Assembly (NCBI GenBank): GCA_038496445.1
Contig: JALMLS010000150.1
Span: forward strand, 62,001-126,000
From: Trichosphaerium sp. ATCC 40318
Lineage: Eukaryota > Protista > Tubulinea
Direction: 5' to 3'
DNA length: 64,000 bases
In this document: positions 1 through 64,000 of the stretch, in pieces
Position numbering within the stretch: the stretch's first letter is position 1
Layout of the letters: every line of letters starts with the position of its first letter
Notes under the pieces: generated by a model
Told to the model about the DNA's origin: nothing
Database searches by the model: none
The model's input: only the letters and a program-made list of their open reading frames with translations
Made by a program: the position numbers and the translations under genes

Positions 1-2787
1 AAGGGGAGACGGTGCGTATAAACAAACTGTGTAAACTAACTGAACACATAGATCTTACAAGCAAAGGGTCTTCAAGCCAATCAGCGAAGAATGCCTCTGG
101 TGCTAAATCAGTACGCGAATAATATCAATTTAGCCTCTGCTATGAGCGCTAGCGCTCTACTAACATCACTGGACTAACTCTTTTCAAGCCCGCACCAAAG
201 AAGCGAAAAGATGTATCAAAAGAAGTGCCAGAACCCGAACCATATGTATTAGACTACCAAGCTTTCCGTGATAAGCTATACACTCTTTGGAGTAAACCTC
301 TTGAAAAAATGCCTGTAAACAAGGATCTTTCGCGATTGAGCAAAGAAATACAAATATTTGATGTTGTTAATCAACGGATGGTACATTATATTGTTTTTGG
401 TCGCTCTGGAAGGGCTGCAACTACTTCTTTTTTGAGTTCGTTATTATTTGGTGTTTTAACGCTATGTTTAGGACTACAGGGACACTCCTAATATATCACA
501 AGGTGAAAGAGCTTGTAACGTTATGCTTTCTCTGGCAAGAGTGCTTGATGGTCCAGAGGTGGAAGCTAAAGTGGATGCCCTATTGAAGGAGTTTGTGGCT
601 CATAAAGTAAGGCTTCTTTTTATTTAATTTTGATATTTTTGGCATTGTTTTTACTAAAAATCACGTTTTTGAATTAAAATCACGTGTTATTTGAGAACAA
701 AAAGGGGTTGCCTATTTTTTTTTTTGTGATTTTCGCTTTTGTGTCCTCCAATTTCTTGTTGTTTTATCTCTCAATTGTGTTATACTAAAATTAATAGGAT
801 GGAGACGTTGGAGAACAGCTAAGAGGAGTTTTAGCGCGTGTTGACGACGACTGGAATTTTCTTCCTATATTACGGTGTATTAACCAAGAGATTATATCTC
901 CAGGTGTCATGGAGTTGCGTAAGGGCATATACGGTACCTTTCCGTACAAAGACATCAAGGCAAGCAAATACAATCGATTCTATTATTCGTGAACTAGCGG
1001 ATAATTCCACTAATTTTATTTTCCGCTAACATCATTTGATAGGGATCTTGGCGCGTCTTGATAAACGTACACTCATCTTACGTCACCGTGATACATAAGA
1101 AAGGGGTAAGCATAATTAAAAGACTTCGTAGTGTCTACTAGTAGACATTGTCTGGGTAAATGGATCTTGTTCTAACAGTATGCAGGAGCGATCACATGAA
1201 GAAGGTCTATTTTCTCTCTCTTGGCGCTTTGAAATCAAATTTGACTGGCCAAAATCAAGATGGTCTGATAACAATGGCATGCCTTTCAACGCTGCTGTTA
1301 CTATAACCGATTATAATATCGCAGAAGGGACCACAGAAGAGCGCTCTATATCCACCAGGCCATTTCCTCGTTTTTATTTTATTTTTCTTAAAGTTTTGGT
1401 GTTAAGCCAAAGCGCTATTCTTATTGTTGCTCCTTAATATTGCAAAAATGAAATCACTCAAACGTTATCAAAATTCTTCTCTCCTGAGATAGAGTTCTAT
1501 AGACTATGGAAAAGACCTCTTACTGACCTTCCTGTTCATGAAGATTTAGCGCTTTTAGGTCCACAAGAAATCACGTGTTTTTTTTTCAATAAAAATTTTA
1601 GCTAATAGCTTTATCTCTTAGGCACTAAACTACGAATCTTCGATGGCTCCAAAGGAAACACACTCTATAGAAAGACTATAGGAGATACCAGAGGTAACAA
1701 AATTGATCTACTTGTACTTTATACTAACTCAGTTGTTTTACACTTTAGCTAGCTCTGCCTTGATAAAAGATGTTTTAGTTTTTCTATCAAGTCGATTGGG
1801 ACCACCTGAAACAGTTCCAATAGTACAGAAAGTACTGGAAAACTCTCTTACTCCAAGCACAAAGGATGGCGAAATGTGTCAAGTATTGAACACTTGCTTG
1901 CTTGAGTTACAACAACAATTGAAAGCGAATGGTATCATTAATCCACCTGTACTTCGTATAGTCAAAACATTCAACCACCACGTCATTGAACCATCTGCAC
2001 TTGTGTTGAGGGAAGCTATTTACGAGAAGTTACCGTACAAGGAAGTAAAAGGCAGTTGGTTCTTGTACTTGATGCTGGATCATCCATATGACGAAAACGG
2101 CTTGGTACGCTATAGACTATTTTTTCTTTTATTTTTTTAACACCGACTAGTCACGTGATGCTTTGACGCTCACCCACAGAAAGCGGGAACAAGCCATTAG
2201 TACTAATCCAGGAGACTACTTTCAATTCGAGTGGGTGGTACGTGATATTCTTTTTCGTCACATAAAAGTTTTCAAAAAAATCAGTTTGTTTTTAACTTCT
2301 TATGTTAGGTCACATTCAAGTTCAATCGCGATTACGATGGCTTCGATTTGGTGAATACTAGCATTGTAGACTATGTATTCCACGAATACACATCGCCTGA
2401 GACACGTTTATTGGTAAGCTTTACTCAACAGTAAATATAAAAAATTGACTTAATATCGTATAGGTTAAGGAGACCCTAGATCCTTTCTTCCGTGCTGGTT
2501 CTACTGAGTACACAAAAACTACAATGCAAGTAGATGAACTAATCAATTGCTGTATTAACCGCCTTCTTGCATGTTCACCTTCTATCCAGGCAAGTACCAA
2601 AAGCTATTTTATAGTAAGCATTTTTGATTACATTGCTGACTGTTTGTAGACTTATCATCCCAATATGTCTCATAGTTTACCACTTGCAGAACTTTTAATA
2701 TCTTTATCGTCATCACTAAAAAAAGATGGTGCTCAATGGTCTCTACCTCCTGTGATCACGCTAGATGGCAACCAAAGCGAGTTGTAA
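1..2787 (+). CDS. 5'-truncated multi-exon protein with two tandem copies of an amoebozoan GlfB-like C-terminal domain
   Basis: Spliced reading gives two similar segments: ILRCINQEIISPGVMELRKGIYGTFPYKDIK...WRFEIKFDW (~865-1250) and VLRIVKTFNHHVIEPSALVLREAIYEKLPYKEVKGSW...FQFEWV (~1950-2240). Stop TAA at ~2785-2787. Family assignment is from memory of Dictyostelium GlfB-like proteins. Confidence 0.5.
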
Positions 2788-3191
2788 AAAAAAAACACCC
2801 TAAAACTACAGACACCTGAAAAGAACTAAAAATTATTCCTTGTTGTAGATCCCGTCCGACGTTCTTTTTGTCACTCCTCACTTAGAAGTATTGTAGCTAA
2901 CATATTTTAACCTCCCGCCTTAATAATAGTAGTTGGGGTTACTGTAAAGGCCGAATAAAATGGTTGTACAATGTAGGTGAATCAGAGGGTTTTTACATGC
3001 TTAATATTAATGTAGCTTCATTACTGTGAGCGTATAGTTAACAGTGCGGCTAAGTAATATTGGTCTAACTACAGTACATGTCAACCAATGTGTAGGCACG
3101 GAAATGGTCAAGGCTACGAGTAATGACAAACTAAAAAAAATGAACAAAACTAACTACAAAATGGAATTAACGGATAAGTTTATTGGTACTA

Positions 3192-4283
3192 CTAGGTCTT
3201 AATCTTGATGGCACCAGTACATGCTGAAGGTGTTATAAAGTGACTATCATCAACAGGACCACTTTTAAAATTTGTGAATAACACGCTAACTCCTTGAGGT
3301 AAACTGATACCAACCAATGTAGTATCTAAAATACACAATGAGTTATGAAGGGAGTTGTATGTATGTTTATTACTTTGTGCTACTGAGTAGTAATAAGTGG
3401 CAGGCGAGCCAGAAGATGTTAAATCCCAAGCGTTTGCGGTCTTGCCACAGAATACTTGTACACCAGCATAGCTGAAATGAGAATATTGTTAGTTATGCAA
3501 CATGACATTGTAGTAAGTATTAATTGTTTGTACTTTGCTGATTCTGGTTGGAATGGAGCAAGATAATCCGTCGCATTACATGTTTGTTTAGAGCATGGGT
3601 CGCATTTTCCTAAAAAAGTACAATTTGTTACAGATGAATAACGATACGCTTCGTACCTAATCCCACAGGGCAATTAGTAATGTAATTGGTACCATCCGTA
3701 TTGCAAATAGTTTGATACAAACTCCAAGTGCCATCTGCTTGATTAAGCACAGTCTAACATAAAGAAATATTAGTACAAAGCAAGCACAATAAAAAACCAT
3801 GGTAATATAAAGGGGTTTGCACTACTTTTCGGTAAATGATTGACTAAAAAATGAACTGTTCCTCGGCCGACTTTTGCAAAAATCCTGATCCTGATTTCTT
3901 AGAAAATATAGCATGGCCAAAATATCGCGTAAAGTAGTGCAAACCCCAGTACTACAACCGTGACTTTTAAAAATAATGTCCGAAACGCCAAAAAAACCCC
4001 ACGTGATTTTGAGGTAGATTGTTTTTGAAAACGAACAGTTTACAGACGCACCGAGTTGAAGGCGGTTCGCATGCTTTTTAGATCAACGACCAATGTTCCA
4101 CTGTTTTTTAGCAACTTTTCCTCAAACTGCTGATAGTCTGTAACAAACTGATCTGGTAGCTACACAACGTTCATTAGCTTAATTTTGCGAAAAATCGAAG
4201 TACGCCAGGAAAGTCTTCAAGAGGTTTTAAGCCTAAGATACAGTAAAGAAGATGGATAGAATCAGTATAACGATGCGTGGCAT
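3192..4283 (-). CDS. Secreted ependymin-related (EPDR/LolA-fold-like) protein with an apparent 1-bp frameshift in exon 1
   Basis: Signal peptide MPRIVILILSIFFTVS, then LPDQFVTDY..., a Cys-rich middle, and C-terminus FTNFKSGPVDDSHFITPSAC resembling the EPDR 'D.SVF..P..C' end. Exons joined at GT-AG introns. Exon 1 hits TAG unless one base is inserted near 4234. Confidence 0.5.
3812..3947. mobile_element. MITE-like element (136 bp) with perfect 17-bp terminal inverted repeats, inside an intron
   Basis: GGGGTTTGCACTACTTT at 3812-3828 and its exact reverse complement AAAGTAGTGCAAACCCC at 3931-3947. No clear target-site duplication. Confidence 0.6.
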
Positions 4284-5079
4284 AGTAGGTAGACTATTCC
4301 AAAATCTTAGCATCACGTAGTTCTTTGAAAGCCTAAAAAGATAGGATGAACTTCACCTACGTCACAGCGGAGTTTCCTACTCACACAACTTAACTTGAAT
4401 GCTGATAGCTTGGCTCTACACAAAATAGATCATCTGGTATGCATTCAATCCGTTCCTAGATGCTGCAAGGAGTTTGGCAAGTCAGTTTTGGGAACATCTT
4501 TGTGAACGCATGTAAAGTTCTTTACCATTTTCCAAATAATCTCAGCGAGAACAAAGCTCAAGAAATAGTAATCATTCTGTAACATGTGAGAATCCACGCT
4601 TCACATTTCGGTAACCGCCGCGGGTATGTTAACTGCTCGCATATTCAGACACAATCTTAGATTTGAGCCTTTGAGCCCCTCCTTTTTTTTTTTCATAAGT
4701 TTGAGCAGTAGTTGATGTTTCATACTGGTAACCAAGGAGTTATGTAATTGAAGGGTTTATTGTTATATACAAATCGCCATTAAGGGAGGGTTAAGCTATC
4801 CAAGCCATACTAAAGCTTCTACAGATTCTTTTGAAATATTACTACTATATGCCTTGGTCGTTTTAAGGGAAGTCATGTGATACAAATCGTGGGTAATTTG
4901 AGAACCAGAACCAGTATTTTCAAAGTTTCACAAATATGACTCATATCACAATACAAACATCTGACGCTTGACATATTTTACCCTCAAACGTAATTCACAT
5001 GAATTGCTCAAGTTAAACAAAAATAGAAGTATACAGTTAAAATGTACTTTATTGGGTTTACACAGAATTAAATAAGCAA

Positions 5080-6487
5080 TTATACTGGTGGATCAGTTGG
5101 TGGTGCAAATGGCTCATTTGTTGGTGGATGAGTTGGAGCTGCTGTTGGATATGCTGTTGGATTCGCTGTTGGTGGATGAGTTGGCGGAGCAAATGGCTCA
5201 TATGTTGGTGGATGAGTTGGCGTTGCTGTTGGATATGCTGTTGGCTCATATGTTGGTGGATGAGTTGGCGGAGCAAATGGCTCATTTGTTGGTGGATGAG
5301 TTGGCGTTGCTGTTGGATATGCTGTTGGCTCATATGTTGGTGGATGAGTTGGCGGAGCAAATGGCTCATATGTTGGTGGATGAGTTGGGGCTGCTGTTGG
5401 ATATGCTGTTGGATTCGCTGTTGGTGGATGAGTTGGCGGAGCAAATGGCTCATTTGTTGGTGGATGAGTTGGCGTTGCTGTTGGATATGCTGTTGGCTCA
5501 TATGTTGGTGGATGAGTTGGAGCTGCTGTTGGATATGCTGTTGGATTCATTGTTGGTGGATGAGTTGGGGCTGCTGTTGGATATGCTGTTGGCTCATATG
5601 TTGGTGGATGAGTTGGCGGAGCAAATGGCTCATTTGTTGGTGGATGAGTTGGCGTTGCTGTTGGATATGCTGTTGGCTCATATGTTGGTGGATGAGTTGG
5701 AGCTGCTGTTGGATATGCTGTTGGATTCGCTGTTGGTGGATGAGTTGGCGGAGCAAATGGCTCATATGTTGGTGGATGAGTTGGGGCTGCTGTTGGATAT
5801 GCTGTTGGATTCGTTGTTGGTGGATGAGTTGGAGTTGCTGTTGGATATGCTGTTGGCTCATATGTTGGTGGATGAGTTGGCGGAGCAAATGGCTCATTTG
5901 TTGGTGGATGAGTTGGCGTTGCTGTTGGATATGCTGTTGGCTCGTATGTTGGCAGAGGATCATTACAAATACCACGTCTTCTAAGAGAAGGTTCGGCACA
6001 TCTCTCTGTCGCCCATTGACCTGCTGGTCTGAAACTTGTAGAGCTCGAAATACTATTACAGTCTCTTACAGCAGCGTTGTTGTTGTTTGAAGCAAAATTG
6101 GTGTATGTGAATGGCGTTCCATCTCTCCAAGTGTAAGTACCTATTTTGTTGTAAGAAATAATGTAAAGAAAACAAATAAAGTATGTGTACCTTCGTTTGC
6201 GGCATCAGTACCGCCTATCCAACATAATAAATATCCAGTTGTATCACATGCTGCTACGACAGCTGCGTTCTCAGTGGCATCTGTAATTTTAGCAAGGTCA
6301 GATCCATACATCGACTGACAAGCTAGCTGAGCATCTTCTGCTGTCAGATCGTTTGGTAAAGCAATATAGGCATGTACAACGCCAAATAGCAGTGTTATGT
6401 GAAGCATCTAATAGAGTATTAGCAAAAAAAGAGGTTGTGGTTGTGGCGAAAGAAAGTGACTCCAAAACAAAGAGCTTAACGTACCAT
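5080..6487 (-). CDS. Secreted C-type lectin domain protein with long Pro/Thr-rich repeat tail (paralog 1)
   Basis: ATG-only exon at 6485-6487; signal peptide [14 protein letters not shown]; CTL motifs [35 protein letters not shown]; tail of PTHPPT(Y/N)EP(T/F)A repeats ending PPTDPPV*. Confidence 0.85.
5083..5952 (-). repeat. Coding minisatellite ([15 protein letters not shown] / [12 protein letters not shown] units)
   Basis: Tandem gttggtggatgagttgg-containing units of ~36-48 bp. Confidence 0.9.
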
Positions 6488-9400
6488 AGTTATATCTATC
6501 ATATTGTATAAAAGGTTTTTTGATGAGTTGCTTTGTATCCTGTTGGGACAATGAATTTATGAAGGATGGTTCGTCTTAAACAAAATAATTCTCTGAATAA
6601 AAATCCCTTTTCTTCACTTTTAAAGTTAATATAAGCTGCAGCGATGTACGCTAAGTTAATTTTATGATTTGTTCATTTCATCGGTGTTTCTTCGGATTAA
6701 CTTTTTGGATTGCGTCACCCACGAAAACTCTCGAAGCACGTGATATCTCGAGTATTATTATGACACAACGTGCTCTCCAAAGCTTTCGGAGTTCTAGCAT
6801 TGTTTGTGAAGTCTCGTTATTGAATCAGTGTATTGTTTGTATCATTCAAGTTTGCCACAGGTGGCAGAAGTATCAAAAGTGTAAGATCTGGCAAGAACTA
6901 ACAGATCTGCAACCGACAGTAACAGGATAGCAAGCAGAAATCACCGCACCCACAATCCATGGTTGTATAACAAATATCCCAGTAACTTTTTCTTAAACTC
7001 ACATACGTGGTGTCAAAACACTTCCAGTACCTCCACCCAAATTTTTTCATTTTTGTTTGAAAAAAAACAATTTATTTGACTTGGCGATAAATACCACACG
7101 CTCACTCGCGCTTGACCTATCTGTCAGGGACAGGTGTGTTCCTTTCCTCCCAAAAGATCGTCTCGCTGACTTGGTTTGGTTGATAGAGGGAGTGGTCTAA
7201 CGCCATGTAAACGTACTAAAAATGTAAAATAAAATAAATAAATGGTTTAAAATCACGTGCTAAGACAAGACTGGAATTTTAAGACGAAAGTACATTTACA
7301 AACAACTTTAACTTTGACTTGCAATTAATGACCTATTTTCACAACGGCTATGCCGGATTCCGTAAAACTATAGCATTGTTGCACATGGTATGTATACATT
7401 GAAAGAAGAGCCAGGAGTTGATTGCTAGGCATGTAAGCTTAAAAGGATCCTTTGTTGGTCAGTCCAGCGTTTGGTGTTTTGAAATTATTTGCAGTTTTTT
7501 CAGAAATAAATAAATTCGTGAAACCTGAACAAATATGAAAAAGAAACTGCATGTAGGCTAAACGGTTGTTGTAGAGAGAATTTTATTAAACAGTTCCACT
7601 CCTTGTATACACGCACACATGTGTGGAAGTCATGTTTTAACTGTTTTTATTGCCTTTGAACGTCAAAAAAAAATCAAGCTGCCGTTTTATGGTTTGTCTT
7701 TAAGATTTCGCCTAAACATCCCATCCCAATTTTGTTTTGTACTACAAAAAGTTATTAACGCACTTTATGAGGTAAGTACGGAGAAATTCAGGCCTAGTGA
7801 ACCAGTTTTAAACTCAAATTAACAAATACCAAAAACAGTGCTCAAACCGCTCAAAAATCATGCCTATGCAAGGACAGGCGTTTGAGGTTTGAGTACAATG
7901 AACTCATGGAGATATTGCAAGATAATTTTGAACGCTCTACTTGTAACTGATATGACGACATATATTAGATAATGTACAAAAATAAATTCACGTTTTTGTT
8001 TGCTGCTAAGGACTTAGTCAGCGTCCTATTTTTTCCGGGTAAAAATCAAAAATTTCAGTACAAAACAATAAGTTTCTCCCTTCAAACATAAGTAAGATAT
8101 TCCGAATTCTAGTATAAGGAATACACGATATTAGGCACGCGTTATAGGTACTCAGATATGCTGTTACTTGTTAGCTTACACGCATTTCTCACTATTTTTG
8201 CCTCTGATATTGTAAAACACTTTTGGGAAACTAGAGCACGCTTTCATCTCGCACTACTTACACGCCATCTACTAGACATATTTTACTTATAGCACCTCTC
8301 ATAAGAAATGTACAAGTCATGTTTGGAGTTTACAGAGGGTTGATTTGGTATTTTTTTATGTAACGTTGTTTTTAATTTTGCTTTTCTATCTTTCCATTGT
8401 AACTTTTTTTTTGCAAATTTGGGATGCACAGGTTTTGTTACCAGTTGAGAACAAGTGCTGTTTCTCAGGTAGACTGAAAATTATTTCTATGTTTGATCTT
8501 TATCAAACTCTATTGCACTTATAGAATTAACATCGTACTCTTAGTCACCGTCACCCAAACGCAGATGGGTATACAGCTTAATATCAAAGGCTTGATGTAT
8601 TAACTATAACTCATTTATACTTTCATCGATGTTTTGTCAATGACTTCAGGTCAGACAAATCATGTTGGCACATCAGTTTTTTCAGTTTTTTTCCACAATC
8701 TATATTTTTCTGTAGGCCAACACCAGCGTATACCTATTGTGACATTAACAGTCCAACTTTAGAGTATTAATATGTTTGCTTTGAACTACAGCTTTATATA
8801 AAATTACATACCATATTATGATGTCAATATTGAGTTTAACTATCGCCACACAAACATACACAACAAGTAAGAATTGATGTGAAATGAGCATCTCCCATTA
8901 TTTAAATGCAATCTTATATAATGAGCGTCTACAACATAGTGTTGGTGCTTGTATACAAACATCAAGTAGCCTTTGGAATATAGGGATGGGGACTGAGAAT
9001 GTTCAAATGTAGAAGCAAATTGTGAATTTTTTGAGAAAGGATAGTCTCCGTTTACCACTCACGAAAAAAATTTGCACCACTTATACTACTATGATTTCCT
9101 TCCTCATTATACATGTAGTGCTGGTGATATGCAGCTGTAGCACAAACGCTTCTCTGAGCATAGAAATATACCACCTTTTACGCTGTACATGAGGATGCCA
9201 CAAGTGTAATAAACACAGTATTAACGCCTTTCCTGGATATATTCATTGCAAACGTCAACTTGCCCATTATCTCACTTGTCATGAATGATTTGTGCTGAAT
9301 TGGGACACATTTTGAATCATGGGATACAAACTTATGGAGTCAACTCCAAATACAACACAAAAACCTAAAAATGTGATCAACAATTTTGGTGACATCACAT

Positions 9401-10066
9401 TCTCAGAGTGTAAAACCTGAATGTTGCAGACTGGCTCACTATATTTCCTAATGACTCAGGTATAGCAAGAAATATAGCGCATATGTACATCTTTGATTTT
9501 GTGGCCCAGTTTTAATGCTAATGTTCACACCCGAATCTTAAATCACTGTTTACGGCTTTGTGAATTTTAACAAACAATTATTTGATACTCTCGACAACCT
9601 CTCCTCTGTGTTAAATTTCGTACACTAAGTGGTTGGCCCAAAAAGTTGCGACACTTTTTTTTTTCGGTGATTTGTTGAAAATTGTATGTTGAAATTATTT
9701 TTCTTTTTGTTCTCACTTCATGTCATAGGCAGCTTGAGTTCTGTTTTAGCCTGATTGTTCTTTAGCCGTGTAACGCCCAGCTATTTCGGTTGGAAATGTA
9801 ACGCTTGGCAATGCTAAAAGCTTGGAATTTTATGAAAACTACGAAAGTGCGTTTCGCGACCCCGTTTCTGTCGCAAATGTCTCTGCACACATTAATACGC
9901 ACTTTCAAAAGCGGAAAAAATAGGGCAGCCCGGAAAGAATAGGAACGTGACTAACTTGGAACTACATAATAAAATTCTCTCTAAATGACTGAATACTTAC
10001 AGTTCTGTTTGGTAAAAAAACTGTCAAAATGTACAGACTTTTATTGGGTTAATACAATTAATACGA

Positions 10067-10961
10067 TTATGCTGATGGTACCATAGGTGGTTGAGATGGT
10101 GGATATGTAGGTGGGGCTTGTGGAGCCTGACTAGGTGGTATACGAAACGCTGGTGGTACCATAGGTGGTTGAGATGGTGGATATGTAGGAGGTACTTGTG
10201 GAGCCTGACTAGGTGGTATACGGAACGCTGGTGGTACCATAGGTGGTTGTGATGGTGGGTATGTAGGAGGTACTTGTGGTGCTGTTGGCGCTTTTGTTGG
10301 AGATGCTGTTGGCGGTGCAAATGGTGGACTTGTTGGTGGTTGAGTTGGAGCTGCTGTTGGATTTGCTGTTGGAGCTACAGGCTGCACAACTGGAGCTACA
10401 CATATACCATATCTTTTAAGAGAAGGTTCAGCACATCTCTCTGTACCCCATGTGCCTGCTGGTCTGAAACTGTAGGTACCTGAGATACTGTTACAGTCTC
10501 TCACACCAGCGTTGTTGTTGTTTGAAGCGAAATTGGTGTATGTGAATGATGAACCATCTCTCCACACATAAGTTCCTACAAGCGATGATAAGGACTCAGA
10601 ACTACAAGAAAATAGTCGTTACCTTCAACTGCAATGTCGTTTCCACCAATCCAGCATAATGCCTGACTTTGTGTATCACATGCAGCTACCGCTCTTGTGT
10701 TTTCTTGTACTGTTGTGATTTTGGCGAGATCTGTACCATAAATACTTTGGCAAGCCAATTGAGCATCGTTTGCTGTCAATTTCTCTGACAATAGAACATA
10801 ATCAACTGGAGGATCATTACAAATACCAATTCGTTTTATGTTAGGCATGTACAACGCCAAAGAGCAATGTTATGTGGAGTATCTAACCGAGTATTAGCAA
10901 AAAAAGAGGTTGTGGTTGTGCGAAAGAAAGTGACTCCAAAACAAAGAGCTTGACGTACCAT
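10067..10961 (-). pseudogene. C-type lectin/Pro-rich paralog 2, first CTL domain deleted, stop immediately after signal peptide
   Basis: ATG exon at 10959-10961; exon 2 reads [16 protein letters not shown], then the end of domain A (KRIGICNDPP) in another frame. The second CTL domain and PPTYPPSQPPMVPPAFRIPPSQAPQ repeats are intact. Confidence 0.7.
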
Positions 10962-11538
10962 AGTTATATCTATCATGTTGTATAAAGGTTTTTTGATGAG
11001 TTGCTTTGTATCTTGTTGGAGTTAAAAGTTATCTCGTTCTTGCCACCTTGATTTTTCTCTGAAAAAGACTTTTGGATGATGATAAAAATCACGAAATCTC
11101 TCGTAACACGTGTTATCTCTAATATTTACTTTAGTACACGGAACTGAACATATCGAGTACATAGGCAGTCTCAACCCATCACCGTTCACTTATCTGCTGT
11201 TCTTTACCTCGTACATATTCATACTACTCATGGTTGTGCTATTTTTGTTAGCGTACAAGAGTCACATAGTAGGGTTGTTTTGCAAAATTGGTAGCTGTTG
11301 CTTTGATAGTCACTAAAAAATTGGTACCATGTGTAGTCACATATCATATTACCACAACAAGATCCACAGTCTTTTCTATTGTTAAACGTTTCAAAGTCTG
11401 ACTCATATCACAATACAAACATCTGACGCTTGACATCTTTTACCCTCAAACGTAATTCACATGAATTGCTCAAGTTAAACAAAAATAGAAGTATACAGTT
11501 AAAATGTACTTTATTGGGTTACAGAATTAAATATGCAA

Positions 11539-13149
11539 TTATACTGGTGGATCAGTTGGTGGTGCAAATGGCTCATTTGTTGGTGGTTGAGTTGGAGATG
11601 GAAATGGAGCGTTTGTTGGTTGTGAAAATGGAGGATAAGATGGCGGAACTGATGGTGGTGCAAATGGTGGATAAGATGGGGGAGCCGTTGGTGGTGCAAA
11701 TGGAGGATAAGATGGCGGAACTGATGGTGGTGCAAATGGTGGATAAGATGGGGGAACTGATGGCGGTGCAAATGGTGGACTTGTTGGTGGTTGAGTTGGA
11801 GCTGCCGTTGGCGGTGCAAATGGTGGATAAGATGGCGGAACTGATGGTGGTGCAAATGGTGGATAAGATGGGGGAGCCGTTGGTGGTGCAAATGGAGGAT
11901 AAGATGGCGGAACTGATGGTGGTGCAAATGGAGGACTTGTTGGTGGTTGAGTTGGAGCTGCCGTTGGCGGTGCAAATGGTGGATAAGATGGCGGAACTGA
12001 TGGTGGTGCAAATGGAGGATAAGATGGCGGCGCTGTTGGTGGTGCAAATGGAGGATAAGATGGCGGAACTGATGGTGGTGCAAATGGTGGATAAGACGGG
12101 GGAGCTGTTGGTGGTGCAAATGGTGGATAAGATGGCGGTGATGTTGGTGGTGCAAATGGAGGACTTGTTGGTGGTTGAGTTGGAGCTGCTGTTGGATTTG
12201 CTGTTGGAGCTACAACTGGAGCTACACAAATACCATATCTTTTGAGAGAAGGTTCAGCACATCTCTCTGTTCCCCATGTGCCTGCTGGTCTGAAACTGTA
12301 GGTACCTGAGATACTGTTACAGTCTCTTACAGCAGCGTTGTTGTTATTTGAAGCGAAATTGGTGTATGTGAATGATGAACCATCTCTCCACACATAAGTT
12401 CCTACAACGATGATAAGGACTCAGAACTACAAGAAAATAGTTGTTACCTTCAACTGCAATGTCGTTTCCACCAATCCAGCATAATGCCAGCCTTTGTGTA
12501 TCACATGCGGCTACCGCTCTTGTGTTTTCTTGTACTGTTGTGATTTTGGCGAGATCTGTACCATAAATACTTTGGCAAGCCAATTGAGCATCGTTTGCTG
12601 TCAATCTCTCTGACAATAGAACATAATCAACTGGAGGATCATTGCAAATACCACGTCTTCTAAGAGAAGGTTCAGCACATCTCTCTGTCGCCCATTGACC
12701 TGCTGAGCTCGAAATACTATTACAGTCTCTTACAGCAGCGTTGTTGTTGTTTGAAGCAAAATTGGTGTATGTGAATGGCGTTCCATCTCTCCAAGTGTAA
12801 GTACCTATTTTGTTGTAAGAAATAATGTAAAGAAAACAAAAGTATGTGTACCTTCGTTTGCGGCATCAGTACCACCTATCCAACATAATAAATCTCCAGT
12901 TGTATCACATGCTGCTACGACAGCTGCGTTCTCAGTGGCATCTGTAATTTTAGCAAGGTCAGATCCATACATCGACTGACAAGCTAGCTGAGCATCTTCT
13001 GCTGTCAGATCGTTTGGTAAAGCAATGTAGGCATGTACAACGCCAAAGAGCAATGTTATGTGGAGTATCTAGTCACGGTATTAGCAAAAAAAGAGGTTGT
13101 GGTTGTGGCGAAAGAAAGTGACTCCAAAACAAAGAGCTTAACATACCAT
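11539..13149 (-). CDS. Secreted protein with two C-type lectin domains and extensin-like PPSYPPFAPP repeats (paralog 3)
   Basis: ATG-only exon 13147-13149; signal peptide; CTL-A (15-bp in-frame deletion vs paralog 1) + CTL-B (CWIGGND, WRDG, WGTERC); Pro-rich tail ending [12 protein letters not shown]. Confidence 0.85.
11545..12215 (-). repeat. Coding minisatellite (PPS(V)PPSYPPFAPP units, 39-bp period)
   Basis: Tandem ggtgcaaatgg(a/t)ggataagatgg units. Confidence 0.9.
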
Positions 13150-14346
13150 AGTTATATCTGTCATATTGTATAAAGGTTTTTTGATGAGTTGCTTTGTATC
13201 CTGTTAGGACAATAAATTTATGAACATGTGTATTTGTTTTTACCAAAAAAAATAGTTCTTTGAATAAAAATCCCTTTTCTTCACTTTTAAAGTTAATATA
13301 AGCTGCAGGGATAGTACGCTAAGTTAGTTTTATGATTTGTTCATTTCATCGGTGTTTCTTCGGATTAACTTTTTGGATTGCGTCACACCCACGAAAACTC
13401 TCGAAGCACGTGATATCTCGAGTATTATTATGACACAACGTGCTCTCCAAAGCTTTCGGAGTTCTGGCATTGTTTGAATCAGCTGTAACAAAGTTTCCTT
13501 TTGCACATAAAGTGGTAACGTGAACATATGCTACAGCAAGACTGGAATTTTAAGACGAAAGTAGTACAAAACAATTGTAATGTTGGCTCAAATAATGCCT
13601 ATTTCACAACGGCTATGCCGGATTCCGTAAAACTATAGCATTGTTGCACATGGTATGTATACATTGAAAGAAGAGCCAGGAGTTGATTGCTAGGCATGTA
13701 AGTTCTTAAGGATCCTTTGTTGGTCAGTCCGGTGTTTGGGATGTTCGAAATTATTCGTAGTTTTTTCAGAAATAAATAAATTCGGTAGATTAACGTTGTT
13801 TATACATGTCCTTTGCAAACGGACTTAGTGAAACCTGAACAAATATGAAAGAAAACTGCACGTAGACGAAATAAACGGTTGTTGTGTCGTCTTACTTATT
13901 TTCCTTCTTTTTAAGCATCAATTGTTTGTTTGCCTATTTTATGCCGTGGGTGACTACATACCATATTTTGCAGAGCATTAATAAAAGCAAAACATCAGAT
14001 TAATGTCTGTATCTCACATCTGGTTCACGAGTGTATTACAATGACTGATGATATTACAGACGTACAACACGTGTAACAATTTTTTAGTGATCTATCAAAG
14101 CAACAGCTACCAATTTTACAAAACAACCCTACCATGTGAAAAATAACATAACCACGAGTAGTATGAACAAGTACGAGGTAAAGAACAGCAGATAAGTGAA
14201 CGGTGATGGTTTGAGACTGCCTATGTACTCGATATGTTCAGTTCCGTGTACTAAAGTAAATATTAGAGATAACACGTGTTACGAGAGATTTCGTGATTTT
14301 TATGTCATCATCCAAAAGTCTTTTTCAGAGAAAAATCAAGGTGGCA

Positions 14347-15005
14347 TCCAACATAAAACGAATTGGTATTTGTAATGATCCTCCAGTTGATTATGTTCTA
14401 TTGTCAGAGAGATTGACAGCAAACGATGCTCAATTGGCTTGCCAAAGTATTTATGGTACAGATCTCGCCAAAATCACAACAGTACAAGAAAACACAAGAG
14501 CGGTAGCCGCATGTGATACACAAAGGCTGGCATTATGCTGGATTGGTGGAAACGACATTGCAGTCGAAGGTAACAAATATTTTCTTGTAGTTCTGAGTCC
14601 TTATCATCGCTTGTAGGAACTTACGTGTGGAGAGACGGTTCATCATTCACATACACCAATTTCGCTTCAAATAACAACAACGCTGGTGTGAGAGACTGTA
14701 ACAGTATCTCAGGTACCTACAGTTTCAGACCAGCAGGCCAATGGGAAACAGAGAGATGTGCTGAACCTTCTCTCAAAAGATATGGTATTTGTGTAGCTCC
14801 AGTTGTACAGCCTGTAGCCCCAACAGCAAATCCAACGGCAGCTCCAACTCAACCACCAACAAGTCCACCATCTTATCCACCATTTGCGCCGCCAACAGCA
14901 CCACCAACAAAAGCACCAACAGAACCACCATCTTATCCACCGCCAATAGCACCAACAACAGCAGCGCCACTATCGCTACCATCATATCCAGCAGCACCAG
15001 CATAA
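14347..15005 (+). pseudogene. Inverted C-type lectin/Pro-rich paralog 4 lacking start exon and signal peptide
   Basis: 14078-14870 is an inverted copy of ~10315-11322. The promoter/ATG/signal exon is deleted (junction gtggca|tccaaca|taaaacgaatt). CTL-B and a short Pro-rich tail remain open. Confidence 0.65.
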
Positions 15006-15400
15006 TAAATATAAGTACCACATGTCTCAGCAGAATTATTCATGTAGCAATATGGAGCTTATATAAGCTGTGTTGATGCAAGACGTAGTTCGAGTGATTG
15101 TTGCATTGTTGATGCAAGACGTTGTATGATTGTAAATAATAAAAAAGAATACTCATGTCAGAAACGGGTTTTGAACTCTATGTCATTCCAACCAAAACGA
15201 ACTTTGGAAAAAATAAGGTAGTGCCTATTAAGGTTTTTGATAACCAGAAACAATGCTAAAAATGATTCAACAAAAAATAATGGCGTTGTCTACTGTACAA
15301 AAATAATACAATCAAAAATTATGTGAGCAAAGGAAAAACAAAATAACAAGCATCCAGCAACAACCACTGTTTTTATTAAGTAACATCACAACTTTATTAT

Positions 15401-17102
15401 TCATTGAGACCAAATAATATTTGCTTTTTGTGTTTCCAAATCGAGGGTAACATGTGCGTATTCAAACGACCTACAAGAAAAAAAAAGAATAAGTATGAAC
15501 ACGTGGATTTGAAAAAAAGTAATGCCTGTTGTATGTGTAGTTATTCTTAGTTGCATCTCCAAGAGGTTTACCAAGTTTCTTAGAATATTGTGGCCACCAT
15601 ATATCCCAGTCATTATCAAGGTACCAACTACAAAAGAAATCAAAAGAAAACCCATAACGAGTAAAGCAGAACAACAAAAAAATTATCTGCTCGGATCTGC
15701 TGTAGTACGCGTACCCTTTGGAAAATCCAAAGTACGTATATTCACTTGCACCTATTAAAAATGCAGCTAAAGGAAGCTCAATGTTGTTTATATCTTTGAG
15801 ACGGTTCCTATAGTAATGACATTCTATAACCAAGTCATCGCGATCCTATCAAAAAAGAGCGTTAAAACAAAAAAATCACGTGTAGGTTTTATTGAGATTG
15901 ACAAACCTTGAATTTCTGTAGTTCTGCAATGTGTTCTGCGCATCGTGTAGCGGTTTTGTTCTCGCCTAGTACGCGATTGATCAAGTGATTAAAACTCAAA
16001 AAAAGTACCTGTGAGGTCGCTGCAAAATCCCTCAAACTGAGCGGCACTAACACCAGGCATTGGACATTGAGCAGCAGAGCAACCAGATTTTCCCAAACAA
16101 TTATCGATAAACAAACCCTATAATATCATTACGGATTAGACAAGAAACTAAGATGTGCACCTCACTACCAAGTGCTGTTTGAGTGCCAGTAAGAGTCTCA
16201 AAGAAGCCTTGTAGAAATAAACTTGGGCAATTCTATTGTACTGTCTAAAAGTACCTTCAACGTATGCTGTAGCTGTTTTAGGATCGAGGCTTTCCAGATC
16301 CACTCCATCATGACAACCTCTATCTCCGAAAGCGCTACAAAATATACTGTTAACCGTAATCACAGCAACAAGATTGTGGCTTCGCTTGAAAAAAAATCAT
16401 GTTGAATAGCAATTACATACCCATTGATATTTCCAGTCTTTGTAGCGTTCATGATCTCTGATATCCAAAAATCTCTCACTACTTTTTGGCTGAAATCAAA
16501 GACAAGGATTTTTTCGTGGTCTGGGAAATGAATATCGCCGCTAAACAAAATTTTTAGTTCCACTTTGGTTTGTGCTACTCTTCACAAAGTGATTACAGTC
16601 AATGTGAAAAAACAATAGCCGACAAACTGATAAAATTGGGTGAAAAACAAAAGGTCACGTGCTGTAAGTAAATCGTATTGCCGTTTTTATCTTTAAGCCA
16701 CCAATCAGGGTTCTGCAACATTATTTTATGCGCGTTATAAAAAGACCAGTCCAACACAAGGTTGTAATAGAATATTACATAAGCTTTTGGGTTAGCTGCT
16801 TTAACTTGTGCCGCAGCCTTTTCTATTTCGACCTCTGCTGGGTTACCAGTCTCAATACCTTTTCATAGAGTTAATCACATCATTGAGTGTCATCGAGGAC
16901 GATTGTAAGGTTATCAAAACGTGCCTTGGCCTTTCTCAATGGTGACAATTGGGTATCGCGCTAAATACTCGACTTGGCTTTTATTAAACGCTCCCGAGCG
17001 TTGACACATGTGTACAAACACAGGAGGTGTATCCCAAGAAAATTCAGGCATAGCCATAACGGATAGAAATCCTAATAAAGCGAATAAAAGTATCTGGCGC
17101 AT
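15401..17102 (-). CDS. Secreted putative glycoside hydrolase, GHL15/GH168 (fucanase-like) family
   Basis: Signal peptide then PEFSWDTPPVFVHMCQRSGAF...YLARYPIVTIEKGQG; GLFIDNC; IELPLAAFLIGASEYTYFGFSKGW; WWPQYSKKLGKPLGDA; RSFEYAHVTLDL, all matching the family pattern. Multi-exon. Confidence 0.75.
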
Positions 17103-17539
17103 ATCACGTGCGTATGGAAAAGTATTCGTATGTTTCTTTTTTTTGAAAACGACTTAAGCTGTTGTTCTTCGTACCTTAAGCAGGGGAGTTTGCTTGTAGT
17201 GTAGTATTGATTGTACGAGTTTAAACGGTGCTTTCTGCTAAATACATGCCTAAGCTGTAAGCCTAACTTCATATTCTACCTTGTTATTGTTTTCCCTGGC
17301 TTGTTTAAGTGTGAACAAAGGAATATGTAATGCAGGATTTACGTTCGTGTACTCGTAAGTGGTCGTGTATGGATCCTTAATAGCATCATTTATACCGCTA
17401 AACAAATTGCCGTTTATGCAAATACAAAACTGTTTGTGAATGTCTATGGTTGTATATTAACGATACAAAGATGCAAAGTAAATTGCGGTTTTTATTGAAG
17501 TGTGAAGGGGAGGCAAATGAGTGCCTACAAATTACAAAG

Positions 17540-18148
17540 TCATTCTTGACCTTGTTTTGGTTTCATGGAGGGAAATGATGAATGTCTCTTTCCACCGTTA
17601 CGACATCTTTGAAGACAGAAATCGAGATGAGCATTACATACATGAGGTGGATTGAATTCGCGACAATCTGATTGAGCGATGTGGCAGTTCACAGGGCATG
17701 AGAACTGCTCTGTTGATTCAGTATTTTGAACACTACGTTTTCCGCCATTGCGACATCTTCGGAGACAAAAGTCGGCTTCGGCGTTACATATGTGAGGCGG
17801 ATTGAATTCACTGCAGTCTGATTGGGCAATATGACAGTTGACTGCACATGAGAACTGTTCTGATGATTCGATGTTTCGTTTTCCTCCATTTCTACATCTT
17901 TGAAGACATAAATCGACTTGAGTGTTACACACATGAGGTGGATTGAATTCACGACAATCTCCTTGAGCGATGTAACAGTTGACAGGGCATGAGAACTGCT
18001 CTATCGACTCAGTCTGTGATAAAAAGAGTCAGTATGAGGAATGAATCAAAAAGTATGAGATAACGATATTACTAAAAAGACAACGTACAAGACATAGAAT
18101 CATGGAAAGAGATGCAATGATGACAATGAAAGTAGAGAAAAGATGCAT
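17540..18148 (-). CDS. Multi-repeat Cys-rich peptide precursor A (signal peptide + 3 x 6-Cys peptide-GKR), 177 aa
   Basis: Exon 1 18148-18089 MHLFSTFIVIIASLSMILCL; intron 18088-18014; exon 2 18013-17540 with three QFSC..NC.IAQ.DC.EFNPPH.CN...D.CL.RCRNG-GKR units. Confidence 0.9.
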
Positions 18149-18772
18149 TGATGTTGTTGCTGTTGTTGTTGTGGTTGTTGTTGTTGAGACAATTTGATTT
18201 GATTGGTGGTGAAGATTTGAGTGGAAAACCAAGCTCGTCAAAAAACTAAGCAAATCGTCAATCATTGCGTCACTTTGTGAATAAAAACCGAAAAGCCGGA
18301 CTGTCACCATCTCTTTCCCACATGCTTTCATGAGTATTTTTGTTGCTTTAAAACCCTTCAAGCATCAACCAAGTACATTGGCGGAACTTTTTTACGCCGA
18401 CTTCCTTGGTGAACTAAATAATTCAAACACAACATATTATTGGCGTTAGCTATTTCATAAAACATTTGTTCGGCAATAATCTACGCGTTAAAAAACTCTC
18501 CGTGATTTTAGCAAACACCCATTTTCGAACCAAGTAACTTCAGCAGTTGCTTATAAAACAGGCGTAACTGACACCTTTGACATCGTGTGAGGTCATGTTA
18601 TCAAATATCGCGTGATTTTTTTTCAGTGTACCACGTGAAATTTTGTTTTTGTTCACGTGAATCTAAACGGTACAAAAATATTCCGATGTTGACGAGATTT
18701 TATTTTGGTAAAGACTGAATCAATCAAATTGCCTCAACAACAACAACCTCAACAACAACAGCAACAACATCA

Positions 18773-19382
18773 ATGCATCTGTTCTCTACTTTCATTGTCA
18801 TCATTGCATCTCTTTCCATGATTCTATGTCTTGTACGTTGTCTTTTTAGTAATAGTTGTTATCTCATACTTTTTGATTCATTCCTCATACTGACTCTTTT
18901 TATCACAGACTGAGTCGATAGAGCAGTTCTCATGCCCTGTAAACTGTTATATCGCTCGATCAGATTGTCGTGAATTCAATCCACCTCATGTGTGTAATGC
19001 TCAAGTTGATTTATGTCTTCAAAGATGTAGAAATGGAGGAAAACGAAACATCGAATCATCAGAACAATTCTCATGTGCAGTCAATTGTCATATTGCCCAA
19101 TCAGACTGCAGTGAGTTCAATCCGCCTCATATATGTAACGCTGAAGCCGACTTTTGTCTCCGAAGATGTCGCAATGGCGGAAAACGTAGTGTTCAAAATG
19201 CTGAATCAACAGAACAATTCTCATGCCCTGTAAACTGCCACATCGCTCAATCAGATTGTCGTGAATTCAATCCACCTCATGTATGTAATGCTCATCTTGA
19301 TTTCTGTCTTCAGAGATGCCGTACCAGTGGAAAGAGACATTCATCACTTCCCTCCATGAAACCAAAACAAGGTCAAGAATGA
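18773..19382 (+). CDS. Multi-repeat Cys-rich peptide precursor B (inverted paralog of A), 177 aa
   Basis: Exon 1 18773-18832; intron 18833-18908; exon 2 18909-19382; three 6-Cys units ending RNG-GKR, RNG-GKR, RTS-GKR. Confidence 0.9.
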
Positions 19383-19640
19383 CTTTGTACTTTGTAGGCA
19401 CTCATTTGCCTCCCTTCACACTTCAAATAAAAAACGCAATTTACTTGGCACATTTGTGTTGTTAATATACAACCGTGATGGCCTTCTATGCATCACTTTG
19501 TCATAAGACGTTTAAAAACACAGCTGGGTGATTCTTCTTTTGCGTATTGCAACCAATTAAGTTCCAAAACAGTTTCGAACGAAATTAAGCGAAAAGATTG
19601 TTTTCTTTGAAACTGCCTTAGCAAGAACAACAATCTAAAC

Positions 19641-21388
19641 ATGGAGCACTTAGCGGTAGAAAATAGAGCTCTAGACACCAGCGGATTTGCAAAGGAGCTA
19701 GCAGATGTATCAACACAGGAGTTAAAAGAGATAACAGCAGAATGGAACGTAATTACACAGTTGCCACCGGAACTCGCCAAATTCAAGTCCTTGCATACTC
19801 TCAGCGCGTATTGCAACCAAATAGAGACATTGCCACAGTTCTTATTCTCAATGAAAGCCCTGGCGCGTATTTTTCTCTCAAAGTACGTATACTTGCTATT
19901 AATATGTTCTCAATACGCTAGAAATAACATCAAACATGTACCAGAGGAAATTGGGTTGTTAACGAACTTAGAAGAGTTAAATTTGTCCGTAAATCAGATA
20001 TCTGAACTGCCAGCGTCAATGTCAGACTTGAAAAAACTACGAATACTTACTCTCACTAAAAATAACTTCGAAAAAATTCCTGAAGTTGTGTTCGAAATTA
20101 CTTCCCTAGCAGAGCTTGAAATAAACGCCAATGCAATCAAAGTTATTCCAGATACTATATTACAGCTATCAAACTTAACTGCACTATCTGTGGCGCAAAC
20201 TGAGCTCCATAGTTTGCCTGAAGCTTTAGGAACTTTAAGCAAACTTAAAGTGTTTGATGCTCATCTTAATTACATTAACACTCTTCCGGAATCGTTTGTG
20301 AAGCTTCAATGCCTACAAGATGTGAAGCTGCAGTACGTAACAAGTGATTTTGAAAGTGTAGTTTAGTGTATTAGTTAACTTAAGCACAGATCGAATGACT
20401 TGTCTACCTTTCCTAAAGCATTACAGTCTTTGCCTCTTTTGAATAGTCTGAGTATTGGCAATAATCCAGTATCGTTTAAAGAAGAGGTAAGAACCATACT
20501 CAAGGTGATATGTAACATCAAAAAAGGCAACAGCGATGACAACATCTAAGCCAACTATGTTTATATTCTACAATGATGATATAGTTGATGAGATAGTGCC
20601 TGGTAGGTGTTACGTTCTACAATCTCATTTTGTTTATTTCTCTTTTATCTGATTGTGTACAGGACTGTATTTGGGTTCCCTTGATGGCTCTGCAAATAGG
20701 CATTTTCTTACAGGAAAAGTTAAGAATGTATTGAGCGCATTAAATATCAACTTTATCAAACCGTATTATCCTGACTTGTTCACGTACACGCTGATAGATG
20801 CCAATGATACAGGTATGAGAAAAGCACTTTTACATGTACAACAACACTAAGTACTTCATTAGATGCCCAGGATTTAATTAGCTTATTTGAAGATACATAT
20901 GCAATGATAGAAAAAGGCATTAATGATGGAGGTATACTTGTACATTGTCAAGCAGGGTGAGTTTCAGTCATAAGCTTATTATCATGTGATTTTCTTCTTT
21001 TTTTCTTCTTTTGTTGGCGGTTGTAGCTTATCGTGTTTGTTAAAGACGATCGAGGAGTGCAACACTTGTAGCTGCTTACTTGATGAAGAAAATGAATAAA
21101 ACTCCTGATGAAGCGCTAGATTTTATTACAGAGAGACGACCAATCGTGTGTACGTTTCTGCATATTTTTTTTAATAGCAACAGACATTGATCATCTGAAT
21201 TTAGGTCCTAACAATGGATTTCGTTCGCAGTTACGAAAGTACGCTGTTGTATTGTTTGTTTATTTCTCACTTTGTTTAGATATGGTCGTGAGGTGTTGGG
21301 CATGGAGATTAGTGAACCACCACCGCCTATTAGATACAACCAACCTAAGCCTGAACCAGTTCAAGAAAGACGTTGCACTATTTGCTGA
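19641..21388 (+). CDS. Leucine-rich repeat dual-specificity (MAPK) phosphatase, Dictyostelium Mpl-like
   Basis: N-terminal LRRs; DSP domain GLYLGS, ILVHCQAGRSRSATLVAAYLM, CPNNGFRSQLRKY; C-terminus ...RRCTIC*. Confidence 0.88.
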
Positions 21389-21475
21389 AAACAAGTGTAC
21401 AATAAAATGGATTCCTGCTTTAATTTAAGTATTGTTGCAGTTAGATAACTCCTTCTCTATAGCATCAATAATGTT

Positions 21476-22843
21476 ATACATATTCACAGATTTCACTTTG
21501 GTATACAGCTACCTAGCTTGGGGTTTCTTCTAATTACTGACACGATTAATACCTTTCATTGAATTTATGGTGAGAGCTGTAAAAAAAAACCTTAGAGTGT
21601 AGAGAAGATTTGGTAGTCTAATTTCATGCCAAGCGAGTCTACAATTTCTTCGATACGTTGTTTAGCCTCTTCTCTATTTAGGTTAACACAAGTATGAACA
21701 CCTCGAAAATCAACATATTTAAGGCAATGTTTTCTTGCATTAAGCAAATTCTTAAAGCTGTTGATTGTTACTCTCATATCTGACTTAGAGAACCACATAG
21801 CCAGTGAACGTAGTTTAGGTAATACTTCTGGATGATTACCAAAGTATGATAAATCAGATGCTTGAAGTAGTGCATTAGCGTATCCAAAGGTAGTTATGTT
21901 TGATTGTGGGTTAAACAAAGCAGCTTTGAGGTGAGCAGCATATTCACGTGCGTAACCATAAGAGCCATACCTGAGGTATTGTTTAGTCGGTTAGTTTGTT
22001 GGTTTATATGCTAAAAGGTTTGTACCCATCCCAGAATCGTATGAGAAGAGTTTTCAATGATGCACAGAGTTTTATTGCCTTCATTAGTTCTGCAAAAGTA
22101 TTTTTTTGAAATGCAACGCCAATAAGTTTTAAAGTTGATAAGTTATTGGCTATTAATCTATTTGTTATACTTCTTGTTATTGCTATATTCACTCGGTAAC
22201 TATACATAGTACAACACTTAAGCATCTTATAAGTATCAGGTACTTTAAAACTTATAATCATTTCAATGATCTCCATTGGAAGTAACCCAAAGTAACCATC
22301 TTGCTTTAAATGTGAATAAAGAATAAACCTAATTTCTTCCCAATTGAGTCTCCTATACACCAGTTTCTCGCCTAGCTTCCAGTCAAAAGGATCCATGTAG
22401 TCTTGCTGGTCTATTTCTACAGTATGCACAACAGTACCAAGATCAAATCTATTATGTAGTAGCGTTGGTAAGTACGTTACAACATCAGCTTGAAAAACAA
22501 CTTTTTACTTTTGCAGTTTTACTCTCCCACGTGCGTGGCAGTAGGTTTTCAATGTAAAAAAGTAGCGGTTTGATCCAAGTAAAATAAAGTAGGCGTACAG
22601 TTCCTTACACGCCGTCAATGGGTACAATTCGTAGTTATAATCGATTAGAGTAGTGCGTTGTGGCAGTTTTTCGATGGGATGACGGTGATGTCTCGTTACT
22701 CTCCTCCGGCCATCCCAAAGCGACACTGTAAAATACCCTGGCCTGGATGATCCTCTAAACAAGTAATACTTCTTGTTGCGCATGGAAGCTGTAAATAGCA
22801 ACTCAGTGTCACTAGCTGATAGATAAGGTACGTAATCGGCCAT
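21476..22843 (-). CDS. SH2-like domain + F-box-like motif + LRR-like protein
   Basis: YYLFRGSSRPGYFTVSLWD (SH2 FLxRxS-like); GLLPMEIIEMIISF (F-box-like); LSTLKL/LKTLLI/LRSLAM RI-like repeats. 3' end approximate. Confidence 0.55.
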
Positions 22844-23072
22844 TATGCTCGTTGTATGGCTTGCTTGACGCCTCATTTAAGTCAGTTAGAGTGACACTTG
22901 TTGTACAGTAGCTAGCAATACGAAAACTGCTACAGCGACAACGCGGTGTTGTGGTTCTTCAAAAAACGTTTAGCGATTTGTTGGCGCTAAAGGCATCCAC
23001 AGGCTTTAAAACCGCCAATGTTTTAACCCTGACATTTGATTGGCCTTGTCAGCTGCCTATTAAAATCAGTCT

Positions 23073-25158
23073 ATGCGTTCTATACGCGCATACACAGCGC
23101 AGAGCGTAAACGCACCGCATGAGCGTGGCTACTGGAGCGATATTAACAATCACACCATTTTTTTCAGTAATTCCCTGGCACCACGGTTAGGCGTTAAAGT
23201 GCTTGCTGATTGGCAATCCGTGACTTCAGAAGATGTTATTGATGTTGGAGGTAAATACGCCCTATCGAAGTTTAACTACTCCATGGTGCGAGCATTGAGC
23301 GCCATATATCCTCAAAACGCGTGGAACGTCCAAGATAGATCGTACGACCATTTTTACATTCAAATGTATTCCAATCATTAAAACCACTCTAGGTGTCTTC
23401 CCATGAACTTTTGGACAAGCATATCGCATCAACGTGCAAGAATAAACGTTATTGGCAAAAAGCTAGACGTCAAACATTTGGACGATTGGTACAAGATTCC
23501 AAACAAAGCTATAGTAGAGTTAGGAGCAGCTACGTTGCTTAAAAAGTAAGCAACACCATGAACCATACATCCTTCTTCATCTAACTACTACCAACAGATA
23601 TGATTGGTCCTTGTGCAATATACTAAAAGCTCTCTTTCCAAAGCATCACTGGAAGGCTTACAAATTCCAGTACGTTCTTGAGAAAAAGTGAAAAAAAACA
23701 AAAAAGAAAAATTCTCACCTTCTTTTTTTTTTTGAACAGCAATATTCCTGTTGGTTTTTGGCAATCTACAAAAAATCAATTGGCTTGTATGGACTATACA
23801 GCAAGTATTCTTTGTGTAAAGACGATAGGTGATTGGCATAAAGTAACATGTGATGATTTAATAACCAATGGAAGTCTTAACGTATTAGCATTGTATGAAC
23901 ATTTTCCGGCTTTGTAGAATCTGATTTTTGCCTCAGCTATGATGGTTCTCTTATTAAGACGTTAAAGACACTATACCCTCAATATGATTGGTCAACTGAG
24001 AAGTTGGTGTACGTTCAACCAAAAATAAAGTTCTTGATAAAATTCATACTTTACGCAGAACACCAAGGAGATATTGGGAAGATATAGACAATCAACGAAA
24101 GAAAATGGATGAGATTTACCTTCACCTTGGTCTAAGGGATCTTGATGGTTGGATAAATGTAACAAAGAGAGATGTATACCGCCTTGGTGGTGCGGGAGTG
24201 TTAGATAAGTACGACTAATAGTCTCACCGCTGATCTCATTTTTCTTGGCTTAAACAACATAGATACAACGATTCATTGCCCAAGGCACTAGCGAGACTAT
24301 ATCCACATCATACATGGGATAGACGTAGTTTTAGGTACAACTCAAGGTGCACTTTAAACTGCTCATTGTATATGCTAGGAATAAACCAACCAAGCCAATG
24401 TTGCTCACCCAGAAATCAATGTTTGCTGGTATGGCAGAGCAACTCGGAGTTAAGACAATTGGGGGTTGGTTAACTGTCCATACAGACGATATTGCGATGA
24501 GTGGCGGTCGTAGTGTATTGAACAAGTATGTAATTATCAGTGACTGCCAACGACGTGCACCTGAAATCGTTTGTACTTTTGTTTTTCATTTTTAAGTAAG
24601 TACTTACTAGGTATGGTTCTTCACTTGCTACTTGCCTAAAAAATATTTACAGTGAGTATCCTTGGGATGAAGAATATGTTGTCGTAGGACAAAGGAGGTA
24701 AGAAATTAGTTTGCGAGAATAAATTGTACTTATTTTTTATTTTAAGGCAAAGACCATCAGGCCATTGGCACAGCCTGAATAACGTATCAACGTTTTTATC
24801 AGGTGTCGAAGAATCTTTTAAAATTAAAACACCAGAGCAATGGTATGTGGGCATTTAAGATACAAAGAGGAAGCTAAAACGAAAAGAATCGACATGCAAA
24901 AATTTTATTTACCCACGTTGTTAGGTATCGTGTTTCAACAAGGCAGTTTGGTGGTATAGGTGGATCAGGTATTCAATTATATTATCCAAAAATTCTTAAT
25001 GTGCTTCACCCCAACGTTGATTGGGATTGGAAGCGTTTTGCAAGCTCAATGAAGAAATCAAACCAGAGGTATAGTTCTTTTTTTTTTCTTAGCCCGCCAG
25101 TGTCTGACATATACAATTTTCTAGAGCTTTGATGGTGTATGCTAAATCCCTATTTTGA
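23073..25158 (+). CDS. Trp-rich tandem-repeat protein (6 repeats), probably mitochondrion-targeted
   Basis: Repeats of P.GFW....NQ...LGVK...DW..V....I...GG..VL.KY..SL..AL..LYP...W. N-terminus MRSIRAYTAQS. Spliced over many introns. Confidence 0.7.
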
Positions 25159-25284
25159 ACAACACATGGTGTTGGTCATTGGTTGTAATTTGTAATGTAA
25201 ACTTGAGATGTAATTGTAGCTTGTTGTGGTAAAATCTTGACTTGCCGTTGACATTTTTTTGGTCGCTGGTTGTTTTGATAAAGC

Positions 25285-26874
25285 ATGTTGTCAGGTGTCA
25301 GGTTATTTACCACTGTAAGATGTACACACATTAGCACAGAGCGTATACGACCTCTTTCACGCGTGTCTGTGCGGTACAAAAAGAATATTGCTCGTAAACC
25401 GACTAAACGTGTCAAACAGCCACAACCGGTACTAAAAGCGCTATTGAATACAAGTTTGACCAGCGTTAAAGGGATCAGTGTACAGTACAGATGAAGTTGT
25501 CAACAACCTGCTTTTTGATAACCAGGTCGCCTTAAGGCACAAACACCTACAATGTAGCCTATTTTCAGCGTTATTGCTTGCCAATGTAAAATTATAGATT
25601 TGAAAACGTCGCCTACTACGCTTGGAAAGGTCGTTAATAAGCTTATCGAGAGTTGGGACGGCTTTAGAGTCTCATTGTTCCTTGCCAACGATTTTACGCT
25701 TGAACACAAAAAACAAGCGCTCATATTTAACACACTGCAACCAGGTATTGTATTAAACGCAAGAGCGTATTACATTCATTCTAAAATATTTGATAGGTTG
25801 GAGAGAAACGCCTTTACAAGATGTCGTTCAAACAACTCTGAAGACTTTAAAATCACCTCGATTAAAGATGGAATTATTATCTTCGCTACCACGTGCGAAA
25901 GAATTCAGTTTTTGGATTGGCATTAGAAAATCAGATTACATTCACAAAGTACGTTGTTTCACTGTAACTGCCACACTAAGTACCTTGTAAATAGATGTAT
26001 GAAGCTGGTAAAACAGCACCAAAGGGGTTCTGGACTGGTAAGGAAATAGCTGATTTACTCGTTGAGTCTCTCAACAAAGAGAGTGATCTCCAGACAAGAA
26101 TACCTGAGATGTTAAAGTATTTACCTTCATACTTTGTAAGTCAAACTTTGTTTTTATTTCACACTGCAACTTACACTCAATGATAATAGTGTAAGCGGCG
26201 AGGAGATGATGAGTTTCTTCATGATTTACTATATGCCATACCTATAGTTTGTCACTTGATGTGCAGTATAAAAGTCTACCACAATGACGTTCTTGGTAAG
26301 TATTATTTTAAATGGATTTCTCAACAACTGTAATCATCTCATCCTTTCATGTTTAGTCGACTGGTACACTAAATACCACAATGCTGTTATTTCTATAATT
26401 AAAGAACATAATATTAAATGGGACAGAGAGAGAGAAATTGGATACTATTCAATTGCAATTGCTGAATTAGCCAGAGTCCGGTAAGCTGGTTTTTTTGAAA
26501 GATTTTTTTCATTTCTTATTCACTGACCTTTATCAAAAGAGATAATCGAATACATGATTCCATGTTCATTGAAGCACTTGTTATTGCATTAACAAGTCAT
26601 TTTAGTGATAAAGAAAACAGAAGGTTGGGTTCTGGTATCTCAAACAAGTTCTCAATATTCAGTACTTATGCAAGGTACAGTTTATCTCGTTAAGATTATT
26701 CTCTGTTATACTCCTTATATTCATACTAGATACACTGGAGGTGATACCAGGTATGGACTACTTATAAAAGTACGTGAGGAGGCAGAACAGAAACAGAAAA
26801 GTCTTTCATTTACGGCAAAGTGGAAAGACCGTTTTTCAAACTTAATGAAAGCTGCAAGCAATAAACTCGAATGA
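25285..26874 (+). CDS. Hypothetical multi-exon protein with mitochondrial-type presequence
   Basis: Arg/Ser-rich N-terminus MLSGVRLFTTVRCTHIS; consecutive same-strand ORFs joined by GT-AG introns. Confidence 0.55.
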
Positions 26875-27070
26875 AACACAAGACAATCGCTTCCATTCAT
26901 CTATTTCAAAGTTAGATTTATCCTTATTAGAGTAACTGTTAACGAAAGTATTAATGGATCTGAAATACTTTGTTTGACTTTTTTTTGCCTTTACGAAAGT
27001 CAATAGCCGTAAAAACTAGGCCGACTTGTTCAAATAACTCAAATATAGACATATAGACGTTGCATCGTCA

Positions 27071-28975
27071 ATGAAACTGGTGTACTTGTGCATTACACTA
27101 ACACTTTTTCTATCCTCCACTATAGCGACACGCTCTTTAATAGGTACGTACTACACTCCGACATTCATTTTTGTTGCATTTGGCGGTATAATCGCTTTAA
27201 CAAACTAATTCCTGCAAGAGCGTTTAAAGCCCAACGTAGCTCTAGAATTCTACTCTAAGGGCACCATCGATACGCGATATGTATACAAGGGTGTAATTAC
27301 ACACTCAGTAAGCCATGGAGGGATTTTTAGTCTAAAAGCGAGGATATCTACCTACGACGGCAAAGAAATCATATACGATAACGTACGCAAAATTTTGATA
27401 ATGTGACATTGATGGTGTGACTTAACGCGAGTAACTTTTTCTTTATAGTATTCAGCGTTTGCGTATGATCCTAAAATTGGCGTTTCAAGCGCCTCTTGCA
27501 TCCCTTCTAGCAGTATACCACCTTTAGAACATGAGCTGCTAGCGTCACTTCAAAATGCTGAGCCACTTCTTCTAGAGGAGGTGCCAACACGTCAAGCCGA
27601 TGCAGTTGGAAGGTACAAACGATAGCAAGTTTAAATCACTGATTTAAAACTAGCATGTGTAACGACGCCACAGTATGGAAAACAAAGTTCTCTGGAGGTA
27701 TATACGTACTGTGCGAGAAAGATGGATACCTGAAAGCGCTAATTGGCGAATTTTTCGTCGCTACGATGAAACCCTCCGCTGATACGGTGGAATATACCAA
27801 GCCAGACTTGGCGTGTAAAAAATCAACGTACCGCGAAGCGTTTCCTGACGAACCTGATCAAGAAAATTGGCTTAAAAGTGAATGGTACGACTTAAAGGCT
27901 CACTTAAAGTTTTTCTGTTTTCGGTTCGACAACGCTTCTCACATCTAAATAAACACGCGCATCTTAGGCACTGGAACTACAAGAAACCTGCGACAAGTGG
28001 TAAAACGTGTATTTTCTTGCATGGAACTGGTGAGAGGAAAGACTTGCCTCCTACAAGCACTTTTGCGGCATACTGGGGTAGTGTACAGTTATATACGCCT
28101 CAATGCGCAAAGAGACTTTTCATGCACGCCGACACTGAATTTCGAGGTACGACGCTTGACACATGCCTGTGGCCTTCAGCTGTACTTAATATTAATTAAA
28201 TAGGATGGAATAATACGAAATTACAGAAGAGGTATTGCAATTTGGCGACTTATGGTCAACCAAAAGGCGATTTTTATAGCAAAGATAAAATTATTTTTAC
28301 TCATTCTATGGGAAACAATATCTTTGCTGGAGCTATTCAAAATAATATATGTGATATTGAAGGAGACTCTACATCATGGTATTCTGTTTCAGGTCCTTAT
28401 CAAGGTTCAAAGGTAGCATCATGGCTTCAATACCAAGGTACTTAAAAAGTGGAATAAAATAAGATTTTTCGGACATTTTGACACCTGTCACAATTTCTAA
28501 TTTTTTTTGTTTTAAAGGATGCCCGTATGGACTTGTACATCTGATCTCTGATTATCTTGGATATTGTTTAAACGATACAGTTGCTCCATGCTATGCTAGT
28601 CTCTTCCCAAATGAAACCAACTGGACTCCATACCAAGATGCAGCGAAACAACGTATATCTGGGTCAATGTGTGGTAAATCGCCTTATGGCCTATACTCAA
28701 AATACAGCGAGGCTCTAGCTACCATCGCTGATTGGTCTATGTTACCTGCACCAAATGATGGACTCGTTGCATTCAAGAGCTGTTACTTGGAAGGTACAAT
28801 TTGGTTTTTTTTTGCTCGTAGCTGATTTTTGGGTTCAGGAACATTTTCAGGTGGTTCTCCACGAGATACATTTTATACTGGTCCCTTAAACCACGCAGAT
28901 ACAACATGTAGAAATGGAAACGGATGGTGGGGAACTATGCGTTTACCTTGTACCTTCTTTACAAACAAGGTGTAA
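27071..28975 (+). CDS. Secreted alpha/beta-hydrolase (lipase-like) protein
   Basis: Signal peptide MKLVYLCIITLTLFL; CIFLHGTG; IIFTHSMGNNIFAGA (nucleophile Ser); NDGLVAFKSC; LNHADTTCRNGNG. Confidence 0.75.
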
Positions 28976-29195
28976 AATTGGTCCAGCAAGAAGCCAAAAA
29001 ACCCAACTAGTGTACTTAACCTTGCTTAACAACTAGCGGAGAAATAAATACGCTATTATACGTTATTGTCCCACAATATCTATTTAATTGCACCTTGCAG
29101 TAATTTTTACCTTTTTGGACGGAGTATTTTATTTCTTTGACGAAAAAAGAACCAAACTTAAACAAGTTTTTATACGTCGTAAGAAAAGCGGATAA

Positions 29196-31549
29196 ATGCA
29201 ATACGTTGTTCTATTTATCATCATAGGCGCTTCTATAGCGCATGCACAGGTTTGTGCAACTTCAAACACAACAACGGATCTATGTGGCTTTCCAAGCAAC
29301 TATACCTTCGTAGTACCACCTGGTCTTACTGTTGGGATACTTGACACCATCTACGAAGGAGAGCGAGGGAGAATTTCAGACCTTTCTCAATTCGTCGACA
29401 AGAAGTACGCTAATGAGTGTTGTTAACGCAACTTTGAAACTTATTCAGTCGTCTAACAATGTAAATAGCTGTGGCAGACTGTTCAAAGAGTTAGTTTGCA
29501 AAGGATTATACAGACAGTGTACAGGTGCGTTTTTTAATACCTAAACTAGACCCTAGAACCTATTTAATACTCAAAATTGTCTTATTTTGGAAGGTCCAAC
29601 TATCTAACACAAATCAACAGGAAATGTTCCTATACCGGTACCTACATGCACGGATACATGCCAAACTGTACGCGCATGCCTTGCAGCTACTGGATTGAGC
29701 GAAGCTCTGCTTCCTAATTGTTCTTCTGTCACTGTTGTAGGGAATTGTACGTTTATTTTTAAGCGCATCTACTTCAATACACGTGTCGTTAATGTGCTGT
29801 TTAGTTTCTATTCCTGATTATGGTCCGCGTCCTACGTGTAATCAAGTTGAAACACCACAATTGCCTTCAGACTGTTTCTTTCCGGCTACTTTTAACTTTG
29901 ATCATGAAGATGGTTACCCAGGCCTTTGTTCCACTGGATGTCCAAGGAGATACTTACCTGACGTGCCACGTCAAATTGAAATAATTGTACGTAACACTTT
30001 ATTCAATACCATTTTTGATTGAGAACTATTGCTTTGAATGACAGTCACGTGACTGTTGAACCTACAAACTCAAGTGAGCTTCTTTGAATACTCAATACTC
30101 AAATCTTTGTTTTAGCTCATGTACATTTTCACGCCTATCTCTATAATACTTGGCATCCTTGGAATTATAGTATCTGTTAGAGTAGCTCTAAAACGTGGAT
30201 TTCCTTTGAATTTACACACATTGGTTATAGTGTACTGAGAGCGAATCTTTACGAACAATTATTTTGTTAACTTTTTTTAAAAGGTACTCGTTTATTGGTG
30301 TACTTGGATACCTACCTAGTGTGTTTGTTGGTCCAGAGAAGTTAATATGTAAAAATTCAGATGAATTGTATAGACCAACAGAAAACTATGTGTGCCTCCT
30401 GCAAGGTAACGTATTGTGGCTTAAACATTAAATAACGACTGATAATAGGATTGCATATAACTCACTTTACACTTCTCACTGATAGCGCTTTTGTATCCTG
30501 GGTTATTGGTATGATATATTTGTTTCTAGGACAGAAACAACCTAATAAATACGTCAAGTAAGTGTACTAAAATACCCCAGTTCCATACTAATCGAAACAC
30601 TCTAGAATTGCGTTTTATGTCTTGCCGTGGATTTTTATGTTAGCATGGGATATTGGATATCTTGCAACTGGGAACTTTGGTGCTAATTTATTAGCATCAA
30701 CACATTGCGCAAGTGAGTACTAGTAATTTCTAGGCTGTTTTGTAATTTAAATACTAACTATTTATTTCAGTGCGTCTCCATACAAGACCCCTTCAAATAG
30801 CGCATGTTTTTCTTCAAACGGTGCTAGCCGCTGGTTGTGTGATTGGATGTGTTGTATTTGGTTTTATTGTGTATAAGGTACTGAGCATCAGCCACACAAA
30901 GCAAGCTTACGTTTGGCTGTAGGAATTTGCAAAACTCGAATCTTTGAGTGGTAATAAGAGACAACGTCGTGCACAGAAGAGATTTGCAAGAAGTCAATCA
31001 GTTTTGATTATATTTATAATCATCTTCATTTACTTTCTTATTGTGCCTCTGTCATTGATATTGAATGGTTTGGTAAGGAGTGAAGATGCAATACAAAATG
31101 ATTTCCTTGGATGGTTTGCTTGTGAAAGAGCTACCCCTGGAGAATGCAGTACGCCAAATCTTCTATAAAAACTGTGAGCCATTAGCTAATGTTGTTCGTA
31201 AACTATAGGGTTCAACCTTCTTGTTCCAGACTGGGTTTCTGTATTGAACAGTATTAATATCAACGCTAGACCAACAATTATCATAATAGCTTCTCTGAGT
31301 GCGTATCAACATACACGTGATAGTTTTCTAATTATTTTTCTATTTAGCTGTTAAACCATTCTATGATGAACTTGTATCATTCTTCGGTGTCGTTGTATCA
31401 TCACTTGCATTAACAACATGTACTTCTATTCTCATTTTATTCTACTTTCTATCGGTTGCTAATTGTTCTTAGTGTCAAAAACCAAAGATTCTGCCGACAC
31501 TACTGAAGGATCACAAGAAACAGAAGATGAAGAAGACAAAACTTATTAG
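29196..31549 (+). CDS. Frizzled/Smoothened-like GPCR (Fsl-type) with N-terminal Cys-rich domain
   Basis: Signal peptide; CRD-like CGRLFKELVCKGLYRQC...PTCTDTCQTVRAC; CSTGCP linker; multiple hydrophobic helices; WFACERATPGEC in last loop; acidic tail. Confidence 0.7.
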
Positions 31550-31915
31550 CTGTAGAATCCGGCATTGGTTTGTAAAATTCAACAAGTTCTTATTCTTTAT
31601 TACTGATTGCTCAACCGTAACATACCAAAAAAAAAAAAAAAAAAAGGCAATAAAGTTTACTTATAGTTTATAAAAGAAATCATGCGTAGTTAGCTATTGT
31701 TGCGTAGTAGTATTCGATTGGGCCTCACTCATTACTGGGCTGTCCAAAATCGTACCTTGTATGTCCGTTTCAGTCAAGTTAGTCAACCAGTTGACGAAAT
31801 AAAATAATCAACTAACTTGATTGAAACGGACGCCTCCTTAATTAGTAACGAACAATGGCTTAAGAGCTTGACATTGAGAAAAAAAACAATCCACAACACG
31901 TCCAAAACGCTTTTC

Positions 31916-34900
31916 ATGGACAAGTTCTCTTGCTTGTGTAAGTTTTCCTGAAATAAATAACCAGTAGACGCTAACCAAAAAACGTATTTAGTTACATTGT
32001 TGGTTACTATACTTTATGTAACACGTGCGGCTACTGTTACTTACATAGGACCTAATACGTTAGTACCTACTCACCATTCTCTTTCTTTTTCATGTACTGA
32101 CTAATATCCTTTGTAGAGGCTCAACCAATAATCTATGGACAAATAAAGGTAATAAAAGCGGGAAAGGACCAAAAGCCGTTGGTTTTTTTTTTGTAAAACT
32201 TTTCCTTCGTTTTTCTGTTCTTCCTCCTTGTCGTTGTTTACCTGAGTTAGATAATTGGAGTAGTGGAGCGTTGCCTACTGCCGAAGATGATGTAATTATT
32301 GCTAAGGCTGGTACATACACAGTTACAGTGGATAAACGCGCAGGTACTTGACAATTTCCTCATTGAGAACTTTCTTTTTCATTATGTTTACTCGCCGACT
32401 TTTCATAACACGTGCTATTCTTTAGATTGTAATTCAATAACTGTTGGTGACGACCAAACCTCTCAAATCGCTTTGAAGTAAGTAGATCTTTTTATGGGTT
32501 TTTTTGGCTTATGTGTTACACAAGCGTTTTGGAGAACTTGGCATTACATGGAAATAACTCTGTTGGTGTTATTAAAGCAGGTAATATCCTAATAAATGTG
32601 AAACCAAAAGGGTTTTTTTCAACTCTCTCTTCATTGTGTTATCTTATGCGCTTTCAGGCGCTACTATATCACTTGGTGGTGGTAATTTCATGCTTTCTGG
32701 ACCAGAACCTGTGTTCACAGTTGAAGGAACCCTAAAATGGTACGATTAGGAAAGTAAGTGGTTGAAACTCACCTCATTTTTGCTTAGGACAAGCAAAAAT
32801 ATTGAATCTGATGATCAAGGCACGCGCTTTCATAAAACACTGTCACCTAACTTACAAATGTTTAGATGGAACCATCATCATTGCTTCAGGAGGTAAACTA
32901 GCTGATATAAGGTACCCAAAAGGCGATTACTTGTAGCGAAAAGTTTTAACAATGAATTCTCAGTTCAAATGGAGCTTGTAACTTGGTATCTACAAATATT
33001 GAAGTTCGCGGTGACGTAAGACATGCCTGAGATATTCTTTTTCCAAGGCTAACGTAAAAATACTCAAGGCGACTTTTGGAAACTCTAACTCACCTATTCT
33101 AAACATGGAATCTTCAAAAGTAACACGTGCGTAGAAAAAAAAACCTAAACCCCAAAAAATCGTAAAATTTTGGGAGCACGTGCTCTTGAAACTAACACTA
33201 TTAATCTCAGTATACGATGCGAGTACTTTCAGTGTACCAGCGAACCCAAATAGTTTGGTTATCATTTCTTCTGCTAATGTGACGGATGGATCTTTGCTTA
33301 ATATAACAGGAGGAACTTTCGAAATTTCATCCACAGTTAAGATTGAAAGCGATCTTTTCGTTGGACCTCAAGGTTTACATTTCTTCTTTTCTTTAACGAA
33401 AACCCGTTAGTCTAACTCCAAGCTTGTACAGGTACCGTTAACGTCAAACAAATGTCCATCGAAACAACATGTCCTCGCAGTCTTGATGAAACTTGTACAA
33501 CATTTGACGGAACTTTAAATATTGCAACAGGCGCAACGTTCCTTGTAACAAGAGGTAAGCTTCAATCTTTTTATAGCCTTTCTAACCTTCAAAAAGGAAT
33601 GCATATGTTTACATCTACTTCCAAAGTTACTGGTACTGGTTTGTTCGCAGTACAAGGTCCAGAGATAGTCCACTTTGCCGGTATGTCTGAAAGTCTGTCA
33701 AAATATTGAGTTTGTTTTGATTTTTCTTCTTGACTAGGATCCTTCGGTGCTGGTTCGAAACTCTTGCTTAAGAACCCTTCAGTATTCTACAATGAAGCAG
33801 ATGGCATTAGCTATGATACTATTGAGATGCATCAAGCAAGTCTTTTCGCTGGAACACACTCTGGTACTAAAAACAAATGATTCATTCATCTTCTCTTCAT
33901 CTTCTCTTCTTCTTCCGCTTGTATACACGTTGCTAATATGATGTTAGCTATCATCAAGACTCTTGATTGGCAAGGTGGTAAAATAGGAATATTAGGGCAG
34001 CTCACACTTGATACCATTCAATTAAATCCAGAAGAAAAAAGTATGCTAAATCAAGATTTTTTATTCTCTTTTTTTTCTTATACTCGAGTAGCGACACCAA
34101 TCTTATGTAATGGTACAACATTCCAAGTCAATGGGAAATGGACTTTCCTAGTACGTTATAAACGTAGTCTACCAAAAGAAAATACCGTGCTAACCGGTTT
34201 TTTTCAAAAAAGAAAGCAGGATTTCCTCTTAACTTTGTTGATGTTGTTATCTCTATTGGTTCAAAAGCTGTAATGACAATAGACCAACCTGATGTCCAGT
34301 TCATACATACTTCTGGAAATAATAAGTTGCTCGTCAGTGCAGGAGGATCACTTAAAGTATCTTCATCTTGTTCATGGGAGAGCTATGAAGTAGTATTTTC
34401 AGGAGCAAATGCAGTTACTATTGAAGCAGGTGGTACAATGTCAATGACTTCAGTAACTATGACGGCAAAAGAGTATGCTCACTTATTGTTCATATTGCAC
34501 TCACGTTTTAATAATGAACTAGGTCTGGCAGTATTCAAAACGACGGTTCGCTGACTTTGTTCAGCTCTGTTGCCAATTTCGGCATCACAACATCTATTGC
34601 TGGAACAGGTAAACAAAAACATTTTGTAGGTCTTTATCGCAATTATGACTTTTTTCCTAGGCCAATACGTCCTCTCTGGTACTACTTTGAATGTTGATAA
34701 TGGTGACATAAGTGTTGGTGGTGCTTTAACTACGGACACGAGTGTTATCATCACAAGAGATTTGTCTTTCCCAAAAGGTAAAAAAAGCCCAAATGATTGT
34801 AAAAAGTTAACAGCTTGTTTTTAAAGGAGCGGATCCTACCGTTAAAATAGCAAGTCTCACTGTCAAGGGTGGTAAATTTCAAGTAATAAATAGAGCTCTT

Positions 34901-37672
34901 GGACCTATAAACGTAAATGTCGATTTCTTTAACTATGAAGGCGGAGAAATCATTGGGTAAGAAAGCGAAGATATAACAATAGAAATATCTAACTCCAGTT
35001 TCAAGAAATTCGGATAATTCCCTTCAACCAGACATCACATACAATTTTGGACAGTCTATAATATCTGGTGGTTCCAACAGGAAACTTACTAACGCAATGG
35101 TCCAACTAAGCGGTCCTGTAGCCTTCAAAGCAACAGGAAATGGTAAGGCAGCTTTTAACAACCCTTACTTAACAAATGTAATTAGTGCAGCTCGAAGGTG
35201 TGACTACCATTGTTATAAATGATACCTTTGATGTCTTATCAAACATGGAACTAGTATCTGACGTACGAAACCGATTAACAAGCAAAGCACAAACACAAAC
35301 AAAAACAAGAATGAAAAATTTATTTAATTTTTCTTTTTCAGCCAAATGACCCTTGCAATGGTATGATGCATGTGGCAACTCAAGGAAACGTTATAATCAA
35401 TGGAACCAACCAAGCTATCATACAAGTGAACGTAATAAACGAAGGTGGCATACAAGTTAACGATGGTAAAAAAGAAAACATTTGTGTAATAAATTTGATT
35501 CAACTAACACATCTACTCTCTAGACGGTGCTCTCACTCTAAAATCAACCTATACTCAAAAAGGTGTTTCATCATCTTTAGCCCTATCAGGTGGTTCCGTA
35601 ATAAGCGACCAAGCTCAAGTACGTATCAACTATTCCTTCAAAAATACGAAAAAAAAACCGGAGTTAATATTCACACAATAGATTGTTGGTGGTGATGTTT
35701 CTGGTTATGGTAACTTTATTGGCGCCCTACACCTATCTGGTCGTATTATTCCTTTGTATGGACCAAACAAAGAAGTTCTTAAAATATCGGGTTCATTAGC
35801 CCAAGGTGCTAACGGAGAGCTACTATGTACCTTGTCAGCTACAGCTGGAGTAAGTGCAAAAAAACTACATCTTGTTGCAAAAATATCAAACTGACTCTTT
35901 TAGAACTTGACATTAAGAGGCAGCATTGACGTCACTGGAGAATATTCTGTGTATGGCGGTGTATTTTCTGTAGAATCAACAACTTTCGAAAAGGCTACTA
36001 CAAAGAATACAGTAACAGCACCTGAAGACGGAGTACGGCGAAGATTACATAACCCCTGGTTTCTTATTTAATTCGTAGTTTGCTACTTGGGGTAGCTTCT
36101 CTGGAAGTGGATTTTCTCAAGTTAAAAACGCGAATCTAGACGCTACTCAAGGCGTTGCTGTTAATGTAACAGCCGCAGGCATATCACTAAGTGTAACGCC
36201 AAGTAAGAAAAAACTAAGAAAATATTGACACTTACGTTAACTTCTCTTGTGTAGTGCCTAAAATTACGTCAATCACTCCAAATACTGAAGGAATGGCAAA
36301 CGAACTTGTTACAATAGAAGGAGAAAACTTTCCAAATTCACTAACATCAGAGAACGTCGAAGTTTTATTCAACAAGTTGGACTTGTGCACAGACTTGAAA
36401 ATTATTGCTCCAAACAAAATTACTTGTTTAACGCCTGCAGGTCAACAATACCCTTTTTTACTTATTGTGTTATTGACAAGTACTATTAGGTATTGGTACT
36501 GTAAGTGTATGCATAACAGTAGACGGTCGTGGATGCTTCAAGCCAGTAACGAGCTTTTCTTATGCACTTCCACATGTTAGTTCTATTTCTCCAAAAACAG
36601 ATAACACTTCAGGTGGAGCAGTTATTAACATCTTTGGTGATGGATTCGGCGACACAGGTACCTAATCATTCAATACACATTTTTAATTTTATTTTATTAG
36701 CTGCTGATATCAGTGTTATGATTGGAACTGAACCTTGTGCTTCAGTTGGTATTTTTGAGCCGTACGTCTGAAAGAAGTTTTTGGTCACATGCTCTTTGTT
36801 TAACTCGCTTTAGAGGTCAACTTTTCTGTAAAGTTCCTCCTGGTATTGGAGTAGATTTACCTGTTGTTGTAAGCTTGAAAGGTGTCAAAGGAACCACATC
36901 CGATAACGCAACATTCTCTTATGCTGGTACAACAAAATCATTTATTTACACTTTTCCTCCAATAACACACGTCTAAGCACCTCGTATCGACTACGTCTGC
37001 CCTTCAAATGTCAAAGAAGGTGATACCTTACGCATTTTTGGTACGTCAAGGTCTTTTATTCCCGTGTACGTCTAATAATTTAAGGTCAAAATTTCGCATA
37101 CAAGTTCGAGAGCAAACCGAATATTAGCGTGGCTGTACGTCCCAAGCAATCTCTTATTCCTTGACTTTGTTCTTAATGATGGTTAGATTGGAGGTGTTGC
37201 TTGCAAGAATCCTACAGTAGTAACTGTAACACCATCCCTAAACCAAGTCACATGTGTAGTTCCAAAAGGAGAGGTGAGTGCAAAACGTTTTGACTTTTTT
37301 TTTTGTTAAATGCTGTTTTAGGGAAAACAAACGTTAGACTTTACAGCTAGTAAACAAGCCAACAGTGTACCAACGTCAGTAGTATTCACAAACGGTGGGG
37401 GTAGTACTCCATCTCCTAAAGCAAAAGCTATTTACGTACAACCTGTATTCTGGGTGGCTGTTCTAGGAGCTGCACTTGTTTTCTTCATAGCTGGTAGGTC
37501 ACTATTTATGTAAAACATGGCGTGACTTATCACGTGTTTTACGCGAAGCGTCTTCGTGATTTTTTTTCTTCGCCGTCTTATTTAAACCGTGATAGGCTTG
37601 CTCATTGGATGGCGATGCCTTGGAAAGAGTTCTTCTGGATCATACGCGCCAGTGGCTCAATCTGTTCAGTAA
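31916..37672 (+). CDS. Large single-pass cell-surface protein: beta-rich N-terminus + 3 IPT/TIG domains + TM
   Basis: Dozens of small exons; PKITSITP..G..NELVTIEGENF, PHVSSISP...SGGAVINIFGDGF, PRIDYVCP...GDTLRIFGQNF IPT motifs; TM VFWVAVLGAALVFFIAGLLIGW; short tail. Confidence 0.75.
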
Positions 37673-37839
37673 AGAATACTATAAACTTCCAATAAATCTA
37701 CCTGCCGTAAAAGGCCTATTTTGCAATAAAACAATGTTGGTTGTACAACGTACATTGTGCCTTTGGCTGTCGAATCAAATCTTGTTCCTGTGACAGGAAC
37801 TGAACAGGTAGTCAATGACGTTAAACAAACAGTAATACC

Positions 37840-39205
37840 ATGGCTTCAAATAACATCTCCTTCACGCGAAAGAATACTACCTTTACAGTTTCTCTTTATG
37901 ATAACCTAACCATTGATGCCATATTATTGCTTCAGCAGTACTCGCTCATTGTTGAAAGCGATAAAAAAGCGAAGGAATTAACAAAAAGCAGATGCCATAC
38001 CATAGACCAGCTATATGACATGATAGGAAAAGCTGCAAACAAAGTACAAAACGCATCTCAACTTTTTTTTTCCACATTTGCTTATTTTTTTTTCCTAGGG
38101 CTCAGCGTATTCTCTTGTAACTAGTGTTGACAACGATGTTCAAATTACAATTACCAATGATGGTAACAAGTTGTTTACCCTTCGCCTAAAGAGAAAAATA
38201 ATGGAAGAAATTACCGTTCTAGAAGATAAGGTGCGTTGTAACAGCGTTGAGCACATATGCGTGTATTTTTTTTGTTACGGCTGGTAAATCTTTCCAAACT
38301 AAAATCTCAAGTTAAAATGTAATATCCAGCATCCATAATAGCGGTTTCACGTTGTGAATAGCGAAAAGTACCTTAGCGTCAGGCTATTGTCGAGTGCAGT
38401 TTTTGTTCTTTCTTACTTTTCTTTTCAAAAGGTTCTGAAACTCCAACGCGAAAATAAAGCCTTGTCAAAGAAATTAGCGCAAAATAAATGGCGTTTTTCG
38501 CGTGTTCACAAGCACAAGGATCTTGCTTTATGGTTCGATGATAGATGCGTTAGATTATTTGGTCACAGCATCTGTACTTATTTTTTTTCTTTTGACAAAT
38601 CAGCCAATGTTCACTGATCCTTGTCTTCTAGGGAGGATGATTTACGTTAATGGCGATTTTTGGGGTGGCGTACACCATGTTGAATACAGGTAAAAAATTC
38701 TAGAATAGAATACGTTGTTACCCTTTTTTATTTTGAACACGTGATACGAAAGGGTGTTTTGAATTTCGTTCAATTTGGCAATTGTTGGACGACTTAGTTT
38801 GCTTAGGATAGATGTAATAGGTGCTTATATGGTGTTTGGTGTTATACCTTTTGACTTTGGAGACGCAAACGAATACACTGGGTATCACCTTGGAGAGAAA
38901 AAGTTGGCAAAAGGTATTGGCTTATATTCAAGCAGTGGAAAGGTTTTCTCGAATGACACCCATACACCAACCAAAATCAAACCATTTAAAAGATGTAAGT
39001 ACTACAAAACATACGTAGTATTCCTAAAAATCTTGTAGGCGGATCTGTTGGTGTTACACTTGATATGCCCAAGAAAGAAGTAAAATTCAGTGTATTTGGA
39101 GTTGAATCTCAAGGTTTTAAACTGTCGGCTAGCTGCTACAAGTTTGCTGTGTGCATACCAAGCAGAGGCGACATAGTAACTTTACTTGAAGAAAAATGCT
39201 ACTAG
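37840..39205 (+). CDS. Coiled-coil + SPRY/B30.2 domain protein
   Basis: VLKLQRENKALSKKL coil; GVHHVEYRIDVIGAYMVFGV, GIGLYSSSGKVF, GSVGVTLDMPKKEVKFSV SPRY-like strands. Confidence 0.65.
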
Positions 39206-39460
39206 TCGAATGAGTTGTTCATTAGTACAACTTTTGTAATGTTTAAACGGTAAAAAAATTTTGTTTGCCAATTATAAAAATGATTAGAATTGGAACTAAG
39301 GACATTTCTGAATAGTTGTTTAGAACCTTTCAATTCCATTACAATGACTGTCACTCGGACATTCAAACACACTTTACAATCAAAATGTTACTGCATAAAA
39401 AGCTACGTATGTCCTGTAGTGTTGGATTGTCTATCCGTGAAACATTTTGAAAAACTTTCA

Positions 39461-40378
39461 TTAAAAATAAAGTGGACGTGTATCTTTTTTAGCCAAATAG
39501 TCATTGATGTGTAAGGCCCTACCCCAGGTTATACCTAATTCCTCAGCTGCTGCTTCTGTTATTTGTGTATGTTTTCCGAATACATATTTATCATCGATTG
39601 TAATGCTTCTAAGAGACTTCAAGTGTTTCAAACAAGAGTTCGTAATTTTAATACAACTATCAAGTTTCAGGTGTTCAAGATTTGTCAGGTGCATCAAACC
39701 TGAGTCTGTGACCATGTCACATTCCCTTATAAGAAGCTTTTTGACATTAGTCAGCAATCTGACACCATCATCTGTCATCATCCTTGGGTCTTGAGGTATT
39801 ATATGAACTGAGTGTACACTCACAAGTTGTTTTAGCAGTTCTTCTTTTGGCTCAGAAAATGTAATTTGGTGGACGTTCTTTAGTTCACGTATCCCATCAA
39901 CAGTAATGTTCTCACAATAGCGGATATCAATTGTATGTACGTATTTGAGTGCCTTCAACGAAATATCTGTTATAGGCGCAGACATCAAGCAAATGTTGTG
40001 AAGGCTACTTTTATCTAGCAATTGTATATCCTTATCCGTAGTATTTGTAGGTAGAATTATAGACTGAACACCAGATAGACACTCCAAGTCCCTCTTTGAT
40101 AGTTTACGTATTTCAGATAGAAAGATAAGGAAACAATTGATTGTGGTGTTTTTAAGCAATGGACTTCCTTTTATAAATGAAAAATCTGAAGGTTTTTCTA
40201 ATGTGATTCTATCAAAGCCAATATTATTGCGAATGATATTGTTGAACACGTGGGAAACTGTGGTAGCCCTTATACGCTCTTTCTTTTCCAGGTAGCTTAA
40301 AATATGTGTTAACGTCTCTGGTGGGAGCGTTCTAAGCAAATAAACATGTTTTTCTGGCTTCCGACATTCTTGCGACAT
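39461..40378 (-). CDS. F-box/LRR protein (intronless)
   Basis: LRTLPPETLTHILSYLEKKERIRATTVSHVFN F-box; AMN1-type LRRs (ITDISL, ITVDGI, VTDSGL, ITNSCL). Confidence 0.85.
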   Translation of the reverse strand: MSQECRKPEKHVYLLRTLPPETLTHILSYLEKKERIRATTVSHVFNNIIRNNIGFDRITLEKPSDFSFIKGSPLLKNTTINCFLIFLSEIRKLSKRDLECLSGVQSIILPTNTTDKDIQLLDKSSLHNICLMSAPITDISLKALKYVHTIDIRYCENITVDGIRELKNVHQITFSEPKEELLKQLVSVHSVHIIPQDPRMMTDDGVRLLTNVKKLLIRECDMVTDSGLMHLTNLEHLKLDSCIKITNSCLKHLKSLRSITIDDKYVFGKHTQITEAAAEELGITWGRALHINDYLAKKDTRPLYF

Positions 40379-40630
40379 TTTGGCTAACGCAAGGCAAAAG
40401 AACCACGTGACATGAACTAAACAAGAAGGAGATTGACTACATTGGACTCACGGTTTTGCTTATCATTAGATTTGCTCAGTTTTGAAATACCCTATCCCAT
40501 TGTGAAATTGATCGAGACCTTTTTGCCACACGTGCAAACTCTATCAAAGTTATTTTCATTCGTAACAATTTTTTTTTCTGTTATTTTCAATTATTTTTGT
40601 TTTATTAATTACGATCATGCCATACAAACT

Positions 40631-42886
40631 CTACACTCTATCCATTCCTCTCTGCTCTCTTTCCATCTCCTGCCATTTTATAAACATCCTCAGAGACTCC
40701 TTAGTATCTATAGAAGTCCTATTCGATTTAAATACAGCATTTCGCTCATGTAAGAAAGCGATACACTCTGATTCGTTCTCAAAGCCCAGTTCTGTTGATA
40801 TAAAACTAACAGGCATATCTGGGCGGTATGCGGATGACATCATTTTCAATGTAAGTAGTCGGTGACCAGGCACCACAAAGTCTAGGAGGTATTGGCCCAT
40901 GTTGGGCGTTGCATTGTAAAGTTTGAAAAATCGGTGGTAGTTTCCGGTCATAAATGTTTTGCGTACCTAAGCGGTCAGCGAGGGGCACAAGGGAGAAGAA
41001 AAATTAAGCAAATTTAAGAAAATTGTAGAGTAGGTTTTTAGTTTTTTGTTGCATAAAAAAGGCACTTGCACGTAAAGCATGCACAATAGCAGGTTCTTCC
41101 CTTAATTCCTTTGATAGTCCAGTAATCACTTTATCCATCTCTAATCACAAGTAAGTACACCCCACTACGCGTAAAATACTTGCGTACCTGTAAGGTTATT
41201 TTCAACCAGCGTATACAATACACGGTATGCTGTAAACTCGATTATACTTCCGTTTGTACCTTTTTGATACATCGCAAATAATCGAGTTTGGCACTGATTA
41301 TACTCTCCAAGGTCCATCTACATCAGGAACATTAATAACAAGCAAACAAAAAAGCAATTGCACTACGCGGTTTTTTGTAGCGTACGTTTTCAAGGCATAA
41401 CCTAGCGTTGGTTTCATAGACCTCGACAGAGAAGTCATTCTTTATATTTTGAACCTAACAAATTGTTAACAAAACGAACTACCAACTTAAACAACGCACT
41501 GTTAAGTCCTGTCGAACGGACTTGAGTTGCTCTCTGCAATAGCTCCAATCTTCATTCTGACTCCATTTCCTCTTAATCATCACCAAAGACCTCTTAAGTA
41601 CACGCTCTGGCCGTATTGTAGATGGTTCAGGCACCTTTAGTATTATTAACAACGCTACTCGAAGCTAAAGCACTGTAAAAGAGACACTTACCGAAGTGAG
41701 TCTGAAATACTTCTTTTCTAACGTTTCCATTGTACCTTGTATAGTCAAACTATCCCAATCAATCCTTTCCGCATTAAACATAACATTACCATTGACTACA
41801 GTTCGCTTTAAGATTCCACGCTTCTTCTTTTTTGGCTTTGTTGTTGGTGTCTCTTTTACAGCAAACCTACGCATACGCGATGCTAGCATAGCGCCTTGCT
41901 TCTGATGAAACGCTAGGTTATCGGATGGCGTAGTCACAGAGGCAAAAGAAAACTTGTCTTTTTTCTTCTTCTGTTTCTTCTGCTTCTTACCGCCAGGTGC
42001 CCCAAGAGGTTTTTTAGCAGTCCAATTTGTAGTCCAGAGCTCATTATTCTTTATAGCTTTTGTTATAATACTCTTTAAAGCTGTTTCAATATGCGTTTTA
42101 TGTGCTTGGGCTAAAACGTGACGTTAGTAACGAGGTAGACTGGACTTTTCAAAAAAACAGAAATTTCACAAAGAAATAAACATAGCACAACTCTTTGCAC
42201 TTTCGATGGTTAAAACGTACTCGTAGCAGTTGCAAACGATCTCTCAACGTAATCTTTAAGTGAATTCGGCCAAGTACTAGGCTTTGATGCGTCACCACCG
42301 CTTTGTATATTACTACCAAACGACGTTCTCTTCTGACGTTTTACTGCCACCGGTTGGTTCTGTGACACTTTGCGTTTCTGATTGAAGGAGTTTGTAGTTG
42401 CTGTGGTGGGAGCTGTTGGCTAGAGAAGGTTAATGGGAGTTGTAATAAACAAGACGTGTCAAAGAGTAAAAAAAAGGCGTTGCTTACTCCTGGTGTTGTT
42501 TGAGGGGCCCCAGGCGCGGTATAATACCACGACGCGAAATGTTGAGGCTGCGATGCATTACTCCCGTTCCATTGCGCAGCTGGTTGTTGCGTTTGCGGGG
42601 TGTTGTAACCATAGTTATATCCGTAGCCCTGATAGCCATAAGGGTAACCATAAGATCCGTATTGTTGTGTTTGGGCGTATTGTTGGGCCCACGGTGCTGT
42701 CTGCTGTGATGGTGCTCCAGGCTATAATTATTAGCTTCACAGGTTCGATTTAACTAAATTACAAATACAAAAAATGTATTTAAGCATTTTGGCGCCGGAA
42801 TATGCGCATTACAATACCCTGGCCTTGAAAATTACATAGTAAAACACAAAGAGTCCTACCTGCTTGGGTTGTCCACTGGGATTCAT
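40631..42886 (-). CDS. LENG8: SAC3/GANP/THP3 family protein (LENG8/Thp3)
   Basis: [85 protein letters not shown]. Confidence 0.88.
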
Positions 42887-43078
42887 CTTAAAATAAGCTT
42901 CAAGCAATACGAGATGTTATCTTCGAAATTAAACGGTCATTGAATAACCTTGAAAAGTAAAACTGTTTCAAGGCTTTAAAAACAGAGAAAACCCAAAGGC
43001 TTACAGTTTACGTGCGTATAAACCGTAAGAGCGTTATTGAGCTTTTTGTAGTTAACTGTAACATTCCGTTCCTACAAA

Positions 43079-45622
43079 ATGCTCGCACGTTTCTCCCGTC
43101 ATGGCTATAGAGCCTCTATGCGTACAACATCGAATGTACGGGTAAATAAGCGGATTATACCCAATCGGCGCTTCACAACCTCTGTGTTGCGTTTAGACAA
43201 TAGGAAACAACCTATCGAGCGTACAGAAGGTGGCGTGGAACAACCACAGTTAGGGGGTTATCATGATGATAAACGACAAGGCAGATACGACCCAAGTACG
43301 AGTGCCAGCGTAGTTAAACATGACAGCGCAAAAATAAAAATGACACTAGCTAAAAACGCAACTAGTGAGCCTTATGCATGAGGAAGTAAACAAAAAGAGG
43401 GAGTTTGCCGAGAAGCTCAGATCTAATAGTACGACAGGGTGCGCCTCTGCTTTGTATTAAACTCTATTTGCAGGGGGCTTCATGGCCAATACCTTTGGTA
43501 GCGATTGGAGGTCATGGGCTCTTATTTTGTTTCTTTTTGGAATAATTGCGTGGAAAAGGTACTCTTCGCACTAAACCGATGCTACCTCACGCTCTAAACT
43601 TTTTATTTTCAACTTCAAATACATCTGAACCGATTCCAAAATTGACAACTTCAAGGGAGAAGAGAGACAACACAATGGTTGGTGGGATCAATAATGATGA
43701 TAGGGCACTCTCAACTAATACGGTATGACTCTATAAAGTCTTATGTAAAGAAGAATTCTGGTTATTACTATGTTTTCAAAAAACATTTTTTAACGCACTT
43801 CAAAAATTTCTCCACGTGCAGCAGTATGCTTCAATAGCTCCATAAAATTATTATCTAATCATTTGATATTAGATTAATATCCTCAAAAAAATACCAACAC
43901 GCTACGGCTCATATCTTTGGGGAAAATTTGCTCACACTGAATTTCCTTATCCTATTCAACAATCAATCATTAGCATCTACGCTTGGTTATTTAGTTGCAA
44001 GTACGAAATATCTACGATGAATGAATGAACTCACAAAACAGACATACCATCTTGAAGCAATAATGTAACTCTTTTTCTTCTTTAGCCTTGATGAAATGCT
44101 TGAACCTAAGAGCAGTTACAAAACGCTTAATGCATTTTTTACTCGATCATTGAGACAGGACGTCCGTCCGATTAGTCAGATTCCTGAAGCTATGGTAAGA
44201 TTCCCATCGTTGCACACTTCGCCGAGGGTCTTACTAAGATGTAATAGGTTAGCCCTTGTGATGGTAAAATGGTTCATTTCGGACTTGTTAGAGGAGATAC
44301 TGTTGAGCAAATCAAGGACTTAACTTATTCTTTAACTGACTTTCTTGGTCCAGTACGTACTTGTAAAACATTTTACTGCATTCTGGTTTTATTCTTTTGC
44401 ACTACACATCATGTGACTGCATGATATTGATAATACGGCTTAGGAAAGTGCGTTTAAAGAGAGTATTCTAGTTCATCAAAAAATCATGGATACAGCCGGT
44501 TTTATTAATACTGCTGCGCATGATTCATGCTTATACTATTGTGTTCTTTATTTGGGACCTGGAGATTATCATGGTTTCCATTCACCTGTTGATTGGACAG
44601 TAAGTGAACAACGACACTTCCCAGGTACTTTTTTTTCGATTAAAAAAACCGAATGCAATACTTCTCCTTCTTTGTCTGTTTGTAGTCATTTGCTATTTCT
44701 CTTTGTTTTAAAACTCTATGTTAGGACATCTGTTTAGTGTATCTGGACTTGCATTCAGGATGATACGTAATTTGCTTGTAGTAAACGAGAGGTAGAGGGT
44801 TTTTTCTTGTTTTTTTTTTCCTTTAATTGACGTGTTGCGTTTTAGAGTCGTGCTGACTGGAGAATGGTTGTGGGGTAACTTTGCGTTTGCGCCAGTTGGT
44901 GCATATAATGTAGGATCGATTGCCCTTCGACATGACGCACAACTAGAGACTAACAAACAAAACCAAGTTCCTGAGGCTGGTTTTCAAAAAAAACAACTAA
45001 ACAACATACCTTACATCAAAGGTCAACAAATAGGTTCATTTAACCTTGGATCCTCTGTTGTACTAGTATTTGATAGCCCAGAGTTTGCTTTCACTGTAAA
45101 ACGTGGTAAAAAAGTGAAAGTAGGAGAACCTCTTGGTGTGGTTGTAACTTCTAGATTCGCAGAAGAATTTGGCGAATTAAAGGCCAAATGGCATGTCCAA
45201 AAGGTAAATAGAGTATTGTCTTACACAAGAAGGGCGGAGGAACACTTGAAAAGAAACCCAGAACTAGCTAAGAGGTACGTTTTTTTGTTTATAAACAAGT
45301 CGCCCTGTTGGATAACAGTAGCTCTTGGGTTTGTACTACACGTCGCAAAATTACCGATATTTCAAGAAATCTCTTCTTTTTGGTGACCTTTTGTACAATT
45401 TTTTGCAGAAAACAGCTCATTTTTTAGTAAATTTAATCGGGCTGTACTCAATTTTGATTTCGAAAAGTAGTTCATTGCTGTAATTATTCAAAAATATGTC
45501 GTTTGAATGTATATCATTTTTTCTCACTTTTTTTTTTTTCAAACAATAGAATTGAAGAAGCACGACAACATAAAAAAGAGCAAAGTTTGGCTGACGACCC
45601 TAGAAACGTACCTCTACCTTAA
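43079..45622 (+). CDS. PISD: Mitochondrial phosphatidylserine decarboxylase proenzyme
   Basis: [16 protein letters not shown]; SPCDG; [16 protein letters not shown]; NERVVL; VGAYNVGSI; [11 protein letters not shown] autocleavage motif; presequence-like N-terminus. Confidence 0.93.
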
Positions 45623-46056
45623 AACGATTTAAATATCTTGTTACATAAAAAACGGGTTGTGGTGTTTAAATTATACTAGAACAACATTGTTGATTTTTCT
45701 CGAGAAAAAAAAAATATTGAGAAAAAATTGTCAACAAAACATTGCGTTAGAGTGAAAAAAATGGCCCTGCACCAACCCCTGACTAGAGAAGAAATTGTCA
45801 AGAATATACGAAAGCAGATTTGGAAACAAAGTCTGGAAATACGAAAAAGAGCTTGTCTTTTGAATCACGTGTTCTTTTTCTTCACAAAAGTCTACATTAT
45901 TTATTTCGGCGCCTTATACTTTACATATCTCTTCATTTAAGTGTCTGCTATAATATTTCAAGGTTAAACCAGCGAAATGTTTCCTACAATCTTGTGTGCA
46001 CTACTTTCAACATTAAGGCTTAATATAATTACTATAATTCGCAAACCAAACACAGA

Positions 46057-46805
46057 ATGAAGCTCTTCCTTATTACCCTCTTCGTTGCTGCCGCGTATTG
46101 TATACTTAACAATGTGGTAGTAGAACGACAATACACTGATGAAAACTGTATGAACGCGATAAATCCCTTCTCCGAGTTCGGCAACCAGTGTTTTACTGGC
46201 TCCAAGTGGTTTTGTTACGGCGTACGGCAAACTTCTATTTTTTTTCGAAAACAACCCTTATTTAACAATGACACTGATACAACATTAGAATTTCTTCTTT
46301 CGCATCACGTGGGAGAACGCCGATTGTACTGGTTCAGCACAAATCAAGCACTTCACAGCAACTGACTGCTTCAAAGACGAAGATACTGCCTTCTACTCAA
46401 AGCTAACATGTGCTAACGGTACGCCAAGCTTTAGTTTTTACGTCATAATTTGTATTAAATTTTTTCAGGCTTCACACCAATCCCTACCTATGGAAGCTCA
46501 CAGTCTGCCGATGTATGGAGTGGCGCAGGATGTATGGGAACACCAATATTTTCCGCACCACCACAACAGACACTCACATGCACCCCTCAAACTGATCGTA
46601 ATCAACTTGTTGGTTGTAGTTCGTCAACAGTGCGTCTTACCTAACTATTTCCGAAGTTTAATTTTTTGTTTTTTAGTATGTCAATGCGCAGTATGCTCTG
46701 AGCGATACAACATGTTCTCAACCTATAGCTCAAGTAGTAGATCCAAGTGTAGGACAGTGTATTGATTTGAACGGTATATCTAATACGATTACATGCACTC
46801 CGTAA
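46057..46805 (+). CDS. Small secreted Cys-rich protein
   Basis: Signal peptide MKLFLITLFVAAAYC; four exons with repeated Y/W...C.G motifs; stop TAA 46803-46805. Confidence 0.65.
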
Positions 46806-47468
46806 GCTACTAAATAAAAAAAAAAAGCTGTTGACAAGTTCTTCAATCTGGTATTTACAAACTTGTGGTCTAGTTATTCTCTTACCATTACTAATTTGTG
46901 TTGAAAACTGCAGTGGTGTCTACACAATACACTACTACTAGGACGCATAATAAGTGCTTTTCAGAAAGGTGGTGGTAGCGTATTAGCCCGCCCATGAAGA
47001 AAGTGGGAAACCCAGTGCTCGACAAACTATTAGAATGCTGTACACTATCTGGTAAAAAAGATGTTAACATAGTAATTGAAATATTACAGTTTTGTGACAA
47101 CCGTGTTGTCACTGTTAATTGTTCAACACTAGAAATTCGGCCTTTTATGGAAGTTGTTTTTTGGTGAGTTGTTGTGTATTCAAATAAAACGGAAACCTTA
47201 AGTTTTCGGCGTTTTCAGCAGCAGGTATACCTACTCTAACAAGCACGTTGATATCATTTACCCCTAGTTGTACGGCTCTTTATTCTGACGAGATATTCAC
47301 ACTAATTTAGTACCAAACTTTACAAGTTGGACCTTGTATTTCGAGCAAAACAGTTGTATCTTAGGAACACAACATATCGACAAGACAACAGTGAACGGTT
47401 TCACGTTTACTTAACAATTTTCTCATATTTTCGAGATCCCAACCATTTTCCAAAGAGCAACCTACAAA

Positions 47469-49097
47469 ATGCGTATCTTATTTGGTAAGTAACGTTTAGA
47501 CGCACGTGACGTGACTTTTTTTGTTAATAAAAGGGGTTCTGTTATTCATTATTTCAACCGTATCAGCAAGTCGACAAGTTGACTGCACGTCATTTAATCG
47601 CCAAATAGACACTCAAGAACTTGAACGTTATCTTGTCGGTTTCAGCAACTTTGAAGAAACTGATGCGTCCAACAAAACAACGCGTGAAGGAAGGAGTTCT
47701 ATACAGTTCGAGGCGCAACTAGCCTACGCAATGGGTGGTACAGGTGGAGTAGACCTAGCCGAGTTCATGTACGTCGTATGAATCTAGTATTACTCTAATT
47801 GGCTATAGTTACGCAGTTAGAGTACTCGAAGAGGAGGTTGATGCCGTTTCAGTACCCTTGAAAGTTGTCACAAACACGTGGCAACTACAATGGAAAGGAA
47901 TCGCTGATAGACATGCTTCAAGCGGTGATACTCAAGCCTCTAATGGTAGAATGCGATTAGCAGCGAAACACTATCACATGGCGGCAACTTATTATCAGAT
48001 TGCTGAACGATTCGGTGATCACATGGATCCTGATAATCTTGATCTTTACTCGATGTCAGTCGCTTTGTTTACAAAGGCTGCGAACATCTCTCATGGATGT
48101 TCTTCGGTGCAAGTTCCTTATGACAATACAACTCTACCAGCTTATTGGTGTACTGGAAAACACCTGCAAATGCCAAGCATTATCATTGTGAGTGGTTTCG
48201 ACTCAAGCAATCTTTTCTCTTTTCACGGAGTAGCTATAGCCGCACTTGAGGAAGGATACAATGTATTGATATTGGAAGGACCTGGACAAGGAAGCGCGAG
48301 TAGATTCCAAAATCTAGCTTTTATACCAAACTTTGAAGCAGCAATAACTCCAGCAGTTGATTGGATACAAACTAAGTATGGTAAGTCCGGTTCCGTTTCT
48401 TGTTCTTCCGTCAGCTTCTTTTCAACATCAAAATCACGTGCATCATTGATAGTTACAAAGTACCGTTTCCTTTAATCTTGTCATTGCCAAATACATGTTC
48501 TACAGGTGCCTGGATATCCTTACTCTTCTTGTTCTAGGTATGAACATGAAAATAGCTCTTTGGTGCCATTCTTTTGGAGGTTACTTATGTGCAAGAGCAT
48601 TCGCTAAAGAACAAAGAATAGCAGCTACAATTCTAGATGGAGGCATTCTTGACTTCTACCAACTCTTAATCTGTGACCTTCCTGCGAACATTCGTGACTT
48701 ATTCTTCAACAATAGACCAGCTTTTGACAACTTAATGGGTGAGGCGATGCCATACTCATACAGTCTTCAATTCCTTCAATACTGGGGATCCCTTGGCTTC
48801 CAAGTATCGACTATAAGCCAAGCGCTTGATAAAGCTCAAGCTTTTATTATGGGTGATGCTATTGAAGGTTTTGGTTCAAGGCCTGTGCTAGTTGATGATC
48901 CAAAGCTGGATACTTTGGCGAAGAATGCTTCTGTTTTATTCTTTGATGCTTTACCAAGACCTTTGAATATGCACTCAGAGATTTACTCACCTAGTGTTGA
49001 TAGTGGGATGGCTCTACATTCGGCTGCGTCTTCCACACAGAACGCAAATGCTTATTACTTATCTTGGCTTGAAACCGTTTTGTATGGAAAAAAATAA
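47469..49097 (+). CDS. Secreted FrsA/DHPON-hydrolase-like alpha/beta hydrolase
   Basis: AATYYQIAERF; VQVPYDNTTLPAYW; IIVSGFDS; GYNVLILEGPGQG; AITPAVDWI; WCHSFGGYLCARA; signal peptide. Confidence 0.8.
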
Positions 49098-49907
49098 AAA
49101 CCTGTTCAGTTAATGAGTTGTTGTGACTTTTTGAATCAGACTCTGAATGACCACACTAAAATATCTGGTTTTTGGTACTGTTTTCAACTATATACAAAGT
49201 ATAGGAGGTACACTAGTGATGACATCTGCGACAAAAACCACATTTGTTTGGGTTTTTTTCCAGTAATTTTATTCACTTCAATCCTGTGTCAAAAGTTCGA
49301 TATTCTGGTTGGCTTCAGCCTCCTCCATAGCACGAATATGTGTAACATCATTTTTGAAGAAAGATAACCACACAGTCAAAGAGAAAACTGCAAAAAACAA
49401 AAAACAAGGAAGGCTATTTTACTACTTCTGAATTTCAATTTCGCCGGATAATTAGTTAGACCCTTAGTACTGATGAACAATACACCGCAAATGCACTTGT
49501 CAAGCATACTGGTAAATGATTTCATAAGACCAACGTTGCTTTCTGTCACAACCAAAAAAGCAAAAAAAAACAGTTTTCGCTGCCACATTTTTCTGTATTG
49601 CCAACAAACCTTTTTTAGGATTCTACTGTACCGCCCCTAGAAAGTACTTACAACAGGACAATTGAATTCAGTCTACCGATCACTTTAGTGTAGTGATTGT
49701 TAACTGCGTGAAGCAAATTTTTTCGTTATTGTTTCCTTTTTTGGTCTACAGTGGTGTATTATTACAGTTTACGATGCAGATGTTTTCTGTATCGGTTTTT
49801 AGAGAAGATACGCTTGTGCTTTCTCTTTTTTGGTACAAGTTGACGGATGAATGCCGTTAGCAATTCAAGTATCTCGCTTAGGCATTTCTAAGCGTAGTTG
49901 GTTCGTT

Positions 49908-50479
49908 TTACGCTGAAATAAGCTGTAAACGTTCTGGTACAACGTTTTCGTATATTGCTCTATCTCCTAGCACTGCATGAGCGTTTATGATATTTTTAAA
50001 GGTATTTGAAGAGTTTTGTACCTGGATAAGGTGCATACGGAACCCTTTCTGCTGCAAGTCTCGGGATGACTCCCGAAATCATTATAGAGTTATGGTTAGA
50101 CAGTTCCGCAGAGGCAATTACAAAAATATGCCCAAAACACTTCTAAAGACTCCGAATGTCAGAAAAGCAGATCTAGACACTTTGCTTCTTGTACGCACAT
50201 TACTTGGACATCTCAAATAGTAGTCTATTACTGTTTGGTCGTGGTTTGAAGATATCCAGCTACGCGTGTTTCGTTAGACACTCAATAAACGCTTAAAGCT
50301 TTGTTTCTAGACACATACTTGTATTTCTTTAGTGTTTCTGGGCTTACAAGCCATACGCGACCACAGCGCTCACAAGTGCATTCGCGCTTCCAATTGGCTT
50401 TGTCACGTCTTCCTATACTTGTTTAGGTGCTGGATTTGTGTACTGCTAATTGGCTGGTACGTTTTGCGAAAAAGGCCAT
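49908..50479 (-). CDS. Small hypothetical zinc-ribbon-like protein (not in ORF track)
   Basis: Splicing at GT-AG gives MAFSQNEDVTKPIGKRECTCERCGRVWLV...YYLRCPSNKCFGHIFVI...LQLISA*. Confidence 0.45.
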
Positions 50480-50919
50480 TGTCTAACTAATGATTAAATT
50501 TAATGATGGTTCCTTGCAAGTTGCAATGATAGTGTTCGTAATATTAAAAAGCACTATGAACCTAAAAAGGAGCAAGAAAAGTCGTAAAATTTCTAACTTC
50601 CGTTTTTAGAAGTAGTGACTTTTTTTTTGCTACGTAGATCTACACGTCACCATGAATCACTCCTTTGTGTTGGCATTATGTACGCGCAACGAAAGAGTAG
50701 GTAGAATTGATGATATAACGACATAATTAACGGAACAACTCCAGTAACGTTTTTTTTTGAACTTCTGATAAAAAAAACAGCCGTTGGTGTTGTAGGTCGG
50801 TAGTTAGTACCCTTAAAGGTCAAATAATATCCTAGACTTTGATATAACGTAAAAAATGTATGCATCATGATAATGATTTTGATGGTGACATATCGGTTAT
50901 GTCGTGTCACTTTTTTATT

Positions 50920-52094
50920 TTAGCTTTCTTCATTTGTTTGAGATAGTTTCTGTATTTTGATGTCATTATCATGTATATACTTTACAACACTTGGGAACGT
51001 TAAGTGAGATATATCTTTTCCTTCTAATAAAAGGTTTCTGACGGCAGTTGAACTTACATCCGTAACTCCGTCTTCGATTTCAACAAGGAAGAATTCTGTA
51101 CCGAATTTTTTTTCCTTTATCTTGTCTAACTCAACGCCTAGGCGTCCTATGGCCACACAACCGAAAGGATATCTTGTATAAAGTAAGTCATTACGTTTTG
51201 AGGCACTGAGTGATACTAAGCATACCTTTGTTTCCCAGCATAAAGAGTTGCATCAAATGCTAAATCAGTACCACATACAAAAAAAATACTGAATTCTTCT
51301 TTGGGTATTTGCTCTTTTATAAACGATAAATGAGCATTTACGACGGATGGGAAATTGACAAACGTTGGTTGAGAGCATTCCCACGATGATACCTAAAGCC
51401 AGTCAATCGTACAGAGAAAGAAAAAAGCATAGAAACAAACAACTGCAGAAAGTACATACTTCTAGCCATTCAGATGAACACGTGACTGACCGTATCATCT
51501 CAATACGATGCTCTGCATCTATACACGATATACCCCTCCTTCGCATTTTACCTGAAACGTATACATCATGTGAAGGCGATAAATATCTAAAGCTTGGGTT
51601 ACAAATCATTTACGAATTTTTTTTAACCTACCCTGCCACAACTTTGCAGTCAGTCTCGCTCTCAAGCCTATCCTTTGCTAGACTCATCATCCGTACATGC
51701 ATATTGTGTACTGGACACATCGCACCAGTTGCCACAAGTACAACCTAGTTTAATTCAAAGGTCAGGAACTGACATACAATCTGCTAAGGTACTTTTTTTG
51801 TTGAAGTTGCTTTTTTTAGATTTGCTTGTAGTTTGATTAATGGGATAAGATCGGTTGGTTTCATTCCCTCAAAGTATTTTGATAGAGGCTGAAAGTGTTA
51901 GCTCGATGTTTGACCACTGTTGGGACAAGTACCTTTATTTCTTCTCCATACAAATCATAAAGCTTGCCTTCTACTTCAAGGACGCTTATGTCGTCCGTTT
52001 CAAGGCTTGGTTTTAGTCTAAACGCTTCAGACGTTAACGTACGTTAAACATGCAATAATTTACCACGTTTATAGTATCTAACGGCGCCCATCAT
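50920..52094 (-). CDS. NMNAT: Nicotinamide/nicotinate mononucleotide adenylyltransferase-like
   Basis: VVLVATGAMCPVHNMH (HxxH); GYLSPSHDVYV; HRIEM; SWECSQ; FVCGTDL; DVSSTAVR; VVKYI. Confidence 0.8.
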
Positions 52095-52465
52095 ATCACC
52101 AGACGACTCTAGACGTTTTATTATTATTACTATACTTTAAACGCCATAATCAAACCTGCGCGTACTGCCGCCAAGTAGTACCACTCAGCTGATTTATTTG
52201 CTTCCATACAAACGCTAGAGATGTTGTACAAGGCAACCAAATCAAATAAATTTCATAACTTTTTCTGACATTTGACTGAAAAGACATTTCGAACATCCGT
52301 TCTTTTTTGTGGCAGTAAGGGATAAAAGAAAATGTACTCTTTGTTGGAGGGGTATATTTTTACAGTTTAATGTTGACATTTGTTGTTTACAAGGGTTTTT
52401 GTACATTCGGTTATTTACAAGATTAAGAAAAATTGGTTTTGGTTGGTGAACATTTCGCGGTTTGT

Positions 52466-53454
52466 TTACGCTTTGATCCACTTGTGAGATAATATTTCAT
52501 TGCAATTAGGTCTCTTTGAAGGATTTTTATGAAGCATACTTCTGATAAGGTCTTTTGCTTCATTCGAAATGGATACGTCTTCAGGGAACCTCAAACTTCC
52601 CATTTGGATTCTTCTTAGCATATCAGGTATACTTGTTCCAGGCCAAGGGAAGTTTCCTGTTAATAGCCTGTAAAGTACGATACCTAGAGCCCAGATGTCG
52701 GCTTTTCGCGTATCATACTTTTTCTCCAAAAGAATCTCAGGAGACAAGTATAGGAGCGTTCCTCTCATGAATTTCTTACATCTTGTCTCTGTTTTCTGAC
52801 AAAGTCCGAAATCTATCAATTTTGCTTCGTTATCAGCTGTAAGCACTATATTACGCTCTTTAATGTCTTTGTGGCTATATCCTTCATCGTGAATGTATCC
52901 AAGTGCTTGTACGAGCTGAGAAAGCCAAATTCTTGTTTGACGTTCATCAACTCGCGTGTCTTTCTCAAGTGTTTGTTCGAGAGTGAGTCCAGGGATCAGT
53001 TCAAGGTAAATATATGCTTTATCATCCTTGACATGGAAATGTTCAAATTTCACTATGTACTTATGGTGCAACGCCTCTAAAGCGGCTACTTCGCGTCGAA
53101 TTTGTGATCTATAAAGCGTTAGACAACTTTAAGAGGAATAGAAGACAACAATTTAAACTTACTTGAACTTTAGATCAATTATTTTTACGGCGTATCTTTT
53201 GCCTGTTTTCTTGTTCTTGGCAGTGCGGACAACTCTAGTAGAGATAAGAAAAGCGTTTACGGAAGAAAGATTTAACCGGCAAAATTGTAAATAACACGAG
53301 AAAGCTGTTGTACGTACCCAAACTTCCCTTCTCCGAGCGTCCGAGAGCGTGGTTTGAAGTTACAGTCATCAGAACAAGGTCTTTTCTTTAAAATGTCCTT
53401 AGAGTGTGAGGATAGTCTTCTTTTTATTGTATCAACTAGTGTTGGTGTCCCCAT
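52466..53454 (-). CDS. Ser/Thr protein kinase, CAMK-like
   Basis: LGEGKFG; YAVKII; HKDIKERN; DFG; GTLLYLSPE; DIWALG; LHKNPSKRP. Confidence 0.9.
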
Positions 53455-54180
53455 GATGCTTTGTACAGGTTGGGTTTTTGAATAATCGGTTTTTTAATTA
53501 CGCCGATTTTTATCAAATTTATTATGGGATAAACAAAAGCCCCGCATTCACTTGTTTTTTGTCCTAGACAAAAACTAACCCCTTACAGTAATAAAACAAC
53601 ACTGTCTACACGGTCGGCGCTTATGGTGCTATTGGACAAATATAAGTATAAACATTTACCCGCATGTTTGTCCCCGCGGATTAATCACATCTAGCACTAT
53701 GAATTGATACAAGATTATTCAGTGACGGGGAAATGGGGTAGCTTCAGAAAAAAGTAACCACGTCTTCTCCTTTTTTTTATGATAGCATGTAGTTACTCCA
53801 GCTCTTTACGTAATGCAGTGAACTCAGACACGTGGAAGCGAAAAGTCGCAGAAATAGGGAAAACAAAATCCACCGGCAAGTAGTGTTCGTACAAAGAAAA
53901 GACAGAAAGTAATCGGGCTCCGGCGTAAATTGAAGATGTTGCGGGCATTTTTTTTAAGCGAGTGAACATTGTTCACCAAAAAATTGGGAAGTATTCTCTG
54001 CGAAATTTCTTCAACCCATGACAATAACGTCATTGATGAATTCTCTTTTAGCATTTACAAATTTTTTGTTGTTTATTGTCGTTTTAGTAAACGTACGTAG
54101 GTCTAGTTAACTACATACAAGTGTTCAATTATCGTCGATAGTGGTCCGGGTTAATCTTTCCTCTACATAGGATTTATTCT

Positions 54181-55555
54181 TTAATAGCCCTGAGCTTGGC
54201 TGTCATAAAAATTCTCAGTTTGCTCTCTTTGTTGCAAAACTTCATAAATTGCTGTCTTGAACACCAGCTCAACGTTCTTATCTTCCTTAGCCGAAGCCTC
54301 TACGTAGCTATAACCCAGACTATCTGCTTTTTCCTAACATGACAGTAAACCCTACAACCTCGACTAAAACGTCAAAGAAAAATTGAAACAGTTTTTTGCT
54401 TATTTAGGAAAGTTTGCTGTCGTTTGAAATCGCGTCAAACCTTAAAAAATCAAAATCGATGAATTATTTTCTCTACAATACCTTTGCATCATCTTCACTA
54501 ATAATTCGCTCTGCGGATAAGTCCTACGCGTTATAAGTCATAATTAATCAAGAAACATTGCAGTTAATAATTTACCAGTTTGTGACCACAAATAAGCAAT
54601 TGCGTTGACTCTCTTCCAAATTTACGAACTTGGTCTATCCAGTAATGTAGCTTATCGAAGGTATCTTCCTTTACATACAATTAACCTTATAAAAACGGCG
54701 ATTCTTTCTTGCTTTGTCTATAATATCGTTTGGCGTACATTGGTCAGGTCAAAAACAACAATTACGACATCAGCACCACGATAAAAACTGGCAGTGATGG
54801 TTGAGAACCTATTTTAGAATTGTTACAAAACTTTAATTTTCCTACCACTTCATATTGCGTCTAAATCGACTGTACGTACCTCTCTTGACCACCTAAAATC
54901 GTAAGTTAATAAAATAAATAAGTTTGACGCGTTTACGAGTTGTCAGTTGCCAACAATTTCAAAAAACGTGGAAGACCAAAAAAAACCCAAAACAACAAAA
55001 AAAAAACGTGCCTGTGTCCCAAATTCTGGCCTTTACTTTCACTTCGTTTAGATCTACTTCGCGCTCTTTCTATAATGGATTTAGATGAAGCGTTGGTTGA
55101 TGACAATCAAAATTCCTTTTTTTCTTTTTTTTTTGGTTTTTGGTTTTGGCTTTTCTAGCGTATCAGTGCGATAATTGTTAGGTTTTGGTTGAGAAATAAG
55201 CCTTCGGCACTAAAAGGGAAATTGTGGGCGTTAAAAATCATAAAGTGCTATGTTATGTATTTAGAGTGCTAATAAATATTTAATTACCGCGTCCATGCCA
55301 ATTGTTGGCGTTTCCTCTACAAATTCGCCATCGACAAACCTCACTGTAAAATTCGTTAAAACGCGAACAAGAGTAACTCCAAGTACCAATTAGACTGGTT
55401 TTACCAACTCCTACAAAAGATTAATTTCAACGCTTTGTTGGGTGTAAACTTTACCTATTTCTCCTAGTAATAGCAGTTTCACTGGCCTAATCTATAATGA
55501 GCGCTTTTTGGTAGTAACTGGTAACCAACTTACGCTGTGGGTGCCTTTGCTTCAT
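54181..55555 (-). CDS. Rab-like small GTPase encoded in many micro-exons (absent from ORF track)
   Basis: KLLLLGEIGVGKTSL; PTIGMD; IWDTGGQERFSTITASFYRGAD; CGHKLD; YVEASAK. 3' end approximate. Confidence 0.8.
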
Positions 55556-56166
55556 TGTTAACGCCGCCAACGACGGTAATACCTCTAGTTTGTCTTGTTT
55601 TTTCTTTTTTTGAGTGTTTGCACCCCATTTACAATATTGGCTTTAGGTATTATGCATGGGATGTTTTTGGTATGGTTTTAATAAAAAAAACTGCTTATCA
55701 ACGACTCAAAAAATAGCACAAGTCTCGTTTACGTCAAAACACCTGTGCTCGATCAATAGTCTCCCTACGGCTTCTAACCTTCCCTAAAAGTATCTACGTG
55801 CGTTGCTAGTCTGTACGAGAGCCTTCCAAAGTCGAACAAAGTTGACACTAAGGCCATTTTTGTCTCATACCCACCTGTAGCGCGAAAACCTATGCACATG
55901 CTACGAAACTGGTTCAAAACGTAAGATAGTTTGCCAGATTTCTGTCTGTTTCAGTGATTATGTACTTGGTGAGATCATTTATTGAGAGTAGCCTAGGAAC
56001 CATCGGATATGTTTGTTACGAAGGTTACCACATCATGTAGAATATAGCCTTCTTGCAAAGGTGCTGAATAATCTCAAACTTACGCCAATTTTACGTAACT
56101 TTCGATTCAAATTATTCAATTTACAACACCTTAAAAGCAACACGGAATAGCGAATAGAGATATACT

Positions 56167-57508
56167 ATGCTTAAACTAACTCTTCGTACAAGGGTACGCG
56201 CATCCTATGGATACCAACATATATAGCGTAATTTATTCGCTAATTGTCTTTAGCTTGCTGCTACGCCAGTCTTAGTAGCGAAAAGGACGCGTTTTACCCA
56301 GCAGAGATCTTTTAGCGTGTTAAAATCGCAAAACAAAATGAAGAAAACGTCATTCAGAACAAAACTCACTTCCACTACCATGTACAAACGCTGGTATAAC
56401 ATTGATGAACGTGTCAGTTATGCTTATGAACATAACCACAAACCCAGCAGTTTTGTTAAAGATGTACGAGTTCTAGACTTCATTTTTTGATAACATTTAG
56501 TGAACTTTGGAAAAAAGACTTCGCGTTCTCGTTTGCGTTTGAGGTAATAATGTATTCCCGTAGGTCAAGAGAGGACCTCCATACACTGACGTACAAAAGC
56601 TAGAAGGTGAATTCAATGACCTTGTAACAGCACACGTTGAGCCTGTAACAACTGGAGATAAGGTACGGAATAACTTTTTAGCTTCTTCAGAAAATATTCT
56701 CGAATAAAGTAACCAAGTCTATTTTATGATCCCTGACACGTGATAGGTCGCTCTTACGCTAGTTAACATGGTTAAACCATTCAACCACATGTTTTTTAGA
56801 GATAAATACACACATCACGCTGTTGTACTAGAGACAGTAGCGGCAGTTCCCGGAATGGTATGTTAAAGCCAAGCAGAGCTAAAAGAAACGTGTTTTTTTT
56901 GACCAAAGTTCAGGTTGCTGGTATGATGCGCCATTTCAAGAGTTTACGTCACATGCAGCGTGATCACGGATGGATACACCAACTTATTGAAGAAGCAGAG
57001 AACGAGCGAATGCATCTTCTCACATGGATGCAGGTAACTAACTACCTAGAAGCTAGTATTGTCTCATGTACTTTAGCTATGTCAACCAACTTTTCTTGAA
57101 CGCATACTTGTAGTCGCTGCACAATGCATATACACACCCTTCTATGCTTTCTTGTATACTTTAACACCAGCTGTTGCTCACAAGTACCACGCAAAAAAGA
57201 CTTTAGGCAGTACTGATCGAATTTCTAGGTTCGTTGGGTACTTGGAGGAAGAAGCTTGTCTCCAGTACACGCTTATGCTCAAAGCTATTGATGAAGGCAA
57301 AATAGAAAACGTAGAAGCTCCTGATATTGCCAAGGAGTACTGGAATTTGAAGCCAGACGCACGTCTTCGTGATGTAGTGTTGGTATGTTTTCTTCATCCA
57401 TTGTTGGTTTCGGAGGCTGACATTCTATAGGTTATCAGAGCTGATGAAGCTATGCACAGAGATGTGAATCATAGGTTCGCAGATCGAGCGAAACACGGCA
57501 TGTATTGA
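56167..57508 (+). CDS. AOX: Alternative oxidase
   Basis: [13 protein letters not shown]; [10 protein letters not shown]; FVGYLEEEA; [13 protein letters not shown]; presequence-like N-terminus. Confidence 0.95.
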
Positions 57509-57662
57509 CACGTTTTCAGTTCACATTTTTTTACCAAAAAGCCGATTGTAAATAAACCTTGTGATGTGAAACAAAGTCCGCTTATTTCAAGCTGCTACTA
57601 AAAGGATAACAACCTTTACTTCTGCTTATACACAACGTGTTCATGTTTAGTAGCCCGGTAAA

Positions 57663-59435
57663 ATGTTAATTTACACACGTGATATTTTTTTTGTATGGGT
57701 ACTAGCTCTTTCATTGATAACTGCTGTGAAGGTACTTGGACCTGATGAAGACCTGTACGTTTGAACTTTGCCAACAAATATTTCCATGGCCGTTTGTTAG
57801 CGACGCCTTCCCTGCAGCAGAGTTCCACATGCTTTGTGTTATAGATATTTTGGACTGGTTTTTTTATCGTTTCACGCGAAAATAGTAAATCCTGTTTTTG
57901 ACAATTTGGGACTGACTTTGTTATTGTTTAGCGAAGACGAAAAAGACCAGGCTTTTGGTGATGGTACTGTGAATTTTCAAGTTGCTTTTTCGTTACATCT
58001 ACGCACCATAGTAATGTGTTTTAATAAAGGTAACAAGTATGGTGACGCTAGAAAAGAATTGGAAGATTTGGGTCACGAAATAGACGCTACAAACAGGATA
58101 ACTACAACCAGATTAAACCGCAATGATATGTTTATATCAGGTGTTATAAAGACAGAGAATGATTTGGGAGAAATTCTGTCCTGGGTTGAAGATGGTAACT
58201 GGCTGTGCTCATATGTGATAAAAAGGGTCAAAGCTACTGTCAAGAATTAGAAAGTACGTTTGGTAATTCTATGCTGCAGTCAAGTTTGTCAAAATTATCA
58301 ACCAGTTACAGCTATGAGTAGTTTCACCAAATATGTTCTATTCTTATAACTGACAATAATAGGCGAAGGTATAGAGGCTGTTGATACTTGTGCTGAAATC
58401 CTTGATCCCATGATGATGACTATCGAGTGCGAAGATAAAAAGGAGCTTTATGTTCGTGAAAATCCGAGTTCTTTCTAAAGCTAAAGTTTTTGTTTTTAGA
58501 CAAGCAACGAGGCTCCTGGTCATCCTCTAATGAAAGATCTTGTTTCCTTTGTAGGGTTCTAGCAGATTATGGTACACCAACACAAAACATGTTATTTAAA
58601 ATGACCACAACCAAAAGTACTATTGGCGTTACAACCAAAGTACCCAAATAACTTTGATAACATGATAGTTTTCACTAGTTTCTGCGACAGCCGCTTGTGT
58701 TAGGTCTTTTCTTCAGTCAAAACTCTTGAGAGCGCTGTAGCAAAAGGTCATATTTTGCTTAATTTGTCTATTTTGATATTATTTATAAAGGCTACTTTGG
58801 TTGAACGCACAATAACATTCAATTTATAGCCGCATGGATTGATAATCCGCCAATTTCACCTACAGCGATGCCAATTACAAAACCGCGGGTAAGTACTGTG
58901 CAAAGTATATATTAAGCTAACCTATAATTGTAGCCAAATATCGTTGTTGTGGATAATTTAATAATTCAACAGAACCAAACCACAGTCAAAGGTAACCTTG
59001 CTATTTTAAGTAACAGTACGATGTTAATAAGTGTGGAAACTGTTGTTACGGTACAAGGTAAAACAACAAACTGACATCAACCATTGCCTAACACATTAAG
59101 GTTGCTTGGTGATACTAGACGGAAACTTAGATATAAAGCTTGATAGTGTACCAATTGATGGCAAAGTCATCGATTTAATTCGGTACACGTGCCAAGAATC
59201 GACATTCAATCAAATAAACGTGGTACAAAATGATACATGCAAGAACGTTGTTATCAAAGAGCAAACATACTCTGATAGCTCGCTATCAGTTGTATTCGGC
59301 GTCACAGATGGTTGCAGCTCCATATCCGGATCACTTGAATGGTGGGCATATTTTTTTATAATTTTGGCAGTTCTCATTGTTGTGATTGCCTTTATGTCTT
59401 TGGCTACTGTACTAATCTTCAAAAAATGTACATAA
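57663..59435 (+). pseudogene. Degenerate tandem copy of the 60557-63089 membrane protein gene
   Basis: Same exons as the downstream copy but with a frameshift (ggtaactggct vs ggtaacttggct, ~58200) and a ~310-bp deletion at ~58556 (joins 61558 to 61868 equivalents). Confidence 0.6.
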
Positions 59436-60556
59436 GGTTATAAATATAATAATAACGGTTATTGCAATTGGTGTCTGTTTTTGGAATAGATGGAAACTTT
59501 GCAATGTGGTAAATGATCCTTATAAATGGGTACTACCCAACGCACCTAGCCAACTTAAGGTGTTTTCTGGTAAACGTATTCTAAACGAATGCGTAACCGA
59601 AACTGAATTTATACCCTTAAACTACGAACTGGTAGCATACTGTATATTTCATAGTTGACATCACGAGTGTTTTTACTGTATTAATATAATTTTAGATTCA
59701 TTTCATAATTCACGAGAGCTGGTAAGTAGTGTACTTGAGCTGTTTTAAACTTTACGTTGCTAACATAAAATCCAAATAAGCCTTGTGGATATGTGACTGG
59801 CGTGAAACGTTTTTTAAGTTGTAGCAAACTCTCACTAATTACCTATTAGTCAACGTGCTGTTGTCCCGGAAAAAAAAAAAATAATAATGACAGTCTGTGT
59901 ACACTGTTGCAATTCAATATACTACGGCGAACGGATACAATTTAAGGAACGCTCTACTACAAAGCTTTTTGTGATCATCCTTAAAATAATACCCATTTGA
60001 AGAAGGCACAGCACTTTCCCAAGGAGTTCAACAACTCTAAAAAACTATTTCTTGTCACCATTGATCCGTCTGTACTATTGCTTTGTTTATGTTGCTTATC
60101 GTGTAAATATGCGTCCAGATATGAAAGCAATTTTGAAACATCATATTATGCTTTAAGAAATAGGTCACTTATATAAAACTCTCACCCAAAGACAGCTATG
60201 ACAATGAAATTGAACTAGAATAAGCACTCTTCTTCCAAAGTACCACTTACTGCCAAACATAGATGAATCTAGCATATAAAGTCGGCCCAATTTGGCTTGC
60301 GCCACCTGTCTTTAAATACTACTTATTTGAGTAACCCTTTGGTGTGACTTAGTACCGTTACATTATTGCCTCAATTAGGGAGTGGACCTGGACGGAAGTC
60401 AACAACTTAATATGAAATCCGAAAATACTTTAAGTCGTGATTAAATTTCAAGTTAAGTGGAAGGAAACAACGCTTTCCTTTTAGAACATTTCCTAATATC
60501 GTTGTTCAAAGCTTAATTTACCCCTCTGAAAATACAACTCCGTTGGCGGGGTTAAA

Positions 60557-63089
60557 ATGTTTATTTGCGCACGTGAAGCTTTTTTAGTATTGATATTGGC
60601 TGTATCGTTGATAAATGCCATAAAAGTACTTGGACCTGATGAAGACCTGTACGTTTTAATTATGTAACTGATATTTCCGTGGCTTTTTTTATGGCGCTTG
60701 CCAGTAGAATTTATAACTCTTTCATTCTTTTATTTAATAGTTATCACGTGACGCAAAAACCAAACCGTCACGATGAAAACGTTTTTTCGCTTTTTTTTTT
60801 TCGTTACACGCGAAAATAGTAAATCCTGTTTTTGGTAATTTGGGACTGACTTTGTTATTGTTTAGCGAAGACGAAAAAGACCAGGCTTTTGGTGATGGTA
60901 CTGTGAATTTTCAATTTGCTTTTCGTTATCTACGCACCATAGTAATGTGTTTTAATAAAGGTAACAAGTATGGTGACGCTAGAAAAGAATTGGAAGATTT
61001 GGGTCACGAAATAGAATCTACAAACAGGATAACTACAACCAGATTAAACCGCAATGATATGTTTATATCAGGTGTTATAAAGATAGAGAATGATTTGGGA
61101 GAAATTCTATCCTGGGTTAGAGACGGTAACTTGGCTGTGCTCATATGTGATAAAAAGGGTCAAAGCTACTGTCAAGAATTAGAAAGTACGTTTGTAAAAA
61201 GTCCGATAACCCGTTGCAGTTTTTCAATTAAGAAAAAATTTTCCTCCCAATGCTCTCCTTGATTACTCAAAAGGTGTTCGAAAAAAAGAAAGAAATGTAC
61301 AAAGACAATTTTGTTACCCTTTTCGTGTGAAAATGTCATTGTTCGTTCTTTGACAACAATAATAGGTGAAGGTATAGAGGCTTTTGATACTTGTGCTGAA
61401 ATCCTTGATCCCATGATGATGACTATCAAATGCGAAGATAAAAAGGAGCTTTACGTTCGTGAAAATTCGAGTTCTTTCTAAAGCTAAAGTTTTTGTTTTC
61501 AGACAAGCAATGAGGCTCCTGGTCATCCTCTAATGAAAGATCTTGTTTCCTTTATAGGATTTAGAATTAAAAAAGATGTTGGTATGTTTGTTATCACGTG
61601 ATACTTATTGTTGACGTTTTTTTTATCAAGTTGAATTTACAGTTCAAGGGCCACATACAGTTTTAGGCAGAAATGAAGGCGGTGGAGCAATTGTTGTACT
61701 CGTACCTAAAGGTAATAATTCAATTTAAATTCGTTTGACCCTCATGGTATTATCCTATTCTAAAATCAAGCAAAAGGAAAGGGATACTTGGTGTTAATGG
61801 GTGATGCTTTATCCCTTCAAGATGATGGACTAAAACAGGGATCGAATCCTCGCAATTTCTTGCGTAATCTAGCAGATTATGGTACACCAATACAAAACAT
61901 GTTATTTAAAATGACTACTAACATTCAATTTATAGCCGCATTTATTGATATCATACCACCTACCACATTACCACCTACGCCACTTCCTCCCACTATTCAA
62001 CCAACAACGTTACCTCCTACGACACTTCCACCTATTGCGCAAGGTTCTACACGTGCGCCAACAAACGTACGGCTTTAAACTATTTCTAATCCTGAGAACA
62101 ATTGATATATTTCTGTTTGTGGTCGTACTGATACAATTAAAAGCCACCCACAACAATGAGTCCTACTGTTTCTCCTACAGCAATTCCAACTACACAACCA
62201 ACGATGAGTACTGTAAGTAATGTATTTAGTGAGAAACTTACTAACACTGATTAAGACGGCACCAACTACTGCAAGTATCATTATTTTGGATAATTTCACA
62301 ATTCAACCAAATCAAACCACAGTTAATGGCGACTTTGCTATTTTAAGTAACAGTACCATTTCACTAGGAGCTGAAGCAGTAGTTACCGTGCAAGGTACAA
62401 AGTCAATATAACGTTGAACTAGTTTGCGTTTGCAATCAAGCCATTCGCCATTTATTCTCGTTCTTGTTCGAAAAGTGTTTTAGTGTTGGAAAATGTTTCA
62501 AAAGAAAAACCAAGCATACTAACTTGACTGCAGACTAAGGCAACTGTATTTCTCTAACACAATTTTGTTTAAGGTTGCTTGGTAGCAGTAGACGGAAACT
62601 TAGATGTTACGCTAGATAGTGTACCGGAAGACGGTGAAACCGTCGATTTAATACAATACACGTGCCATGAATCGACGTTCAATCAAATAAACGTGGTACA
62701 AAATGATACATGCAAGAACGTTGTTATCAAAGAGCAAACATACTCTGATAGCTCGCTATCAGTTGTATTCGGCGTCACAGATGCTTGCAGCTCCAATAGC
62801 TCAGGATCAGGATCTCTTAAATGGTGGGCTTACTTCCTTATGCTTCTGGCACTACTCATTGTTGTGGTTGCCTTTATAGTAGCGTATACTCTTTCTGAAG
62901 TATGTAGTTATTACTAATATTATCTAAATCTCGTTTTAGACAGTCAGAAGGATAATATCTCCGTTCAGCAAAGGAAGTACTGTACGTTTTAAAATCAAAA
63001 ACACTGTTTTGTGTTTTGGGTTCATTTCACAATTTCTGTTTTGAACAACCCCTTCTGTTATCTTATTATTACTATTAGAGGCTCCATGA
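60557..63089 (+). CDS. Type I membrane protein: N-terminal class-I GATase-like (DUF4350/GldG-like) domain, Pro/Thr stalk, beta domain, TM
   Basis: Signal peptide MFICAREAFLVLILAVSLINA; GKGYLVLMGDA...NFLRNL motif; PPTTLPPT stalk; TM WWAYFLMLLALLIVVVAFIVAY. The fold call is tentative. Confidence 0.6.
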
Positions 63090-63574
63090 AAAATCAGAGG
63101 ACGATAGTAGTCAGAGTGTATAATACAAGAGCGTCCATTTCTAACTATAAAACGCATATTCACGAAATGAATCCTACACAATGATATTTAAAGAACTGTA
63201 TCAATAAAACGTGTGGCTGTACTATTTGGTCTGTACGTTTCGGCACTAAAGCCGCATTGTCTGTCAAAATATTATACGATTAGGAATACGTCAACGTGTA
63301 GTGATGAGTGGTGAAATGCGTAAGGCCTGGTTTTTAAAAATGGAAAAAAATGACAAGGCGATTTTTATAGTGTACTAATAATAATTCATCACGTGTACTT
63401 TGATAGCTCGTATTAATACAAAAACACATTGTCTACAATGCTTAGAACAGTTCTACTCGTTCTAAAAGGCGTATAAAACAAAACCAAGGTCACCACCAAA
63501 TAGTCCATTTCTCTCTTTGAACAAAATCTTTTTGCTTTGAAAATCTCTGTATAAGACAATAGTACGATGGATGT

Positions 63575-63958
63575 GTGATTGGAATATACCTTTATTGGTT
63601 GAAGATACCCCGCAACCGTAACTATCGTTTATACGAAATTACGTTAGAGTTATGCCATCGTACCACGTGCATTGATACATTTAACATGTGGAAATTTTTT
63701 GCAGTTGATGCACCACCAAAGTACTGCAAGACTAAGATTTTAAAAACGGCGATCGTCAGTGAGCCGTCTGCTAAGCAAGGAAACAACCTGGAAATGAAGG
63801 AACCGCACATGACGGATGTACCTAGCGCTACCGTATCGGAGAATTGGGAAGTTTTTTGCTTGTTTGTGAACAAAATAGCTCAAAAATCAAACAAGCCCAC
63901 AACAGATGAAGCTACTCAAGAAACTCAACAAGCCTCAGAAAAAGGAGCAACCACGTGA
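63575..63958 (+). CDS. Hypothetical protein (exon structure unresolved)
   Basis: 127-aa ORF with possible internal introns; no recognisable family. Confidence 0.3.
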   Translation: MIGIYLYWLKIPRNRNYRLYEITLELCHRTTCIDTFNMWKFFAVDAPPKYCKTKILKTAIVSEPSAKQGNNLEMKEPHMTDVPSATVSENWEVFCLFVNKIAQKSNKPTTDEATQETQQASEKGATT

Positions 63959-64000
63959 TGGGCGTGTAGTCCATGAGGATAAAAAGGAGACTATTAATCC

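Follow-up and report, generated by a model that had tools for sequence, protein, structure and literature searches.

Gene organization at the locus

The window, a 64,000-nucleotide stretch of a Trichosphaerium sp. ATCC 40318 contig, contains at positions 17540-19382 a head-to-head pair of two-exon genes, A and B, which are 96% identical and form a cassette whose inverted-repeat arms are 96-98% complementary. On translation, each gene comprises a 20-aa signal peptide followed by three repeats of an acidic spacer, a 38-residue peptide starting with Gln (38-mer), and Gly-Lys-Arg (G-K-R). The exon 1 product of gene B is MHLFSTFIVIIASLSMILCL, and the signal peptide of gene A is identical to it. Exon 2 of gene B encodes, in order, TESIE, 38-mer, GKR, NIESSE, 38-mer, GKR, SVQNAESTE, 38-mer, GKR, and the tail HSSLPSMKPKQGQE before the stop codon, and gene A is its mirror image on the minus strand. 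These translations match exactly the layout given in a preliminary description of the locus. Its five distinct 38-mers among six units are likewise confirmed, the number being five because A2 equals B2, and the unit alignment bears out its contrast of RNG-GKR and RTS-GKR ends. The product of about 157 aa named there covers exon 2 alone, whereas the full-length prepropeptide has 177 aa. (CAA)n-rich tracts adjoin each ATG (18149-18186 and 18735-18772), and the divergent region between the genes is presumably a bidirectional promoter together with both 5' UTRs.

Table 1. Features of the two-gene cassette, in window coordinates.
Feature	Position	Strand	Basis
Entire palindromic two-gene cassette	17448..19474	.	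Bounds of the inverted repeat and of similarity to other cassettes
Gene A exon 2: three spacer/38-mer/GKR units, 14-aa C-terminal tail, stop	17540..18013	-	Translation, dN/dS
Unit A3	17585..17707	-	Unit alignment
Unit A2	17735..17857	-	Unit alignment
Unit A1	17876..17998	-	Unit alignment
Gene A intron, 75 nt, GTACGT...CACAG	18014..18088	-	Run X2 contig terminates precisely at 18013
Gene A exon 1: signal peptide MHLFSTFIVIIASLSMILCL	18089..18148	-	Translation
Divergent intergenic region common to genes A and B	18149..18772	.	One run X2 contig begins at 18714
Gene B exon 1: signal peptide	18773..18832	+	Translation
Gene B intron, 76 nt, GT..AG	18833..18908	+	Joint 18832 to 18909 in a run X2 contig
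Gene B exon 2: three units, tail, stop	18909..19382	+	Translation
Unit B1 (38-mer and GKR)	18924..19046	+	Unit alignment
Unit B2 (38-mer and GKR; protein identical to A2)	19065..19187	+	Unit alignment
Unit B3 (38-mer with RTS end, and GKR)	19215..19337	+	Unit alignment

Expression and paralogous cassettes

Expression: A contig in the public run X2 carries exactly the predicted GT..AG joint of gene B, and the coverage of this run is confined to exons and UTRs. The coverage pattern, which is the one indication of the type of the run, suggests RNA, and this transcriptome-like run supports the transcription and splicing of the genes. Run X1 matches an unspliced two-unit paralogue and is uninformative on expression.

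Paralogues: The genomic contig that holds the window (C138) has a second intact gene pair and a third, damaged cassette with a two-unit version of the gene, and the cassettes lie at contig positions 21.6, 50.9, and 79.4 kb. Four intact genes with twelve units in all are present. Similarity among the three sites is limited to the cassettes, each about 1.8-2.0 kb long, and a large segmental duplication was rejected. No target-site duplications that would point to a foldback- or TIR-transposon origin are visible at the cassette borders. A profile run against the genome of the organism brought up no additional divergent members.

Conservation of the repeated unit

Across 14 units, 25 of the 41 alignment columns are invariant. 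The constant positions include Q1, the six cysteines (C-x3-C-x6-C-x8-C-x6-C-x3-C), an EFNPPH loop, R36, which is the P6 Arg, and K-R. Q1 and K-R are kept in all 14 units, and the three residues ahead of K-R and the first residues behind it vary among units. Gly39 precedes K-R in 12 of 14 units; the Gly that was described as kept is thus found in every window unit, but unit 2 of both second-pair genes, outside the window, reads RNG-V-KR. All six window units encode Gly39 by GGA, which makes the conservation of this residue less informative, while the codons of the invariant Arg and Lys vary (CGA/CGT/AGA and AAA/AAG, respectively). The spacers are 5, 6, and 9 residues long, and the ES-x-E part is conserved in every one of them. 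The core peptides are near neutral, with a pI of 6.0-7.8 and a net charge of -1 to +1.

Between the three unit types, dN is 0.09-0.15 and synonymous sites are saturated, with dS ranging from 0.65 to not computable, and the whole-gene dN/dS between paralogues is 0.10-0.17. Given these values and the share of invariant columns, the conservation is far beyond chance and the genes are real. The selection is strongly purifying and not diversifying, so that the earlier term "library" overstates the diversity of the peptides.

Homology and predicted fold

The unit profile gave no matches in an exhaustive HMMER search of 1.84 billion protein representatives, and a word-indexed search of 5.8 billion clusters returned nothing, including the query itself. 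Pfam produced only sub-threshold noise (PF14861 at E=0.19), the ESM Atlas search by features gave no usable match, and a scan of metagenome contigs found no relative. Hence the preliminary impression that no described family could be recognized agrees with the profile search and with all databases covered, and an undescribed, lineage-specific sequence family is supported.

The AlphaFold2 model of a unit is a helix-loop-helix with helices at residues 4-18 and 21-38 (pLDDT 84.4); three of the five unit models reach only 50-71, and the whole-precursor model (pLDDT 42.7) is of too low a quality for use. The cysteines at i, i+4, i+11 and at i, i+7, i+11 would fall on one face of each helix, as read from the sequence. 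Shape searches with Foldseek against the PDB, VIA-align, and the ESM Atlas returned generic helical hairpins only and identified no family. The structural matches include the walnut vicilin-buried peptide 9q1l_F (Z 5.2, rmsd 1.7, 38 residues), which is tied with generic hairpins.

Candidate processing enzymes encoded in the genome

Convertases, carboxypeptidases, and glutaminyl cyclases, on which the preliminary processing route would draw, are all encoded in the genome. Kexin/furin-type convertases are represented by P-domain (P_proprotein) matches at four loci, one of which (L015) has the hallmarks SWGPNDDGKT and GTSTSAPLAA and matches only kexin and furin in the PDB. M14 carboxypeptidases were found in the genome search, and glutaminyl cyclases of the plant type (PF05096) occur at four loci.

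The amidating enzyme PAM, which the route would also require, fared differently. Copper monooxygenases (PF01082/PF03712) form a greatly expanded family of at least 19 loci, most copies retaining the HHM and E-E-M-C copper-ligand motifs. Pfam places a DOMON domain upstream of 12 loci, and inspection by eye shows one at five more. Only two loci depart from this arrangement: C189 has no visible DOMON and, as read from its sequence, is missing two CuM-site copper ligands, and at C320:34243 the contig ends within the upstream region. The DOMON upstream in all but these two loci indicates the DBH/MOXD architecture and not PHM. At the three readable loci (C12, C46, and C119), the position that we take, by rat PHM numbering, to be that of the carboxylate-binding Arg240 is F, G, and G, respectively. 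A PDB search with one monooxygenase exon gave a weak match to DBH (E=0.006). None of the 63 NHL matches is adjacent to a monooxygenase locus. C246 and C25, the best two NHL loci, match NHLRC2/SOQ1 far better than PAL, the PAL chain 3fvz appearing at E=1.6e-4 for one of them and not among the matches listed for the other; the remaining loci were judged by eye. Thus, among the at least 19 monooxygenase loci and the 63 NHL matches, no canonical PAM, that is, PHM without DOMON together with PAL, was found. Published surveys report that amoebae lack PAM (PMC6529398).

Proposed route of maturation

The best reading, which we consider probable, is that the cassettes carry genes, restricted to this lineage, whose products are secreted polyprotein precursors cut at K-R into hairpin peptides. 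The 20-aa signal peptide, which occupies a separate exon, would bring the 177-aa chain into the ER, where each 38-residue unit may fold into a helix-loop-helix with three rung-like disulfides. The pairing C4-C35, C8-C31, and C15-C24 is suggested by the palindromic spacing of the cysteines in combination with the predicted fold. A kexin/furin-type convertase, genes for which are present, would cut behind each invariant K-R, and the Arg at P6 fits the proprotein-convertase motif. A carboxypeptidase would then remove K-R, and each precursor would yield three hairpin peptides, near neutral in charge and about 4.3-5.4 kDa in mass. The computed monoisotopic mass of unit B1 is 4965.17 Da when cut at K-R only with spacer and Gly kept and three disulfides formed, 4405.92 Da with the spacer off, a free Gln, and Gly kept, and 4330.89 Da as the pyroGlu/amide form. 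The idea of a secretory multi-unit precursor in the preliminary description appears sound as judged from spliced genes whose repeats are bounded by invariant K-R.

The strong purifying selection, the invariant EFNPPH loop, and the gene amplification point to a dose-amplified, target-specific ligand over a cationic, membrane-active antimicrobial. As to function, a secreted signal or pheromone-like factor is our first guess, held at somewhat below even odds, and a protease inhibitor or toxin/defence peptide is a guess only slightly behind it.

Alternative readings

Among the alternatives, an uncut secreted 157-aa protein with three hairpin domains on acidic linkers, acting for example in matrix, adhesion, or binding and using K-R as a linker, is improbable though the least so. 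Extracellular proteins often carry tandem small disulfide domains, cleavage of the precursor is something that we infer, and the conserved ES-x-E shows the spacers to be under constraint. However, K-R and the P6 Arg are invariant amid variable flanking residues in a genome that encodes convertases, and the two-unit gene of the third cassette indicates that the number of units can vary, as is expected of a polyprotein.

The full model of the preliminary description, in which the spacer is removed between Glu and Gln, Gln1 becomes pyroGlu, and Gly39 is converted to an amide by a PAM-type enzyme, is unlikely. The retention of Q1 in every unit and of Gly39 in most, despite saturated synonymous sites between unit types, agrees with this model, as do the glutaminyl cyclases and the expanded PHM/DBH superfamily with its copper-ligand motifs. 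On the other hand, the amide end of this "animal-neuropeptide-like route" is opposed by the failure to find a PHM-only or PHM-PAL gene, by the residues at the Arg240 position, by the separation of NHL from monooxygenase loci, and by the surveys of amoebae; moreover, Gly39 is Val in two paralogue units and is written with a single codon in the window. The pyroGlu end is purely conjectural, as it would need a Glu-Gln cut, and we know of no protease, secretory or other, that makes one. Spacers of 5, 6, and 9 residues are also unfit for stepwise dipeptidyl trimming. A related proposal, in which a DOMON-fused PHM/DBH-like copper monooxygenase amidates the peptides independently of PAM, giving pyroGlu and amide caps and a signalling system independent of that of animals, is a little less likely still. 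If true, it would mean that an amoeba has a non-canonical way of amidating peptides and that this supplies a signalling system of separate origin from that of animals.

It is just as unlikely as the full pyroGlu/amide model that the same processing serves intracellular action, with the peptides directed in phagosomes or lysosomes against ingested bacteria in the manner of amoebapores or naegleriapores. Naegleria, which produces Cys-rich antimicrobial peptides from multi-peptide precursors, offers a precedent. Most plant alpha-hairpinins act against fungi or bacteria (PMC7191063). Nevertheless, the cores are neither cationic nor amphipathic, a saposin-like fold is absent, and the selection is not of the diversifying kind. 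Chance ORFs or decaying pseudogenes within a palindromic repeat can be dismissed with near certainty: the cassette is repeated, and the genome also contains one truncated copy along with three relic fragments, but dN/dS stands at 0.1-0.17, four genes have kept their reading frames, signal-peptide exons, and splice sites intact, and run X2 has a spliced contig.

Under the favoured reading of K-R-cut secreted precursors, the family is of interest since secreted peptide ligands are almost unknown in free-living amoebae. It is a clean and testable candidate, with four intact genes, twelve units, strong constraint, a processing grammar readable from the sequence, and a predicted scaffold that can be synthesized. 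It also sharpens the amidation question by uniting in one genome G-K-R ends, a canonical PAM that was not found in the loci searched, and a very large family of DOMON-copper-monooxygenases.

Comparison with known systems

Small Tims/CHCH proteins: These twin CX3C/CX9C proteins of the mitochondrial intermembrane space are antiparallel helical hairpins with paired CX3C, similar to the predicted units. They lack a signal peptide, depend on Mia40 for import, and are single-copy domains with two disulfides. In contrast, the genes described here encode a hydrophobic leader, presumably cleaved, on a separate exon and three K-R-delimited repeats, and a mitochondrial twin-CX3C protein was rejected on these grounds.

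Amidated precursors: Metazoan and Chlamydomonas precursors, which are processed by proprotein convertase, carboxypeptidase, and PAM, have repeated units ending in G-K-R, as do 12 of the 14 units here, and convertase genes are present in this genome as well. Cnidarian precursors share the acidic residues ahead of an N-terminal Gln. The missing canonical PAM and the two units with Val in place of Gly set the present system apart.

Plant alpha-hairpinins and vicilin-buried peptides: These peptides, which include a six-Cys class (nigellin-1.1, PDB 2NB2), form a helix-loop-helix about 30-40 aa long with a CX3C...CX3C disulfide ladder, which the units are predicted to resemble. Their modular precursors, such as Tk-AMP-X and Sm-AMP-X, have a signal peptide, several modules that are cut apart, and a short C-terminal tail, the same layout as here (PMC7191063, PMC11591084). 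The outer Cys pairs of the unit (C4x3C8 and C31x3C35) give the CX3C-Xn-CX3C pattern in a predicted helix-loop-helix, whereas its spacing of x3, x6, x8, x6, and x3 departs from the plant 6C motif C-X3-C-X3-C-X4-20-C-X3-C-X3-C (PMC11591084). Sequence homology with the units is absent (PF14861 at E=0.19, no HMMER matches). Moreover, the plant peptides are freed not at K-R but at sites such as Asn-Gln, by proteases of the vacuole or other plant proteases, and the host here is a protist with near-neutral peptides.

Fungal Kex2-processed repeat proteins (KEPs): Yeast Ste13 strips X-Ala/X-Pro dipeptide spacers, a pattern that the present spacers do not match. As a rule, the cores of KEPs are short linear peptides or RiPPs, whereas the cores here are predicted to be folded 38-aa mini-domains with six cysteines, and KEPs have no homology to the units, whose host is non-fungal. 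The likeness lies in the precursor, as KEPs of the alpha-factor type have a signal peptide, at least three near-identical cores, K-R, and an acidic spacer, and the kexin in the genome and the copy-number variation among paralogues are also as in KEP systems (PMC6339444, PMC7329392).

The kind of system therefore has precedent, plant modular precursors and fungal KEPs following the same logic. The comparison suggests that both the arrangement of a signal peptide with K-R-delimited repeats and the disulfide-stapled helical hairpin have evolved once more in a lineage other than plants, fungi, and animals. By analogy, the genes are best read as a probable lineage-specific counterpart of both the plant alpha-hairpinin modular precursors and the fungal Kex2-processed repeat proteins.

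Gene structure and expression

The interval 17540-19382 holds two precursor genes, A and B, arranged head-to-head. Their arms are 96-98% complementary with outer limits at 17448 and 19474, and the centre between the two ATGs measures 624 bp. The unit is a 38-residue peptide that starts with Gln and whose Cys residues follow the palindromic framework C-x3-C-x6-C-x8-C-x6-C-x3-C. Translation confirms the precursor genes of the preliminary description, including the spacers, the five distinct peptides among six units, and the endings RNG-GKR and RTS-GKR; however, the full prepropeptide has 177 residues and not the 157 stated there. The signal peptide is the same in all four intact genes of the host genome, their splice sites are conserved, and a (CAA)n-rich tract of ~35-40 nt abuts the ATG in each 5' UTR.

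Contigs of the public sequencing run X2 cover exons and UTRs only in both genes, with no coverage of the intron, the intergenic 18039-18677, or the left flank. The joint 18832->18909 (GT..AG) in one contig is exactly the predicted gene B intron, and another contig ends exactly at the gene A exon-2 border. The (CAA)n-rich tract falls within a contig starting at 18714, and one contig runs from the gene B 3' UTR towards the neighbouring LRR exon. The kind of run is not on record; the coverage pattern points to a transcriptome, and since several contigs match with zero differences, it is read as that of the same organism. Genes A and B are real and expressed, the expression being seen through this presumed transcriptome.

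Positions of the precursor genes, their copies and other features (plain numbers, window; C numbers, host contigs; L numbers, host loci)
Feature	Position	Strand	Remarks
Gene B start ATG	18773	+	
Gene B exon 1	18773-18832	+	encodes MHLFSTFIVIIASLSMILCL
Gene B intron	18833-18908 (76 nt)	+	GTACGT...CACAG
Gene B exon 2	18909-19382	+	TESIE-unit 1-GKR-NIESSE-unit 2-GKR-SVQNAESTE-unit 3-GKR-14-residue tail
Gene A exon 1	18148-18089	-	mirror image of gene B
Gene A intron	18088-18014	-	
Gene A exon 2	18013-17540	-	
(CAA)n-rich tracts	18149-18186; 18735-18772; C138:~51.6 kb and ~52.0 kb		last two in paralogues
LRR-protein exon	19641-20366	+	immediately downstream of gene B
F-box + LRR gene	39461-40378	-	
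Second intact head-to-head pair	C138:50978-52614		
Third cassette, damaged	C138 ~21.6-23.4 kb		two-unit gene and truncated partner
Insertion	C138:22000-22893 (L006)		hAT-transposase-like C-terminal fragment ...ATVERVFSRGS...
Partner of two-unit gene	C138:23116-23286		reduced to last unit
Relic fragments	C362:9864-9959 (L008); C208:94849-94944 (L009); C455:8956-9051 (L010)		
PF05096 loci	C196:52510-53325; C12:14660-15821; C271:22966-23380; C25:259882-261063		
DOMON-fused copper type II monooxygenase loci	C12, C46, C102, C3, C86, C39, C320 (x3), C119, C205, C386, C189, C17, C191, C155, C332, C103, C57		

Copies, relatives and selection

In the 70 Mb host assembly, a second intact pair and a damaged third cassette lie on the same contig, C138, of which the window spans positions 62001-126000. 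The duplicated parts are the cassettes alone (~1.8-2.0 kb), and the ~29 kb separating them is not duplicated. In the two-unit gene of the third cassette, the signal-peptide exon is displaced by a ~0.9 kb insertion in the intron. Three near-identical relics elsewhere keep the last half-unit (…VCNAHLDFCLQGCRNGGKG…) with GKG for GKR and lack the N-terminal half; their flanks are identical across the three contigs, and the fragment is probably carried by a dispersed repeat. No more divergent members came out of a profile search of the host genome.

The preliminary description recognised no described family, and this is borne out by database searches. A word-indexed search of 5.8 billion clusters gave no match, Pfam gave only sub-threshold noise, and exhaustive HMMER with the profile of all 14 intact units returned zero matches at E<=0.001 among 1.84 billion representatives. 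The ESM Atlas, searched by features, and a metagenome contig scan likewise held no relative. Since these libraries are poor in short proteins of unannotated protist genomes, the claim is that no relative was found, not that none exists.

Between the four three-unit paralogues, whole-gene dN/dS is 0.10-0.17 (dS 0.08-0.31). The three unit types within one gene differ by dN 0.09-0.15, with synonymous sites saturated (dS 0.65 to not computable). Across this old divergence, all 14 intact units of the host genome retain Gln1, every one of the six Cys, the E-F-N-P-P-H loop, and Arg36 as well as Lys40-Arg41. The Lys (AAA/AAG) and Arg (CGA/CGT/AGA) codons vary between units, and the conservation of these residues is therefore selected rather than inherited identity.

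Proposed processing of the precursor

The preliminary description proposed an animal-neuropeptide-like route with convertase cleavage, pyroGlu formation, and PAM amidation. The convertase step is well founded. P-domain matches occur at four host loci; at L015, hallmark sequences of kexin/furin (...SWGPNDDGKT..., ...VWASGNG..., ...GTSTSAPLAA...) lie in the neighbouring exons, and the PDB matches of this locus are kexin and furin only. K-R at P2-P1 together with the invariant Arg at P6 fits the proprotein-convertase motif. M14 carboxypeptidases are numerous.

Glutaminyl cyclase of the plant/bacterial type (PF05096) is likewise present, well above threshold at four loci, and a pyroGlu end is possible. 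It would require a Glu|Gln cut, and no secretory protease is known to make one. Dipeptidyl trimming is at odds with spacer lengths of 5, 6, and 9. All unit types conserve the four residues that close the spacer, E-S-x-E, so the spacer either serves for recognition or belongs to the mature peptide.

No canonical PAM was found in the host genome, and amoebae are without PAM according to a review of its distribution (PMC6529398). Copper monooxygenases of the PHM/DBH family occur at no fewer than 19 host loci (L025-L043), and this DOMON-fused, DBH/MOXD-like family is strikingly large for a protist. Pfam places a DOMON domain just upstream at 12 loci, and an N-terminal exon resembling DOMON (...FEVFWNVD...WVGFGE...) can be seen at C86, C39, C103, C320:17443, and C119; the region upstream of C320:34243 is unreadable because the locus lies near the contig end. 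The HHM and E-E-M-C copper-ligand motifs are kept in most copies, whereas ligands seem to have been lost from C103 (D-E-A-C) and C189. C189, read by eye, is the sole locus with no visible DOMON and has lost two CuM-site ligands. At what we take to be the carboxylate-binding Arg position of PHM, read only where the H-x-H copper site falls within one exon, C12, C46, and C119 have F, G, and G, respectively.

No NHL repeat adjoins any copper-monooxygenase locus. For the two best NHL loci, matches to NHLRC2/SOQ1 reach E=1e-23 to 1e-31, whereas the PAL structure 3fvz matches only at E=1.6e-4 or is absent from the matches; other NHL loci, by eye, resemble F-box/NHL proteins or NHLRC2. NHL beta-propeller genes form a large family on many contigs (e.g., L052, L055, L056, L058, L060). 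In several, the N-terminal exon is F-box-like (…LPPEVLHEIF…), and these may represent an enlarged repertoire of SCF substrate receptors.

The Gly before K-R, described as kept, holds within the window, but in the second pair, unit 2 of each gene has Val in place of Gly39, and no part of the unit varies more than the three residues preceding K-R (N/T, G/S, G/V). Animal-like amidation thus has neither an identifiable enzyme nor a constant Gly, and a C-terminal amide is possible at most. What stands of the proposed route is a probably convertase-processed precursor of disulfide-stapled peptides; amidation is left without its enzyme and pyroGlu unproven.

Predicted fold and function

AlphaFold2 with the 14-unit alignment predicts two helices, 4-18 and 21-38, with the invariant NPPH turn between them (best mean pLDDT 84.4; five models span 50 to 84). 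For the whole precursor the prediction is poor (pLDDT 42.7), with the spacers lowest. Cys 4/8/15 (i, i+4, i+11) and Cys 24/31/35 (i, i+7, i+11) each occupy one helical face, and the ladder C4-C35, C8-C31, C15-C24 would therefore be the natural pairing. Structure searches returned generic helical hairpins only; their small targets include 9q1l_F, a vicilin-buried peptide of walnut (Z 5.2, rmsd 1.7 over 38 residues).

The core peptides are near neutral (pI 6.0-7.8, charge -1 to +1). This, together with purifying selection, the invariant loop, and dose amplification, leans towards a specific ligand (signal, pheromone, inhibitor, or channel toxin) rather than a cationic membrane-active antimicrobial. 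The gene neighbourhood gave no functional clue. The 'GVHTI' LRR repeats of the F-box + LRR gene recur on C25 and C39. Internally repetitive stretches occur at 5086-5952 and 11614-12195 (self-match shifts of ~84 nt and ~36-72 nt, respectively), and the long ORFs holding them, 5128-6090 (+), 11430-12245 (+), and 11539-12393 (-), have no Pfam match.

Comparison with known systems

Fungal Kex2-processed repeat proteins have a signal peptide, K-R-delimited repeats, and acidic spacers (PMC6339444, PMC7329392), which is also the architecture of the amoeba precursors. Plant alpha-hairpinins with type-2 modular precursors show the same architecture, in which 5-12 hairpin modules stand between a signal peptide and a short tail (PMC7191063), and the predicted scaffold corresponds to alpha-hairpinins as well. 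The six-Cys alpha-hairpinin class, such as nigellin-1.1 (2NB2), follows C-X3-C-X3-C-X4-20-C-X3-C-X3-C (PMC11591084). In contrast, the amoeba peptides have another Cys spacing, no detectable sequence similarity, and different predicted cut sites, and are therefore treated as independent, convergent, and in no described family. The family itself is new, whereas the kind of system is already known from plants and fungi.
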